This document shows, piece by piece, positions 1 to 64,000 of a stretch of DNA of 64,000 nt. The stretch is from Bacteroidales bacterium (GTDB lineage: Bacteria; Bacteroidota; Bacteroidia; Bacteroidales; VadinHA17), in contig DATKMR010000019.1 of NCBI GenBank assembly GCA_035541795.1, forward strand, positions 132,977-196,976, read 5' to 3'. Below the pieces are notes generated by a model, which was not told the origin of the DNA, ran no database searches, and saw nothing but the letters and a program-made list of their open reading frames with translations. Position 1 is the first letter of the stretch, and the number at the start of each line of letters is the position of its first letter. The position numbers were made by a program, and so were the translations under genes.

Positions 1-639
1 AACAGGTTCGTACTGGCGGGGATGGCCGGGATGATGGCAGGAGTAATGCACGCGCCGCTTACAGCGATCTTCCTGATTGCCGAGATTACGGGCGGCTACG
101 ACCTTCTGATCCCGCTGATCATTACATCCACAGCGTCGTATATTACAATCAAGGGATTTGAACGTCATTCAATATATCATATTCAGCTTGCAAGAAGGGG
201 AGAACTGATAACACACGACAAGGACAAGGCTGTTCTTACATTCATGGACTGGAAGAAGGATATTGAAACTGACCTTATTAAAGTCAAATCGACAGATACC
301 CTTGGCGACCTGGTCAAAATCATCTCAACATCAAAAAGAAATATTTTCCCGGTTGTAGATGAGTATAATATCCTCGAAGGAGTTGTCTCTCTTGATGATG
401 TGAGAGAAATAATGTTCAACACCGAATTATATCCTGTAACGCTGGTCCGCGACCTGATGACCATGCCACCTACATATATCGACAAAAAGGAGAATATCAG
501 CACGGTGATGGAAAGTTTCAGGACGACAGGTGCATGGAACCTCCCGGTACTCGATAACGGCTGTTATGTAGGCTTCATATCAAAGGCCAGAATATACTCA
601 ACCTACAGGGAACTGCTCATTCAGTTTTCGGAGGAATAG
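1..639 (+). CDS. ClC-family voltage-gated chloride channel, C-terminal part with tandem CBS domains (5' end outside window)
   Basis: The frame is open from base 1. The translation ...FVLAGMAGMMAGVMHAPLTAIFLIAEITGGY... matches the conserved ClC helix region. Two CBS-like repeats follow (NIFPVVDEYNILEGVVSLDDV and WNLPVLDNGCYVGFISKARI). Confidence 0.85.
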   Translation, partial: NRFVLAGMAGMMAGVMHAPLTAIFLIAEITGGYDLLIPLIITSTASYITIKGFERHSIYHIQLARRGELITHDKDKAVLTFMDWKKDIETDLIKVKSTDTLGDLVKIISTSKRNIFPVVDEYNILEGVVSLDDVREIMFNTELYPVTLVRDLMTMPPTYIDKKENISTVMESFRTTGAWNLPVLDNGCYVGFISKARIYSTYRELLIQFSEE

Positions 640-759
640 AGTTTTATAAAGGTTGAGAATTTGTTTAATATTTCAGGATATTATAATGTATATTAGCGGC
701 GAAAAGTTACAGGGCTGACTTAAATTTATATCTGTTTTAGTTAACATTTTTCCTAAACA

Positions 760-2040
760 ATGAAAAAAGATAGTTCATTATTCGGTCTCATTACACGGGA
801 GTATGAAAGACAGCTGAACGGCATTGAACTTATTGCATCAGAGAATTTCGTCAGCGGACAGGTGCTCGAGGCAATGGGTTCCGTTCTTACAAATAAATAT
901 GCAGAAGGTTATCCCGGGAACAGGTATTACGGGGGTTGTGAAGTTGTTGATGAAGTTGAGAATCTGGCAATAGAAAGGCTCCGTAAACTGTTTGATGCCG
1001 AATATGCGAATGTACAGCCTCATTCAGGTGCACAGGCAAACATGGCTGTTTTCATGTCAGTTCTGAAACCCGGAGATACTTTCATGGGACTGAACCTGTC
1101 GCACGGAGGACATCTTTCACATGGCTCCCCTGTTAATTCCTCCGGCATCCTTTACAGGCCGGTGGCTTACGGTGTTAAGGAGGATAGCGGGCTTGTCGAT
1201 TACGACATGATGGAAGCGGTTGCCATGAAGGAAAAGCCTAAAATGATTATTGGCGGGGCCTCCGCTTATTCACGCGAATGGGATTATGAAAGGATGAGAA
1301 AGATCGCCGACCAGGCAGGGGCCATCCTTATGGTCGATATGGCACATCCAGCCGGTATCATTGCCGCTGGACTGCTTAAGAATCCCCTGAAATATGCACA
1401 TATTGTCACTTCTACCACTCATAAAACACTGAGGGGCCCGCGTGGAGGAATAATCCTGATGGGAAAAGACTTCGTGAACCCCTGGGGGCTGACAACGCCG
1501 AAGGGAGAGGTTAAGATGATGTCGGCAGTAATTAATTCAGCAGTTTTTCCTGGTGTCCAGGGTGGTCCGCTCGAACATGTGATAGCTTCAAAAGCCGTTG
1601 CGTTCGGCGAGGCACTGCAGCCGGAGTTTAAAGAATACCAGGCCCGGGTTGTCAGGAACTCGAAGAAAATGGCTGAAGCATTCATAGGAAAAGGCTACAA
1701 AGTAATTTCCGGCGGAACCGACAACCATCTGATGCTTATTGACCTGAGGACAAAATTTCCGGATATCTCGGGGAAGAAAGTGGAAAACACACTTGTCCAG
1801 GCTCATATAACCGTTAACAAGAACATGGTACCATTCGACAGCCGCTCACCCTTCCTTACATCAGGGCTAAGGGTAGGAACACCTGCCGTTACAACAAGGG
1901 GCCTGAAAGAAAGCGATATGGGCTTCATTGTTGAAATGATCGATGAGGTTATTTCGAACATTGAAAATGAACTGTTGATCAGGAAAACAGGTGAAAAAGT
2001 AATGGATTTTATGAAGAAATTTCCTCTATTTGCATATTAA
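760..2040 (+). CDS. glyA: Serine hydroxymethyltransferase
   Basis: Full-length 426-aa ORF with the [10 protein letters not shown] motif and the PLP-lysine motif [14 protein letters not shown]. Confidence 0.97.
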
Positions 2041-2148
2041 GTTTTCACCTGCGGGGAAAGTTCGCAATATTTGAACAGAATTTAAAGTTATCAGAGGATA
2101 ATTAAATAAAATATAGTAAATTACAGATTAATATTTATCTTTTATCTG

Positions 2149-2538
2149 ATGAACCGGGATAAGCTGATATATGTTGTTGATGATGATCCGTTCATAACAA
2201 AACTTGTTGTGAAGAGATTTTCCCCTGAAGGCTACAGGGTAGTACCTTTTGATTATGGCGAAGATTGCCTTAAAGCCATGGACAAGAAACCCGATCTGAT
2301 TGTGCTGGATTATTATTTCACCAAACCCGGGGAGACGGTAATGAACGGGATGGATATTTTTGACAGGATAAAGAAGATTGATCCGAATGTCCTTGTCATA
2401 ATGCTGTCGGGGCAGGAAAAAGGGGAGATTGTACTTGAACTGGCAAGAAAGGGTATCGACGATTACGTGATCAAGGACAACAACCTGATTGACAACCTGA
2501 ATTCTGCAATCAAGGAGCTTTTTGGCAGGCAACAGTGA
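2149..2538 (+). CDS. Stand-alone response-regulator receiver domain (CheY-like)
   Basis: 129 aa with an acidic pocket (VVDDD), phospho-acceptor context (DLIVLDYYF), a conserved S/T (IMLSGQ) and a conserved K (DYVIKD). There is no output domain. Confidence 0.85.
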   Translation: MNRDKLIYVVDDDPFITKLVVKRFSPEGYRVVPFDYGEDCLKAMDKKPDLIVLDYYFTKPGETVMNGMDIFDRIKKIDPNVLVIMLSGQEKGEIVLELARKGIDDYVIKDNNLIDNLNSAIKELFGRQQ

Positions 2539-2555
2539 TAATTGAAAATAAGATT

Positions 2556-2577
2556 AGGTGCCCCGGCGCCTTTTTTT
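2556..2577. terminator. Bidirectional intrinsic terminator between convergent genes
   Basis: Hairpin AGGTGCC-CC-GGCGCCT followed by T7 on the + strand, sitting exactly between the two stop codons. Confidence 0.6.
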
Positions 2578-3505
2578 ATTTCAGCTTGAAATTGTACACA
2601 ATCGTACCCTTCTGAATTGAAGGTGCATCTTTTTTCGCGGTAAATTTTGATTTCAACGCGGCTTCCCTGGCCGTGGCAAGGAGATATTCATCAAGAGTGG
2701 TAGATCCCTTTACACCAGGGTTGGCACGGACAACATTTCCATACCTGTCAACATCAATTTCGACGACAACTCTTCCCTCACCCTGGTATTCATATTTTGG
2801 TTCTGGAAGTGCCTGAAAATCCCGTCCTCCAAGATCGTAGGATATGCCGTTACCTCCCGGTCCTGTCCCGCCTCCATGCCCCCTTACCTTAGAATCGACT
2901 GAGCCATTGGGATCACCCTGGTTCCCGGGTCCGCCGGTTATCCCTTCGCCTGTCGACGTTGTTCCCGAATTGCGGCCGTTGGTAAAGGCATTCTTTGTGC
3001 GGCTTATTATGTCGCTTGTTCTTTTCTGTTCCTGGGCAAGGCGTTTCTTCTCTGCATCTTCCTGTGCCTTCCTTACTCTTTCGGCGTCAAGTTCCGCCTT
3101 CCTTATCTTCTCTGCCTCAATTTTCTCTTTCTTCTTTTTCTCTGCTTCAGGATCGACCTTTTTGATCAAGGGCGATTCATTATCATAGGTTTGGGTGATA
3201 AGCGACTCGCTCTTCCTGGTAAGCGGAACAATCTGCCTGGGCATGGCAATTTCCTCGAATGGATCAATCGGGGAAGGCTCAATATCACCCGACCCTGTTT
3301 CATCTGTCCCGAAGTTTACAAGCAGCCCCTTGTCATCACCGGTAAACGGCAAACCGAATCCAACAAAAAGAAGGAGAAGGAACACTGCACCGTGAACCAG
3401 GAAGGTTCCGGCAATTCCCTTTGTCTTCTCGGATGGAAGCCGTAATGGGTTCTTGTTGTAGTTCAGTTCATCCATATCAGAATCTATTATCGGTCCATTA
3501 ACCAT
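2576..3505 (-). CDS. TonB-family energy-transducer-like protein
   Basis: N-terminal membrane anchor (GTFLVHGAVFLLLLFVGFG), a K/E-rich segment and a G-rich linker. The C-terminus resembles the TonB C-terminal domain (GRVVVEIDVDRYGNVVRANPGVKGST...TIVYNFKLK). Confidence 0.7.
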   Translation of the reverse strand: MVNGPIIDSDMDELNYNKNPLRLPSEKTKGIAGTFLVHGAVFLLLLFVGFGLPFTGDDKGLLVNFGTDETGSGDIEPSPIDPFEEIAMPRQIVPLTRKSESLITQTYDNESPLIKKVDPEAEKKKKEKIEAEKIRKAELDAERVRKAQEDAEKKRLAQEQKRTSDIISRTKNAFTNGRNSGTTSTGEGITGGPGNQGDPNGSVDSKVRGHGGGTGPGGNGISYDLGGRDFQALPEPKYEYQGEGRVVVEIDVDRYGNVVRANPGVKGSTTLDEYLLATAREAALKSKFTAKKDAPSIQKGTIVYNFKLK

Positions 3506-3689
3506 TGTTAGCGGTAATGGCCTGATAACATGTATTTTAAAAGATCAGTCAAGTTGCTGATCAGGAGCGAAGATATTAAAAAACGTAAAAATGGCAGGGG
3601 CTATTATGCCGGGTTAATAACAATGCTTAAATAGTTATTAACTCCGGATAATTTGAGAACCCGCTCCCGGCAGGAAGAATGAACCCGCA

Positions 3690-6600
3690 CTATTTGATGT
3701 TAACCGGCCCGGTTTTCTTTTCTTTCTTGATGTCACTTTTGGTCTGCTTCCTGAAAAGATCCCTGAACTTGTCAAAATCCTGGCGGTAATAAAGTCCGAG
3801 ACCCTGGGTGTACGGTATTCCGTTATCGATATAGAAGTTATCATTGGAACGGTTGAAGAATTTGAACCTGATCTTTTCATTGATCTTGTATTCCACATTA
3901 AAGACTCCGGTGAACGAGTTTGTCCCGCTTGCGGCACCCGTTGTGCCTTGTGCCTGGGCACCGGCTACATCAAAATTCCCGTTGATTACAACCTTGTCGT
4001 TCAGCAGCTGTGTGGATAAAGCGACCTGGAGTTCCTGCGAGTTTGGCAGCTGTGTCGTTCCCGGGCGGTAAACCACACCTATATCAAAATCATTGCTGAT
4101 CTGCGAAAGCCAGTTGCTTAGCTGGTTCGACAGCATCTCCATCGTGGTCACCCCGACCGTGGCCGAGCCCATGCCTGAGGCATTTGACTGCGTCGATGAA
4201 CTCTGCTCCGAATAAAAGCTGTTCATAACGAGCAAAAACAGGAACTGACGGCTCATATCCTCATCAGATTTTATCATGCTTTTGAGATAGGCTCTGGTCT
4301 CCTCATCGGCTGTGGGCAGGTAGATATCAAAGCCGACAGTCGGGTTGAAAAGCTTCCCCGAAAGCAGGAGATGGCATTCCACGGGAATCCGTTCATTTGA
4401 TTTCTCCGCGGGAAGCATTCCGGGCATTATGTCATTAAGGGAGGCTTTCGTTTTATAAATAGCTTTAAGATCAATATCTGCATCCTCAACATCGCCGTTG
4501 AATAATATCTTTCCGCCGTTTTCGACATTGAACGACTTGTTAATAAGATTTCCCAGGGTAAAAAGATAGTCGCCGTCTTCGATAGTATAATCGCCGAAAA
4601 TTTTGAAAGCTCCCTTGCTGTCGAGGCTTATATTTAAATTTCCCCTCCCGGTACCTTTCATTATATCACCTGTCTTAGGATCCATAATGAGCTGTACTTC
4701 AGCATCAGGAGTGATTTCAAGATCGAACGTAAGAGCCATACCGCTTGCATTAGGCGGTGGTACCATTACTACCTGCTGCTTTTTTTCCCTGGTAACGCCG
4801 GAAGGCTGGACAAAGCTCACAAAATTATTTTCAGCCACCGACATGCTGGAATTCAGGGGGATAAAAAATTTCGTATTCCTGCCTGTCTTTGCCGAAATAT
4901 CAAACCTGAGAAGCGATCCGTCGGTCTTTATCGAGGTGACACCTGTGGCGTAAGCAGTTCCGTAGAATGTATCGTTGTCTTTTTGCCTGGTATTTATAAC
5001 CATGCAATCTTTCGGCTTTAAAGTGAGATCAACCCCGTAGTCGGTGAAATGATTATGAAGAATAATCCCGTTCAGCATGGCGGTATTTCCTTTTTCGTCA
5101 CGCAGGGTAATGTTGTTCAGCCTGATCCCCTTCCTGTCGAACCTGATAGTGTCGGAAAACCTGAATTTAGCCTGGAGATAATCAATCTTCAGCGAGACAT
5201 CCTGGGCCCACAGCGCCCCGGTGAGATATGGTTTGCCAGGTTCGCCGCTTAGCTTCACCGTTCCCGTCACCTTGCCGCCTATACCCGACGCGAAAAAATT
5301 AAGAAGGGGATTAAGGGCATCTATCGGAAGCTTATCTGTCTTTGCTGTTAAATCCATATACTGTTGCTCCGGATCGTAGTAACCCGATATATCAAACATT
5401 TTTACTCCATCGAGGTCGTTATTTGCCTTGATCTCAGCAACTTTCCTGTCGCTGTTCCATACCGATCCGATCCTGATATTCCCATAGCTGCAGCTGAGCA
5501 ATGAGAAATTCAGCAGGCTGATATCACTTTCGAACATGAAGCTGTGATACAGGTTCGTAAGGTTGATTTTCCCGTTAAGGGTTCCGTCTATATTCAGTTT
5601 AAGTGCATTCGGTCCGCTGTTGTTTTTCTCGTACAGGCTGTTTATGGGCTTGAGACTGATTCCATTAACTTTAACAGCGAGCGTATCACCAAGGCTCTCT
5701 GAAACGGCACCGTCTATCCTGAGAAAGTTGTCACCGTTATTTATGCTGAACCCCGAAATTCTTACCGAGCTAGAATCGGTGATTACCCTGGCAGGATTTA
5801 TTTTCCAGACCTTGTCTCTCAGGTCCATCTCCCCCGGTAGAAGGTTGACCTCCATGCTGGTATTCCTTCCATGATCGGAGCGTGAAAACACCCCGTTTAG
5901 TTCTATATTGCCCCTGTTTATCTCCTTTCCATCGTTAACCCAGCCGAGGCTGACATTATAGTGATCAGGGATGGCAGTGACATCAAGTTTGAGATTGTTT
6001 AAGTCCGATATACCTGACAGGTTCAGATTTTTTGACTTCAGCCTGGCATTGAATGTCGTATCCGTAAACCTGATGTCAGCCTTGAGATCTGAGAACTCGT
6101 TGTTCCCTGACGAGAATGACTTAGCCTCAGCGGAGATCTGGATAATGCTGTCGGGAAGGACCCTGCCTTTAATGGATGAGTTCTCGGCAATCTGAAGGCC
6201 CGTTCTCAGGAAGCCGTTCAGCTCATCTGTCTTCTTGAGGTTTATATTGAAGGTAAAATCATTTTCAGACCTGCTTACCGGTAAAAGTTTCTTCCCGTAA
6301 TGCGATGGCATAAGAACTGTCAGCGCGTTGCTGACGACATTTCCAAGGCCTGAAAAATTATACCTGCCTCTAAGGTCCATGTCGGCAAAGTCGGTCTTAA
6401 GCGAAATTGCGGGCCGGTTGTTCTCGACAAATGTTTTTAGTGAGAAATCATACAGCTCCAGGTTGTTACCATATTTCCTGAAACTTGAATTGAGAAGCTT
6501 TATTTCCCCGTCGAGGTTATCAATATTGCTGCCCTTGAAATTGGCGGTAAGAAGAAGCGCAGCTGAAGAAGTGGTATCAGCTTTATCGATTTTAAGCTTA

Positions 6601-8204
6601 TACAGGTTGGCCTTTTTAAGGTTCAGCGTGAAATCGAATTCGGGCAGCTTGCCGTTGAAATTCAGCATACCGAGAAGCTCCAGGTTAATATTGTTGTCGG
6701 AAATCTTTATATCTCCATCCCATGCCTTGTCTGTGAAATATCCCTTAAGGCCGATATCGCGGTACCTGTAATTGTTTATATCTATGCTGTCGATTTTACC
6801 CGTAAGATTAACAGCAAATTTTTTGAACGATTCGGTGCTCCCATCCACATTCGATTCTATAGTCATTTTGCCGAGAACCTCGGGATTGCCGGTTATCAGC
6901 CCCAGATCGATATCGGTACCTTTCAGGAGTCCCTTGATCCTGAATTTTTTGTTCTCTTCGGGCCTGAGAGAAAGGTCAGTCGAAATTATGCCCTTGTTGG
7001 TGTTAATCTTTCCATATGCCACAAAATCAGTCGTGAACCCTGTAAACGTACCGGAAAAGGATACAACACCAAGTTTCCGGAGGGGTTCAGGGAGCATGAT
7101 TTTACCCTTGCCTGGAATATTTATCTGCTCAATATCCCTTGATATGCTCCTGAAATCATTGATATCCAAAAATATAAAAGTACTCTTAATATCCGGGAGC
7201 CCGGAAATATCGAAATTGAAATCGAGGTTGGTTTCATCTTTATATGAAAGTCTCAGGTTCCTCCCCTTCAGCTCAGAAACTGTCCCGGAAATATTGCCTG
7301 AAATCCATACCGACTCGTTGAGATCCTTGATTATCGGAACGAAGTAGTTTATTTCAGAAAGAGAGACCAGCGATTTCTTCAGCCTGACATCGAGCCTTAC
7401 TTCCTGGAAAAACCTTGAAAACGAGGAAGCGGAATCGGGGATAATGGCAATACGGTCGGCATTGATAATGCTGCTGTCGCTCAGCAGTGTGGTCTTTGAC
7501 AGGATGATATCAGATTTATTAAGTAGCAGCCCGCTAGTGAACCTTTTTACATGAAATGCGTCTCCCTGCCTGAATTTCAGTGCATAAATCTCCATCGACG
7601 TAGAATCGTTCCTGACGGTGAAATCCTCAACAGTACCGTTGATGGAGTCGCAGCGCAGCCGGGAAAAGTCCACCGGCTGGTCAGCTGGTTTCGATCTCCT
7701 GTCGATTAGAGAGAACTTGCCGTTTACTATATTGATTTTTGATACCCTTACAACTGAATTTGGATTCCTGGAAGTGTCGGCTGATCCGGAGGATATTTTA
7801 CTTAGGTACCAGGCCAGGTTTGAGTTTCCTGCCGTATCGGTTATCAGGTTGACAACTGGCTGCTTTAAAGTAACCCTGCCCAAGTTAATGATCCCTTTCC
7901 CGAATTCACAATGCCTGATAGCCGCGGTGATTTTCTTCGTGAAAAGCAAGGTGTCATTGTTCTTGTCCTTGATCAGTACGTCATCCAGAACCAGCCGGTT
8001 AAAGTATTCAAATTCAACTTTCCCGACCGTTACTGTGGTTTTTATCTCGCTTGAAACATACCTGGTTATTCCCCTGATAACATAGGTCTGGACAAAGGGA
8101 AGGCGCAGGATCAGGAAAAGGGATACAGGAACGAGTACCAGTATTGCAGCCGGTACGAGTAAGAAGTTAATTGCTTTTTTTATAATTTTGGACACTCTTA
8201 TCAA
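3690..8204 (-). CDS. tamB: Translocation and assembly module protein TamB (AsmA-like, DUF490 C-terminus)
   Basis: 1504-aa ORF with an N-terminal TM anchor and a long beta-rich body. The C-terminus is TamB/DUF490-type (...FNVEYKINEKIRFKFFNRSNDNFY...GLGLYYRQDF). Confidence 0.85.
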   Translation of the reverse strand: MIRVSKIIKKAINFLLVPAAILVLVPVSLFLILRLPFVQTYVIRGITRYVSSEIKTTVTVGKVEFEYFNRLVLDDVLIKDKNNDTLLFTKKITAAIRHCEFGKGIINLGRVTLKQPVVNLITDTAGNSNLAWYLSKISSGSADTSRNPNSVVRVSKINIVNGKFSLIDRRSKPADQPVDFSRLRCDSINGTVEDFTVRNDSTSMEIYALKFRQGDAFHVKRFTSGLLLNKSDIILSKTTLLSDSSIINADRIAIIPDSASSFSRFFQEVRLDVRLKKSLVSLSEINYFVPIIKDLNESVWISGNISGTVSELKGRNLRLSYKDETNLDFNFDISGLPDIKSTFIFLDINDFRSISRDIEQINIPGKGKIMLPEPLRKLGVVSFSGTFTGFTTDFVAYGKINTNKGIISTDLSLRPEENKKFRIKGLLKGTDIDLGLITGNPEVLGKMTIESNVDGSTESFKKFAVNLTGKIDSIDINNYRYRDIGLKGYFTDKAWDGDIKISDNNINLELLGMLNFNGKLPEFDFTLNLKKANLYKLKIDKADTTSSAALLLTANFKGSNIDNLDGEIKLLNSSFRKYGNNLELYDFSLKTFVENNRPAISLKTDFADMDLRGRYNFSGLGNVVSNALTVLMPSHYGKKLLPVSRSENDFTFNINLKKTDELNGFLRTGLQIAENSSIKGRVLPDSIIQISAEAKSFSSGNNEFSDLKADIRFTDTTFNARLKSKNLNLSGISDLNNLKLDVTAIPDHYNVSLGWVNDGKEINRGNIELNGVFSRSDHGRNTSMEVNLLPGEMDLRDKVWKINPARVITDSSSVRISGFSINNGDNFLRIDGAVSESLGDTLAVKVNGISLKPINSLYEKNNSGPNALKLNIDGTLNGKINLTNLYHSFMFESDISLLNFSLLSCSYGNIRIGSVWNSDRKVAEIKANNDLDGVKMFDISGYYDPEQQYMDLTAKTDKLPIDALNPLLNFFASGIGGKVTGTVKLSGEPGKPYLTGALWAQDVSLKIDYLQAKFRFSDTIRFDRKGIRLNNITLRDEKGNTAMLNGIILHNHFTDYGVDLTLKPKDCMVINTRQKDNDTFYGTAYATGVTSIKTDGSLLRFDISAKTGRNTKFFIPLNSSMSVAENNFVSFVQPSGVTREKKQQVVMVPPPNASGMALTFDLEITPDAEVQLIMDPKTGDIMKGTGRGNLNISLDSKGAFKIFGDYTIEDGDYLFTLGNLINKSFNVENGGKILFNGDVEDADIDLKAIYKTKASLNDIMPGMLPAEKSNERIPVECHLLLSGKLFNPTVGFDIYLPTADEETRAYLKSMIKSDEDMSRQFLFLLVMNSFYSEQSSSTQSNASGMGSATVGVTTMEMLSNQLSNWLSQISNDFDIGVVYRPGTTQLPNSQELQVALSTQLLNDKVVINGNFDVAGAQAQGTTGAASGTNSFTGVFNVEYKINEKIRFKFFNRSNDNFYIDNGIPYTQGLGLYYRQDFDKFRDLFRKQTKSDIKKEKKTGPVNIK

Positions 8205-8243
8205 GAAAAAACAATTATCAAAATAACCGAAAATATACCGAAT

Positions 8244-9287
8244 ATCAAAGAGCCAAAAAACGTAACAATTCTGGCTGTTGAATCATCGTGCGATGACACA
8301 TCTGCAGCTGTTATCAGGGATGGATTTGTACTCTCCAACCTGATAGCGAACCAGGATGTTCACCGGTCATACGGGGGTGTCGTCCCCGAGCTTGCCTCGA
8401 GGGCTCACCAGGCAAATATCGTGCCTGTTGTCGACCAGGCCCTGAAAAGGGCAGGTGTAGTGCCTGATGAAATTTCAGCTGTTGCTTATACAAGAGGGCC
8501 GGGTTTACTGGGATCTCTCCTGGTAGGAACATCATTCGCTAAAGGATTCGCCGTGGCAGCCGGCATACCGCTAATAGAAGTAAACCACCTCGAGGCACAT
8601 GTTATGGCTCATTTTATCAGGGATGAAAAGAACAGCCGGACACCTTCATTCCCTTTCCTTTGCCTCCTGGTTTCCGGTGGTCATACACAGCTGATGGTGA
8701 TGCACAGCCATTATGAGATGGAGGTGATTGGTAATACAATAGATGATGCTGCCGGTGAGGCCTTCGATAAATGCGGAAAGGTGATGGGCATGCCATACCC
8801 CTCCGGCCCGCTGATAGATAAGCTTGCCGGGGAGGGAAACCCGCAGGCGTTCCAGTTCTCAAAACCATCTGTAAAGGGACTTGATTTCAGCTTCAGCGGG
8901 CTGAAGACAAATTTTCTCTATTTCCTGAGGGACCATATTGCTGAAGACAAGAATTTTATCGAGAAAAATCTTAACAACCTGTGTGCCTCGCTTCAGCATA
9001 CCATTATAAATATTCTTACCGCGAAACTCGTAAAGGCAGCTGTTCAGACAGGTGTAAAAGTAATCGGTATAGCAGGAGGGGTATCTGCTAACTCGGGTCT
9101 TCGCGGAGCAGTCACAAAGGAAGCGTCAGGAAGAGGATGGGATCTCTTCATCCCTCCTTTCAGCCTGACTACCGATAATGCTGCCATGATTGGTGTGAGC
9201 GGCTATTACAAGTACCTGAATAATGATTTTTCAGGACATGATGTGGCACCTCTTGCAAGATTTGATATTAAAAAACACAATGGATGA
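8244..9287 (+). CDS. tsaD: tRNA N6-adenosine threonylcarbamoyltransferase TsaD (start codon uncertain)
   Basis: The conserved TsaD N-terminus (TILAVESSCDDTSAAVIRDG...YGGVVPELASRAH) is encoded at 8262-8420. That is upstream of the first in-frame canonical start (GTG 8421). The frame is open from 8163. The rest of the protein is a typical Kae1/Gcp fold (GGHTQL, GGVSAN). Confidence 0.9.
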   Translation: MKEPKNVTILAVESSCDDTSAAVIRDGFVLSNLIANQDVHRSYGGVVPELASRAHQANIVPVVDQALKRAGVVPDEISAVAYTRGPGLLGSLLVGTSFAKGFAVAAGIPLIEVNHLEAHVMAHFIRDEKNSRTPSFPFLCLLVSGGHTQLMVMHSHYEMEVIGNTIDDAAGEAFDKCGKVMGMPYPSGPLIDKLAGEGNPQAFQFSKPSVKGLDFSFSGLKTNFLYFLRDHIAEDKNFIEKNLNNLCASLQHTIINILTAKLVKAAVQTGVKVIGIAGGVSANSGLRGAVTKEASGRGWDLFIPPFSLTTDNAAMIGVSGYYKYLNNDFSGHDVAPLARFDIKKHNG

Positions 9288-10318
9288 AAACTGGAGATCT
9301 GTCAATCCTGGTTGTGGGAGCTGGTGGAATAGGCGGCATCACCGCTGCCATCCTTAAACGAGCCGGCTATGATGTCGGGATTATTGCGAAATATCCCGAG
9401 TACGCCTCCATGATTGAGCAGCAAGGGCTCAGCATAACAGGGGTGAAAGGAACCTTCTCCCAGAAGATGAAAGCCTGGAGCACTGCCGTTCCTGGGATAG
9501 GGATGAAGGACCTGATACTTCATGCCACAAAGGCTACCGACATGGTAACGGCCGCGAAGGAAGTTCTCCCTTTCCTCAAGGATGACGGGCTGATGGTTTC
9601 ACTACAGAACGGGATTTGCGAGGATGAACTTGCCGGGATAACGGGCCCTGGAAGAATAGTGGGATGTGTTGTCGCGTGGGGCGCAACAATGAACGGTGCC
9701 GGCAATCTTTACATGTCCTCAACAGGTGAGTTTATAATCGGCTATCCCGACGGGCACGTTGACGAAAAACTGGAAACGATTGCAGAAATACTTTCTTCGG
9801 TGATGCCCGTGAAGATTTCTGTCAATATCATGGGACATTTATATGCAAAGCTGATCGTGAATTCATGCATAACCCTTCCTGGTGCCATTAGCGGATTGCA
9901 TGTGGGAGAGATGCTCAAGAAGAAGAAGATAAGAAAAATCTTCATTGAAATCATGAAAGAGGCAATGGCTGTGTCTGAAAAGATGGGTATAAAGGTTGAA
10001 AAATTTGGGAAACGCCTCGATTTCTATAAAGTCGTCAGGAAAGAGGGATTTTTTGCCGACCTGAAAAGACATGTGCTCATGCGGATCATAGGCTTTAAAT
10101 ACCGCAGGCTCAGATCATCGAGCCTGCAATCGCTCGAACGTGGAAAACCCACGGAGGTCGATTATTTTAACGGTTATATCGCAGCCAATGCCCGCAAGTA
10201 TAACGTTCCGGCACCGGTAAACGAATCCATTGTCAGGCTGATACACGAAATTGAGTCTGGAAAAAGGAAGATTACCTTTGACAATTTCAATGATCCGTCT
10301 TTTGACAGTTTTAACTGA
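9284..10318 (+). CDS. 2-dehydropantoate 2-reductase family protein (ApbA/PanE)
   Basis: N-terminal Rossmann motif ILVVGAGGIGG. Length and C-terminal helical domain fit the ketopantoate reductase family. ATGA overlap with the tsaD stop. Confidence 0.75.
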   Translation: MKTGDLSILVVGAGGIGGITAAILKRAGYDVGIIAKYPEYASMIEQQGLSITGVKGTFSQKMKAWSTAVPGIGMKDLILHATKATDMVTAAKEVLPFLKDDGLMVSLQNGICEDELAGITGPGRIVGCVVAWGATMNGAGNLYMSSTGEFIIGYPDGHVDEKLETIAEILSSVMPVKISVNIMGHLYAKLIVNSCITLPGAISGLHVGEMLKKKKIRKIFIEIMKEAMAVSEKMGIKVEKFGKRLDFYKVVRKEGFFADLKRHVLMRIIGFKYRRLRSSSLQSLERGKPTEVDYFNGYIAANARKYNVPAPVNESIVRLIHEIESGKRKITFDNFNDPSFDSFN

Positions 10319-10369
10319 TGATCGCATTTTTTATTCCAAAAATATATATCTTCGGACAAAGTATTCGGA

Positions 10370-10744
10370 ATGCAGCCAGTAAGGATTCAGCCGACAAAAA
10401 ACTCACCAGAGATAATCCTCGATCCGGCAGGTTATATCAAGATCAGGGGACGGTCAATTCATGAGAACGTGGCTGAGTTTTTCGAGCCGGTCGACAAATG
10501 GATCTCTTCATATATTATTCAACCCGCCGATCTTACATGCGTTGATGTAAACCTGGAATACTTCAACAGCGCAAGTGCAAAGATTTTTATTACCCTTTTT
10601 CAGAAGATAACAATGGTATCGCTTAAACATAAGAAGTTCAGGTTTAACTGGTATTATGAAGAGGGTGACGAGGATATTCTTGAAAGAGGAGAGTATTTTG
10701 CCACTGTACTCGATGTGCCGATCAATTTTATAAAAACAGCCTGA
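10370..10744 (+). CDS. DUF1987 (SiaC-like) domain protein
   Basis: 124 aa. The pattern ...KNSPEIILDPAGYIKIRGRSIHENVAEFFEPV..W...NLEYFNSASAKIF... matches my memory of the DUF1987/SiaC family signature. Confidence 0.6.
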   Translation: MQPVRIQPTKNSPEIILDPAGYIKIRGRSIHENVAEFFEPVDKWISSYIIQPADLTCVDVNLEYFNSASAKIFITLFQKITMVSLKHKKFRFNWYYEEGDEDILERGEYFATVLDVPINFIKTA

Positions 10745-10761
10745 CAGTTAATGCTGAAGTT

Positions 10762-12090
10762 TTACAGACTGATTTCTGTTCCGGTACCGGATTTTTTCTT
10801 CCTTTTGAAATATAGGTAAAATGGAAGTCCAAGCGCCAGGAATGCCGCCCCGATTTCCACGTGCAGAGGTTTCCTGATCCAGAGGTTGACCAAAAACCAT
10901 GCTACAATTCCTACAAAAATTGCCGGGGTAACAGGATATAAAGGCGTCTTGTACGGACGATGCCTGTCTTTCATTTTCAGCCTGAATACATAAATTGATG
11001 CCGCAGCCAGAGCAAAGAAGATCCATTCAATTGATACGGTGTAGGTTATCAGATCCTCAAATGTGCCCCAGAAAAGAAGGAGTACCACCGACCACACCGA
11101 CTGGGTTATTATGGCTACTATCGGAGTATGGAACTTCGGATGAACTCTTGCCAGGCTCCTGAAGAAAAGCCCGTCGCCGGCCATGGCATAATATATCCTT
11201 GGCGAGGTGAGCGTGTAGATCCCGATTGTTCCCAGGGTGCATACCGAAATAATGACCGCGACGAGCATTCCGCTCCAGGGGTAAATTGTACCTGTTGCCT
11301 CTGCTGCAACTTTCTGCGATACAGCTATGCTCTTTACCGGCAGAAGGAACAGATAGCTTATGTTTATAAGAATATAGACTACAATAACGAGCATGGAACC
11401 GACAGTCATTGCTACAGGTACGCTTTTCTCAGGGTTCCTTGCCTCACCGGCAAGATAGGAAGCATGCTGCCAGCCGCTGTAGGAAAAAAGCACACCTGTA
11501 AGAGCTACGCCAAAACCGGATAATGTGACCAGTCCGCCACTGGCATTTGACCCGAAGCTGAGATGTGAATTTCCAAATATCAGGCCGAGCAGAATAATAA
11601 TTGTTATTCCTGCAATCTTTAGGCCCGTGAACAGGTTGGAGAACATTTCCCCGAACTTGGCCCTGAGAACATTAAGGGTTGTAACCATGAAAATGACCAG
11701 TATGCTGGTAACGGTCCTGGCAGTTGCATCCATGGGGAACAGGAAGCTCAGGTAATAGGTAAAGGCTAGCGAAAGTACGGCAATAGATCCTGAGGTAATG
11801 ATCAGAAGGTAAGCCCATCCGTATAAAAATGCCATCCATTCTCCATAAGCATCACGGAGGTAAACGTAGATTCCTCCTGCATGGGGAAACATGCTACCCA
11901 TTTCGCTGAAGGTGAGAGCACCGGTAAGCGTTATTATGCCGCCGACAAGCCAAACTGCAAGAATAAACCATGAAGATGGGACAAGTGATGCAATCTGTGC
12001 AGGTGTCACAAATATTCCCGACCCGATGCACGATCCTATCGCGACCATGGTAAGTCCGTATGTGGTGAGCTCCCTGGCTAGTTTTGTCAC
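10762..12090 (-). CDS. APC-family amino acid permease
   Basis: 442 aa with about 12 predicted TM helices. N-terminal motif GSCIGSGIFVTPA is typical of APC transporters. Confidence 0.85.
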   Translation of the reverse strand: MTKLARELTTYGLTMVAIGSCIGSGIFVTPAQIASLVPSSWFILAVWLVGGIITLTGALTFSEMGSMFPHAGGIYVYLRDAYGEWMAFLYGWAYLLIITSGSIAVLSLAFTYYLSFLFPMDATARTVTSILVIFMVTTLNVLRAKFGEMFSNLFTGLKIAGITIIILLGLIFGNSHLSFGSNASGGLVTLSGFGVALTGVLFSYSGWQHASYLAGEARNPEKSVPVAMTVGSMLVIVVYILINISYLFLLPVKSIAVSQKVAAEATGTIYPWSGMLVAVIISVCTLGTIGIYTLTSPRIYYAMAGDGLFFRSLARVHPKFHTPIVAIITQSVWSVVLLLFWGTFEDLITYTVSIEWIFFALAAASIYVFRLKMKDRHRPYKTPLYPVTPAIFVGIVAWFLVNLWIRKPLHVEIGAAFLALGLPFYLYFKRKKKSGTGTEISL

Positions 12091-12111
12091 AGCTGTCGTT
12101 TTAAAACCTGG

Positions 12112-13038
12112 TCAGTAGGCCATAATCTGGCTTTTTTCCCTTCCTTCCCCTTTTATCCAGACCTTGTTGTAATATACCTCAATGACCGAATAGCTGTTCA
12201 CGGCATCTGTTTCGCACATCGCCTTAAGAGTGACAAAATGGGTAAGGTTCAGGTTGCCGTAATTACCTGAATGGTTGTGTCCGTTGAACCAGGCGATCAC
12301 ATTGTGGTGCTTGCCAAGGATCCCAAGTACTGATCTGTAATTAAGCAGGTTATGATCGTTTACCGGCCAGACCGGGAAATGACAGAAAAGCAAAACCTTC
12401 TGATGCGAGGATTCAGCGGCGGAAAGCTCATCATCAAGCCATACCATCTGGTCGGCCCCCAAGGCACCATTATGGTCAAGGCCGTTGGGTTCTCCCGATT
12501 TTTTAAGTTCGCCGATCATGGTGTTGGCCGCGTCAATTATCTTCTTGTTATGCGTGGAGTAGGTGCTGACTTCATTCCCGTTGAGGAATATAAACCTGAA
12601 CCCCTTATGTTCGACAGAATAATAACCTGTCTTATGGTCCTTTAGTGTCGGAATGGACCTGATCAGTTTCGGATCGATATAATAATCGTGGTTGCCGGTT
12701 ACGTGGTAAACCCTGAACCCTGACGAATCAAAAATCTGCATTAATGGCCTGAATGATTCAAAATTCCTGTCTATCAGGTCGCCAAGGTCAATGACAAAAT
12801 CTGTTTTTGCCGATCTGAATCCTTTCATCGCGGCACGCAGCTTGCTGATGGATGACCTGTAAAACCTTGAATCGGCCGGGTCACAGTCGCAGTACTGTAC
12901 ATCAGTCACCACACCAAAACTGAAGAGAGGCTTGCCCTGGTCAGATTCCTTCCTGGCAGAACTCCCCGTCCTGAGTAATAAAAATGATGAAAATACGGCG
13001 AAAAATAAAAGGGCAAATATTGTCCTCATATGCTTCAT
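12112..13038 (-). CDS. Secreted metallophosphoesterase (calcineurin-like)
   Basis: Signal peptide plus the ordered motifs VVTDVQY, GDLIDR, GNHD and GHNH. Confidence 0.8.
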   Translation of the reverse strand: MKHMRTIFALLFFAVFSSFLLLRTGSSARKESDQGKPLFSFGVVTDVQYCDCDPADSRFYRSSISKLRAAMKGFRSAKTDFVIDLGDLIDRNFESFRPLMQIFDSSGFRVYHVTGNHDYYIDPKLIRSIPTLKDHKTGYYSVEHKGFRFIFLNGNEVSTYSTHNKKIIDAANTMIGELKKSGEPNGLDHNGALGADQMVWLDDELSAAESSHQKVLLFCHFPVWPVNDHNLLNYRSVLGILGKHHNVIAWFNGHNHSGNYGNLNLTHFVTLKAMCETDAVNSYSVIEVYYNKVWIKGEGREKSQIMAY

Positions 13039-13101
13039 TTATGATCAAATGTACTGAAAAATAACATAATGATGCAGGCCACAGTGATCACCGACATTGA
13101 T

Positions 13102-13581
13102 CTATTCGGATCCATAGAAAGCCTCCCTGCCCGGATACCTGAATCTTCTTTTTGCTATTTCACCGGGATAAAGAAAAAATTGTGCCTCTGCCTCTGCGCA
13201 AAGTTTTTCCTGTCCGTCAAACATCCTGCAAAGTATCCTGGCCATCTTTTCACTTTTTTCAATTACTTCTGCCCTGATTGTAAGCTCGCCTTTATTGATA
13301 TAAACCGGTGCAAGGTATTTTATTCTGATCTCGGAGGTCACTCCTGCGGTCCCGACTTTGACAGAAACACACCAGCCGCCCGTCTCATCAAGAACAGAAG
13401 CAATGATGCCTCCGTGAAGTATGTTTGGATAGCCCTGGTAAAATTCTCCCGGCATCCATTTTGCCTCAATATATTCCTCTGTTTCAATAAAGCTGAGCCT
13501 GAGCCCTATAGGATTGGAAACACTGCATCCGAAGCATTTGTTCTGCTCCCTGTCGTAAGGGTTGTGTATTTTTCTATTCAT
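13102..13581 (-). CDS. PaaI-family hotdog-fold thioesterase
   Basis: Motif NILHGGIIASVLDETGG. I start the gene at MNRKIHNPY, whose ATG overlaps the upstream stop (ATGA). The longer ORF extension overlaps the DnaJ-like gene. Confidence 0.75.
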   Translation of the reverse strand: MNRKIHNPYDREQNKCFGCSVSNPIGLRLSFIETEEYIEAKWMPGEFYQGYPNILHGGIIASVLDETGGWCVSVKVGTAGVTSEIRIKYLAPVYINKGELTIRAEVIEKSEKMARILCRMFDGQEKLCAEAEAQFFLYPGEIAKRRFRYPGREAFYGSE

Positions 13582-14135
13582 CTTGCTTTCTTTTTTCTGG
13601 CTGTCTGAACGTAAGCTTTCAGGTAGATAAACGAAATGACAAACAGGATCATCCCAAATACAAGGAAGCAAACCAGAGCCCATATACTCGGATCCTCTAT
13701 TCCGGGAATGGGATGATGTATCCTGTAGAAATAGCCCGTAATGGCAATAATAAGAACCATTACAGAAATTGAAAGCGAAAAAATAATAGTGGTTCCGTCA
13801 AAAATCCTGGTCGATCTGTAGAATTTTGTGTTCCTGAATCTTACATATGTGGTCTGGGCATAGGCCCTTGCCCTTCGTCTTGAAGTGCTCTGACGGTATT
13901 TCCTCCAGTCGTTCATCGCCCTGTCGAACGATTCTTCATCGTGCGACATCCCAGGGGCATAGGTGAGGAGGAACTCGTATGCTTCTGTAACAAGAATGAA
14001 CTTGTCCTTTGCCTCAGGCGAAGGATTTATGTCGGGATGAAATTCACGGGCTTTTTTCCTGTATGCTTTTTTAATCTCATCCGTGCTGCATCCTCTTTGC
14101 AGTTCCAGTACATTATAATATTCGGTCGCTGTCAT
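13578..14135 (-). CDS. J-domain (DnaJ-like) membrane protein
   Basis: N-terminal J domain with HPD (YYNVLELQRGCSTDEIKKAYRKKAREFHPDINP) and two C-terminal TM helices. Confidence 0.8.
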   Translation of the reverse strand: MTATEYYNVLELQRGCSTDEIKKAYRKKAREFHPDINPSPEAKDKFILVTEAYEFLLTYAPGMSHDEESFDRAMNDWRKYRQSTSRRRARAYAQTTYVRFRNTKFYRSTRIFDGTTIIFSLSISVMVLIIAITGYFYRIHHPIPGIEDPSIWALVCFLVFGMILFVISFIYLKAYVQTARKKKAR

Positions 14136-14142
14136 CGTGCCC

Positions 14143-16257
14143 TTAGCTGATATTGCTCCATGAATGCCTTTTGCTGAAAAGCCTTCCGAGCTCTGCCCTC
14201 AGAATCATATTCTGCTCCTTCGCGAGTGGCGGGTCCTTGTCGAGGATGGAAGATGCAATATTCCTGACGTACTCTATTATCTGCCCGTCCTTGCCGAGGC
14301 TCGCTATCTTCAGATCGAAAGGAATACCGCTCTGCTGTGTACCTTCAAGATCGCCGGGCCCCCTTAGCTGCAGGTCGGTCTCTGCTATCTCAAAACCGTC
14401 ATTCGTCCTTACCATCACTTCCAGCCTCGCCGAAGCCTCCCTGGAGACTTTGTCGGGGCTCATAAGTATGCAGTATGACTGGTCGGCTCCCCTGCCTACT
14501 CTTCCCCTCAGCTGATGCAGCTGAGAGAGCCCGAACCGCTCTGCGCTTTCAATGACCATTACCGTGGCATTAGGTATGTCAACACCGACTTCAATGACGG
14601 TTGTCGCGACCATAATATGGGCCTGTTTTTCACGGAACAGGCGCATGGATATTTCCTTGTTGGCCGATGTCATCTTACCATGGACCACGCTGATGCAATA
14701 CTCCGGCGCTGGGAAGGCCGAAGAGATGATATCAAGGCCCTCATCCAGATTCTTGTAATCCATTTTCTCCGATTCGGTGATTAGCGGATATACGATGTAT
14801 ATTTGTCTTCCTTCCTTAATCTGGCTGCGCATAAATGCGAAGACCTTGTTCCTCTCCGAGTCGTTAAAATGCATCGTCTTTACAGGCACTCTTCCGGGAG
14901 GCAGCTCCGATATCACCGAAACATCCAGGTCGCCATAAAGCGTCATCGCCAGTGTCCTTGGAATTGGCGTTGCCGTCATGACGAGTATATGCGGAGGATT
15001 AATGTTTTTCTCCCATAGCTTTGCCCTTTGAGCAACTCCGAAACGGTGTTGCTCGTCAATTACCACCAGGCCAAGATTGGTAAATCTGACATTTTCCTCA
15101 ATAAGCGCATGCGTGCCGAGAAGGATAGAGGGTATCCCCGATAGAAGGCTTTCTTCAATTACCCGTCGGTCGCTCTTTTTTGTCGACCCGGTCAGGAGCA
15201 TGCATTTTATCCCCAGGCCCTGCAGGAATGTACTTACCGACCTGTGGTGCTGGATCGCAAGGATCTCGGTGGGTGCCATTATGCACGACTGGAACCCGTT
15301 ATCTGCAGCCAGCAGCATCGCCATGAGCGCCACAAGTGTTTTGCCGCTGCCTACATCCCCCTGCAGCAGGCGGTTCATCTGTTTCCCCGAACCGAGATCT
15401 TTCCTGATCTCCTTCATGACATTCTTCTGCGATTCTGTAAGCTTAAACGGGAGGTTCCTGAAATAGAAGTCATTGAAGAGCTGCCCGACCTTTCCGAATA
15501 TAAATCCTTTTGTGTGGATGTTCCGGTTGGCCTTGTATCTTAAGAGGTTAAGCTCTATATAAAACAACTCCTCGAACTTGAGCCTGTATCTTGCCTTCTC
15601 AAGTTCAGCCGTGTTTGCCGGGAAATGAATCCTGTTTATTGCTTCATGAAGACTCATCAGGTGATAGCCCGAGACAATATATGCCGGCAGGGTCTCGGGA
15701 AGCCTGAAATTGAGCTGCTTGAGCAGGTTACCGACCAGCCTGCTTATGAACCTGGAATTGAGAAAGCTTCCCCGCAGCTTCTCCGTTGTGCTGTACTGGG
15801 CCTGTAATGCTGAAGTTATCCTTGATTCCTGCTTTGATGTCTCCTCTATTTCAGGATGAATTATATTTATTGTACCGTTGAATATTCCGGGCTTGCCGAA
15901 AATGACAAACTCCTTGCCGGCAGGGTAGCTTCCCGGGATCCACCGGGTACCCTTGAACCACACGAGTTTAATCATTCCCGAATCGTCTGAAAACTCGGCA
16001 GTGAGCCTTTTTCCTGCTCCCTTACCTTCACTTTTATAGCCGTTAATTACACCTTTCAGCTGAATTGCAGGCATATCCGCGTCAAGTTCTTCAACCCTGT
16101 AAAACTTTGACCTGTCGATGTACTTGTATGGAAAATAATACAGTATATCCCTGAAGGTGCTGATATTTAACTCTTTTGAAAGAAGTTCAGCCCTTTTGGG
16201 ACCGACACCTGAAAGGAACTTGATGTCGGTATCGAGAATATCACTTAACTGAGGCAG
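14143..16257 (-). CDS. recG: ATP-dependent DNA helicase RecG (start codon uncertain)
   Basis: Wedge domain; Walker A GDVGSGKT; DEQH box (VVIDEQHRFG); motif VI QLHQLRGRVGRG. The conserved N-terminus ...DIKFLSGVGPKRAELLSKELNISTFRDILYYFPYKYIDRS is encoded at 16075-16230, upstream of the first canonical start (ATG 16074). Confidence 0.92.
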   Translation of the reverse strand: MPQLSDILDTDIKFLSGVGPKRAELLSKELNISTFRDILYYFPYKYIDRSKFYRVEELDADMPAIQLKGVINGYKSEGKGAGKRLTAEFSDDSGMIKLVWFKGTRWIPGSYPAGKEFVIFGKPGIFNGTINIIHPEIEETSKQESRITSALQAQYSTTEKLRGSFLNSRFISRLVGNLLKQLNFRLPETLPAYIVSGYHLMSLHEAINRIHFPANTAELEKARYRLKFEELFYIELNLLRYKANRNIHTKGFIFGKVGQLFNDFYFRNLPFKLTESQKNVMKEIRKDLGSGKQMNRLLQGDVGSGKTLVALMAMLLAADNGFQSCIMAPTEILAIQHHRSVSTFLQGLGIKCMLLTGSTKKSDRRVIEESLLSGIPSILLGTHALIEENVRFTNLGLVVIDEQHRFGVAQRAKLWEKNINPPHILVMTATPIPRTLAMTLYGDLDVSVISELPPGRVPVKTMHFNDSERNKVFAFMRSQIKEGRQIYIVYPLITESEKMDYKNLDEGLDIISSAFPAPEYCISVVHGKMTSANKEISMRLFREKQAHIMVATTVIEVGVDIPNATVMVIESAERFGLSQLHQLRGRVGRGADQSYCILMSPDKVSREASARLEVMVRTNDGFEIAETDLQLRGPGDLEGTQQSGIPFDLKIASLGKDGQIIEYVRNIASSILDKDPPLAKEQNMILRAELGRLFSKRHSWSNIS

Positions 16258-16290
16258 GGTCCTTGATTTTAATTGCTAACCGAAAATAAG

Positions 16291-16298
16291 TATTTTTG
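16291..16298 (+). promoter_or_regulatory. Putative Bacteroidota -7 promoter box TATTTTTG (TAnnTTTG) for the methyltransferase gene
   Basis: Exact TAnnTTTG match 33 nt upstream of the GTG start at 16331, in the divergent recG/methyltransferase spacer. Confidence 0.4.
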
Positions 16299-16330
16299 AA
16301 TTCCTTACCTAATATAATTTTCCGGAACTG

Positions 16331-17125
16331 GTGTTAAGCCGATATACAGTCATTAAATACCTGAAATACTGCCTGTTTTCATCACACAGGCGGGGACATG
16401 GGATCCATAGTCCTTTTCTTTTCTTCCTGATAAGCAAAGTTTTCAGGAATGAGCCTGTAATGACTTCATTTGATGCAGTTGAGAAGAGGCGAAAGCTACT
16501 GCTCTCCTCGGGGCGGATTATATCCGTAACCGATTTCGGTTCAGGGAGCGAAAGGAGGGGGGAGAGCTACTGCAGAACTATCTCTGGAATTACAAGAAGG
16601 TCATCAATTCCGCGTAAGTACGGCATCCTTTTGTATAAATTGTCGGCTGAATTCGGGAAAGGTTGCATCCTTGAACTGGGTACCTCGCTGGGTGTCGGAA
16701 CCATGTATCTTGCATCGGCCGACATCAATGCACAAATTCATACAGTTGAAGGCTGCCCAGCCATTTCTGAAATCGCGCGTGAAAACTTCAGTGCCTGCGG
16801 TTTTGATAACATAACCGTTCATACCGGAACATTCAGTGATGAACTAAAGAAATTTGAAGATTACGGTCTCCGTCCCGGACTCGTTTTTGTGGATGGCGAT
16901 CACCGGAAGGAAAGAGTCATGGAATACTTCGAACATCTCATTTGTCTTAGTGATGAGAACACGGTTATTGTCTTCGATGACATTCACAGCTCGAAAGACA
17001 TGGGTGAAGCCTGGATGCAGATCTGCCGCGATCGAAGGGTGAGCCTGTCGGTCGACATTTTCAGGATGGGAATTGTATTTTTCAGAAGGGGACTGACACC
17101 CTCATCATACGTGATAAGGTATTAA
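16331..17125 (+). CDS. Class I SAM-dependent methyltransferase (O-methyltransferase family 3-like)
   Basis: Motif I-like ILELGTSLGVGTMYLA and downstream LVFVDGDH. GTG start. Confidence 0.7.
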   Translation: MLSRYTVIKYLKYCLFSSHRRGHGIHSPFLFFLISKVFRNEPVMTSFDAVEKRRKLLLSSGRIISVTDFGSGSERRGESYCRTISGITRRSSIPRKYGILLYKLSAEFGKGCILELGTSLGVGTMYLASADINAQIHTVEGCPAISEIARENFSACGFDNITVHTGTFSDELKKFEDYGLRPGLVFVDGDHRKERVMEYFEHLICLSDENTVIVFDDIHSSKDMGEAWMQICRDRRVSLSVDIFRMGIVFFRRGLTPSSYVIRY

Positions 17126-17198
17126 CAAAAATTAATAGATATTAATACGGAATCTGATCAATTTAACCTAATTTCGGAAATTCTAAATTCAGCGCCCC

Positions 17199-17903
17199 AT
17201 GAGTAACAATGTTATTGAGATCCAGGATATAGTTAAGAATTACCAGGTCGGTTCCGTTATAGTAAGAGCTCTCAGGTCTCTCTCCCTGACCGTAGAGAAG
17301 AATGAATATGTGGCAATAATGGGCCCTTCAGGATCAGGAAAATCAACTCTTATGAATCTCATCGGGTGCCTCGACACACCAACAAGCGGAGTCTACAGGC
17401 TGAACAATACCGATGTGAGCAAAATGGAAGATAATATGCTTGCCGAGATCAGGAACAAGGAGATTGGCTTCATTTTTCAGACATTTAACCTTCTTCCAAG
17501 GTACACCGCCCTCGAGAATGTTACACTTCCCCTGATATATGCGGGTGTGCCGAAGTCTGACAGGGAGAAGCATGCAATAAATACTCTTGAACAGGTTGGG
17601 CTGGCCGACAGGATGACCCATAAGCCAAACGAACTTTCGGGTGGTCAGAGACAGAGGGTGGCTATTGCCAGGGCTCTGGTGAACAACCCTTCCATTATAC
17701 TTGCTGATGAGCCCACAGGAAACCTCGATTCCAAAACGTCGATCGACATCATGATGCTTCTCGACGAGATACACAAGAAAGGAAATACTGTTATTGTAGT
17801 TACCCATGAAGAAGACATAGCCAAGCACGCGGCAAGAATTGTAAGGCTTATCGACGGAACTATTGCTTCGGATATTAGGAACGAACAAAAAATCAGGTAT
17901 TAG
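17199..17903 (+). CDS. ABC transporter ATP-binding protein (MacB/LolD-like)
   Basis: Walker [11 protein letters not shown]-loop, signature LSGGQRQR, Walker B IILADEPT, and H-loop VTHE. Confidence 0.92.
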
Positions 17904-17953
17904 TACTTCCATATTTTCATACCTTCGGGTTCACAATTCAGATCAACGCCGAT

Positions 17954-18496
17954 ATGAAGATTTATACCCGTACAGGCGACGATGGTACCACCTCCGTTTC
18001 GGGGGGCAGGAGGATTCCAAAGCAACACGCAAAGATTGAGGCATATGGAACAGTCGATGAACTGATTTCATGGATTGGCCTGTTAAGATGTTCAGCCGCT
18101 GCCGTTGAGAGGAAAGAGATACTGGAGTATGTTCAGGGGGAGCTGATGTCGTGCGCAGCAGCACTTGCTCACGACCCATCAAAAAGGCAAAGCAGGCTTA
18201 TTTTGCCGGAAGATGCTTGTCTGACCTTTCTTGAGAAGGAGATAGACAGGATGGAGGAGAAGCTCCCGCCTCTGAATTCATTTATCCTGCCGGGGGGTGA
18301 TATCTTTTCATCATACTGCCATATTACCAGGTGTGTCTGCAGGCGTGCCGAAAGAGCCGTTCTCCGGCTTCATGAAAACGAAGAAACCCCGGAAATTGTG
18401 CGAAAATTCCTTAACCGTCTTTCGGATTACCTGTTTGTTCTTGCAAGGTTTAGTTGCTATGAGTCAGGTAATGAGGAGATTAAATGGACCATCTGA
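17954..18496 (+). CDS. PduO-type ATP:cob(I)alamin adenosyltransferase
   Basis: N-terminus MKIYTRTGDDGTTS...IEAYGTVDEL is the PduO-type signature. Confidence 0.88.
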   Translation: MKIYTRTGDDGTTSVSGGRRIPKQHAKIEAYGTVDELISWIGLLRCSAAAVERKEILEYVQGELMSCAAALAHDPSKRQSRLILPEDACLTFLEKEIDRMEEKLPPLNSFILPGGDIFSSYCHITRCVCRRAERAVLRLHENEETPEIVRKFLNRLSDYLFVLARFSCYESGNEEIKWTI

Positions 18497-18547
18497 GCCA
18501 GGGTAAATCTTGAAAGTACCTATTGTTTTTTTAAATGAAAATATTTC

Positions 18548-18555
18548 TATATTTG
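18548..18555 (+). promoter_or_regulatory. Putative -7 promoter box TATATTTG
   Basis: Exact TAnnTTTG match 37 nt upstream of the ATG at 18592. Confidence 0.4.
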
Positions 18556-18591
18556 CACACTTTAAGCAGGATTAAATAAATTCTTTATAAT

Positions 18592-18813
18592 ATGTACTGG
18601 ACACTTGAATTAGCATCAAAACTCGAAGATGCTCCGTGGCCTGCAACAAAAGATGAGCTTATCGATTATGCCATCAGGTCAGGTGCCCCACTTGAAGTGA
18701 TTGAAAATCTCCAGGAAATTGAAGATGAAGGAGATATCTATGAAAGCATCGAAGATATCTGGCCCGATTATCCAAGTAAGGATGACTTCTTTTTCAACGA
18801 AGACGAATATTAG
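18592..18813 (+). CDS. DUF2795 domain protein
   Basis: 73-aa acidic protein. ...WPATKDELIDYAIRSGAPLEVIENL... resembles DUF2795. Confidence 0.6.
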   Translation: MYWTLELASKLEDAPWPATKDELIDYAIRSGAPLEVIENLQEIEDEGDIYESIEDIWPDYPSKDDFFFNEDEY

Positions 18814-18814
18814 C

Positions 18815-18842
18815 AGGGTGTTTTGGAAGCACCCTTTTTTAT
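18815..18842 (+). terminator. Intrinsic terminator
   Basis: AGGGTG-N9-CACCCT followed by a T-run, directly after the stop codon. Confidence 0.6.
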
Positions 18843-18918
18843 TTCTGAAGTTAGCAGCTAAATATTTTACACTTGTTTAAAATCCCTGCCTTCGCCACGG
18901 GAAGGTGAAGCCTGCCGG

Positions 18919-20556
18919 TTACTTATCAGCCTGCTGCCCCGATCTGACTTCGGGTTGAAGATTATTTTTCTTTTCCGGTTCCTCAACCGGCCGAAGGAAT
19001 ATATCGGAATATTTTGAGGGCCTGATTTTTTCCTGCCAAGTGAAACCCGGAAGCTTCATCTTCTCGGCCGGGCTCAGAAATGGCGGGTCAAGCTTTCCGT
19101 CGGGGTTGTCGATTTCGGTGATCTGCTGAACCTTGCCGTTATCAACCTTTATATCGATTGAAGAGCTTTGATTATGTGTAACCCCGATAAGCTTGTCTTT
19201 ATCTTCAAGATAGTACACAGATTCTCCATTGCCCTTCACGATGATCCTGTAAAGCTTGTTTTCATTGAAAAATCCCGTAAGATTCCTTCCTTTTATCTGG
19301 TTATACCTGATGGAATCGACTTTGCTTGCGATAAATGCCCTGGAATAGAGCTCCAGACGGTCCGTTTTTTTGTTCTTTATCAGGATGGACATCGAATCGG
19401 AGGTAAGCTGGTTTTCGCCCGACCAGATTACCGGACGCCGGTACAACCTGATTATTGAATCCTGGAAAGAGTAAGAAATTGAATCGCATTTCGATTGAAG
19501 TTCCTTACTGAAGATCCTGCAGCCAAAATAGGCACGGACCAGCCTGAAAGGTTTGGCTGAGTCTATTTTTACCGTCACAGCCGTGATAGTATCTGAATGA
19601 AGGTACAAAGAGTCGCTGTCGGATACCTGGATGAAAACGGCCCTCCTTGTAACAAAGAAATCTTCCGGGGTTTTGTGATACCTGGCATAATCACCGCCAA
19701 TCATAATATTATTGGTAGTATCGCTGATCATTATATTTCCGAAGGCTTCACCGAACCCATTCTTCTTCTCGTAATAAAGTGAATCACCTTTGAGAATCTG
19801 CTGCCTGTTATTGATAAGGGATTTTTTCCAAAGCCTTGAGACATCATTCTTTGTATCGTACCAGCCTTTCTCGCAGTAAATATACAAGCTGTCTCCCTTA
19901 ACCTCCGAAGGGCCAAAAAAGAATACAGTTTCAGTTTTGGTGTTATAATCCATCGTATCGGCTGTCATTACGTATTCAGGATTGGTAATTATAATACTGT
20001 CCTTGAAATGAAACAGCGCATCAGTCACATTATAAATTCCCCTCCGGCTTTTAAGCTTGTTCTTCCCGTTTGTAATTGTTCCAGTCTCATTGTACCACGC
20101 TATCTTCTGGGCAACATCATAGGTTATTGACTTCGTCGCCAGGTGAGTCTCCTTATCTATCAGCTCTACGTTGCCCTCTATATCGGCTTTTTGATCATTG
20201 TCATCATAAAACAGGTAATTCCCATACAGATTCAGCGTGTCACCCTGCTGAATGTGAACCCTGCTGAAGGCCTTCAGCTGGCTTGCTTTCTGGAAGAAAT
20301 AGGCGCTGTCGCAGGTCATTACACTCTGGTCCTGGCTGAATGCCACATGACCGACGACCTTCACAACATCTTTTCCCAGATTACTGACAGGCTCATACGA
20401 GTCAGCATAAATGAGATGCACTTTTTTCCTGTGCTTTTTGGGAGTCTCCTGGGATGAAGAAAAGAAATCGGCAAAAATAATCAGTCCCGCCGCCACTAAA
20501 AGGAACCTTGCGGCGGGCATCAATGAGTTCCACTTCTTCCTGACTATTTCAGCCAT
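18919..20556 (-). CDS. OstA-like / LptD-N-terminal-like periplasmic protein
   Basis: 545 aa with an N-terminal anchor and repetitive beta-rich segments (DSLYI/DSLYY/DSLYL repeats). Its position downstream of surA-type PPIases is typical of Bacteroidota OstA-like genes. Confidence 0.55.
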   Translation of the reverse strand: MAEIVRKKWNSLMPAARFLLVAAGLIIFADFFSSSQETPKKHRKKVHLIYADSYEPVSNLGKDVVKVVGHVAFSQDQSVMTCDSAYFFQKASQLKAFSRVHIQQGDTLNLYGNYLFYDDNDQKADIEGNVELIDKETHLATKSITYDVAQKIAWYNETGTITNGKNKLKSRRGIYNVTDALFHFKDSIIITNPEYVMTADTMDYNTKTETVFFFGPSEVKGDSLYIYCEKGWYDTKNDVSRLWKKSLINNRQQILKGDSLYYEKKNGFGEAFGNIMISDTTNNIMIGGDYARYHKTPEDFFVTRRAVFIQVSDSDSLYLHSDTITAVTVKIDSAKPFRLVRAYFGCRIFSKELQSKCDSISYSFQDSIIRLYRRPVIWSGENQLTSDSMSILIKNKKTDRLELYSRAFIASKVDSIRYNQIKGRNLTGFFNENKLYRIIVKGNGESVYYLEDKDKLIGVTHNQSSSIDIKVDNGKVQQITEIDNPDGKLDPPFLSPAEKMKLPGFTWQEKIRPSKYSDIFLRPVEEPEKKNNLQPEVRSGQQADK

Positions 20557-21902
20557 CCTTTGTTAGCAAACGGGCAAGTCTTGAATTCGTCGCTCACCTT
20601 AATATAGGTGATACCAATCTTCTTCGCTATCCATTCCTCATAATACTTGCTTCTCTTCTGCTGGAGAGCGGCATTGTACAGAAGCTCGTAATCAGTCTTG
20701 AAATCAGCAATATGAGCAGGGGTCTGGTTGTCGAGCCGGACGATCCTGAATACAGTATTTCCGTTCTCATCGGTTGTTTTGAATGGTGGCGAAATCTCGC
20801 CGACCTTCAGATCCCTTACCATAACATATGTTTCCTTGTCGAGGTCATCGAGCAAGAGCATTGTAACCCGGGAAGAAGGGTCGTTCTTCACAAGCTTACC
20901 CCCGTTAATCCTGCTGTCCTTGTGGGATGAGAAAATAATGGCGGCTTTGGCAAATTTAATACTGTCCCTCCTGATCATTGTGGCTATGCTGTCGAGCCTG
21001 TTTATAGCTTTCTCAGTTTCCTCGGGCTTAACCTTCGGCCTGATAAGTATATGCCTTACATTGGCCATATCGCCCATCCTGTCAATCATCTGAATGATAT
21101 GGAACCCGTATCTTGTTTCGACAATCTTCGAAACGCCGTTCTTGTTCAGGCTGAAGGCAGCATCTGCAAAAGGCTTCTCAAGGCTGCCTCTGGCAACAAA
21201 CCCGAGTTCGCCTCCTCTTTTGGCTGTTTCCGGATCCTCTGAATAAAGAACGGCCAGGGCCGAGAAGTTTTCACCTGCAATAATCCTGCTCCTTAGGTTA
21301 AGAAGTTTCTGGCGGGCCTCCGCCTTGTTGGCTTCAAGATCAGGAGGATCGAGCTGAATAATGCTAAGCTCCACCATGGCGGGTATTTTGGGAATGCTGT
21401 CTTTCGGCAGGCTGTTATAGTATTTCTTGATATCAGCCGGGGTTATCTGAATATTTTCCGTGATCTTTTCCTGCACCTGGCTTATTGTTTCCTGCTCCAG
21501 CATTGATTTCCTCAGGTCTGCCCTTATTTCTACCATGCTTTTCTTAAAGTAGTCCTCCAGCGCTTTTTCTGATCCTGCCCTCGCCACGTAATTGTTCATT
21601 GTTGCCGTAAGTCTCGAATCTACAGTGGCTTCCGAAGTCTTTATACTGTCGATCCTGGCCTGGTCGAGGAATAGCTTATTAACAAGTTCACTCTCAAAGA
21701 TTTTACAGCGCAGCGTGCTCATGGGAGTCTTGTTCCCGCTGGCAACTTCCTGAACCACACCGGTCTCCACATTTGAAAGGTATATAACCTCATTCCCCGC
21801 AATACCTGCTACAGATTCAATCAGGGTCTGTGCATATGTCATCTGACCGGTAAGCAGCATAGCCATAAAAGGCAGGATCCATTTTCCCGAGCTTTGTTTC
21901 AT
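20544..21902 (-). CDS. surA: Peptidyl-prolyl isomerase, SurA-like chaperone
   Basis: Signal peptide, a SurA N-terminal-like region, and a parvulin domain (...GGELGFVARGSLEKPFADAAFSL...YGFHIIQMIDR). Confidence 0.8.
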   Translation of the reverse strand: MKQSSGKWILPFMAMLLTGQMTYAQTLIESVAGIAGNEVIYLSNVETGVVQEVASGNKTPMSTLRCKIFESELVNKLFLDQARIDSIKTSEATVDSRLTATMNNYVARAGSEKALEDYFKKSMVEIRADLRKSMLEQETISQVQEKITENIQITPADIKKYYNSLPKDSIPKIPAMVELSIIQLDPPDLEANKAEARQKLLNLRSRIIAGENFSALAVLYSEDPETAKRGGELGFVARGSLEKPFADAAFSLNKNGVSKIVETRYGFHIIQMIDRMGDMANVRHILIRPKVKPEETEKAINRLDSIATMIRRDSIKFAKAAIIFSSHKDSRINGGKLVKNDPSSRVTMLLLDDLDKETYVMVRDLKVGEISPPFKTTDENGNTVFRIVRLDNQTPAHIADFKTDYELLYNAALQQKRSKYYEEWIAKKIGITYIKVSDEFKTCPFANKGWLK

Positions 21903-21903
21903 A

Positions 21904-22752
21904 TCAGTAAGTCTTAAAAATATTAGCTTTCAATCCGTCATTATATATCCCGTTCTCAAGATTCTGAAGGAATTCAAATCTCCTGTTGTTCAGGATTATG
22001 CTTTTAATATCATTTTTAACATATTCGTAAGGGGCGAGGGAATACCTCAGCCGGTAATCACGGAACGTGATAAGGTACACCGAGGATGAATCCTTTGTCT
22101 CGAACCACTGGTTGTACCTGAGAAATTCATCCTGGTTAACAATGTCCATCGGCAATTCCACGGCAAGCCTGCTCATTGCCACCCATTCTTCGTTGAAATC
22201 ATCAAACTTCTCTGCGAACTGGTAACACATCTTTTCAAGCTGCTGCAGGTCCTTTTGCTGTGTTGAACGTGACAGTTGCCTGATCTTGTCAAGATTTGGG
22301 ACCTCCAGCGGGAGCTTGATAAATAGTGCCTTTACAATATTTGTGTTTAATGTGAACTTCTTTTCGTTCGTGGCATAATAGCTTTCCATGTCCTCCCCGG
22401 TAACGGTAGTATCCATTTTTTCTTCCATCAGCTGGCGCTGGTACTGGTAGATGAACAGATTATCCCTTGTTTCCTGGAGCTGGTTCTCAATTTCACTCTT
22501 GTAATCATCAGTAAGGTTTTCTTCCGCCTTAAGGAACAATAGTTCTTTTTTAGCCCAGCTGTTTATATAATTCTGTATTATTGTGGTGCTGTCGGCTGAA
22601 GATATTCCAGGTTTGATCAGCTTGGGAATCTGATCGAAATAAAGCATCTTGTTGCCTACTGATGCAACTTTGATGCGATTCTGCTCGTGGTGCTTTTTCG
22701 CGCATCCGGTAAGCAGGAAAACCATTAACATGAATGTTGCTGCCTTATTCAT
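21904..22752 (-). CDS. Hypothetical lipoprotein (SurA-N-like chaperone domain?)
   Basis: Lipobox in MNKAATFMLMVFLLTGC. The start chosen at 22752 overlaps the upstream stop (ATGAATAA). I recognise no catalytic motif. Confidence 0.5.
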   Translation of the reverse strand: MNKAATFMLMVFLLTGCAKKHHEQNRIKVASVGNKMLYFDQIPKLIKPGISSADSTTIIQNYINSWAKKELLFLKAEENLTDDYKSEIENQLQETRDNLFIYQYQRQLMEEKMDTTVTGEDMESYYATNEKKFTLNTNIVKALFIKLPLEVPNLDKIRQLSRSTQQKDLQQLEKMCYQFAEKFDDFNEEWVAMSRLAVELPMDIVNQDEFLRYNQWFETKDSSSVYLITFRDYRLRYSLAPYEYVKNDIKSIILNNRRFEFLQNLENGIYNDGLKANIFKTY

Positions 22753-24709
22753 TTGCCAGTTTCTTTCTGATCTCTTCAAAAACGATCTTATCAATTTTAA
22801 CGCTGTACTTCTCCTTTAATTGCCCGATCCAGGTCTTTTCAAGGTACTCCTGGTACGGTGCCGCAAGGTCATTCCTGACAGCGGAAAAAGGTTCAGGTGT
22901 TGCAGGGTTTAACTTTTCAACAACGACAAGTACGGGAAAACCGCCAGAAGATGCTTCATAAACCCCGGGAACCAGGCCTGTTTCATCAATCAGACCGTTT
23001 TGTCCCTTTTCCCATGTTCCCTTACTGACCGTAAGCAAGGTGTCTTTTCCTGTATTGAATTTCTGAAGCAGCTTGTCGTCCCTGTCGGCCCCGGTGTTTA
23101 GCCTGGTATATGACGAATGGAGCTTTTTCATACCGTCCCTGATCCTTAGCTTGTACAATGATGCCTCGGCAGAAGGCTTTGTCATGAATTCAGACTTTCT
23201 CTCTTCGTAATACTTCCTCAGGCCCGTTGAATCATCCTGTGATTTGTTCCAGACTTTGCTGCCTGAAATATTGAAAAGCAGTATGCCATCGTGAAATTCG
23301 CCCATCAGGTACCTGAATTCAGGATATTTTATCTCAAGCCTTGCATTCTCATAAGCGGCTATCTGGTCGGCAGCTATTGCATCTATCGTTTTATTTATAA
23401 AAGCTGCAGGATCGGTAGTATTAATCATCGACCCCCGCTTCTCAATATGATTTGCAAGTTCCGCTGCGGAATATTTCTCTCCTGAAAATGAATAGACGAT
23501 ACCCTTCGGCAGGGCAGATCGGTCATATTTCCCGGTTCCCCTTATGATAAGTGTATCGGTATGTTCGATGAACCAGCTAACCACTTCATTGTTAAGCCTG
23601 AAGCTGTATTCTTTTTTAAGTTTTTCTATAAATGATTTCCTGCTGATGGAGTACAGGTATGACTCGTTCATCCTGCTTTCGAGCCAGGGCCTCATCTCAT
23701 CATATGTTCCGGGAGGTTTCCTGTCGATCCTCCTGATGATATGCCAGCCATAGGGCGTTTTTACCGGGGCCGATATATCACCGTTTTTCTTCAGGCTGAA
23801 AGCTGCCTCCGCAAAATCGCTGATAACCTCGCCTGTGCCGAACCAGTTAAGTTCCCCTCCCTGAGAGGCTGATTCCCTGTGATCGGAATACCTTGCTGCC
23901 ATATCGGAGAATGACGCACCTGCCAAAAGCTTGCTGTAAACTGCATAGATTGTGTCCCTGGCATCTTTTTCAGCCTTTGGAGATGACCCCGGAGGGATAG
24001 TCTTCATTATATGAGCCACCTTGATCTTCCCGCCCGAGGGTCTCCGGTCGGTGACCTTTATAATGTGATAACCATAAGGTGTTCTTACAGGTTCGGATAG
24101 CTCACCTTTCCTGAGCCTGTATGCAGCATCTTCAAAAGGCATGATAATCTGGAATGCAGTGAAATAGCCCAGGTTGCCCCCGTTGATTTTTACAGAAGGG
24201 TCGTCGGAGCTGCTCCTTGCAACCTGCTCAAATGGCTCGCCCGACAGGATCCTCTGCCTTATATCCCTGGCTCTTTTCAGCGCCTTAAGAGTGTCGGAAG
24301 GAAGTGCCTCCGGCTTTACTGCAACAAGTATATGCCAGCATTTCAGCTCGACAAGCGACCTCTGGTACGCCTGCTTTAAAAGTTTTTCCCGGGTATCGGG
24401 ATCGGAAAGATAATTCCTGGCAAGCTGGTTCCTGTATCCTGCCAGTTCGGTCCTGAAAGCACGGGAAGTGTCGTATCCGTTGTGAATGGCATCGGCAACC
24501 TTGAGCTTGAAGCTGACAAACTGGTCGAGATAAGAGTCGAGGTCCTTCAGGTTGCCCGGGATATTGCTTTTCCTGTACATCCTGATGAATTCGCCGGCTG
24601 TTACATCCCTTCCGTCAACCGACATGAGGACCCTGTCGGCAATATCCTGTGCAGAAATTGCTGAAAATAGAGAAAACAGGAGAAATACTGCCGGAAGGCG
24701 TGGATTCAT
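22745..24709 (-). CDS. Peptidyl-prolyl isomerase with two parvulin domains (PpiD/SurA-like)
   Basis: Two PPIC-type domains (GGNLGYFTAFQ...YGYHIIKVTDR and GGELNWFGTGE...YGWHIIRRIDR). The likely start is MNPRLPAVFLLF (signal peptide). Confidence 0.8.
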   Translation of the reverse strand: MNPRLPAVFLLFSLFSAISAQDIADRVLMSVDGRDVTAGEFIRMYRKSNIPGNLKDLDSYLDQFVSFKLKVADAIHNGYDTSRAFRTELAGYRNQLARNYLSDPDTREKLLKQAYQRSLVELKCWHILVAVKPEALPSDTLKALKRARDIRQRILSGEPFEQVARSSSDDPSVKINGGNLGYFTAFQIIMPFEDAAYRLRKGELSEPVRTPYGYHIIKVTDRRPSGGKIKVAHIMKTIPPGSSPKAEKDARDTIYAVYSKLLAGASFSDMAARYSDHRESASQGGELNWFGTGEVISDFAEAAFSLKKNGDISAPVKTPYGWHIIRRIDRKPPGTYDEMRPWLESRMNESYLYSISRKSFIEKLKKEYSFRLNNEVVSWFIEHTDTLIIRGTGKYDRSALPKGIVYSFSGEKYSAAELANHIEKRGSMINTTDPAAFINKTIDAIAADQIAAYENARLEIKYPEFRYLMGEFHDGILLFNISGSKVWNKSQDDSTGLRKYYEERKSEFMTKPSAEASLYKLRIRDGMKKLHSSYTRLNTGADRDDKLLQKFNTGKDTLLTVSKGTWEKGQNGLIDETGLVPGVYEASSGGFPVLVVVEKLNPATPEPFSAVRNDLAAPYQEYLEKTWIGQLKEKYSVKIDKIVFEEIRKKLANE

Positions 24710-24728
24710 CTGTTGTTCCTGAAAGATA

Positions 24729-26210
24729 TTATTCAAATGATTTCCTCGAATAATTTGGAGCCTCCCTGGTTATTGTAACGTCGTGGGGGTGGCTTTCAAT
24801 GATACCGGAGTTGGTGATCCTTACAAACCTGGCCTCCTTCTTAAGTGTCTCGATGTTACCGGCGCCGAGGTAGCCCATCCCCGCACGAAGACCTCCTGTC
24901 ATCTGGTATATCACCTCCGACAGCGATCCTTTGTAAGGAACCCTGGCTTCAATACCCTCGGGTACCAGTTTCTTTATATCATCTTCAACATCCTGGAAAT
25001 ACCTGTCTTTAGAACCCATCTGCATGGCTTCAATCGAACCCATCCCCCTGTAAGTCTTGAATTTTCTGCCGTTATAGATAATTGTTTCACCGGGGGATTC
25101 CTCGACGCCGGCAAAAAGCGACCCTGCCATTATGGAATCGGCACCTGCTGCAATAGCCTTGATAATATCGCCCGAATAACGGATTCCTCCGTCGGCGATT
25201 ACAGGTATGCCTGAACCTTCAAGTGCCTTGGCAACGTTATAAATTGCGGTTAACTGAGGTATGCCCACGCCGGCTACTATCCTCGTTGTGCAGATCGATC
25301 CGGGACCGATACCTACTTTTACACCGTCGGCTCCTTCCTTGACGAGCCGCTTGGCTGCCTCTGATGTTCCAATGTTTCCTGCAACAACATCAACACCTGG
25401 ATAATTTTTCTTTATCTCTTTCAGGAAGTGGATCACATTTTTTGTATGCCCGTGCGCCGTGTCAATTACGATTGCATCCACGTTAGCATTTACAAGGGAT
25501 TCGGCCCGCTCGAGCGTATCTGCAGCAATTCCCACTGCTGCGGCTACCATCAGGCGTCCCTTGTCGTCCTTGCAGGAATTTGGACGATCCTTTGTCTTGG
25601 TAATATCCTTGTATGTGATAAGACCGATAAGCTTGCCTGTTTCATCCACGATAGGAAGCTTCTCAATCTTGTGTTTTTGAAGTATTCTGGCTGCAGATTC
25701 AAGGTTGGACTGGTGATCGGTGGTTATCAGGTTTGTTGTCATCACCTGTGAAATCTTCCTTGACGCATTGCTCTCAAAACGAAGGTCCCTGTTGGTAACA
25801 ATTCCTTTCAGAATGCCGTTTTTGTCCACTACCGGTATACCTCCGATCCTGTACTCTTTCATCAGGTTCAGAGCCTCCGCAACAGTGGCGTCGGGATGGA
25901 TTGTCACAGGATCGTATATCATTACGTTTTCAGCCCTCTTCACCTTCTTTACCTGTGATGCCTGCTTCTCGATGGTCATATTCTTGTGAATGACCCCGAT
26001 CCCGCCTTCCCTTGCGATAGAAATAGCAAGCTCAGCTTCCGTTACGGTGTCCATGGCAGCAGAAACGACAGGGGTGTTGAGCCTGATATTTCTTGAAAAC
26101 AAGGTGCTTATGTCTACTTCCCTGGGGAGAACTTCGGAATATGAAGGAATCAGAAGAACATCATCAAAAGTCAGTCCTTCAAAGAGTATTTTATCATTAA
26201 TAAAAGACAT
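24729..26210 (-). CDS. guaB: IMP dehydrogenase
   Basis: N-terminus [27 protein letters not shown], a CBS pair, and the catalytic loop [11 protein letters not shown]. The upstream ORF extension is not conserved-looking. Confidence 0.96.
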
Positions 26211-26313
26211 GGGTGCTGGCTTTAAATTTGAGCCGCAAATTACACAAAAAAACGGTACTCTTAAAAGAGTATCCTTTTTATTTTTAACCCGTTCTAAATT
26301 CAAATAGTGTTGT

Positions 26314-26321
26314 TATTTTTG
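26314..26321 (+). promoter_or_regulatory. Putative -7 promoter box TATTTTTG for recQ
   Basis: Exact TAnnTTTG match in the divergent guaB/recQ spacer, about 70 nt upstream of the GTG start. Confidence 0.4.
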
Positions 26322-26392
26322 CAGAAGTGCGAATTCCGGATTTCAACTTATCCACGTAAGTGTCCTGAATAAAAAATCAAAACTGCAAGGCC

Positions 26393-28300
26393 GTGAATCT
26401 CGAAAAATATAAAACGACCCTGACAAAATACTGGGGCTTCACATCATTCAGGCCGCTGCAGGAGGAGATAATCAGTTCGGTTGCTGAGGGAAGGGATACA
26501 CTCGGGCTCCTGCCCACGGGCGGCGGAAAATCGATAACCTTCCAGGTACCGGGTCTTGTTAATGATGGCATCTGCGTTGTAATTACGCCTCTTATTGCCC
26601 TCATGAAAGAACAGGTCGAAAGACTCGTCGGCATGAATATAAAGGCGATAGCTATCCATTCAGGGATGTCGGCAGAAGAGATTGAAATCGCTCTTGAGAA
26701 CTGTATTTACGGGGATTTTAAATTCCTGTATCTCTCACCGGAACGGATATCAACGCCGCTGTTCAGGGCAAAGGCAATAAGGCTGAATGTCAGTCTTGTA
26801 GCCGTCGATGAAGCACATTGCATCTCCCAGTGGGGGTATGATTTCAGGCCGTCCTATCTGAAGATAAGGTTGCTGCGGGAGCTGCTTCCCGAAAAGGTGC
26901 CTTTCCTTGCTCTCACGGCTTCAGCTACGCCGGCGGTTGCAGATGATATCATAAAACAGCTTGGCTTCAGGGAGCGTAATATTTTACGGACAAGCTTCGA
27001 AAGGAAGAACATCTCATACCTGGTCAGAAAAACCGAAGACAAGAACACCTACGTGCTCGCCACGCTGAAGAAAACACCCGGGTGCGGCATAATATATGTC
27101 AGGAGCAGGAAGAAAAGCAGGGAGATTGCCGAGTTTCTGGTTTCAGGCGGACTGAGCGCCGATTATTACCATGCCGGGCTGCAGCAGGAAGTCAGGGACA
27201 GGAAACAGCAGGCATGGAACAGGGGAGAGACAAGGATAATTGTGGCTACAAATGCTTTCGGAATGGGAATCGACAAACCTGATGTGCGATTCGTAATACA
27301 CTGGGATATCCCTGATTGCATCGAATCATACTTTCAGGAGAGCGGCCGTGCAGGCAGGGACAACAAGCCATCCTATTCGGTCCTGCTATATTCCGAGGCA
27401 GATAAATCAAGACTCGCTGACTCCGCCCGGCAAAAATTTCCGGATACTGACAGGATCAAGGATGTGTATGATGCCATCTGCAACTACTTCCAGGTTCCGG
27501 TTGGGGCGGGCCGCGACAGCATTTTCGACTTCAGCATGGAGGATTTTGTCGCTAAGTTCAGACTGCCTGTCAATGAAACCTTTAACAGCCTCCAGTTTCT
27601 GCAGCGTGAAGGTTATCTTGAGTTCACCGATGAAATAAACAATCCTTCGAGGGTTCACTTTAGGGTGGGACGTGATGACCTTTACAAGTTCCAGGTTGCG
27701 AATGAGACATACGATAGTTTCATCAAGCTTCTCCTGAGATCTTATACGGGTATGTTTACGGAGTTTGTCGCTGTAAACGAGGAAGTCCTGGCACGTAAAT
27801 CAGGTATGTCGAGGGATTCCGTCTATCAGTACCTGCTGCGGCTTTCCGCACAGAACATTATCAGATATATCCCGGGCAAGAAAACCCCGCTGGTAATTTT
27901 TACCGAGGAACGTCTCGACAGGAAATCCATCCTTATCTCTCCGGAAAATCACCTCCATGTAAAGGAGAAGTACATTTTCAGGCTAGAAAAAATGATAGAA
28001 TACGCTGAGTCTGTCAACCGCTGCAGATCGCAGCTCCTGCTTGGATATTTCGGAGAGGAGTCTGACAGGTGCGGGATTTGCGATATCTGCCGCGAACGTA
28101 ATGAACTCGACATGAGTAAATACGAGTTTGACCTGGTACTGGGGGAAATAAAGGAAACCCTGACTTCCTCGGACCATAGCATGGAAAGCCTGGTAAAGGC
28201 GATCTCTTTTCCGCCTGAAAAAGTAATCAGGGTCGTGAGGTGGCTGCTTGATCATAACAAAATCATCAGTGATGACGATCTTAAGCTTCACTGGAAATAA
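26393..28300 (+). CDS. recQ: ATP-dependent DNA helicase RecQ
   Basis: Motif I TGGGKS, DEAH box VAVDEAHC, Zn-binding cysteines (C..CGICDIC), and winged-helix plus HRDC-like C-terminal regions. Confidence 0.93.
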   Translation: MNLEKYKTTLTKYWGFTSFRPLQEEIISSVAEGRDTLGLLPTGGGKSITFQVPGLVNDGICVVITPLIALMKEQVERLVGMNIKAIAIHSGMSAEEIEIALENCIYGDFKFLYLSPERISTPLFRAKAIRLNVSLVAVDEAHCISQWGYDFRPSYLKIRLLRELLPEKVPFLALTASATPAVADDIIKQLGFRERNILRTSFERKNISYLVRKTEDKNTYVLATLKKTPGCGIIYVRSRKKSREIAEFLVSGGLSADYYHAGLQQEVRDRKQQAWNRGETRIIVATNAFGMGIDKPDVRFVIHWDIPDCIESYFQESGRAGRDNKPSYSVLLYSEADKSRLADSARQKFPDTDRIKDVYDAICNYFQVPVGAGRDSIFDFSMEDFVAKFRLPVNETFNSLQFLQREGYLEFTDEINNPSRVHFRVGRDDLYKFQVANETYDSFIKLLLRSYTGMFTEFVAVNEEVLARKSGMSRDSVYQYLLRLSAQNIIRYIPGKKTPLVIFTEERLDRKSILISPENHLHVKEKYIFRLEKMIEYAESVNRCRSQLLLGYFGEESDRCGICDICRERNELDMSKYEFDLVLGEIKETLTSSDHSMESLVKAISFPPEKVIRVVRWLLDHNKIISDDDLKLHWK

Positions 28301-28369
28301 TTACCCGTTTTGAGGCTACCCGGATTACATTTCGCCTGAGCAAATTCCACTCATGGCTCAAAAAAAACC

Positions 28370-28377
28370 TATTTTTG
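28370..28377 (+). promoter_or_regulatory. Putative -7 promoter box TATTTTTG
   Basis: Exact TAnnTTTG match 17 nt before the ATG at 28394, which implies a very short leader. Confidence 0.4.
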
Positions 28378-28393
28378 CATTCAAATAACATTT

Positions 28394-29017
28394 ATGAAAG
28401 AGACAGGGAAGCTTGTTTATTCTGTTCATGTGGTCGAGTTCACGGCAATGGCAACCGAGTATTGCAAATATGCAGAGCATGCATCTGAACTGAAGGGATC
28501 GGAGCTGCTGAATATCATGCAGCGTTTCCTTCCGTTGCTCTATCACAAGGCCGCCATGCTCCCCCATACTGAACCTTTCTTTGAAGACGGGAATGAAAAA
28601 TTTGTGACCGAACAGGACTGGAACAATATTCACGAAAAGTTCAAAACAGCTTTTGGCAGCGCAAATGACTATCTTGAGCTTCTCGACGATCCCGCATCAG
28701 GCGACGAAGGAACGATTGCAGCTGAGATTGCAGAAGATCTTTCTGATGTTTACCAGGACATGAAGAATTTTGTACTGCTTTACCAGACAGGTACTGAAGA
28801 GGTTATGAATGATGCGATTTGGGAATGCAGGCTTAACTTCGAGAATTACTGGGGTGTGAGGCTTCTTAATTCACTCAGGGCAATTCACAGATTTCTTGTT
28901 TCCGGCAAAGAAACTGACGAGCCGGGTGAGGAAGTGAGGAATGAGGAAGAAAAGAACCATACCGACTGGTTCATCTCCAAAAGACAAAGGGAATTCAGGG
29001 GAGGCAATGAAAACTGA
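28394..29017 (+). CDS. Acidic hypothetical protein, DUF5063-like
   Basis: 207-aa acidic helical protein. I recall DUF5063 genes sitting next to 3'-5' exonuclease genes in Bacteroidales. The family assignment is from memory and not verified. Confidence 0.45.
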   Translation: MKETGKLVYSVHVVEFTAMATEYCKYAEHASELKGSELLNIMQRFLPLLYHKAAMLPHTEPFFEDGNEKFVTEQDWNNIHEKFKTAFGSANDYLELLDDPASGDEGTIAAEIAEDLSDVYQDMKNFVLLYQTGTEEVMNDAIWECRLNFENYWGVRLLNSLRAIHRFLVSGKETDEPGEEVRNEEEKNHTDWFISKRQREFRGGNEN

Positions 29018-29630
29018 TTTCCTTCCCGATATATCCCACGAGGAGATCAGGAATCTCGAACTTCGTTCTTTCCCGGGTGAGATCGTAGTAGTGGAAAACT
29101 TGACCGATTATCACAAGGTAATTTCCAGGCTTGAAAAACAGGAGATGCTGGGATTTGATACCGAAACCAAACCTTCATTCAGGAAAGGCAGGAAAAACAA
29201 GGTGTCGCTCCTTCAGCTTTCAGATGAAAAAACTGCCTATTTGTTCCGCATAAATAAAATCGGGATACCCGACGAACTTAAGAAAATTCTCTGCAGCAGG
29301 GAAAAAACAAAGATCGGCGTCGCGATACACGATGACCTGAGATTCCTGGGACATATCAGCAGGCTTCAGCCGGAAGGATTTGTCGACCTGCAGAAATTTG
29401 TCAGGGAGTTTGGAATAGAGAGCGCGGGCCTGAAAAAGCTTGTTGCGATTGTACTGGGATTCAGGATTTCAAAAAGCCAGCAGGTTACTGACTGGGAAGC
29501 ACCGGTGCTGTCAGAAGCCCAGATCGCATATGCTGCAACCGATGCCTGGGTGTGTCTCGAGATTTACAGGAAGCTCGTGGAGCATAAAAAAGCCGGTGAA
29601 GGGAAATCTCCCGGCCCTGACCACAGATGA
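29007..29630 (+). CDS. 3'-5' exonuclease, DEDDy (RNase D / WRN-exo-like)
   Basis: Exo I GFDTETKP, Exo II VAIHDDLRFL, Exo III YAATDAWVCLEIY. The start at 29007 overlaps the upstream stop (ATGAAAACTGA). Confidence 0.85.
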   Translation: MKTDFLPDISHEEIRNLELRSFPGEIVVVENLTDYHKVISRLEKQEMLGFDTETKPSFRKGRKNKVSLLQLSDEKTAYLFRINKIGIPDELKKILCSREKTKIGVAIHDDLRFLGHISRLQPEGFVDLQKFVREFGIESAGLKKLVAIVLGFRISKSQQVTDWEAPVLSEAQIAYAATDAWVCLEIYRKLVEHKKAGEGKSPGPDHR

Positions 29631-29651
29631 TTTAAATAAAACCAGGATAAA

Positions 29652-30848
29652 TTGAAAAATATAGCAGCCGGGAGGGTTAAGATTGTCCTGAAATCCGGCA
29701 AGGATCAGTCAGCTCGCAGATTTCACCCATGGATTTTCTCGGGTGCAATAAAAAAGATCTATGGTGACCCTTGCGAGGGGGACCTTGTAGAGGTTTTTGA
29801 CAACAAGGATGAATTCCTGGCAACGGGACATTATCAGCCGGGATCGATTGCGATCCGTGTCCTTTCATTTGCCAGCGAAAAAATCGACACCGGGTTTTTC
29901 AGGAACAGGCTGCGCTCTGCAATAAACTACAGAAAATCTATTGGCCTTGCCGGGAACGATCTTACAAATGTGTACAGGCTGATCCATGCCGAGGGTGATA
30001 ATCTTCCGGGCCTTATTGTCGACTTCTATAATGGTGTCGCGGTCATGCAGATGCATTCCGTTGGCATGTACAGGATGCGGGAGGAGATTGCCGGACTGTT
30101 AAAAGAGCTGATGGGCGATTCGCTGAAAGCGGTTTTTGACAAGAGCGAAGGGACAATACCGTTCATGTCGGGGATAAAACCTCAGAATGAATTTCTCACA
30201 GGCAAATCAGACCCTGTGACCGTGACTGAACAGGGATTTAAGTTTTCAATAGACTGGACCTCTGGTCAGAAGACAGGGTTTTTTATCGATCAGCGAGAAA
30301 ACAGGAAGATGTTGCAATACTACACAGCCTCAAAGGATGTTCTTAATATGTTTGCGTACACCGGGGGCTTTTCGGTTTATGCACTCTCAAATGCAAACAG
30401 CGTGCATACCGTCGACAGTTCTGCAGGTGCGATTGATCTGGCCGATGAAAATGTGAAAATTAACTTTGGCGACGATCCCAGGCATAAGTCATTTAAAACC
30501 GATGCATTTGAATTCCTGAACGATATCAGGAACAAATATGATGTGATAATTCTCGACCCGCCCGCTTTTGCAAAACATAATGATGTGCTTTCAAATGCAC
30601 TTCAGGGTTATAAAAGGCTGAACATGAAAGCTATTGAACAGATCCGCCCCGGCGGCATAATTTTTACTTTCTCCTGCTCACAGGTAGTGACACGCGAGAA
30701 TTTCAGAAAATCTGTCTTTGCTGCAGCTGCAAATACAGGGAGAAATGTCAGGATTCTGCATCAGCTCAGCCAGCCCCCCGACCATCCGGTTAATATTTAT
30801 CACCCCGAGAGTGAATACCTCAAAGGGCTGGTGCTTTATGTGGAATGA
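29652..30848 (+). CDS. rlmI: 23S rRNA m5C methyltransferase RlmI-like (class I SAM MTase with PUA-like N-terminus)
   Basis: Conserved RlmI-like layout (...HPWIFSGAI..., YRLIHAEGDNLPGLIVD, FAYTGGFS, ILDPPAF). TTG start. Confidence 0.8.
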   Translation: MKNIAAGRVKIVLKSGKDQSARRFHPWIFSGAIKKIYGDPCEGDLVEVFDNKDEFLATGHYQPGSIAIRVLSFASEKIDTGFFRNRLRSAINYRKSIGLAGNDLTNVYRLIHAEGDNLPGLIVDFYNGVAVMQMHSVGMYRMREEIAGLLKELMGDSLKAVFDKSEGTIPFMSGIKPQNEFLTGKSDPVTVTEQGFKFSIDWTSGQKTGFFIDQRENRKMLQYYTASKDVLNMFAYTGGFSVYALSNANSVHTVDSSAGAIDLADENVKINFGDDPRHKSFKTDAFEFLNDIRNKYDVIILDPPAFAKHNDVLSNALQGYKRLNMKAIEQIRPGGIIFTFSCSQVVTRENFRKSVFAAAANTGRNVRILHQLSQPPDHPVNIYHPESEYLKGLVLYVE

Positions 30849-30852
30849 TTAA

Positions 30853-30913
30853 GAAGGTTTGAGGTTTAAGGTTTGAGGTTTTAGGTTTAAGGTTTATAGT
30901 TTAAGGTATAAGG
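30853..30913 (+). repeat. Heptamer tandem repeat (AGGTTTR) x about 8-9, filling the rlmI-tex spacer
   Basis: Reads AGGTTTG AGGTTTA AGGTTTG AGGTTTT AGGTTTA AGGTTTA TAGTTTA AGGTATA AGGTG and runs straight into the tex start. Confidence 0.9.
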
Positions 30914-33063
30914 TGATGGCAGTAAATAAGAAGGTTGAATTAATAGCGGGAAAACTCGGGCTTCATGAATGGCAGGTAGAAAACACCATCAGGTTGCTCG
31001 GCGATGGTGCAACAATCCCGTTTATAAGCAGGTACAGGAAAGAAATGACAGGGAGCCTCGATGAAGTTAAGCTGCTTCATATAAAGGAGGAGTACGAAAG
31101 ACTGGGTGAGCTCGAAAAAAGAAGGGATGCTATAATTAAATCGGTTGAAGAACAGGGGAAAATGACCCCTGATCTTCACGAAAAAATTGAAAAGGCGCTT
31201 ACAATGGCCGAACTGGAGGATATTTACCTTCCTTACAGGCCGAAGCGCAGGACCAGGGCCACAATTGCAAAAGAAAACGGGCTTGAGCCGCTCGCGGCTG
31301 AAATCCTGAAACAGGAACTGAAGGATCCTTATATTGAAGCTGAAAAGTATTTAAGCGAAAATGTAAAGGATTCCTCTGAAGCAATTGCCGGTGCATCTGA
31401 TATAATTGCTGAGTGGGTAAATGAAGATGAGAAGGTAAGGAAGCTGCTCCGTTCACTGTTTGAAAAGGAAGCGGTAATATATTCGAAAATTATAAAGGGC
31501 AGGGAACAGGAAGGTATCAAGTATTCAGACTACTACGATTGGTCGGAGCCTCTTCGCAAATGCCCTTCGCACAGGCTCCTGGCCATGAGACGGGGTGAGG
31601 AGGAAGGATTCCTGCGACTGGCGATCGAACCAGATGATAAACATGCACTGGATATACTGGAGAGGCAGTATGTCAGGTCGGGAAATGCGTGCGGCGTGAT
31701 CGTAAAAGAGGCGGTTAAGGACAGCTGGAAAAGGCTTCTTTCATCTTCAATGGAAACTGAATTCAGAAACATCTCAAAGGAGGAAGCCGATGAAGAGGCT
31801 ATCAGGGTCTTCGCTGAAAACCTCAGGCAGCTTCTTCTGGCATCCCCGCTCGGAGAGAAAAACGTCCTGGCAATCGACCCCGGTTTCCGGACTGGATGCA
31901 AGCTCGTATGTCTCGACAGGCAGGGAACCCTTGTACATAACGAGACTATTTACCCGCATCCTCCCCAGAATGAAACTGCTGCTTCTGTACGAAAGATATT
32001 AACGCTTGTAAGCGCTTACAAAATCGAAGCTATTGCCATCGGTAACGGTACTGCCAGCAGGGAAACAGAGGATTTCATGCGCTGGATTAAATTCGACCGC
32101 GACCTGCAGGTGTTTGTGGTAAGTGAAGCAGGTGCTTCGGTTTACTCTGCATCAAAAATTGCCAGGGATGAATTTCCCGATTATGATGTTACCGTGAGAG
32201 GAGCGATTTCGATCGGTCGCAGACTGATGGATCCATTGGCAGAGCTTGTTAAAATAGATCCAAAATCAATAGGCGTAGGGCAGTACCAGCATGATGTCGA
32301 CCAGGCAAAACTTCAGGAGGCACTCGATAATGTGGTTAAGAGCTGCGTGAATGCCGTGGGTGTCGAAGTCAATACCTCATCGGGTCACCTTCTGACATAT
32401 GTTTCCGGACTGGGACCCCAGCTGGCTCAGAATATTGTCGATTACAGGACTGAAAACGGACCTTTTAAGTCGAGAAGCGAGCTTCTCAGGGTGAAAAGGA
32501 TGGGGGCGAAAGCCTTTGAGCAAAGTGCCGGGTTCCTCAGGATAAGAGGTGCAATGAATCCATTGGATTTCAGCGCGGTTCATCCCGAAAGCTACCATGT
32601 TGTTGAGAGTATGGCAAAAGATGCAGGTGTGGAGATTGCAGATCTCATCTCAAGCGAGGATGCAAGGAAGAAGATCAACCTTGAAAAGTACGTCACGGAA
32701 AAAACAGGTCTTCCAACTTTGAAGGATATCATCGACGAACTTGCAAGACCGGGCAGGGACCCAAGAACGAAAATCAGGGAATTCAGGTTTGCGGATATTC
32801 ATTCGATAGATGATGTGCAGGAAGGGATGGTTGTCCCCGGAATAGTTACAAATATTACCAAATTCGGTGCCTTTGTCGATATCGGGGTAAAGCAGGATGG
32901 ACTGGTGCATATTTCAAATCTCAGGAAAGGATTTGTAAAGGATCCGACCGAGGTGGTAAAGCTTCACCAGCACGTTATGGTAAGAGTTCTCCAGGTCGAC
33001 CAGGAACGAAAGCGCATACAACTTTCAATGAAGGATGTTAATGAGAGCCGGACTGAAAAATAA
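30913..33063 (+). CDS. tex: Tex-like transcription accessory protein (S1 RNA-binding)
   Basis: N-terminus ...IPFISRYRKE..., a YqgF-like domain, HhH motifs, and a C-terminal S1 domain (GIVTNITKFGAFVDIG). Start is GTG 30913 or ATG 30916. Confidence 0.92.
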   Translation: MMAVNKKVELIAGKLGLHEWQVENTIRLLGDGATIPFISRYRKEMTGSLDEVKLLHIKEEYERLGELEKRRDAIIKSVEEQGKMTPDLHEKIEKALTMAELEDIYLPYRPKRRTRATIAKENGLEPLAAEILKQELKDPYIEAEKYLSENVKDSSEAIAGASDIIAEWVNEDEKVRKLLRSLFEKEAVIYSKIIKGREQEGIKYSDYYDWSEPLRKCPSHRLLAMRRGEEEGFLRLAIEPDDKHALDILERQYVRSGNACGVIVKEAVKDSWKRLLSSSMETEFRNISKEEADEEAIRVFAENLRQLLLASPLGEKNVLAIDPGFRTGCKLVCLDRQGTLVHNETIYPHPPQNETAASVRKILTLVSAYKIEAIAIGNGTASRETEDFMRWIKFDRDLQVFVVSEAGASVYSASKIARDEFPDYDVTVRGAISIGRRLMDPLAELVKIDPKSIGVGQYQHDVDQAKLQEALDNVVKSCVNAVGVEVNTSSGHLLTYVSGLGPQLAQNIVDYRTENGPFKSRSELLRVKRMGAKAFEQSAGFLRIRGAMNPLDFSAVHPESYHVVESMAKDAGVEIADLISSEDARKKINLEKYVTEKTGLPTLKDIIDELARPGRDPRTKIREFRFADIHSIDDVQEGMVVPGIVTNITKFGAFVDIGVKQDGLVHISNLRKGFVKDPTEVVKLHQHVMVRVLQVDQERKRIQLSMKDVNESRTEK

Positions 33064-33092
33064 AAGGGCGACTCTAACGGGTCACCCTTTTA
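33063..33092. terminator. Bidirectional intrinsic terminator
   Basis: AAAGGGCGAC-loop-GTCACCCTTT with a T-run, between the convergent tex and M28 genes. There is one mismatch in the stem. Confidence 0.5.
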
Positions 33093-33116
33093 TATATTCT
33101 TGTTCGGGCAGCTAAT

Positions 33117-34673
33117 CTAGAACATGCGGGGCATGTCGTTTGTCTTCATCACGGGCTTGGCAGGGATTTTACCGTCTCTCTGTGATGCGAACCAGACAAA
33201 GGCAGCCGTGATAATTGCATTATGTCTGAGGTCGGAATTTACCAGCCGTTCGTAGGTGTCCATTACAGTGTGGTAACCACGGCCATACTCAATTTCATCC
33301 TGGATGAACTGGAAGCCGGGAAGACCCGCGCCATCGAACGAAAGATGATCGGTTCCTCCGGTATTTCGTATTGAAATGGTCGTGCAGCCCATATCATTGA
33401 ATGGTTTCATCCATTCACTGAAAATATCCCTTACAAGCTCATTCTGCTGGAGGTATATTCCCCTGTATTTTCCCGAACCGTTATCCATGTTGAAATAGAC
33501 ATCAAACTTATCCCAGTCCGGCTTATGCGCCCTGGTCTGGGGATCCATAAGATATTTTTCAACATAACCCCTCGATCCGTTCAATCCCTGTTCTTCGCCG
33601 CCCCACAAAGCAATCCTGATTGTTCTCCTGGGTGCAGCGTCAAGGCTCCTGAGAATTCTTATTGCTTCCATCATTACAATACAGCCTGACCCGTTATCAG
33701 CTGCACCGGTACCGCCATTCCAGGAATCAATGTGGGCCCCTATCAGAACGACTTCATTCTTCAGGTTCTTGTCGGTTCCGGGTATTTCACCAATAACATT
33801 CATAACTTTTGGACTGTCGAAGAACCTGTTCTGAATTTCGGCTTCCATCTTCACAGCCACGTTACGACGAAGGAGCCTTTCCATGCGCCCGGCATCCTCT
33901 GCCGGAATATTAAGTTCAGGAATTGGTTCGGGATCGCCATGCTTGTACGAGGCGCCGTTTGCCCTGGGGATATTGTATGTTCCTGAATTATTAAGGATAA
34001 GTGCCACACCTTCAGACTTCAGCATGGATGTGATTTTCATCCTGAGGGCACGCTGGGCCCTCATCGCAACCATGTCGAAAGGTGGCCTCCTGGCTCCCTG
34101 TGCCTGTGCCATCGCCAGGTCCCTGAGCTGATCGTCCGTCAGCCTTGATGCCAGGGGAGTAAAGACAATTTCATTTGTGGCGTTGGCCGGTGCCGGCAGA
34201 AGTACTATCTTCCCGGAGAGCTTGCCTTTGTATTTAACGAGGTCCGAATCATTCTGCACATTAACGAGAACAACATCGCCCTTTAGTAAACCGCCGGTAC
34301 TGCCGGTCCATGCAACAGGGTTACAGGCAAAATTGCAGTAATAAGGCTCGGTCATGGCAGCATAGGTCTTCTGGTTGTCCCATCCTCCCTGTGCAAAATC
34401 CCTTGCCTCTTCTATCCTGACGTTCTGGAGGCCGATCTGTTCCATCTTCTTCCTGGCCCATTCAGCGCCCCTGTTAAAACCGCTAGATGCAGTAAGCCTG
34501 CCACCAACAGAATCGGTGAGGCTGAATGCCATGTCGTCGATGGATGTTCCCCTCATCCCTTCCTGCTTGATCTTGTAGACCATCGACAGGTCGAGGTTCT
34601 CCTTCTGAGCGGACGTTAGTACTGGTATTAAAGCCAGTACAAAACTTGCGAATAAGAATTTCTTGATTTTCAT
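33117..34673 (-). CDS. Secreted M28-family aminopeptidase with PA domain
   Basis: Signal peptide MKIKKFLFASFVLALIPVLTSAQ. M28 metal-ligand contexts (HIDSW, DNGSGC, WGGEEQGL, GTDH). Confidence 0.82.
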   Translation of the reverse strand: MKIKKFLFASFVLALIPVLTSAQKENLDLSMVYKIKQEGMRGTSIDDMAFSLTDSVGGRLTASSGFNRGAEWARKKMEQIGLQNVRIEEARDFAQGGWDNQKTYAAMTEPYYCNFACNPVAWTGSTGGLLKGDVVLVNVQNDSDLVKYKGKLSGKIVLLPAPANATNEIVFTPLASRLTDDQLRDLAMAQAQGARRPPFDMVAMRAQRALRMKITSMLKSEGVALILNNSGTYNIPRANGASYKHGDPEPIPELNIPAEDAGRMERLLRRNVAVKMEAEIQNRFFDSPKVMNVIGEIPGTDKNLKNEVVLIGAHIDSWNGGTGAADNGSGCIVMMEAIRILRSLDAAPRRTIRIALWGGEEQGLNGSRGYVEKYLMDPQTRAHKPDWDKFDVYFNMDNGSGKYRGIYLQQNELVRDIFSEWMKPFNDMGCTTISIRNTGGTDHLSFDGAGLPGFQFIQDEIEYGRGYHTVMDTYERLVNSDLRHNAIITAAFVWFASQRDGKIPAKPVMKTNDMPRMF

Positions 34674-34818
34674 ATGAGTGAGAGTTAAATAATTGCAGGT
34701 ATTACCATCAAAAGTATTAAAAAGTTGAGTCTGCAACCTCAGAAGTTGCTGATTTAACATTTATTAACCTGTATAAAGCAGGCAATGCGGCCCCGGCTGT
34801 TTTACATCATCTCATTTA

Positions 34819-34857
34819 ACTTTTTACTTTTACCTTTTTACTTTTTACTTTTACTCC
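34819..34857 (+). repeat. Short tandem repeat (CTTTTTAC-type, period 6-8) directly upstream of mutS2
   Basis: Reads ACTTTTTACTTTTACCTTTTTACTTTTTACTTTTACT. A 24-nt stretch recurs with one mismatch at 61429-61452. Confidence 0.85.
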
Positions 34858-34861
34858 CGCT

Positions 34862-37336
34862 ATGGTTTATCCGGAAAACTTTGAGACCAAGATCGGATTC
34901 GACAGGATCAGGACAATGATTGCAGAGAGATGCGTCAGCCCGATGGGACAAAAATCGGTTGAGGGCATTCATTTCATGACTGACGCTGCTTCTGTAGAGC
35001 AGGAGCTTTCAAAAACCTCAGAATTTCAGTACATCCTTAAGTTCGAAGAAAACTTCCCTTCCGAAAATTATTTCGACATTTCTCCGACACTCGACAAGAT
35101 TAAGATAGAAGGTACATTTCCTGAAACCGGTGAGGTATTCAACCTGAGAAGATCGCTCGAGACATTAAAATCGGTTATCAATTTCTTCAAGGCAAGGAAG
35201 GACGGGAACTTCCCCGCGTTGAAAAAGATGTGTGGTGAGATTAAGGTTTATCCATATATTTCAGATGCCATCGACCGGATTATTGACCGTTATGGTAACA
35301 TTAAGGACTCTGCATCTCCAAGGCTGAAAGAGATCAGATCCGAACTGGGGTCAAAGAGCCAGGGTGTTGCCAGGAAGCTGAACTCGATACTGAAGCAGGC
35401 ACAGGCGGACGGAATTGTTGACCCTGATGCATCCGTATCAATCAGGAACGGCAGGGGTGTTATTCCGGTAAATGTTTTTGATAAAAGAAAAATCAAAGGG
35501 CTCATCCACGATCAGTCCGCATCGGGAAAAACTGTCTTCATTGAGCCTTCAGAGATTGTTGAGATCAATAATGAAATAATTGAACTTGAGTACGAGGAAA
35601 GGCGGGAGATCGTAAAGATACTCACGACATTCGCCGATAATATCAGGCCGTATTCAGAGGACCTGCGATCTTCAAACAGCTTTCTTGGAGAAATTGACTT
35701 TATAAGGGCAAAGGCGCTCCTTGGAAACTGGCTTGGATCAATAAAGCCGTCAATTGCCGGGTACCCTGTTATTTCATGGAGAAAAGCAGTTCACCCGATA
35801 CTGTTTGCATCTTTTGCAAAGACACCCCGGCGTAAAGTTGTTCCGCTTGACATCAGCCTTGGAGCCGGTGAAAGGATACTGCTGATATCCGGACCGAATG
35901 CAGGTGGAAAGTCGGTGTGCCTGAAGACTGTCGGACTGCTGCAGTACATGCTCCAGTGCGGACTTACCATCCCGGTACAGGAAGGATCGGAATGCGGGCT
36001 GTTCGGAAATATCTTCATCGATATAGGAGACGAGCAGAGCATAGATAATGATCTCAGCACTTACAGCTCCCACCTGCTCTCGATGAAGTATTTCCTTAAA
36101 CATTCTGATACCGCGACCATGGTATTGATTGACGAATTCGGCACCGGAACCGAACCATTGCTGGGAGGGGCGATAGCCGAGACAATACTCGACCAGCTTA
36201 ACAAGCACGGGGTATTCGGAGTAATGACAACTCATTATACTAACCTGAAGCACTTTGCTTCTGTTACCCCCGGCATCACCAACGGTGCCATGGCTTTCGA
36301 CAATCACCTGATGCAACCGCTGTTCCAGCTGTTTATCGGTAAGCCCGGGAGTTCCTTCGCTTTCGAGATTGCCAGAAAAATCGGCTTGCCTGAGGACCTC
36401 CTTTCAGAAGCCTCGGAAAAGGCAGGAACAAAGAATATAAATTACGACAGGCATCTCAAGGATATTGCCCGTGATAAGAGATACTGGGAGAATAAAAGGC
36501 AAAACATAAGGCAATACGAAAAAAAGCTTGAGGACCTTATCGGTGAATATGAAAAAGAGGTGGATGATGCAAAAAAGGTCAGGAAAGAGATCGTTGCAAA
36601 GGCAAAAGAGGATGCAAGATATATTCTTGAAAGCTCAAATAAGATAATTGAAAATGCCGTGAGGGAAATAAAGGAATCACAGGCAGAAAAAGAACGTACC
36701 AGGGAAGCAAGGCAAAGGATCGAGGAGTTCAAAAGCGAGGTAATGTCCGATGCAGTTGCCGGGCAGACTGATGCAGAGAAGAAGGCAGAGGTGCTGAAGA
36801 CCAGGGCGAAAAAATTCAGATCCTCAGAGAAACCGGAAGAAAAGAATGCCGTGCATCAGCCGGAAAAACCTCCCGGTAAAGGCGATGCTGTAAGGATGAT
36901 CGATACCCAGGCAGCAGGGGAGGTGGTTGAGGTTCGCGACGGCCTGGTAACGGTTGAGACTGGAAGTTTCAGGTTCAGGGTTCCTGCCGATAAAGTAGAA
37001 AGGATAAGCAGGGGAGAGCTGAAGAAAGCCCTCTCGGCAGGTCGGAGCCGGATTAGCATAGACAGTGAGATAAACAGCAGGAAGATCAGCTTTAAGCCTG
37101 AAATTGACATCAGGGGCGTGAGAGGTGATGAAGCGATACAGAGGGTGCAGGAGCTTCTCGATGATGCACTGATGGTTCAGCACAGGGACCTGAGGATACT
37201 GCATGGTAAGGGTAACGGCATTCTCAGGGAACTGATCAGGAAATATCTTGGCACGATAGGCTTCGTAAGGAGCTATCGCGACGAGCATGTTGAAATGGGT
37301 GGTTCGGGAATTACTGTGGTTGAACTGGATATCTGA
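34862..37336 (+). CDS. mutS2: Endonuclease MutS2 (Smr domain)
   Basis: Walker A GPNAGGKS, DEFGTGT, a coiled K/E-rich linker, and a C-terminal Smr domain (DIRGVRGDEA...LRILHGKGNGILR). Confidence 0.93.
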   Translation: MVYPENFETKIGFDRIRTMIAERCVSPMGQKSVEGIHFMTDAASVEQELSKTSEFQYILKFEENFPSENYFDISPTLDKIKIEGTFPETGEVFNLRRSLETLKSVINFFKARKDGNFPALKKMCGEIKVYPYISDAIDRIIDRYGNIKDSASPRLKEIRSELGSKSQGVARKLNSILKQAQADGIVDPDASVSIRNGRGVIPVNVFDKRKIKGLIHDQSASGKTVFIEPSEIVEINNEIIELEYEERREIVKILTTFADNIRPYSEDLRSSNSFLGEIDFIRAKALLGNWLGSIKPSIAGYPVISWRKAVHPILFASFAKTPRRKVVPLDISLGAGERILLISGPNAGGKSVCLKTVGLLQYMLQCGLTIPVQEGSECGLFGNIFIDIGDEQSIDNDLSTYSSHLLSMKYFLKHSDTATMVLIDEFGTGTEPLLGGAIAETILDQLNKHGVFGVMTTHYTNLKHFASVTPGITNGAMAFDNHLMQPLFQLFIGKPGSSFAFEIARKIGLPEDLLSEASEKAGTKNINYDRHLKDIARDKRYWENKRQNIRQYEKKLEDLIGEYEKEVDDAKKVRKEIVAKAKEDARYILESSNKIIENAVREIKESQAEKERTREARQRIEEFKSEVMSDAVAGQTDAEKKAEVLKTRAKKFRSSEKPEEKNAVHQPEKPPGKGDAVRMIDTQAAGEVVEVRDGLVTVETGSFRFRVPADKVERISRGELKKALSAGRSRISIDSEINSRKISFKPEIDIRGVRGDEAIQRVQELLDDALMVQHRDLRILHGKGNGILRELIRKYLGTIGFVRSYRDEHVEMGGSGITVVELDI

Positions 37337-37372
37337 AAAGGGACCAATAGAAAAGCCCGGTATTTGCGGGTA

Positions 37373-37410
37373 CAAAAAAAAGAGGGTGCAAGCGAGGCGC
37401 CCTCTTTTTA
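37373..37410. terminator. Bidirectional intrinsic terminator
   Basis: A8-GAGGGTGC-AAGCGAG-GCGCCCTC-T5, between the convergent mutS2 and DUF4097 genes. Confidence 0.75.
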
Positions 37411-37427
37411 TTTATATGTATTTTTTA

Positions 37428-38510
37428 CTAGAACAGCTTTACGGTTCCATAAGAGGTCCTTACTTTCACAACCGAAGCTGCGGCTTCATCTTTGCCGACC
37501 ACGCCACTTATCTCAGAGGAGGTATTTTCGACGATCCTCCTGGTAAACCTGAAGTTTTCATCGTTGTATTTTATCCCTCCATATGACGATTTTGCGTCAA
37601 GCTGGTAGCTTGCATTTTCTGCAATTCCCAGTCGCACACCTGAATATCTTACATCCACATCAACCGATTCAAATCCTGCCGGTATCTGATCGATATTGAG
37701 CGACCCGTAGCTACCTTCAAAGCTAACTTTCCTGGCAAGGCTGCCAACTGTAACATTGGTGTAACCTGAAGAGACAACCAGATTATTAATCTTTTCGATG
37801 TTGTAGGTATCATATTTAGCCTCTGTAACAACCGAGCTGGTCTCTCCAATCTTGAGTTTTGAATATTTGCTGTCGACGAGGAGAGCCGTACTTTTCCCTA
37901 CGGTAAAGGGACTGGTGTACCTTACATAAATATCGAGCCAGCCGGCTTCGGTGATATTTGCTTTTCCATAGGCAACGGCAATCCTGTTGAATGGCTTCTC
38001 ATTTCCCCTTGTGAGCTTACCAGCCTGAAAGCCGCCATATTTAACATCGACGTTTAAGAGGCCCCTCAGTTCATCTACATCTGTATTGCCGTACTTGTTT
38101 GAAAGTGTAAGATTGCCTGAATACGGCATTTTTACAGTATAGTTTATCTTGAAATCCCTGTTGCTGCCCCAGCCTGTAAAATTGAAGTTATCTTCTATCT
38201 CGGTTTTTGCATAGATAGTATTGCCATTCTGGCTGAAAGATACATTGATCTGTCCGAGGTATTTTTCAGCTCTTGACCTGTCGGGATGCCTGACAGTCAC
38301 TTTGACGTCGATAACAATCTGATTATTATCCCATCCTGTTACAGTTACATCGCCGTACTTGTTGCTGAGATCAAGGGTCGTGTTATTGTCCGCCTTGTAC
38401 TCCTGGTGAAAGTCTTTTGAGACCTCCTGTGCGGCTACCGATAAGGTGAAAAGCACTGATGCGGTCAGCATCAGCAGCTTTGGTTTATAAACTAACTTTT
38501 CCATTTTCAT
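37428..38510 (-). CDS. DUF4097-like beta-strand repeat protein (putative adhesin fold), secreted
   Basis: Signal peptide, then repeated (V/I)xVxxxxGxI/V strand motifs (NKYGDVTVTG, NKYGNTDVDE, SYGSLNID, SYGGIKYN, SYGTVKLF). The start is ambiguous (38528, 38510 or 38504). Confidence 0.65.
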   Translation of the reverse strand: MKMEKLVYKPKLLMLTASVLFTLSVAAQEVSKDFHQEYKADNNTTLDLSNKYGDVTVTGWDNNQIVIDVKVTVRHPDRSRAEKYLGQINVSFSQNGNTIYAKTEIEDNFNFTGWGSNRDFKINYTVKMPYSGNLTLSNKYGNTDVDELRGLLNVDVKYGGFQAGKLTRGNEKPFNRIAVAYGKANITEAGWLDIYVRYTSPFTVGKSTALLVDSKYSKLKIGETSSVVTEAKYDTYNIEKINNLVVSSGYTNVTVGSLARKVSFEGSYGSLNIDQIPAGFESVDVDVRYSGVRLGIAENASYQLDAKSSYGGIKYNDENFRFTRRIVENTSSEISGVVGKDEAAASVVKVRTSYGTVKLF

Positions 38511-39045
38511 GCTTATTTTGATTGTCACTCCTGATTGCTTTCAACTGATCCAGAATGAAATTCATTACTTCAAGTTTTGTCTGGTAATGTTCTATCATTG
38601 CTGTAATAATTCTTTCATCATTGGGATTTGCCTTAAGTTCCTTTTTCAGCTGGACATAGGTTGAATCCATGCTATTCAGCTCTTTCTCAAGTTCTGCCTT
38701 CTGTGAAGGGTTGTCACCGAAGTTGGCATTTTTAATCTCACCTTCAATCAGTCCCACCTGGTGAACATAGTAGTTCTCTACTTCCCTGTATTGCGGTGAA
38801 ACCTGTCCGAGAGCCATCCCTTTATCGCTTCTTATAAAATGATCCCATGTCCAGAGAGAGGATAGCGTTACCAGAAGTGTTACCACCGCAGCCCTGAGAA
38901 GGTATGGAACAATGCTTTTCCTTGTTGCCACGGAATGCATTCTTTTCTCGAGTTTCCAGTTGAACCTGTCGAGATGCCCCTCTATCGGTTCACTGCTGTC
39001 GAAAACGTCCTTGTTTTCCCTGATTATGTCCTCTATATTCTTCAT
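38485..39045 (-). CDS. Putative anti-sigma factor (single-pass membrane protein)
   Basis: Located immediately downstream of the ECF sigma gene. It has a cytoplasmic N-terminus, one TM helix (VPYLLRAAVVTLLVTLSSLW) and an extracytoplasmic helical domain. The call rests on context only. Confidence 0.5.
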   Translation of the reverse strand: MKNIEDIIRENKDVFDSSEPIEGHLDRFNWKLEKRMHSVATRKSIVPYLLRAAVVTLLVTLSSLWTWDHFIRSDKGMALGQVSPQYREVENYYVHQVGLIEGEIKNANFGDNPSQKAELEKELNSMDSTYVQLKKELKANPNDERIITAMIEHYQTKLEVMNFILDQLKAIRSDNQNKHENGKVSL

Positions 39046-39058
39046 GACACTGAATTTT

Positions 39059-39619
39059 TCATCTTACTTTTAACTCCGAGATCAGTTTCTGCTTGGCTCT
39101 TGAAAGCTGAGATCGTGATGTGCTGCTGTTTATAGCAAGTATATCAGCTATTTCGTCGTGATCGTATCCTTCAAGCAGGTAAAGCGACAGGATGATCCTG
39201 TATCCGTCGGGCAGCCTGTTAATCGCCTCTTTTACCTCCTCGACCCTGATATCGAGCTCCTCCTTATGGGCAATGTCCTCGATGCTCGTATCCTTTATTC
39301 CTGAATGAGTATCAATATCTTCAAAGATCGCTTTCTTCCTGCTCAGCGAATCGAGTGACCTGTTTATCACAATCTTCTTGAGCCAGGCTCCGAAACTTAC
39401 CGTGCCTGAGTATGTCTCGATTTTTTCAAACGCCGAGAGAAAGGATTCCTGCATAATATCCTCGGCCTCCATTGTATCGTTTACAATCCTCAGACTTGTA
39501 TTGAACATAGCTTTATAATAAAGCTTGTATATCTGAAATTGTGCTTTCTGATCACCCGTTTTACACCCGTCTATAAGATCCTGGTGTATATTCTTGAATG
39601 CTGCATCCAAACTTGCCAT
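39059..39619 (-). CDS. ECF-type RNA polymerase sigma-70 family factor
   Basis: Region 2 (...EDIMQESFLSAFEKI...FGAWLKKIVINRS) and region 4 (YRIILSLYLLEGYDHDEIADILAINSSTSRSQLSRAKQKL). Confidence 0.88.
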   Translation of the reverse strand: MASLDAAFKNIHQDLIDGCKTGDQKAQFQIYKLYYKAMFNTSLRIVNDTMEAEDIMQESFLSAFEKIETYSGTVSFGAWLKKIVINRSLDSLSRKKAIFEDIDTHSGIKDTSIEDIAHKEELDIRVEEVKEAINRLPDGYRIILSLYLLEGYDHDEIADILAINSSTSRSQLSRAKQKLISELKVR

Positions 39620-39743
39620 CTCTTGTGAAAGACTATTTTTTATGTGTAATGCTGCACCCACTCTCTTATGTTTTCACAATTTCCACACAAGAGACGTGGG
39701 TATTTCACAAATGCTGCATTCAAGTTAAGAAATTTTGCAAAAA

Positions 39744-40622
39744 TCAATGCAAAAGGGGAAGGATTATCCCCTGGGTGACATGACCGGTTGTATAATTGAA
39801 CTGTGAACCAAACAGACTATGAGGTATGGAAAAGACAATTATCAATGCTATGGCAGCGATGGCAACATATACCGGCCTCTCTGCTTTCCTGTTCAGATAA
39901 ACGGCCAGTATCCAGAATAGAAGTGCAATAAGTGTTTTGTTATCAGTGAGATCCCACCCGAAAGGAACACCTGTCCAGAACTTGCCGAATGCATAGTGCT
40001 GGACGACCGGTCCGAGTATTACTCCTCCAATGATAAGTAACACCAGGGTCCATGTGGCATATTTCCTGTACGATTTGAATACTCCGATTGTCATGAGGCC
40101 GGCCAGGGTGGAAAAAAGCATAGCCAGGAACATGGAAAGTATATGCGGAACTAAGATCAGCGCCGGGACATCACCTTTAAACCTGATAACAACAGGAGTT
40201 TCTTTCATGTATGGTGAGGTACCTTTCGAATCAGTTACCTCGAACCAGTATTCAAGCTTTCCTGCGGCGGGCTGCTTAGGAACCTCCGCGTAAAGTCCTT
40301 TTTCAATATCCGACCCGGTCATTTTCTTCATAAGAGCCGAATGGACAGGATATTCCTTATATGAAAAGTCACTTGCAGTGTATTCTTCATTTGTCGGGAA
40401 GTGCCTGAAATGAAGTCGTGCTCTGACAGTAGTGTCGCTGATTGCAAGACGGACTTCAGGTCTTTCATTCAGCCCGAGACTTCTCACCAGCCTGAGGTCG
40501 TATGACCTTCCATTAGCCTCAACCCTGATCTTTTTCGGATATGTCGGACCTGTCTTTCTCTGGTAATAAGCTGCCCCTAAAGTGATTATTATGGCGAGGG
40601 ACCAGTAAAGGAATTTCTTCAT
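39744..40622 (-). CDS. Hypothetical membrane protein (N-terminal anchor + soluble domain + 4 C-terminal TM helices)
   Basis: 292 aa. I recognise no motif. The topology is inferred from hydrophobic stretches. Confidence 0.4.
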   Translation of the reverse strand: MKKFLYWSLAIIITLGAAYYQRKTGPTYPKKIRVEANGRSYDLRLVRSLGLNERPEVRLAISDTTVRARLHFRHFPTNEEYTASDFSYKEYPVHSALMKKMTGSDIEKGLYAEVPKQPAAGKLEYWFEVTDSKGTSPYMKETPVVIRFKGDVPALILVPHILSMFLAMLFSTLAGLMTIGVFKSYRKYATWTLVLLIIGGVILGPVVQHYAFGKFWTGVPFGWDLTDNKTLIALLFWILAVYLNRKAERPVYVAIAAIALIIVFSIPHSLFGSQFNYTTGHVTQGIILPLLH

Positions 40623-40635
40623 CTCAAGTAAATTT

Positions 40636-42414
40636 TTATAATTCGATTATCAGAACCTCTTTCCTGCCGTTACGGATCACATCGACAGTGATCCGTTCAC
40701 CATGCTTAAGCTGTCCCATCCTGAACATATAATCCTGGATATTGTTAACCGGTTTGCCATTTATAGCAACAATTATATCATTCTTCTTCATTCCTCCAAG
40801 TGCAGCAGGTCTTCCGGGTGTGACAGCATCAACTCTCAATCCGTTCTTTGAGGCTCCTGTGACATCGGGCATTATGCCAAGGGTAACACCTTTTCTCCGG
40901 TAGTTACGAGATGAAGATTCTCTGGGGCCGGCTTCCCTGAACCTGAGCCTGGCAGTATCATTTGAAAGATTGAATATCAACCGGTAGACAAAATCGGAGA
41001 CTGTAACCATTCCCCTGAAATTGATTTTGTCCCAGGTATCCGAAGGGGTATGATAGTCGGCATGGGCACCGGTGGTAATGAATAATACGGGTATATTCCT
41101 GGAATAAAATGATGAATGATCAGACGGACCTGAGCCCTCATCCGATGTGACAACTTTCAGAAGATTTGTGTCTGCACCGGCAGATACCATCTCTTTTAGT
41201 CCCGCGGCAGTTCCGACGCCGCCGACAGATAGTTCTTTGTTATCCTTCAGTCTGCCCACCATATCAAGATTTACCATTGCGTCAGTCCTGTTAAGTGGGA
41301 CCGGAGGGTTATCGGTAAAGTATTTGGATCCAAGGAGACCAAGCTCTTCACCTGTAAAAGCGCAGAAAACAATGCTGCGTTTGTGACTGTTCCTTGTTGC
41401 GGCAAATTTCCCGGCAAGCTCAATTACCATAGAAACCCCGGATGCATTGTCATCGGCTCCATGATGTATTCCTATAGTGTCGACGGCCCTGCTTCCCGAA
41501 CCCGGACCACCCATCCCCAGGTGGTCGAAATGTGCGCCTACAATCACGTATTCCTTTTTGAGGAGTGAATCTGTTCCCGGTAATATCATTATTACGTTCC
41601 TTGTATTTGTTTTTGAGGCCACAAGTTCGGCTTTTGCTTCAATATTTGCAGGAACCGCAAAGCTTGCGGGTGCTTTTGAGGTGTTAAGCCTGGTCTCAAG
41701 ACTTTCAATGCTTGAATTCGTACCTTGGAGGATCTCATCTGCTACCTTCCTTTTGATCCTGATTACCGGGATCCCTACGGAATAATCATTCTTGGAAAGG
41801 GGATCGAACTTGTCTTCCTTGTCGAAATTTGAACCTGAAACCAGGAGGACTCCCCCGGCCCCGAGATCCTTGGCGACCATTGCTTTATCCCTGTCGCCGC
41901 TGAAGGAGGCATACCTGCTCCGGCTGTTATCAGGCTCCGGGTCACCTCTCAGGATCATGATCCATTTGCCTTTAAATTCCTGACCCTTGTAATCGTCCCA
42001 TTTCAACGAGTCAGAATTTATGGTGAACCCGTATCCACCAAAAATGACGGTCGAGCTAAGCGAACCGTTTTCCGAAAATGAGGCCGGCTCAAAATCTGTC
42101 CCGTGATTATATTTTTTACCGTTTATCAGGAGATTATTCAAACTGCCGGCAAATACTTTATCGGTAACCTTGAATCTCTGAAATCCATTATCGCCCAGGG
42201 GCCTTAACCCGTATTCCCTGAGTTCTGACCTGATGTACTCTGCCGCCAGGCTGTCGCCGGCAGTGCCCGTAAGGCGGCCTTTGAGAGCATCCGATGAAAG
42301 ATACTTAATGTGTTCCTTCAGTTCGCCGGATGAAATAAGATGCCTGCTGCCGGCACAGGATGAAACCAGCGCCAGTATAAGTATTGTCGTTATTGACAGG
42401 TAAAATGATCTCAT
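40636..42414 (-). CDS. M28-family peptidase lipoprotein with C-terminal PDZ domain
   Basis: Lipobox LVSSC. M28 contexts (HFDHLG, DDNASGV, FTGEELGLLGS, HADYH). PDZ-like C-terminus (GLRVDAVTPGRPAALGGMKKNDIIVAINGKPV). Confidence 0.82.
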   Translation of the reverse strand: MRSFYLSITTILILALVSSCAGSRHLISSGELKEHIKYLSSDALKGRLTGTAGDSLAAEYIRSELREYGLRPLGDNGFQRFKVTDKVFAGSLNNLLINGKKYNHGTDFEPASFSENGSLSSTVIFGGYGFTINSDSLKWDDYKGQEFKGKWIMILRGDPEPDNSRSRYASFSGDRDKAMVAKDLGAGGVLLVSGSNFDKEDKFDPLSKNDYSVGIPVIRIKRKVADEILQGTNSSIESLETRLNTSKAPASFAVPANIEAKAELVASKTNTRNVIMILPGTDSLLKKEYVIVGAHFDHLGMGGPGSGSRAVDTIGIHHGADDNASGVSMVIELAGKFAATRNSHKRSIVFCAFTGEELGLLGSKYFTDNPPVPLNRTDAMVNLDMVGRLKDNKELSVGGVGTAAGLKEMVSAGADTNLLKVVTSDEGSGPSDHSSFYSRNIPVLFITTGAHADYHTPSDTWDKINFRGMVTVSDFVYRLIFNLSNDTARLRFREAGPRESSSRNYRRKGVTLGIMPDVTGASKNGLRVDAVTPGRPAALGGMKKNDIIVAINGKPVNNIQDYMFRMGQLKHGERITVDVIRNGRKEVLIIEL

Positions 42415-42450
42415 TAAAATTGAATTAAGTTAATCGAGCATTTATTTTTC

Positions 42451-42458
42451 CAAAAATA
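42451..42458 (-). promoter_or_regulatory. Putative -7 promoter box (GC)TATTTTTG for the M28-PDZ gene
   Basis: The reverse complement of CAAAAATAGC is GCTATTTTTG, 37 nt upstream of the ATG at 42414. The same 10-mer occurs upstream of trmD. Confidence 0.4.
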
Positions 42459-42515
42459 GCAATCTTTTAAACTGTGACAGAAAGAAGTGATAAAAAGACA
42501 TGCATATATTTTAAT

Positions 42516-42552
42516 ATAAAAAGAACCAGGCCGGAAGCCTGGTTCTTTTTTC
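42516..42552. terminator. Bidirectional intrinsic terminator after rocD
   Basis: Perfect 11-bp stem AAGAACCAGGC-CGGAA-GCCTGGTTCTT, flanked by an A-run and a T-run. Confidence 0.8.
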
Positions 42553-42584
42553 AGATGATTTGTCTTATAATGAACCATGTACGA

Positions 42585-43796
42585 CTATTCAAAGAGCTTG
42601 AAAGCTTCTTTTATAAGCCCGATCGCCTCCCTGAGCTGCGCTTCATTGATCACGAGGGGAGGAGCAAAGCGGATAATATGCTCATGGGTGGGTTTGGCAA
42701 TCAATCCCTTATCTTTCATTGCAAGGCATACATCCCACGCGGTCTTACCACCTTTTGGCCTGATGACAACCGCATTCAGCAGCCCTTTTCCCCTGACAAG
42801 TTCTATCATATCTGATTTGATGCTGCTGAACTCCTCACGGAAAATTTTCCCAAGCTTTTCGGCGTTTTCTGCAAGCTTTTCATTTTTAATTACTTCAAGT
42901 GCTGCAATTCCAACCCTGGAGGCAATGGGGTTTCCGCCAAACGTGGAACCATGTTCACCCGGTTTTATCGTAAGCATAATGTCATTATCGGCAAGCACGG
43001 CTGAAATGGGGAACACCCCGCCAGAAAGTGCTTTTCCAAGGATCAAAATGTCGGGGCGGACACCTTCATGATCACAGGCAAGAAGCTTGCCGGTTCTGGC
43101 AATACCTGTCTGAACCTCATCGGCAATGAACAGAACATTTTTTGACATGCATAGATCATAGGCTTTTTTAAGATAACCCTCGTCCGGAACATAAACTCCG
43201 GCTTCACCCTGTATCGGTTCAACCAGGAATCCTGCCACATCAGGATCCTTAAGGGCATTTTCAAGAGCTCCCAGGTCGTTGTATGGAATTGTAATGAAAC
43301 CAGGGGTATAGGGTCCGTAATCATTCCTTGCATCCGGGTCGGTCGACATCGAAATAATCGTAATCGTCCTTCCATGGAAGTTCCCTTCACAAACAATTAT
43401 TTTTGCCTGGTTCTCGCTGATCCCTTTCTTCAGGTACGCCCATTTTCGGCATAATTTAAGGGCCGTTTCATCCCCTTCCGCACCAGTGTTCATAGGAAGA
43501 ACTTTATCATAACCGAAATATTTCGTGACATACTCTTCATATTCCCCGAGAGCTTCGCTGTAAAAGGCCCTTGAAGTGAGAGTCAGCTTTTTTGCCTGGG
43601 TTATAAGTGCATCCACAATCCTTGGATGGCAGTGACCCTGGTTTACGGCAGAATAGGCAGAGAGGAAATCGAAGTACCTTTTCCCCTCGACATCCCAAAC
43701 AAAAGGTCCTTCACCTCTTTCAAGCACTACCGGAAGAGGATGATAATTGTGTGCTCCGAACCTGTCTTCCCGTTTAATATAATCCTGGATGTTCAT
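42585..43796 (-). CDS. rocD: Ornithine--oxo-acid aminotransferase
   Basis: N-terminus ...[45 protein letters not shown] is typical of ornithine aminotransferase (class III PLP aminotransferase). Confidence 0.85.
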
Positions 43797-43903
43797 TTTG
43801 TTGATAATTAATATGTTATGATTTTCAAAAAAAAGTGAACAATCTTACAAAAGTATTTTCGCATTTCAAAATGAATAATGCATAAGAAATTCAATACCAG
43901 TTA

Positions 43904-46900
43904 TCAGTGAACTTCTTCCAGTATATTAACAGGCCCGAGGAGTCCCGATTCGACAAGCGGATCATCCTTCCTGTAGAAATGGTGAGTAGTGAAAGTGTAC
44001 CTCCCGCTGCTTCTCTTCTCACCTTTCAGAAGCCACTCCGGCCATTTGCCATTCGTAATGCCGTCCCAGGGCTTGGCTTCGTCGCCAATCAGCCTGTTGA
44101 TCCAGAGATTTGCGACCTCGATTTCAATCCTGTTGTCCTTCTGCCTGATAGCTTTGCTGACATTCACCCTGTATGGCACCGTCCAGACAACTCCAAGGTC
44201 TTTCCCGTTAAGCCTGATGCTTGCAATATTCCTGACATCGCCAAGGTCGAGATATACCCGGGACCCTCTTTCCGGCCCTGAGCCGGCAGGAAGTGAAAAT
44301 GTGCAGCTATACCTTGCAATGCCTGAATAATACCTTATAGCTTCATTGTCAGATTTGGACCAGTCGGACAGGGTGTTGAAACTAACCTGGGAAGGTCCTC
44401 CCCAGGGAGGATCAAAATTCACTGTCCATGGAGTATTAACGGTCGCAATGACCTTTAGTTCAGGGAAACAATTTACATGCTGCTGAAGGGATTTCTTCTT
44501 ATTCTTGTCTGTATCAAATACCACGAAAATGCTTTGATATGGCTCAAGCCTGATCCTTATGCGGAATCCTTCATCTGTCTGCCTCGTTGCAACACCTTTT
44601 TTAAAATCGCCGGTAACAGCATCCCAAAGCTCAGCCCTGTCGCATCCATCGCGGAATGTACAGCTGTCATCCGCAATACGGGAAGTTCTGTTTGAAATAA
44701 AATATACTTCCTTATCTTTCAGATGCCTGTGGTTATACCTGAAATTTCCTTCATCTGAAAAATCCTTTTTTACTTTCAGGAAGGTGAGGATTTTTGATGT
44801 AACCTCGTACGAGGGATAAAGTTCAGAATGATCCGCTTCCTTGCCGGTCTCTTTATTTTCTGGAGTGATGATGTATCCAAGTCCGTGTTTTCGTGTTGGA
44901 AACACGGTTCCTGGAACAACCGTCCCGGAATTCCAGATCATTTGCATGTACTTGACAACTGTCTCGTCGCATACCGGATAGTTGGTGAGCGAAGGTGACT
45001 TCTTTACGGGGCCTCCGATAACTGTGACTCCTCCTTTAAGCAGCATATCTATTTTTCCAAGCAGTTCTGGTGTCATATAGTCGACATCGGGAAGTACCAG
45101 TATCCTGTACGCGGCTCCGCCCGGGAAGCATACTTTCGAATCCAGGGAATATGCATTATTAATCAGGTATTTCGGGGAGCAGCAGTCGAACGACCATTCC
45201 TTTTTGTCGGGCAGGGTATCTGAACCTGCAAGTGCAGTTGCAGGAGGACGGAACACTACCGGGGCGCCTTCTGGTGTCAGGTATAGAATATCGGCGACAG
45301 GGCTGCCCTGTGAAAGAATAAACTGGCATCGTGAAAGATATTCGTGGTAGGCACCTGCCATTGGCCACCAGGTTTGCCCACGATCCCAGTGTACCCCATA
45401 AGGACCCATCGTCATACCCGGCTTCAGGTCGCCAAAAAATGACTTGTGGGCAAAAGTATGGAAGATGAACCTGTTTATCCCCATTGCCAGGGCCCAGTCA
45501 GTCTGGTTCTTCATATTGCCAGGGTACATCTTCCAGGCTTCATTATCGCCTGCCGTGAAAGCTTCAGCCGCAGTGACAGGTTTCCCTGTGACATGTGCAA
45601 TCGAAGTGGCTTCGATGCAGCTGTATGAGGAATTGAACCCAAAGCCTTTGCACCAGAATTCACCCATAGGAACATCGGCAACGGACCCAAGATCGAAATC
45701 GGCTGACGGGTTCATATCGTAAGGCTCAATTGAAAGTGTCATGCCGTTTTTCCTTCCAAGCTTCTTGAAGTAACCGGCATGATTTTCCGCAATAAGTTCA
45801 TTTGATGTCTGGCGCACATCCCAGAGAAATCTCTCGCTTTCCTCAATGGTATTTACAATATAGCCTTCCATTACAGGCAGATAGAGCAGGGGATCGTAGC
45901 CCCTGTGCTTTATGAATTGTTCAAGGAACTTATCGGTCCAGTTCTGGGCTCCCATCTCCCAGCTGTCGATATGGATCATTTTCCACCCGCCCCAGGTCGA
46001 GACGTCCCGGGGTTTTACCCTGTTGATCAATTTTCCTGTGTAGGCTTCAAAGTGTTCCCTGAAAGCCGCTGTATCGAATTTATCCGCTTCGAATCCCAGA
46101 CCCGGAACCGGGGCGGGCCTAGTTACAGCCCCGTTATTTGTCTTTCCAAGCCTCATTATTATCCACTTCCCCGGTGGAACAATCCAGTTCAGTTTGCCGG
46201 CAGAATCGAGGTTAGCTGAAATGTCAATAATTCTTTCACGGTTTATATGCCTGCTTTTGTCATCTTTTTTGATCTCAGGAAATTGAATGAAAGGAACCAC
46301 CCCTTTCTGGGAAGTGAAAGGTGCCCTGATGAATAAAGCTTTCTCGTCGATGTCCGTAATCCTGGACTTGTCTTCCGGTGCAGGAAATGCCAGTACTCTC
46401 ACGTCCTGGTACCATGCCTGTCTTTTCTCTTTCAGCCCGGGAGTAAGGGAAGACTCTCCAAAGAATGGTGTTTTTGGCCCTGGCCTGGGCAATATTGCGT
46501 TTATGACTGCCGGACCGGTGATTAAAGTATCGTATGACACCAGGTGCATCATGGATTTCCGGGGACTTACCCATGGTCCCCCGCTTCCTGCCCAGCCTGG
46601 ACCGGAACCCAGTATTATCCTGATGCCAAGTCTTTCAGCCTCCCTTACAGCATGGGTGAAAAGTTCCTGCCATTTTTCGCTTAGAAAGTCCGTGTTTCCT
46701 CTTGGGATACCGACATTGACTTCAAGAAAAAGCGCGTATGCTATACCAGCCTTTTTCATGGATTCAAGATCCCCGGTGATACCCTTCCTGTCGAGGTTGC
46801 CGTCCATAATGTACCAGTAAACGCCTGGTCCGCATGAATCAGGAGGATTGATGAATCCTTCCCTGACCGGGTCCTTACTGGAAAATCCTGAACAGGATAT

Positions 46901-46963
46901 AAGTAAAGGCAGCAGCAAAACAACCAGTATGAGAATATCTGGTAAAAATCTTCTTCTATTCAT
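43904..46963 (-). CDS. Large secreted glycoside-hydrolase-like protein (GH106-like / jelly-roll C-terminus; family uncertain)
   Basis: 1019 aa with lipoprotein signal LISCSG. The C-terminal galactose-binding-like module ([25 protein letters not shown]...[15 protein letters not shown]) is typical of Bacteroidota glycosidases. Confidence 0.6.
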
Positions 46964-47636
46964 CTTTGAGCAGACCAGGTCTCAGTTTTTTTGTTCTGTT
47001 TATTGATTCTTCATGTCTCCATCTGTCAATTTCCGCGGTGTTGCCTGACAAAAGTATATCAGGTACATGCCAGCCCATGAATTCTGCCGGGCGTGTATAG
47101 ACAGGGGGGGCAAGGAGGTCATCCTGGAAGGAATCTGAGAGGGCCGATTGTTCATCAGACATTGCTCCCGGAATGAGCCGTGTGACTGCATCGACAAGTA
47201 TTGCGGCAGGAAGCTCGCCTCCTGATAGAACATAGTCCCCGACTGAAATCTCCCGTGAAACAAGATGATCGCGTATCCTCTGGTCAATCCCTTTATAATG
47301 CCCGGCAAGGATAATTATATTCTCCTTCAGCGAAAGATGGTTAGCGATTTTCTGGCTGAATGGTTCGCCATCGGGAGAGGTATAAATGATCTCGTCATAG
47401 ATCCTTTCACTCTTTAGCTTTTCAAGCGCCAGGTAAACAGGTTCTATCATCATAACCATTCCTGCTCCGCCTCCGAATGCATAGTCATCGACAGTTTTGT
47501 GCCTGTCGTTTGTAAAATCACGGAGATTTATAAGATTAATCTCCACAAGACCCTTATCTCTCGCACGCCTGATAATAGAATGATCAAGAGGACTCATGAT
47601 AAGTTCAGGAAGGACGGTTATAATATCAATGCGCAT
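46956..47636 (-). CDS. trmD: tRNA (guanine37-N1)-methyltransferase
   Basis: [11 protein letters not shown]...[13 protein letters not shown]...GHYKGIDQR...[14 protein letters not shown]. Confidence 0.96.
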
Positions 47637-47650
47637 TCCGGCTCTTTTCG

Positions 47651-47658
47651 CAAAAATA
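47651..47658 (-). promoter_or_regulatory. Putative -7 promoter box (GC)TATTTTTG for trmD
   Basis: GCTATTTTTG on the minus strand, 15 nt upstream of the trmD ATG, giving a near-leaderless transcript. Confidence 0.4.
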
Positions 47659-47682
47659 GCAAGTTATCTGCTTTTATCTTCC

Positions 47683-47690
47683 TATTTTTG
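47683..47690 (+). promoter_or_regulatory. Putative -7 promoter box TATTTTTG for the YkgJ-like gene
   Basis: Exact TAnnTTTG match in the divergent spacer, 80 nt upstream of the ATG at 47771. Confidence 0.35.
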
Positions 47691-47770
47691 TCTTAATACA
47701 AGTCACCCACTATATAAAAAACTAAAACACCTGACTCATAACTCGTATCTTATCACTTAAAACTCAGTCT

Positions 47771-48016
47771 ATGGATTGCCGTCCTGGTTGCGGTGCATGT
47801 TGCATAGCGTTATCAATATCCTCGTCTATCCCGGGAATGGAGCAAGGGAAGCCGGCAGGTGTAAGATGTATCCACTTGAAAGATGATTTCAGGTGTGCCC
47901 TTTTCGGTGACTCCTCGCGTCCAAAGGTTTGCTCTGATTATAAAGCTGAAATTGAATTCTGCGGCAACAGCAGGGAAGAGGCCTTTCAGATACTGAACGG
48001 CCTGGAGGGAAGATAA
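47771..48016 (+). CDS. YkgJ-family cysteine-cluster protein
   Basis: 81 aa with an N-terminal CRPGCGACC cluster and further Cys residues (CIHL, CALF, CSDY, FC). Confidence 0.65.
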   Translation: MDCRPGCGACCIALSISSSIPGMEQGKPAGVRCIHLKDDFRCALFGDSSRPKVCSDYKAEIEFCGNSREEAFQILNGLEGR

Positions 48017-48081
48017 AGTGGCAATGTCATGCTGCCTGAAGGTAGAATATATGAAATCAAGATATGGAATTCAGAGTTTCT

Positions 48082-49770
48082 CTATTTTCCCGACTGATAA
48101 ACAATTCTTCCGCCAACGATAGTGTATTCTATCTTTGTTTTCATTATCTCATTTTCGGGTATTGAAAACAAATCGCGATCGGTTATTACGAGGTCAGCGA
48201 GGTACCCCTTTTTAAGAATCCCTTTCCTGTCTTCCATGAACTGAGAATATGCCGAACCGGCTGTATACAGGCGGATTGCCTCTTCCATGGTGAGCTTCTG
48301 CTCCGGAAACCATCCGTTACCTTCTTCACCATGCCGGTCTTTCCTGGTAACGGCAGCATAAAGTCCTTCCATCGGGTTCAGTGGCTCAACCTGGTAATCC
48401 GTTCCGAAGGCAACCGATGCCCCAGAGTTCAGCAGGCTTTTCCAGGCGTAAGCCCCCCTGCACCTTTCAATTCCGATCCTCTTCTCACAGAACCTCTTAT
48501 CAGTAATACAGTGTGTGGGCTGCATTGATGCAATAACTCCGAGAGTTGCAAACCTTGGTATATCGCTTTCGGCAAGTGTCTGTGCATGCTCAATCCTGTG
48601 CCTGCTGTCGCGTTTACCGTTTATCTTCTGGGCCTTCTCGTAGGCATTAAGAACCCAGTTGTTTCCTTTGTCGCCAATTGCATGAGTACCGATCTGGAAA
48701 CCCATTTTATCACCAAGGATTACCATTTTCTCAAATTTTTCATATGGCATCATTGCAAGCCCTGATGTGACCGGGTTATCGCTGAAAGGTTTAAACATTA
48801 AGGCGGTCCCTGAACCAATTGTTCCATCAATGAAGACCTTGAGATATCCAAACCTGATCCAGTCTGAATCACGTGGGTATATCTTCTCAAGCTTCAGGAA
48901 AAGCTTAAGCTTCGCCGAGTCATCGGTAAGAAACTCACCTGCATCCACACGCAGGGTCAGCAGGCCCTCACTCCTAAGCTTGCCGTATTCATTAAGGTCG
49001 GCACTGCCAGGAACCTGGACACTGGTTACCCCGTATTCCCTTGCCTCTTTCAATGCAAGCAGGTAGCCCGAACGGGTTCTTTCCATTTCCTCTGAAGGAG
49101 TACGGACTGTCTTTACATCCCCGGGCTTTATGAGGGATTCGGCATTTTCCTTAAGGATTCCGGTAGGTTCCCCGGTAGCCGGATCTTTCTGAATTTCTCC
49201 GCCAAATGGGTTTTGGCTGTCCCTGGTAATACCAGATTTTTTAAGAACATAGCTGTTAACAAGAACCGAATGACCATCGGCCCTGCTGAGTATGACCGGG
49301 TTATCTGGAGAAACTCTGTCAATAAGCTCCTTGGTGGGCCATTTTTTGTCGTAGAACATTTCGTGATCCCAGTGACCACCCCTGATAATCTCGCCGGGTC
49401 TTGATTTTTTTACCTGTTCTTCAACCCTTCGTGTAATGAAAGCAGGATCCGTGGTGTATCGCAGCTCAATAAAATCAGGGTCAAGCGGCCCGAAATGGAC
49501 GTGTGCATCATTGAATCCCGGCAAAACCAGCCTGTGAGCAGCGTCTATCACTTGTGTTCTGCCGTCCTTTATGAATACAGATATATCAGAGTTTTTTCCC
49601 GTTGCAATAATCTTTTCCCCTCTGACAGCAAGTGCTTCTGCATACGGCATTGTTTCATCGAGTGTGAGAATCTTGCCATTCAGTATCACAAGGTCAGCGG
49701 TCTCTGCGGATCGTCTTGAAAAAATTGGCAAAAGTGTCGCCAGGGCTACAACCATCAGAATGAATTTCAT
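48082..49770 (-). CDS. Secreted amidohydrolase-family protein (Amidohydro_3-type metal-dependent hydrolase)
   Basis: Signal peptide; LPGFNDAHVHF metal-binding HxH; later H/D ligands (GTHAIGD, RIEHAQ, FGTDY). Confidence 0.8.
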   Translation of the reverse strand: MKFILMVVALATLLPIFSRRSAETADLVILNGKILTLDETMPYAEALAVRGEKIIATGKNSDISVFIKDGRTQVIDAAHRLVLPGFNDAHVHFGPLDPDFIELRYTTDPAFITRRVEEQVKKSRPGEIIRGGHWDHEMFYDKKWPTKELIDRVSPDNPVILSRADGHSVLVNSYVLKKSGITRDSQNPFGGEIQKDPATGEPTGILKENAESLIKPGDVKTVRTPSEEMERTRSGYLLALKEAREYGVTSVQVPGSADLNEYGKLRSEGLLTLRVDAGEFLTDDSAKLKLFLKLEKIYPRDSDWIRFGYLKVFIDGTIGSGTALMFKPFSDNPVTSGLAMMPYEKFEKMVILGDKMGFQIGTHAIGDKGNNWVLNAYEKAQKINGKRDSRHRIEHAQTLAESDIPRFATLGVIASMQPTHCITDKRFCEKRIGIERCRGAYAWKSLLNSGASVAFGTDYQVEPLNPMEGLYAAVTRKDRHGEEGNGWFPEQKLTMEEAIRLYTAGSAYSQFMEDRKGILKKGYLADLVITDRDLFSIPENEIMKTKIEYTIVGGRIVYQSGK

Positions 49771-50045
49771 AATTGAATGATATTAATGTGAAATTATTAA
49801 AAATAGGAACACCGGTGGATATTTTTTAATTCTTTAGCTACACGGTACCAGGTTTCATAAATTATTATAATCTGATATCGTACGTGTCTGTCACTTTTCA
49901 GGTCTTTGCCCGGGCCCACCATTAAGTAAATGACCCGTGTACATTCAAGCTGATGAGCTGCCTGCTGAGTGGCTTTGTCGGCAAGCCGGGGTCAGGTTTG
50001 ACGGGTGCAACATGAAGTGGTCTAATACTTTGGTCGCTTCTAATG

Positions 50046-50326
50046 AAAAGGGTTAGCATAAGACCCCCTTTCCAAATCTTTCCCCCCTGGGGGAAAACAT
50101 AAAAGGGGGTCAACATAAGACCTCCTTCCCAAACCTTTCCCCCCCTGGGGGAAAACAAAAAAGGGGGTTTACACCGGACCCCCTTTCCAAATCTTTCCCC
50201 CCTGGGGGAAAACAAAAAAGGGGGTCAACACTGAACCCCTTTCCAAATCTTTCCCCCCTGGGGGAAAACAAAAAAGGGGGTCAACACTGAACCCCCTTCC
50301 AGCCTTCCCCCATGGGGGAAGGTGTA
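50046..50326 (+). repeat. Left array: about 5 tandem units of a 56-58 bp double-hairpin G5/C5 repeat
   Basis: The consensus unit is A(5-6)GGGGGT-CAACAYTRA-ACCCCCTTTCCAAAYCTTTCCCCCCTGGGGGAAAAC. The first and last units are degenerate. Confidence 0.95.
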
Positions 50327-50348
50327 AAAAAATGATTAACTTTCCGTA

Positions 50349-50732
50349 ATGTCATCTAAATATATTCTTAGACTCAGCACTCAGAATCATGAAGCTGATA
50401 AAAACATTATCGGGAAGGCCCGTATTTTGAGAAAAAATATGACCAAATCTGAGAAAATGTTATGGGAGCTTCTAAAGAATAACAAGCTATGTGGTTGTCA
50501 TTTCAGGAAACAACATCCATATGGGATTTATATAATAGATTTCTTCTGTTATAAGGCCGGGCTGGCAATAGAAGTTGATGGAAAAATTCATCTTGGAAAG
50601 AGAGAATATGATGAAAAAAGAGAAGAATATCTTATCAGGTCGGGATTGCGAATACTGAGATTCAAAAATGAGGATATTGAATCCAGACCTGAATGGGTAA
50701 AAGAAGAAATTATATCTCATTTGCACTGCTGA
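50349..50732 (+). CDS. DUF559 endonuclease-domain protein (Vsr-like PD-(D/E)xK fold)
   Basis: 127 aa. ...ARILRKNMTKSEKMLWELLKN...FRKQHPYGIYIIDFFCYKAGLAIEVDG..H......D..R..YL...GLRILRF.N.DI matches the DUF559 pattern as I remember it. Confidence 0.75.
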   Translation: MSSKYILRLSTQNHEADKNIIGKARILRKNMTKSEKMLWELLKNNKLCGCHFRKQHPYGIYIIDFFCYKAGLAIEVDGKIHLGKREYDEKREEYLIRSGLRILRFKNEDIESRPEWVKEEIISHLHC

Positions 50733-50740
50733 TCTAATGA

Positions 50741-50956
50741 GCTTTTCCCCATTGGGGGAAAACATAAAAGGGGGTCAACATAAGACCTCCTTCCCAAACC
50801 TTTCCCCCCTGGAGGAAAACAAAAAAGGGGGTCAGCACTGAACCCCCTTTCCAAATCTTTCCCCCCTGGGGGAAAACAAAAAAGGGGGTTTACACCGGAC
50901 CCTCTTTCCCAAACCTTTCCCCCCTGGGGGAAAACAAAAAAGGGGGTCAGCACCGG
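50741..50956 (+). repeat. Right array: about 3.5 tandem units of the same 56-58 bp repeat, same orientation
   Basis: Units at 50764-50820, 50821-50877 and 50878-50935, plus partial copies at both ends. Confidence 0.95.
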
Positions 50957-51186
50957 AAGGATTGATGCCTATATTTCAGCATGAGAAAAAGCAAAGCGGC
51001 ATACTTTTAAAAAATGGAGAAGCCAGTTCATAAACAAGGGTGAACCGTAAAGGAGGCTGGAAATAGAAATGGAATGTTAATTCAGTCTACAGGGTTTAAC
51101 TGTCATTTAACATACCCTTAAGAAAATTTCCATGCTGCTTTTCGTTACAGAGTTAAAAAACAGGTATTTTCGTAAAAATCTAAATA

Positions 51187-51903
51187 ATGAATATTGCACT
51201 GATCGGTTACGGAAGAATGGGCCACGAGATTGAGGAGATGGCCATTAAGCGGGGACATACGATAAAGCTGATTATAGATATAAATAACCAGCACGATTTT
51301 GAGGATCAGAAATTCAGCGATATTGACGTTGCAATCGAGTTCTCTTTTCCAGAAGCGGCTTTCAGAAATGTCAGCAGGTGCCTTAATATGAAAAAACCTG
51401 TTGTATCTGGCACTACCGGCTGGCTGAGCGATTACGGCAGGGCGGTGGAGTTGTGCAGCAAAAACGGCACCTCATTTATTCATTCTTCAAATTACAGTGT
51501 CGGTGTGAACCTTATGTTCAGGCTGAATTCGGAGCTTGCAGCTTTAATGGACAGGTTAACCGATTACAATGTGGCCATTGAGGAGATACATCATCTTAAA
51601 AAGCTGGATGCCCCGAGCGGTACCGCGATATCACTTGCCGAAGGCATTGTTAAGAAAACGAAGAAATACAATGGCTGGTGCATTCCCGAAAAACCGGATC
51701 CCTCGAAAGTGCCAATTCGTTCGGTAAGGGAGGGTTCAGTGCCCGGTACTCATAACGTGGAATGGGACTCCGAAATTGATAAAATATCAATCCGGCATGA
51801 AGCAAAAGGAAGAAAAGGGTTGGCCCTTGGTGCCGTTCTGGCTGCTGAATTTATTGCAACCAGGAAGGGAGTCTTTACGATGAACGACGTACTTGGTTTC
51901 TGA
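51187..51903 (+). CDS. dapB: 4-hydroxy-tetrahydrodipicolinate reductase
   Basis: MNIALIGYGRMG Rossmann start; EEIHHLKKLDAPSGTA motif. Confidence 0.93.
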   Translation: MNIALIGYGRMGHEIEEMAIKRGHTIKLIIDINNQHDFEDQKFSDIDVAIEFSFPEAAFRNVSRCLNMKKPVVSGTTGWLSDYGRAVELCSKNGTSFIHSSNYSVGVNLMFRLNSELAALMDRLTDYNVAIEEIHHLKKLDAPSGTAISLAEGIVKKTKKYNGWCIPEKPDPSKVPIRSVREGSVPGTHNVEWDSEIDKISIRHEAKGRKGLALGAVLAAEFIATRKGVFTMNDVLGF

Positions 51904-51940
51904 TAATAATTTATACATTTAGTTTCCAATATATTTTTTT

Positions 51941-53320
51941 ATGAAAAAGTACTTTACTGGCAGGAATATCAGGTTTGCAATTGCTGCCATCATCTATTTT
52001 CTTGTTGTTCTCTGGATCGGCAACTGGTGGCTGATAATAGGACTTGCGATAGTATATGATGTTTATATCTCCCGAAAAGTCAACTGGACTTTCTGGAAAA
52101 AGAGGGAGGGTAAGAACAACGCAGTAATTGAGTGGCTTGATGCACTGATATTTGCCGTTGTTGCTGTTTCGCTCATAAATATTTTTCTCTTCCAGAACTA
52201 CCGTATACCAACCGGTTCGATGGAAAAATCGCTCCTTATTGGTGATCACCTTTTTGTAAGTAAGATTGCTTATGGTCCTAGGATGCCGAACACACCAGTT
52301 GCATTCCCTTTTACACAGCATACAATGCCTGTAACAAAGGGAAAATCGTGGTCGGATATTATACACTGGCCGTACCACAGGTTGCTTGGTGTAGGCAAGG
52401 TTCGGAATAATGATCCGATCGTGTTCAATTTTCCTGCAGGGGACACAGTAGTCATTGAGGATCAGACGACAAGCTACTATGAGATAATGAGGCGTATTGC
52501 CAAAGAAATGCAGGATCAGGATCTTCTGCAGCACAGGCCCGACCAGGGCAAGGCCTATTACCTGAGCCTTGCAAGAAAGGACATGTGGTCGAGGTTCAAG
52601 ATAATATACAGGCCTGTCGACAGGAGGGACAATTATGTGAAAAGATGCATTGGCATTCCTGGTGATACTGTAAGGATCATTGATTCTAAGGTTTTTGTAA
52701 ACGGGAAGCTTGTTCCTGAAAACGAGACACAGCAGACCACCTATGCCGTTCAGACAAACGGAACAACAATCAATCCAAAAGCTTTCGAAAGACTTGATAT
52801 CGCCAAATCGGACCAGGAGGTTCTGGGTAGTGCATACCTGTTGCCGCTCACGAAAGGGAACGCGGATAAAATATCAAAATTCACTAACGTAACGGAAGTC
52901 AGGCCAATTATTTTCCGTGAATATGAACCCTATATCTTTCCTCACAGCCCGTCATATAAATGGACTGAAGACAATTTCGGACCACTGTGGATCCCTCGAA
53001 AGGGAGCAACGGTCAGGATCGATACATCGAATATCTGTCTCTACGACCGGATAATTGATGTTTACGAGAATAATGATCTCAGGATCGATGGAGCGACTAT
53101 ATATATTAATGGTAAGCCTGCTGACTCCTATACCTTTAAAATGGATTATTACTGGATGATGGGGGATAACCGTCATAACTCCGCCGATTCACGTTACTGG
53201 GGTTTTGTACCGGAGGATCATATTATCGGCAAGCCAAAATTCATATGGCTTTCTCTCGACAAGGATGGATCGGGTTTGAAAAGCGTTCGCTGGAGCAGGA
53301 TATTCCACCGTGCAAAATAA
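51941..53320 (+). CDS. lepB: Signal peptidase I
   Basis: TM anchor, catalytic Ser box (IPTGSMEKSL), Lys box (YVKRCIGIPGD), and GDNRHNSADSRYWGFVP box. Confidence 0.92.
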   Translation: MKKYFTGRNIRFAIAAIIYFLVVLWIGNWWLIIGLAIVYDVYISRKVNWTFWKKREGKNNAVIEWLDALIFAVVAVSLINIFLFQNYRIPTGSMEKSLLIGDHLFVSKIAYGPRMPNTPVAFPFTQHTMPVTKGKSWSDIIHWPYHRLLGVGKVRNNDPIVFNFPAGDTVVIEDQTTSYYEIMRRIAKEMQDQDLLQHRPDQGKAYYLSLARKDMWSRFKIIYRPVDRRDNYVKRCIGIPGDTVRIIDSKVFVNGKLVPENETQQTTYAVQTNGTTINPKAFERLDIAKSDQEVLGSAYLLPLTKGNADKISKFTNVTEVRPIIFREYEPYIFPHSPSYKWTEDNFGPLWIPRKGATVRIDTSNICLYDRIIDVYENNDLRIDGATIYINGKPADSYTFKMDYYWMMGDNRHNSADSRYWGFVPEDHIIGKPKFIWLSLDKDGSGLKSVRWSRIFHRAK

Positions 53321-53325
53321 AAAAA

Positions 53326-53350
53326 GGGTGCTCCGGCACCCTCTTTTTTT
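53326..53350. terminator. Bidirectional intrinsic terminator between lepB and rplT
   Basis: A-run, GGGTGC-TCCG-GCACCC, then a T-run. Confidence 0.75.
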
Positions 53351-53366
53351 ATATAATAAGCTGTGA

Positions 53367-53711
53367 TTATTTCACTTTTTCCACGATTGCCTTAAAGGCA
53401 TCCGGATGATTCATTGCAAGATCTGCAAGGGTTTTGCGGTTTAGTGCAATTCCTTTCTTTTCAAGCTTACCAATGAATTCTGAATAACTCATATCATACT
53501 GTCTTACCCCGGCATTGATCCTCTGGATCCAGAGTGCCCTGAACTGGCCTTTCTTTGCCCTTCTGTCACGGTATGCATAACCCAGTCCCTTGTCGAGAGT
53601 GTTCTTTGCAACTGTGATCACGTTCTTCCTTGAACCGAAGAAACCTTTTGTCTGCTTGAGGACCTCTTTTCTTCTGGCCCTGGAAGCTACTGAATTTACT
53701 GATCTTGGCAT
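53367..53711 (-). CDS. rplT: 50S ribosomal protein L20
   Basis: [30 protein letters not shown]... is a canonical L20 sequence. Confidence 0.97.
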
Positions 53712-53808
53712 AATTTCTGTTTTTTGAATGTCAGCGTTCCGACTTTACGGACCCTTATCTGCTGTCCACCCTGTTAGTACTATTAAAATAAAATCTGGTT
53801 GTAAGCAA

Positions 53809-54006
53809 TTACTTGAGTCCCAGAAGAAGCTGAATGTTCTTCTTATCCGCGCTGTCGACCTGGCCAAAATAGGTAAGGTTTCTTTTCCTCTTGGTGGCCT
53901 TCTTTGTCAGAATGTGGCTCTTGAATGCATGCTTACGCTTGATCTTCCCTGAACCGGTCAAAGAGAATCTCTTCTTTGCTCCCGGATTTGTCTTCACTTT
54001 TGGCAT
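53809..54006 (-). CDS. rpmI: 50S ribosomal protein L35
   Basis: [36 protein letters not shown]. Confidence 0.97.
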
Positions 54007-54035
54007 CTTCTTTTGAAAATATATTAAATTAAAAC

Positions 54036-54578
54036 CTATTTCTTCTTCTTGGGAGCGAATGATATAATCATTCTCTTTCCTTCCAGCTTCGGAAGCTGTT
54101 CCACTTTACCAAATTCCTCAAGGTCATTTGCGAACCGGAGCAGAAGGACTTCTCCCTGTTCCTTGAAAAGGATTGATCGTCCTTTAAAGAACACATAGGC
54201 TCTTACCTTTGCACCTTCATCGAGGAATTTCATTGCATGTTTCAGCTTGAAATTGTAATCGTGATCGTCGGTATTCGGCCCGAACCTGATCTCTTTCACT
54301 ATAATTTTCGCTGCCTTTGCCTTGATCTCCTTCTGTTTCTTCTTCTGCTGGTATAGAAACTTCTGGTAGTCAATGATTTTACATACAGGCGGTTCTGCAC
54401 TCGGGGAAATTTCCACCAGGTCTAACTCCATCTTGTCTGCCAGCCTGAGGGCATCCTGCAGACTGAGAACCTGGGTCTCAATATCATCGCCGACAACTCT
54501 GACAGTTCGGGCGGTGATCCGGTTATTAATCCTGTGAGCCGGTTGGATATTCCTTACCGGATTACGTCTGATAGGCAA
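54036..54578 (-). CDS. infC: Translation initiation factor IF-3
   Basis: ...[19 protein letters not shown]...[19 protein letters not shown].... The only canonical in-frame start is TTG at 54578. An ATA lies two codons upstream. Confidence 0.93.
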
Positions 54579-54624
54579 TGCTATGGCTTGTTCCTCCTGA
54601 CTTTAATTAATACTATTTTTAATT

Positions 54625-56562
54625 CTAAAGGGCAATCTCTTTTTTAATCTCAGCAGCAACAAATTCCGCAAATTCTTCAGGTTTCATTGAACCTTTATCT
54701 CCTTCACCCTGCTTCCTGACAGAAACTGTTCCGCTTTCTTCCTCTTTTTCTCCGACAATAAGAAGGTAGGGAACCCGCTTTAATTCATTATCCCTTATCT
54801 TCTTACCTATCTTTTCACTCCTCTCGTCAATTAGTGTGCAAATATCGGAATTATTTAGTAATTCCAAAACTTTTCTCGCATAATCGTTGTATTTCTCACT
54901 GATTGGAAGGATGACGGCTTTTTCAGGTGCCAGCCAGAGGGGAAATTTACCTGCCGTATTCTCAATAAGAACAGCAACAAACCGTTCGAGAGATCCGAAA
55001 ATTGTCCTGTGGAGCATAACAGGACGATGCTTCTGGTTATCGCTGCCGTTGTATGTGAGATCGAACCTTTCCGGAAGGTTGTAATCAACCTGGATTGTAC
55101 CGAGCTGCCATTTTCTTCCAATCGCATCCTTCACCATGAAATCCAGCTTAGGACCGTAGAAAGCTGCTTCTCCCGGAACAACAACAGTCTCCAGGTTCTT
55201 TTCAGCTGCGGCCTCAATAATGTCCCTTTCAGCCCTCTCCCAGTTCTCATCTGTTCCTATATACTTCTCCTTGTTATTTGGATCCCTTAATGAGATCTGT
55301 GCAGTATATTCATTGAAATTCAGAATTTTAAATACATACAGTACAAGATCGATAATGCTCTTGAATTCTTCCCTTAACTGATCGGGACGGCAGTAATGGT
55401 GAGCATCATCCTGGGTAAAGCTTCTTACCCTTGTAAGACCGTGAAGTTCCCCGCTCTGCTCGTACCTGTACACCGTTCCGAATTCAGCCATCCTGAGAGG
55501 AAGATCCTTATAGGAGTGAGGTGTTGCATTATATATCTCGCAGTGATGCGGGCAGTTCATCGGTTTAAGCATAAACTGCTCACCCTCCTGCGGTGTCGAT
55601 ATCGGCTTGAAAGAATCAGCGCCGTATTTCTCATAGTGACCGGAAGTCTTGTACAGGTTGACATTGCCGATATGCGGAGTCGCAACTATTTTATAACCTC
55701 TTTTCCTGAGGATACCTGTCAGAAACTCAATAAGGGTGGTCCTGATATCAGAACCTTTTGGCAGCCATAGAGGAAGACCCATTCCAACTTTCTGTGAAAA
55801 AGTGAAAAGCTCCAGTTCCCTGCCAATCTTCCTGTGGTCCCTTTTCTTTGCCTCTTCAAGGAATAAAAGGTATTCATCAAGCATCTTCTGCTTCGGGAAT
55901 GTGATCCCGTATATCCTTGTGAGCATCCTTCTTTTTTCATCACCACGCCAGTATGCACCGGCCAGGCTCAGAATCTTTATTGCCTTTATATGTTCGGTTG
56001 AAGGCAGGTGAGGACCACGGCACAGGTCGGTGAAATTGCCCTGTGAGTAAAGAGATATTGTACCATCGGCCAGGTCACCGATCAGTTCGACCTTGTATTC
56101 ATCACCTTTTTGTGAGAAGAGATCGAGAGCTTCTTTCTTGCTGACATCCTTGCGTTTAAAGTTAAGATTCTTTGCCGAAAGCTCCTTCATCCTGTTCTCA
56201 ATCATGACGAGATCGGCATCTGTCATTACATGATCTCCCGGATCGATATCGTAATAGAAACCGTTCTCAATGGCCGGACCTATACCGAACTTCGTCCCGG
56301 GCCAGAGCGACTCAATAGCCTCCGCCATTAGGTGGGCTGAAGAATGCCAGAAAGCATGCTTCCCTTCCTCATCGTCCCACTTATGAAGAACGAGCCTGGA
56401 ATCCTTAATTATCGGACGGGTCAGGTCGGTAACTTCACCGTTTACCGTAGCAGCAAGAACCTCTTTTGCAAGTCTCGGGCTTATCTGCTCAGCCACCTCA
56501 AGGCTGGTGATACCTTCATTGTACTCCTTAACGGACCCGTCTGGAAAAGTTATTTTAATCAT
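54625..56562 (-). CDS. thrS: Threonine--tRNA ligase
   Basis: TGS domain [14 protein letters not shown], editing-domain HSSAHLMA, class II core ([28 protein letters not shown]), and an anticodon-binding C-terminus. Confidence 0.97.
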
Positions 56563-56635
56563 TCTTATCTTCCTCTGTTATTGGACGGCAAAGATAATAA
56601 TTGTTACTGTGTCTGCAAATTCGGTGAGCCCATGC

Positions 56636-56667
56636 AAAAAGAAAGAGGGCGCTTTACCGGCACCCTC
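56636..56667 (-). terminator. Intrinsic terminator after the permease gene
   Basis: The minus strand reads GAGGGTGC-CGGTAAA-GCGCCCTC-TTTCTTTTT. The stem arms are identical to those of the terminator at 37382-37404. Confidence 0.7.
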
Positions 56668-56692
56668 CTGAGGTAATAAAGAACGAATTCAG

Positions 56693-58177
56693 TTACTTGT
56701 TGTTGTTAGCTCTCGTTAAAGCACTGTGTTTCATCCCGTAGGTAAAATAAACCACCAGACCCACTGCAAGCCAGACCAGCATTGTGATCCATGCATAGAT
56801 ATTCAGGAACATTGTAATACCCAGGCAGCAAACAATTCCAAGAACCGGGATGAAAGGTGTGAAGGGTGTCTTGAAAGGCCTTGGAGTATCCGGCTGTCTC
56901 TTTCTCAGGATAAGAATGGCGAGGCAGACTGATGTGAAAGCCAGCAGCGTCCCCAGTGAAACAAGCTTGCTCAGAACTCCTATCGGGAATAATCCTGCAA
57001 GTATCATTGCAATCACTCCAACGATTATTGTCGACATATATGGAGTCTTAAAACGCGGGTGTACTCTTTTAAATATGGGGGGCAGCAGCCCGTCGTTGGC
57101 CATCGTAAAGAATATCCTCGGCTGACCCAGCAGCATAACCAGTATTACAGAGCTAAGGCCTGCAACTGCTCCAAGCTTGATAAGAGGAGAGAGGATATTA
57201 TGGGCAAAGGGGCTGTTCATCGAATCGATACCGACAGCGATCGGGTCAGGAACACCCAGCTTGGTAAATGAGACAATTCCCGTAAGTACAAGGGCAACAA
57301 GAATGTAAATTACCGTGCAGATTGCAAGCGACCCGAGAATTCCAATCGGAAGGTCCCGCTGTGGTTTCTTGGTTTCCTGGGCCGCAGTAGAAACTGCATC
57401 GAAGCCAATATAAGCAAAGAAGATAACCGCCGCACCCCGCAAAATTCCACTGACTCCGAAGTGCCCGAATTTTCCTGTATTCTTTGGTATGAACGGATGC
57501 CAGTTGGCTGTTGAAACAAACCATACACCTGCAATGAGGAATATCAGGATCACAGTAACTTTAATAAAGACAATCACATTGTTAAACCTGGCGGATTCCT
57601 TGACTCCAAGAACCAGAATAGCTGTGAGCAGGAACACGATAAGGATGGCAGGAATATTTATTATACCACCTGCGGAATGCACGAACTTGCAGGTCACCTC
57701 ATCGTACACGATGGGAGCATTTACGAAAGCAGAAGGCAGGTCTATGCCATGCGTCCCGTTTCCATGAAGCAGGCTTACAACATATCCCGACCATCCTACA
57801 CTTACCGTTGAAGCAGCGAAAAGATATTCTACAATAAGCAGCCATCCAATAATCCAGGCCGAAAGTTCACCGAGAGTTGCATAGGCATAGGTGTATGCAC
57901 TTCCCGAAATCGGAATCATGGATGTAAGCTCGGCATAGCAGAGACCGGCGCACGCACATGCAACAGCTGCTACAATGAATGAAAGGATTACAGCAGGTCC
58001 TGCATAATTGGCCGAGACTTCACCGACCAGCACGAAAATTCCAGCACCGATAATTGCACCTATACCAAGGAACACCAGGTTGGTTGCATTCAGAGCCCTC
58101 TTCAATCCCGAAGAGTCACTGTGCGCCTCATTCATCAGCTGCTGGAAAGGCTTAACTTTAAAGAGAGAATATTTCAT
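56693..58177 (-). CDS. APC-family amino acid permease (cationic amino acid transporter-like)
   Basis: 494 aa, 12-14 TM helices, N-terminal LKRALNATNLVFLGIGAIIGAGIFVL motif. Confidence 0.85.
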   Translation of the reverse strand: MKYSLFKVKPFQQLMNEAHSDSSGLKRALNATNLVFLGIGAIIGAGIFVLVGEVSANYAGPAVILSFIVAAVACACAGLCYAELTSMIPISGSAYTYAYATLGELSAWIIGWLLIVEYLFAASTVSVGWSGYVVSLLHGNGTHGIDLPSAFVNAPIVYDEVTCKFVHSAGGIINIPAILIVFLLTAILVLGVKESARFNNVIVFIKVTVILIFLIAGVWFVSTANWHPFIPKNTGKFGHFGVSGILRGAAVIFFAYIGFDAVSTAAQETKKPQRDLPIGILGSLAICTVIYILVALVLTGIVSFTKLGVPDPIAVGIDSMNSPFAHNILSPLIKLGAVAGLSSVILVMLLGQPRIFFTMANDGLLPPIFKRVHPRFKTPYMSTIIVGVIAMILAGLFPIGVLSKLVSLGTLLAFTSVCLAILILRKRQPDTPRPFKTPFTPFIPVLGIVCCLGITMFLNIYAWITMLVWLAVGLVVYFTYGMKHSALTRANNNK

Positions 58178-58416
58178 AAATATTATTCATTGAGATATTA
58201 AGAGCACAATGTATCGAATTTTTCATTCAAAGATTCCTGCGAAGATTTAGATTCGATCTAAATAGCAAGACGTCAGGCACACTGATGATTGACGTGAAGT
58301 CTAAAATGCTGAAATGCATTGTATTATTTATGCCGCGAGAGTATGTTAAAAATGATTAATGTAAAGATAAAGCTCACAGGAATAGTCCGTTCCTGCATAT
58401 ACGGCAGATGGTATTT

Positions 58417-59565
58417 TTATGCCTGTTCAGTGAAAACCGATCCTGGAAGATCCCGGAGATTATAGCGTGAAGCCATTGTTTCACCGTATGCACCGGCCGA
58501 ACGTATTGCGATAAGGTCGCCTCTTTTTGTTTCAGGCATCTCGACATACTTTCCGAATGTATCGGACGATTCACAAACGGGCCCGACTATATCGTACCTG
58601 AATTTGCCCTTGTCGGATGTCAGGTTCTCTATCTTGTGGAAAGCCTGGTAAAGTGCCGGCCTGATAAGATCTGTCATCCCTGCGTCGATAATGGCAAATT
58701 TAGTTGATCCTCCGTTCTTGGTATAGAGAACCCTTGAAATGAGTGAACCGCATTGTCCAACGATCGCACGGCCTGGTTCAAAATGCAGCTGCTGCCCGGG
58801 CTGGAGCTTAATCATCTCCCTGAAAATAGAGAAGTATTCCCTGAAATCCGGCATTTTTTCGGGGTGTTCATAGTCTATTCCGAGCCCACCGCCAACATTG
58901 ATCACCCTGAGGTCGGTATTTCTGTCGCTGAACCATCCGATCAATTCATTTACCCTTGTGCACAGGCTTTTAAATACCTGCATCCTTGTTATCTGTGACC
59001 CTATATGAAAATGAATGCCAATGAATTTCAACCTTTTCAGAGTTTTCAGTTTCGCGACTACATCGCTGAGCTCATTCATTGTTATTCCAAACTTGCTCTC
59101 CTCTATCCCTGTAGTAATATGCCTGTGTGTATGAGCTTCAATATAGGGATTGATTCTCAGGGCCACCCGGGCATTCTTTCCCATTTTTGCAGCAATAGAA
59201 TCAATAACCTCCAGCTCCTGTACAGATTCGCAATTAAAACAGAAGATTTCTGCTCCCAGTGCTTCTTCAATTTCCTTGTCAGATTTTCCAACTCCTGCAA
59301 ATACAATCGAGTCGCCGGGAAAACCATTCTCAAGAGCCCGCTCAATTTCATTCCAGCTTACACAATCCGCTCCAAATCCGTATGACGAAATAATTTTCAG
59401 CAAAACCGGGTTGGCGTTTGCCTTTACGGCATAATGAGCCTTGTAGCCGCAATATCCTGATTCTTTTTTTACCAGGTCCAGTGTCTGCTTCAGAACCTCC
59501 AGGTCATAATAATAAAAGGGTGTGGCTAGACCTGCAAATCTCTTTATGGGGAATGATTCTGTCAT
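58417..59565 (-). CDS. lysA: Diaminopimelate decarboxylase
   Basis: Fold-type III PLP decarboxylase (YAVKANANP PLP-lysine context, GGGLGI, GPVCESSD, AGAYG). Confidence 0.9.
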   Translation of the reverse strand: MTESFPIKRFAGLATPFYYYDLEVLKQTLDLVKKESGYCGYKAHYAVKANANPVLLKIISSYGFGADCVSWNEIERALENGFPGDSIVFAGVGKSDKEIEEALGAEIFCFNCESVQELEVIDSIAAKMGKNARVALRINPYIEAHTHRHITTGIEESKFGITMNELSDVVAKLKTLKRLKFIGIHFHIGSQITRMQVFKSLCTRVNELIGWFSDRNTDLRVINVGGGLGIDYEHPEKMPDFREYFSIFREMIKLQPGQQLHFEPGRAIVGQCGSLISRVLYTKNGGSTKFAIIDAGMTDLIRPALYQAFHKIENLTSDKGKFRYDIVGPVCESSDTFGKYVEMPETKRGDLIAIRSAGAYGETMASRYNLRDLPGSVFTEQA

Positions 59566-59568
59566 TTA

Positions 59569-60882
59569 TCAGGTGAAAAGATGATCGTGAAGGTACCTGA
59601 GCGCGTTTATCTTGTCCGAAGCATTTATAAGCAGTGAAAGGCTGTAAGGGCTTCCACCGTAGGCAATCATTTTGAGCGGTATGGTATTGAGCGCCTCGAA
59701 GATCTCAGGGGCGGATCCTGTTCGTTCAGTTCTGAAATCACCAACCACACAGATTATTGATTGATTCTCTTCAACCTCGACGGTTCCGAGCTCTTTAAGA
59801 TCCTTCACGATCTGTTCAATAAATTCATTATTATCAACCGTAAGCGAAACCGACACCTCAGAAGTTGTAATCATGTCAATAGGAGTGCGGTAAGCCTCAA
59901 AAATCTCAAACACCTTCCTCAGGAATCCGTAGGCCATCAGCATCCGGTCCGACCTGATCCTGATCACCGAAATACCATCCTTGGCTGCAATTGCTTTATA
60001 ATCTTCAAGTACATATTCACTTGTAATAAGCGTACCCGGGTCCCCCGGATCCATCGTGTTCTTCAGGCGGACGGGGATATTTCTTTCCCTGGCAGGATTG
60101 ACACTTGACGGATGAAGTATTTTCGCACCGAAATATGCTAGTTCAGCAGCCTCATCAAATGAAAGGTTGCGTATTGGATGTGTTCCTTCTACATACCGCG
60201 GATCGTTGTTATGGAAGCCATTGATATCGGTCCATATCTGGATCTCGGAGGCATTTATGGCAGCTCCGATCAGGGATGCCGTAAAGTCGCTGCCTCCTCT
60301 TTTGAGATTGTCAACCTCCCCGTAGGCGTTGCGGCATATGTATCCCTGGGTGATAATAATCGACTCATCATCAAAGTTCCTGAGCTCCCTCATGATGTTT
60401 TCCTCTATATAGAACAGGTCAGGTTCTCCGTACTTATCTATCCTCATAAAACTCAGCGCGGGGATGAGAACAGACGGAATATCACGTTCCTCGAGAAGCA
60501 GGTGGAATAATGCCGTGGATATAAGTTCTCCCTGGGCAAGCACCGCTTTTTCCTGTATTTTCGTGAAAACTCCCCGGAGGAAACCCGTGAGGAAATTGAA
60601 ATGAGAGTCAATGATATCGTGACCAATATTTCTCGTGCCGTCGAAAGTGTAGAGATCATTCACGGTGACATGGTTTTTAGCTCTCATCACTTCAATCCTC
60701 GATGAAGCTTCATCAATGTTACCCGCAAATAGGCTCTCGGAGATTTCAACGAGCCCATTGGTAGTTCCCGACATAGCAGAGAGAACAACAATTTTTCTTT
60801 CATCATCGCTAATCAGCGGAACCAGGGCTCTCATCCTGTCAGGACCGCCTACCGAGGTTCCTCCAAATTTCATTATTTTCAT
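59569..60882 (-). CDS. lysC: Aspartate kinase
   Basis: MKIMKFGGTSVG start, ...SAMSGTTN..., and C-terminal ACT domains. The 70-codon upstream extension in the ORF track overlaps the leader/terminator and is not credible. Confidence 0.92.
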   Translation of the reverse strand: MKIMKFGGTSVGGPDRMRALVPLISDDERKIVVLSAMSGTTNGLVEISESLFAGNIDEASSRIEVMRAKNHVTVNDLYTFDGTRNIGHDIIDSHFNFLTGFLRGVFTKIQEKAVLAQGELISTALFHLLLEERDIPSVLIPALSFMRIDKYGEPDLFYIEENIMRELRNFDDESIIITQGYICRNAYGEVDNLKRGGSDFTASLIGAAINASEIQIWTDINGFHNNDPRYVEGTHPIRNLSFDEAAELAYFGAKILHPSSVNPARERNIPVRLKNTMDPGDPGTLITSEYVLEDYKAIAAKDGISVIRIRSDRMLMAYGFLRKVFEIFEAYRTPIDMITTSEVSVSLTVDNNEFIEQIVKDLKELGTVEVEENQSIICVVGDFRTERTGSAPEIFEALNTIPLKMIAYGGSPYSLSLLINASDKINALRYLHDHLFT

Positions 60883-60895
60883 CTCTCTTCCTGTT

Positions 60896-60921
60896 AAAAA
60901 AAAACCTGCAAAATCTGCAGG
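60896..60921 (-). terminator. Attenuator-type intrinsic terminator in the lysC leader
   Basis: The minus strand reads CCTGCA-GATTT-TGCAGG followed by T9, ending 14 nt before the lysC ATG. Confidence 0.6.
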
Positions 60922-61035
60922 CCCGCTTCGTGTTATTTTATTATAGCACAATGACTCTGCAGACCCGTCATGCAGGATGCTTTGTGATGACTGTGAACTT
61001 GTTTGAATTATTAACCATAAACTAAAATCAGGGAG

Positions 61036-61043
61036 CAAAAATA
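61036..61043 (-). promoter_or_regulatory. Putative -7 promoter box TATTTTTG for the lysC leader
   Basis: Exact TAnnTTTG match on the minus strand, about 150 nt upstream of the lysC ATG. Confidence 0.35.
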
Positions 61044-61177
61044 TATTATTTAATAATAAATGAACTTTATAAGGTATATTTTTTGTAAACAATTATCTCG
61101 ATTTAATTTTTTTTTTACTTTTGCAGCCGCTGCGGTTGCAAGCAGAAGTTCTTTTAAGCAGATGCTCAGAAGCAGGT

Positions 61178-61216
61178 GGAAAAGACAAAAGACAAAAGTC
61201 AAAGGACAAAAGTCAC
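61178..61216 (+). repeat. Purine-rich short tandem repeat (GACAAAAG-type) upstream of the tRNA-Leu pair
   Basis: Reads GGAAAAGACAAAAGACAAAAGTCAAAGGACAAAAGTCACC. A related GTCACAGGACAAAAGTG recurs at 61567-61583. Confidence 0.8.
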
Positions 61217-61275
61217 CAGATAACACATCCGGTTTTAACCTTAGCCGATAATTTTTGCCTTTTATCTTAAACCAG

Positions 61276-61359
61276 GCCCAGATGGCGAAATTGGTAGACG
61301 CGCTAGTTTCAGGGACTAGTGTCAGCAATGATGTGCAGGTTCGAGTCCTGTTCTGGGCA
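61276..61359 (+). tRNA. tRNA-Leu (anticodon CAG), type II with long variable arm
   Basis: Manual fold: acceptor GCCCAGA/TCTGGGC, D arm GCG..CGC, anticodon stem CTAGT/ACTAG with loop TTCAGGG, long variable arm, T loop TTCGAGT, discriminator A. No CCA is encoded. Confidence 0.9.
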
Positions 61360-61364
61360 CAGAG

Positions 61365-61455
61365 ATAAGGCAAAAGGGAAAAGGTAAAAGGCAAAAGGAG
61401 CAAATCCTGATTTTATTCTTTACTCTTTACTTTTTACCTTTACCTTTTTACTTAT
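61365..61455 (+). repeat. Imperfect inverted repeat of (AAAAGGN)n and (CTTTTTAC)n arms between the two tRNA-Leu genes
   Basis: Purine arm ATAAGGCAAAAGGGAAAAGGTAAAAGGCAAAAGGAG (61365-61400), 17-nt spacer, pyrimidine arm CTTTACTCTTTACTTTTTACCTTTACCTTTTTACTTAT (61418-61455). The ends ATAAG/CTTAT pair, and the interior is roughly 70 percent complementary by eye. Confidence 0.8.
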
Positions 61456-61458
61456 CAA

Positions 61459-61545
61459 GCCCAGATGGTGGAATTGGTAGACACGCTACTTTGAGGGGGT
61501 AGTGCCGGTTACGGTGTGCAAGTTCGAGTCTTGTTCTGGGCACCA
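61459..61545 (+). tRNA. tRNA-Leu (anticodon GAG), type II, CCA encoded
   Basis: Manual fold: same acceptor stem GCCCAGA/TCTGGGC, anticodon stem CTACT/GGTAG with loop TTGAGGG, variable arm with CCG/CGG stem, T loop TTCGAGT, then ACCA. Confidence 0.9.
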
Positions 61546-61566
61546 AAAGATGACAATCAGAAAAAA

Positions 61567-61597
61567 GTCACAGGACAAAAGTGTTGTGGCTTTTTTT
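61567..61597 (+). terminator. Possible intrinsic terminator after the tRNA pair
   Basis: GTCACAG-N10-TTGTGGC (7 bp with two G-U pairs) followed by T7. Confidence 0.4.
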
Positions 61598-61664
61598 ATT
61601 CCACTCACTTTGCTCAATCATTTTGACTTTTATCTTTTCACTCTGATCTTTTCACTTTTATCTT

Positions 61665-63314
61665 TTATCTTGTATCTTGTATAAGTGGTTTCATCAGCTT
61701 CATCACAGGGTAAGGTACTGTACTTTTTTCCACTCCAAGTGGAATAAGATAGTCATCAAAATAATTCCAGAGAAGCAACCCGTCGTCTGATTGCGGTTCC
61801 AGCATATAAAAAGCGAGCCAGGCCAGAGGCTGGTGCATATCCACAAAATAACTGCCAGCGGGTGCAGTGATGTTTTTGCGGACAAAACTGCCTTCTGCTT
61901 TCACCAGGAAATGATTCCCGTATGATGCCTTCCCTTCGCGGCTGTATCTTGTAATACTGAATATCTCTGCTTCAATTTTTTTGCTATGCTCAAGCAAAGA
62001 GACCTTTATTCCATGCTGCATAAGCTTTTCTGCAACAGCTTTCAATTCAGAAGGGAAGATATAACCGAATGGCACTGTCGCCTCGATATCAGGCTCAAAA
62101 TGGTTGTAATGCCTGACATCTTGTATCCAGAGCAGCCTTCCGGTGGGCCTTCTCCTTGTCCTTCCTTCGCGGTCCTTATATTCTTCAGTTTCACGGGTCA
62201 GCAGGTCTATTGTCCTTTCAGCAGGCGCTATGTGATATGCAACACCCTTTTTCAGAATACCTGCCTGGTTATCAATTATTTTCATTGTTGTGATGTCGGC
62301 ATCGGCGACTATATCGTGGATCTGCTTTGAATGAGAACCGGTGTACTCGAGCACCGAAACGAGAAAAAGATAATTGCTGAGAATGCGTTTTTCAAAGCTG
62401 TCGTGCGAAAATGTCTCGCTCAGAATCGCCATCCTGTTCCTGAGCCCTTCATAATTCACGAGGTAACGGGGAAGGTGTGAATACGTGGAATATGTCGTCT
62501 GTTCCCCTTCCTTTTTATTCATGTAACCATGGAAAAAGACAGGTATTCCCGACCTGTCAAGCATCGACTTTGCCGCTGCCGGAAGCAATGAATCCGATAT
62601 GAAGGCAGTGGTTGAGGGCGTTCCAGCGGTAAGAAAATCTGGAGCGTAATTAAGGGCATAACCATGCCATGAACCGTTATCCGTATGCAGATCGATAAAC
62701 AATGCAGGGTCCCAGGCGACAATGATGCTTTTGAGCAGCGCCTTTGATTCGAGGGCCTCGGCCTTGATCCCTTCGCGGTTGAGATCATATCCCTCGCCCG
62801 AAACTCTGGCTCCTGCAAGTTCAGGGCTGCCATCCTGTGAAAACCTGCTCGTGGAACTAAGCCTGTCATTTCCGTCGGGGTTATAATTGGGGCAGAAAAT
62901 CAGTATCTGGTTTTTGAGCAGGAAGGATTTCTGCCCGAAACAGATTTCCCTTATCAGCTGCATCGATGCCTCCTTTCCCTCGACCTCACCGGCATGTATA
63001 TTGGCTTCGATGTAGATCACCGGTTTCCCTGATTTTGAAGCCTCTTCAGGGGTCGATATAGCAGGATCTGAAAGAATAACCATCATAAGGTCATTGCCAC
63101 CGGCTGTTTTTCCGAAGGTCCCGACATGAGCATAAGGACCGAGAAGTCCGATAGTTTTGCAAAAACTAACCACATCGCTGTCGTGCGAAGTTTCCATATA
63201 CCGGGTTTTCTCGGCCCTGGAAAAAAGTTCAGAGGGAATTTTGACTGCCTGGCCCTGGAGAATTTGTGGAATTAAAAATAAAATGGAAAAGAGAAACCAG
63301 TGGTGTCTTGGCAT
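61665..63314 (-). CDS. Secreted M14-family zinc carboxypeptidase-like protein
   Basis: Signal peptide. Zn-ligand context IEANIHAGEVEGKEA (HxxE) and a downstream LHTDNGSWHGY. Confidence 0.75.
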   Translation of the reverse strand: MPRHHWFLFSILFLIPQILQGQAVKIPSELFSRAEKTRYMETSHDSDVVSFCKTIGLLGPYAHVGTFGKTAGGNDLMMVILSDPAISTPEEASKSGKPVIYIEANIHAGEVEGKEASMQLIREICFGQKSFLLKNQILIFCPNYNPDGNDRLSSTSRFSQDGSPELAGARVSGEGYDLNREGIKAEALESKALLKSIIVAWDPALFIDLHTDNGSWHGYALNYAPDFLTAGTPSTTAFISDSLLPAAAKSMLDRSGIPVFFHGYMNKKEGEQTTYSTYSHLPRYLVNYEGLRNRMAILSETFSHDSFEKRILSNYLFLVSVLEYTGSHSKQIHDIVADADITTMKIIDNQAGILKKGVAYHIAPAERTIDLLTRETEEYKDREGRTRRRPTGRLLWIQDVRHYNHFEPDIEATVPFGYIFPSELKAVAEKLMQHGIKVSLLEHSKKIEAEIFSITRYSREGKASYGNHFLVKAEGSFVRKNITAPAGSYFVDMHQPLAWLAFYMLEPQSDDGLLLWNYFDDYLIPLGVEKSTVPYPVMKLMKPLIQDTR

Positions 63315-63507
63315 GATGCGAAAATTTGATTATCTCACGAAAGTAGCATTAAATATCACTTTCAAGAAATGATCCGAAGATGTTTTCAGAATGTAAATGA
63401 GGCATGAAATGCAAGTAGCAGGCTCATCCTGTTACCCCGAAGGGACCGTCCGGAACTTAGAATCCTGTTGTTTATCAGGAAATTCTGAGGCATTTGATTG
63501 GAACACC

Positions 63508-64000
63508 CTACTTTCCCAGTGAATCATAAATCGACTGAAGAATCTCCGTCCTGATGTTAAGGTCGGTCAGGCGTGAATTATTCCGTGTCGGGTAGACCCT
63601 GTTGCAAAAGAAAACATATGTGATTTCATTCACCGGATCCATCCATACAAATGTGCCTGTATATCCTGAATGGCCAAAACTCTCCGGAGGTGTGCCCAGG
63701 GTAGGATAGGTGTCTTCCTGCTTCAGCTCCCTGTTATTGACCAGAGGCTTGTCAAAACCCAGCCCCCTCCGGTTATTATTTTCCGGGAACTGGTACCTAG
63801 TGTACTCCTTCATGATATCGCTGCTGATTATCTGCTCCCCTCCATAGCTTCCCATTCTCCGGTATGTTTCCATAAGCTTCATCAGGTCGTTGGCTGTTGC
63901 AAACAGTCCGGCATGACCCGATATTCCTCCCTGCATTGCCGCTCCTTCATCATGTACCGTGCCATGAAGAAGCTGTTTCCGGAAAAGAGAATCATATTCT
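63508..64000 (-). CDS. Serine hydrolase / beta-lactamase-family protein, C-terminal part (N-terminus outside window)
   Basis: The frame stays open upstream of the listed ATG to the window edge (...LHGTVHDEGAAMQGGISGHAGLF...GHSGYTGTF), which is typical of class C beta-lactamase / PBP4*-like esterases. Confidence 0.8.
   Translation of the reverse strand, partial: EYDSLFRKQLLHGTVHDEGAAMQGGISGHAGLFATANDLMKLMETYRRMGSYGGEQIISSDIMKEYTRYQFPENNNRRGLGFDKPLVNNRELKQEDTYPTLGTPPESFGHSGYTGTFVWMDPVNEITYVFFCNRVYPTRNNSRLTDLNIRTEILQSIYDSLGK

Follow-up and report, generated by a model that had tools for sequence, protein, structure and literature searches.

REP hairpin repeats are mobilised by a single-copy RAYT gene, which is typically flanked by REPs and encodes an HUH Y1 transposase of the IS200/IS605-like type, and to our knowledge HUH RAYTs and DDE transposases are so far the only enzymes known to propagate short palindromic repeats. 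For BoxC, a G+C-rich imperfect palindrome of 56 bp, we know of no function or mobilising enzyme. The DUF559 family (COG2852), which belongs to the PD-(D/E)xK superfamily and is related to Vsr, is among the commonest uncharacterised nuclease families and includes ycjD of E. coli. A literature search, non-exhaustive and therefore compatible with an earlier description elsewhere, found no described association of DUF559 with palindromic repeats. REPs are palindromes of 20-40 bp with a GTAG or CGTC tag at one end (PMC3733652), the copy number of BoxC is about 22-32 per E. coli genome (PMC2267715) and I-Bth0305I is a homodimeric homing endonuclease cutting a pseudopalindromic 14-bp site (PMC3239194).

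In the window, the whole 64-kb stretch of DNA that was analysed, the 1.4-kb gap between an amidohydrolase ORF (end 49770) and dapB (start 51187) contains a single family-supported ORF, located at 50349-50732 and encoding a DUF559 protein of 127 aa. It is enclosed by two repeat arrays, for which Tandem Repeats Finder gave 4.6-4.8 copies with a period of 56-57 on the left (50050-50320) and 3.7 copies with a period of 57 on the right (50744-50957). The perfect 20-nt palindrome CCTTCCCCCATGGGGGAAGG (50303-50322) ends 26 nt 5' of the DUF559 ATG, and TTTTCCCCATTGGGGGAAAA (50743-50762) starts 10 nt 3' of the stop. The first-pass annotation had claimed a sole credible ORF in the gap, about five units to its left and about 3.5 to its right in one orientation, and palindromes at both gene borders, and our analysis confirmed the ORF, the arrays and the positions of the palindromes. 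The C5/G5 palindrome TTTCCCCCCTGGGGGAAAAC (up to 3 mismatches) has eight matches in the window, every one at the DUF559 locus, compared with 0.02 expected from shuffled sequences. What did not hold was the parsing of the repeat as a "double hairpin" unit, as the supposed hairpin H1 (GGGGGT-loop-ACCCCC) spans the junction of two units, from the 3' end of the first across the spacer into the 5' end of the second. The repeat unit has a length of 47-49 bp and the structure ACCCCC...palindrome...GGGGGT. With related 9-bp spacers between the units, the array is ordered as a remnant, S1 to S4, a gene-bearing unit of 485 bp and S5 to S7:

50044-50062, + strand: remnant consisting of the degenerate right end of another unit and a spacer (TGAAAAGGGTT AGCATAAG), resembling ...AAAAGGGGGT + CAACATAAG in later units
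50063-50110, + strand: S1, gene-less one-palindrome unit of 48 bp, ACCCCCTTTCCAAATC-TTTCCCCCCTGGGGGAAAA-CATAAAAGGGGGT, with the architecture of the 44-bp one-palindrome element of locus L051
50111-50119, no strand: first 9-bp inter-unit spacer (others at 50169-77, 50226-34, 50282-90, 50776-84, 50833-41 and 50890-98)
50120-50168, + strand: S2, gene-less unit of 49 bp, variant ACCTCC...
50178-50225, + strand: S3, gene-less unit of 48 bp
50235-50281, + strand: S4, gene-less unit of 47 bp
50291-50775, + strand: full-length gene-bearing unit of 485 bp (A-end, DUF559 gene, B-end) with imperfect inverted ends
50291-50322, + strand: A-end terminal inverted repeat ACCCCCTTCCAGCC-TTCCCCCATGGGGGAAGG, containing the 20-nt palindrome 50303-50322; family consensus ACCCCCTTCCCAACCTTCCCCCnnGGGGGAAGG
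50349-50732, + strand: DUF559 (Vsr-fold PD-(D/E)xK) nuclease gene, 127 aa, assigned by Pfam PF04480 and by fold
50743-50775, + strand: B-end terminal inverted repeat TTTTCCCCATTGGGGGAAAA-CATAAAAGGGGGT; family consensus TTTCCCCCnnGGGGGAAAnnnGAAAGGGGGT
50785-50832, + strand: S5, gene-less unit of 48 bp with one palindrome mismatch (TGGAGG)
50842-50889, + strand: S6, gene-less unit of 48 bp, identical to S3
50899-50947, + strand: S7, gene-less unit of 49 bp and the last of the array, followed by spacer-like CAGCACCGG at 50948-50956

The gene-bearing element is built from two imperfect terminal inverted repeats of ~32 bp, each consisting of a terminal ACCCCC/GGGGGT and a C5/G5 palindrome, and a single gene; the inverted repeat 50288-50320 / 50745-50777 covers 33 nt with 73% complementarity. 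All seven spacers are variants of CAACATAAG / TTACACCGG / CAACACTGA / CAGCACTGA, and because they are related the arrays look like the result of tandem duplication of unit plus spacer and not of repeated insertion. A CRISPR array was rejected, as the spacers are related and 9 bp long instead of unique and ~25-40 bp long. Integron attC cassettes were discarded due to missing core sites and missing cargo between the units, and intrinsic terminators because the T-run precedes the stem. No Rfam family, introns included, reached its gathering score at the window locus or at eight related loci.

We lean towards the view that the locus is a full-length copy (50291-50775) of a small selfish element amid a tandem array of seven of its own miniature derivatives, with a Vsr-fold nuclease that presumably acts on the repeats as the only enzyme, and that this arrangement is analogous to REP/RAYT without belonging to it. 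In both systems, palindromic repeats stand in inverted orientation on either side of one nuclease-type gene and are also scattered through intergenic DNA without it, each protein clade has a cognate repeat and the repeats form local clusters. In contrast, the RAYT is an HUH Y1 transposase, whereas a Vsr-fold PD-(D/E)xK nuclease is found here, the units end with ACCCCC/GGGGGT and the copy number per genome is apparently much lower than that of REPs. As the only ORF of the locus does not match Y1_Tnp, so that an HUH Y1 transposase is missing, and the units have no GTAG/CGTC tag, membership in REP/RAYT was rejected. The genetic tie between DUF559 and the repeat, which had been proposed as REP/RAYT-like and general, withstood all refuting tests that were feasible here: homologues elsewhere lie between the same two ends, the repeat is dispersed mostly without the gene, and palindromes are enriched beside DUF559 genes (see below).

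The 127-aa protein matches Pfam PF04480 (DUF559) with 112.4 bits (cut-off 20.6, E=1.2e-32). Its score of 77 bits against NCBIfam PRK09767 is below the equivalog cut-off of 218, and therefore it is not a YcjD equivalog. D64, E75, D77 and H81 are invariant among 21 relatives and the Vsr-like core D...ExDG..H is intact. A PDB profile search detected 3HRL at 9e-34 and 3R3P (I-Bth0305I) at 3.3e-5, and the AlphaFold2 model (pLDDT 84) matched the same two structures in Foldseek, with a probability of 1.00 and TM values of 0.60/0.75 for 3R3P. By sequence profile and fold, the homing endonuclease I-Bth0305I is the closest characterised relative. This homologous nuclease (EDxHD / Vsr-like) is encoded by a selfish gene that host repair copies, but it is multidomain and resides in a phage group I intron of recA, whereas the DUF559 protein is a stand-alone domain with its own inverted repeats and abundant gene-less derivatives, and its gene is intergenic and free-standing and does not lie in a self-splicing intron or intein. 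PHROGs gave weak and uninformative matches.

An ordinary Vsr-type mismatch repair gene lying by chance among unrelated tandem repeats would fit the relationship of DUF559 to Vsr and the centre of the window palindrome, CCTGG, which is a Dcm-type site. The functional link of a Caulobacter DUF559 protein to a cytosine methyltransferase also counts for this explanation (PMC12907096). Nevertheless, we regard it as highly improbable: Pfam Vsr PF03852 did not match the only ORF of the locus, the Vsr structure 1cw0 appeared at rank 13 in the Foldseek fold comparison, the immediate neighbours are the amidohydrolase and dapB and no methyltransferase, and the gene-repeat association is far above chance. 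Furthermore, the palindrome centres in the relatives are CCAAGG or CCTTGG, for which reason the idea of a Dcm/Vsr site was rejected.

We know of no strand-transfer activity of a PD-(D/E)xK nuclease alone, so the DUF559 nuclease cannot be a classical transposase. We assume that the nuclease, probably a dimer like its relative I-Bth0305I, could recognise the palindromes in the ends of its element, whether present as duplex or extruded as cruciform/hairpin, and nick or cut there. Copying would then be left to host repair, by gene conversion or homing between copies sharing the ends, and local tandem arrays may result from slippage or unequal repair. In this way both the gene-bearing element and its MITE-like derivatives would be spread and maintained.

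To compare gene and ends beyond the window, we inspected DUF559 homologues selected by protein. A search of genome contigs with one query protein gave 4 loci. In ten relatives (48-71% aa identity), found in at least seven different gene neighbourhoods, the sequence could be read on both sides of the gene, and every time the A-end precedes the start codon and the B-end follows the stop. The complete cases are the window, L001, L007, L008, L034, L067, L116, L237, L238 and L241; the layout of the 485-bp unit recurs in L001, L008, L116, L067, L237, L238, L241 and L034, while the A-end is truncated in L068 and L080 runs off the contig. Tandem Repeats Finder detected no arrays at the homologue loci, where the conserved ends were seen by reading the flanks directly. 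Clusters of at least four palindromes within 450 bp are present at 2/13 gene-bearing loci in comparison to 1/115 gene-less loci. The mean pairwise identity of the ends, which were defined by regular expressions and thus carry some ascertainment bias, is 92% for the A-end (six elements) and 88% for the B-end, versus 48% and 36% in the non-coding DNA just inside them. The gene has a pN of 0.15-0.26 compared to a pS of 0.64-0.84 (dN/dS about 0.1). Protein and ends are both under strong purifying selection, the ends are ~90% identical while the synonymous sites of the gene are saturated, and gene and ends travel as one unit across many genomes and contexts. Vertical inheritance is visible at some sites, namely between ComEA and rpsU in L001, L007 and L068, and in L067/L116.

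A motif scan of metagenomes, independent of the protein, revealed at least 120 loci. Elements of type 1 are denoted by ACCCCCTT..TTCCCCCnnGGGGGAA. The gene-less version is 70-95 bp long, with typical lengths of 69-83 bp, and has sharp borders to unrelated AT-rich flanks, rich in T 5' of the element and in A 3' of it. Among the matches listed, 115/120 loci are intergenic (26% expected) and 5/120 (4%) have DUF559 within 300 bp. The palindrome arms are nearly invariant with variation confined to the loops, and the internal spacers AGGTTTTnaCTCC and ATGATTTTACTCC are found again at loci unrelated to one another. More than 100 unrelated sites in intergenic DNA contain sharp-ended gene-less versions, and the sharp borders, the unrelated flanks and the identical internal-deletion subfamilies at unrelated loci argue for copying of whole elements. 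The copy number per genome looks modest: a contig of 692 kb has 2 strict matches and the 64-kb window no further copy. A looser DNA pattern gave 19 apparently unrelated matches in viral contigs, none of them with DUF559, and was replaced by a stricter one.

These gene-less elements resemble MITEs in their terminal inverted repeats, their size below 300 bp, the lack of coding capacity, the sharp borders at many unrelated intergenic sites and the occurrence of subfamilies that seem to descend by internal deletion from a longer element bearing the gene between the same ends. Unlike in MITEs, no target-site duplication of fixed length was detected, as among 73 complete elements direct repeats of 3 and 5-9 bp flank none and 4-bp repeats flank five, and the only full-length partner with the same ends that was found among the loci listed encodes the 127-aa nuclease and not a DDE or serine transposase. 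Hairpin-forming palindromes that define the ends and the missing target duplication are shared with IS200/IS605 elements, but these have no terminal inverted repeats and their TnpA (HUH) acts on single-stranded DNA. At L069, the same ends enclose a different ORF of 57 aa. Ends lying 4.9 kb apart at L123 and 1.3 kb apart at L146 were considered as composite elements and rejected, as they are independent copies enclosing the his operon and tadA.

It is quite unlikely in our opinion that a classical transposase moves the elements in trans and DUF559 is carried as a passenger, for instance as addiction or defence nuclease. The inability of the nuclease alone to join DNA, the other small ORF at L069 and the presence of the gene at such a small share of the listed motif loci would be expected for cargo. 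However, among the 120 loci listed, none of the elements of 0.8-2.5 kb with an end on either side carries a transposase (DDE or HUH), and the position and orientation of the gene relative to the asymmetric ends are fixed in 10/10 complete cases. One gene family tied to different palindromic ends across phyla is also unexpected for casual cargo, and the only PADLOC match, to DpdF, is weak and partial.

The nearly exclusive intergenic position could also mean that the palindromes have a REP-like role in DNA or RNA structure or regulation (operators, mRNA stabilisers or terminators) and that DUF559, as an immobile host nuclease, either is under autoregulation through them or processes them, for instance in repair or by cutting cruciforms. 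Purifying selection on the gene and vertical inheritance at some sites point in the same direction, as does the retention of ycjD beside a dispersed repeat in E. coli. We consider such a host function unlikely because more than 100 sites show sharp borders between the element and unrelated flanking DNA, identical subfamilies occur at unrelated loci and the gene is present in at least seven unrelated neighbourhoods; in addition, a T-run before instead of after the stem does not match canonical terminators. A comparison of the amidohydrolase-dapB interval, which had been suggested in the first-pass annotation, also speaks against it, as the cassette is absent from the dapB locus of the relatives. 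One of them has the amidohydrolase, a 170-bp gap and dapB, and others have no C4..G4 palindrome upstream of dapB.

At another site, orthologous in the three loci, L067 and L116 contain the gene and L113 has 9 bp instead, with both ends identical. A second site is empty in L110 and L048 and filled in L122 and L139, which is a messy example, and an all-against-all locus comparison revealed no clean filled/empty pair with precise borders for a miniature copy. That related genomes differ in whether one and the same site contains the gene would be in line with a parasite of a parasite, meaning an independent MITE family moved by another enzyme and, within it, DUF559 as a free-standing homing gene whose product cuts gene-less copies in the middle, so that repair inserts the gene with the ends as homology arms. 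The gene sits exactly at the short variable inter-palindrome spacer of the gene-less copies, and no characterised protein is closer to its product than the homing endonuclease I-Bth0305I. Still, this scenario appears rather unlikely to us, because no other mobilising enzyme with these ends was found among the 120 loci listed, recombinational homing would have to rely on short homology arms of ~30 bp, gene loss is more parsimonious than gain at the L067/L116/L113 site, and the own palindromes of distant clades imply long co-descent of gene and ends.

This co-descent is suggested by DUF559 clades outside the family of the window. Among core DUF559 genes, whose loci were picked by protein alone, 22/28 have a pyrimidine/purine palindrome within 200 bp, and the palindrome density is 2.01 per kb beside these genes versus 0.037 per kb elsewhere. 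This 54-fold enrichment bears out the predicted association of repeats with DUF559 genes. Other pyrimidine/purine palindromes accompany the genes in Flavobacteriia, an Oscillospiraceae MAG, provirus contigs and E. coli ycjD, the palindrome type follows the protein clade, and a single contig harbours two DUF559 clades, each beside its own palindrome type. In E. coli, ycjD adjoins a dispersed repeat in 5,426/5,426 genomes: the 66 bp directly 3' of the gene occur at a median of 17 places per genome, and the 5' side is without repeat. This repeat may be BoxC, judging from its sequence and from the copy numbers in PMC2267715. Like the repeats described here, BoxC consists of G+C-rich imperfect palindromes whose arms are pyrimidine/purine; its copies are dispersed and number in the low tens. 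Unlike the gene of the window, ycjD bears its repeat, possibly BoxC, only 3'.

It is conceivable, and we propose this with considerable reserve, that stand-alone DUF559 genes are the engines of an unrecognised ancient class of prokaryotic mobile elements, in which the nuclease of each clade recognises its own palindromic ends and spreads itself and its MITE-like derivatives via nuclease-triggered host repair, with orphan repeats like BoxC as derivatives. If true, this would give a concrete function to a very large family including the member of E. coli K-12, and a Vsr-fold PD-(D/E)xK nuclease would join the short list of enzymes propagating short palindromic repeats. It would also suggest where orphan G+C-rich palindromic repeats such as BoxC come from, and the short, strictly conserved ends together with a 127-aa protein would provide a compact model for sequence- or structure-specific DNA recognition. 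Finally, it would account for the "PLGEG/PSPxGEG"-type extensions that gene callers put on DUF559 ORFs; N-terminal extensions resembling translated repeats, which had been mentioned in the first-pass annotation, are indeed present in the homologues P0007 and P0017.

The 1.4 kb that separate the amidohydrolase ORF from dapB contain one family-supported ORF (50349-50732, DUF559), in agreement with the first-pass annotation, which had seen a single credible ORF flanked by two repeat arrays; an identical protein is on record from a Bacteroidales MAG. Both arrays were recovered by Tandem Repeats Finder, and the palindromes placed at the two gene borders were confirmed to the nucleotide. The locus is composed as follows:

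48082-49770, minus strand, amidohydrolase ORF
50050-50320, left array (Tandem Repeats Finder, period 56-57, 4.6-4.8 copies)
50291-50775, gene-bearing unit, consisting of A-end (ACCCCCTTCCAGCC-TTCCCCCATGGGGGAAGG), 26 bp, gene, 10 bp and B-end (TTTTCCCCATTGGGGGAAAA-CATAAAAGGGGGT)
50349-50732, DUF559 gene (Pfam DUF559, E=1.2e-32)
50744-50957, right array (Tandem Repeats Finder, period 56-57, 3.7 copies)
51187-51903, dapB

With up to three mismatches, the palindrome TTTCCCCCCTGGGGGAAAAC has eight matches in the window, every one in the DUF559 locus (0.02 expected from shuffles). Read in register, the array consists of a remnant, the gene-less one-palindrome units S1-S4, the 485-bp gene-bearing unit and S5-S7, with S units of 47-49 bp (ACCCCCTTTCCAAATC-TTTCCCCCCTGGGGGAAAA-CAAAAAAGGGGGT) split by 9-bp spacers that are variants of one another (CAACATAAG, TTACACCGG, CAACACTGA, CAGCACTGA). 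The hairpin GGGGGT-loop-ACCCCC, originally described as the repeat hairpin "H1", is therefore really the junction of adjacent units, made up of the 3' end of one unit, the spacer and the 5' end of the next. The A-end and B-end, which are imperfect terminal inverted repeats before and after the gene, together form a 33-nt inverted repeat with 73% complementarity. As the spacers are related, whereas independent insertions would leave unrelated ones, tandem duplication of a unit together with its spacer is the most likely way in which the array expanded. Heptanucleotide tandem arrays are also present in the window (30854-30914, 34815-34855, 61180-61215, 61367-61452 and 61621-61682; units AAGGTTT x8.7, TTTTACT, AAAAGAC, CTTTTAT) and in related contigs (L002 5320-5428, CTCACCA x15.6; L008, several).

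Relatives of 48-71% identity were retrieved together with their flanks, and in the window as well as in loci L001, L007, L008, L034, L067, L116, L237, L238 and L241, ACCCCC[TA]TCCCnnCCTTCCCCCnnGGGGGAAGG stands before the gene and TTTCCCCCnnGGGGGAAAnnnGAAAGGGGGT after it, so that DUF559 homologues adjoin such repeats in relatives, too. L068 retains the B-end and half of the A-end, the element of L080 runs off the contig, and in L002 complete gene-less elements flank the DUF559 gene on both sides; in L239 and L240 (protein P0019, 50% identity) the motif was not seen beside the gene. The neighbouring genes are amidohydrolase and dapB in the window, ComEA and rpsU in L001, L007, L068 and L080, asnB and UDP-glucose dehydrogenase in L002, FIST genes in L008, GFO_IDH and PGDH in L238, and different again in further gene-bearing relatives. 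In these protein-first loci and the 64-kb window the motif is confined to the vicinity of the gene, barring a single stray palindrome-like match in the window (26117) and another in L008 (987). The statement of the first-pass annotation that DUF559 ORFs often carry extensions resembling translated repeat applies to the homologues P0007 and P0017, whose terminal extensions are of this kind. Three tandem copies of the A-end with about 100 bp of its flank lie beside the DUF559 gene in L034 (560-900), an arrangement missed by Tandem Repeats Finder.

The DUF559 gene and its ends form one heritable unit, and both are under constraint. Synonymous sites of the gene-bearing elements are saturated (pS 0.64-0.84; pN 0.15-0.26), with dN/dS of about 0.07-0.17 where dS was computable. 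Over the same divergence, mean identity is 92% for the A-end and 88% for the B-end, figures with some bias from locating the ends by a permissive regular expression; the non-coding stretches that separate the ends from the gene reach only 48% and 36%. Low dN/dS and conserved ends versus diverged internal non-coding DNA indicate that protein and ends are both functional. Given the varied gene neighbourhoods, we regard a host regulatory or repair function as unlikely.

Scanning of metagenome contigs with ACCCCCTTN{5,10}TTCCCCCN{1,5}GGGGAA yielded at least 120 loci, for which taxonomic statements are limited accordingly. Among the matches listed, a DUF559 ORF lies within 300 bp in 5 of 120, including L067 and L116 with the gene between two ends about 490 bp apart. 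The remaining listed loci are dispersed gene-less elements, mostly of 69-83 bp, with the form ACCCCCTTTCCCG-TTTCCCCCnnGGGGGAAA-[8-25 bp]-CCTTCCCCCnnGGGGGAAGG-TTGGGAAGGGGGT; L051 has a 44-bp one-palindrome form resembling the S units of the window. As single-stranded DNA, an 80-nt gene-less copy folds into one long hairpin (-24.8 kcal/mol, z=-3.5). Among the matches listed, the gene-less elements have sharp borders and unrelated AT-rich flanks (T-rich 5', A-rich 3') and no target duplication of fixed length was found; 115 of 120 loci lie outside long ORFs (74% of random positions are inside one). Arrays of at least four palindromes occur at 2 of 13 gene-bearing and 1 of 115 gene-less loci. Where paired ends enclose coding sequence, this is, again among the matches listed, always DUF559 (482-524 bp) apart from a single 57-aa ORF in L069. 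The L069 element (3590-3957, 368 bp) has the same two ends, with the different ORF (MKDPITVNLRSKV...; no PHROGs match) and then a hairpin replacing DUF559. Two distant end pairs enclose the his operon and tadA; no transposase was seen between them, and each end is an independent copy rather than part of a composite element. It is quite unlikely that DUF559 is the passenger cargo of some transposase. In several DUF559-type elements (L002 3409-3470, L074 1211-1335; also L035, L036, L100, L111, L140, L142 and L150) the two palindromes enclose a further, unrelated long-hairpin repeat (GGCACCTTCGCTAAACTTG...CAAGTTTAGCGAAGGTGCC), for which L074 1211-1335 and L152 2328-2335 are a clean presence/absence pair (flanks 92-99% identical).

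L067 and L113 are orthologous (flanks 78-90%, ends 100% identical), and the DUF559-bearing 454 bp of L067 correspond to a 9-bp spacer in L113; other variants of this site occur in L035, L056, L069 and L086. As the gene is also present there in the more distant L116, it is probably ancestral at this site. The L113 spacer AGGTTTTTAACTCC is that of gene-less copies at many unrelated loci, and a second gene-less subfamily, ATGATTTTACTCC, is identical to the two borders of a gene-bearing element joined to each other. When the same internally deleted form turns up at unrelated sites, it normally marks a non-autonomous element that has been copied. The comparison of the amidohydrolase-dapB interval in relatives, suggested in the first-pass annotation, revealed a 170-bp gap between both genes in one relative (75% DapB identity) and no C4..G4 palindrome in four other dapB-upstream regions. 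Another site is filled in L122 and L139 and empty in L110 and L048, with diverged borders; same-site comparisons gave no filled-versus-empty pair with precise borders for DUF559-type elements. Contigs L087 and L088 are 92-99% identical except for a 1.27-kb insertion found in L087 (1760-3029, versus L088 3342-3353).

The association extends to other DUF559 clades. Homologues from Flavobacteriia (35-37% identity) lie between TTCCCCTCTaaaaAGAGGGG...CGGGGTGTGT and ACACCCCG...CCCCTCTTTcaAAAGAGGGG, the sole palindromes of their kind in each 20-kb locus, and an Oscillospiraceae homologue lies between CCTTCCCCTGGGGGAAGG...GATGAGGGTTA and TAACCCTCATC...CCTTCCCCCAGAGGGAAGG. On 80 viral or proviral contigs selected by protein alone, long inverted repeats of the CCCTCTCCC..GGGAGAGGG type (maximum 96 bp, L157) bracket core small DUF559 genes, with an inverted-repeat score of 14 reached by 13.7% of 73 versus 0.4% of 454 control ORFs; more distant, mostly longer DUF559-like ORFs on phage contigs are without these palindromes. 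In the protein-first loci a perfect pyrimidine/purine palindrome lies within 200 bp of 22 of 28 core DUF559 genes, at a density of 2.01 per kb versus 0.037 per kb elsewhere, a co-occurrence above chance. With proteins ordered by UPGMA, the cognate palindrome type co-varies with protein clade. In L067 there is, 3.3 kb away from the first, another DUF559 gene (13100-13438) that belongs to a different clade. Its flanks hold the Flavobacteriia-type palindrome CCCCTCCttttgaAGGAGGGG and GGGGTGG, not the C5/G5 type, so palindrome type follows the element and not the host. In view of the co-variation of palindrome type with clade, we consider it rather unlikely that a homing gene invaded an independent MITE family. 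In E. coli K-12 (NC_000913.3 1347000-1354000; locus 4195-4420), palindromes of the CCCTCTCCC..GAGGGGG type are located at the ycjD 3' end and downstream, together with a remnant that duplicates the 3' end of the gene. The 66 bp 3' of ycjD (locus 4195-4260) recur as a dispersed repeat, at a median of 17 places per genome across 5,426 E. coli genomes; judging by the copy numbers in PMC2267715, this repeat is probably BoxC. In L010 (9870-9925) and equivalent positions of L011 and L012, the upstream purN has its stop codon inside the outer hairpin loop of the element, so that the last PurN residues (..IPL*) are repeat-encoded.

D64, E75, D77 and H81 are invariant among the DUF559 relatives. Profile searches matched 3HRL, an uncharacterised Neisseria protein (9e-34), and the catalytic domain of the homing endonuclease I-Bth0305I (3e-5), which are also the top two Foldseek matches of the AlphaFold2 model (pLDDT 84); E. 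coli Vsr ranks only 13, and an ordinary Vsr is a very improbable identity. I-Bth0305I, a homodimer, is specific mainly for a pseudopalindrome of 14 bp with the cut at its centre (PMC3239194). In Caulobacter lacking a cytosine methyltransferase, the DUF559 protein VsrA causes DNA damage (PMC12907096), so at least some members of the family act on the chromosome. The reading that we favour, with moderate confidence, is that the predicted nuclease would recognise the palindromes of its own ends and nick or cut there, and that host repair would then copy sequence between elements with common ends. This would amount to a homing-like conversion that runs either way, whether the gene is included or not, and local tandem duplications would arise from the same repair. 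No Rfam family matched, and in the literature, covered incompletely, no paper was found that connects such repeats with DUF559, YcjD, COG2852 or Vsr-like nucleases. The initially proposed analogy to REP/RAYT holds in so far as the DUF559 element would work alike, yet it is not a member, as the HUH Y1 transposase and the GTAG or CGTC tag are both absent. It would also work like a MITE with an autonomous partner, but classical MITE systems have a target duplication and a transposase, and neither was found for the DUF559 element among the loci listed. Homing endonucleases are closest to its enzyme, but the DUF559 gene lies in no intron. Just below the two bacterial or phage nuclease structures, Foldseek listed several Toxoplasma and Tetrahymena mitoribosomal large-subunit proteins for the window DUF559 model, which suggests that DUF559-like domains may have been recruited into apicomplexan and ciliate mitoribosomes.
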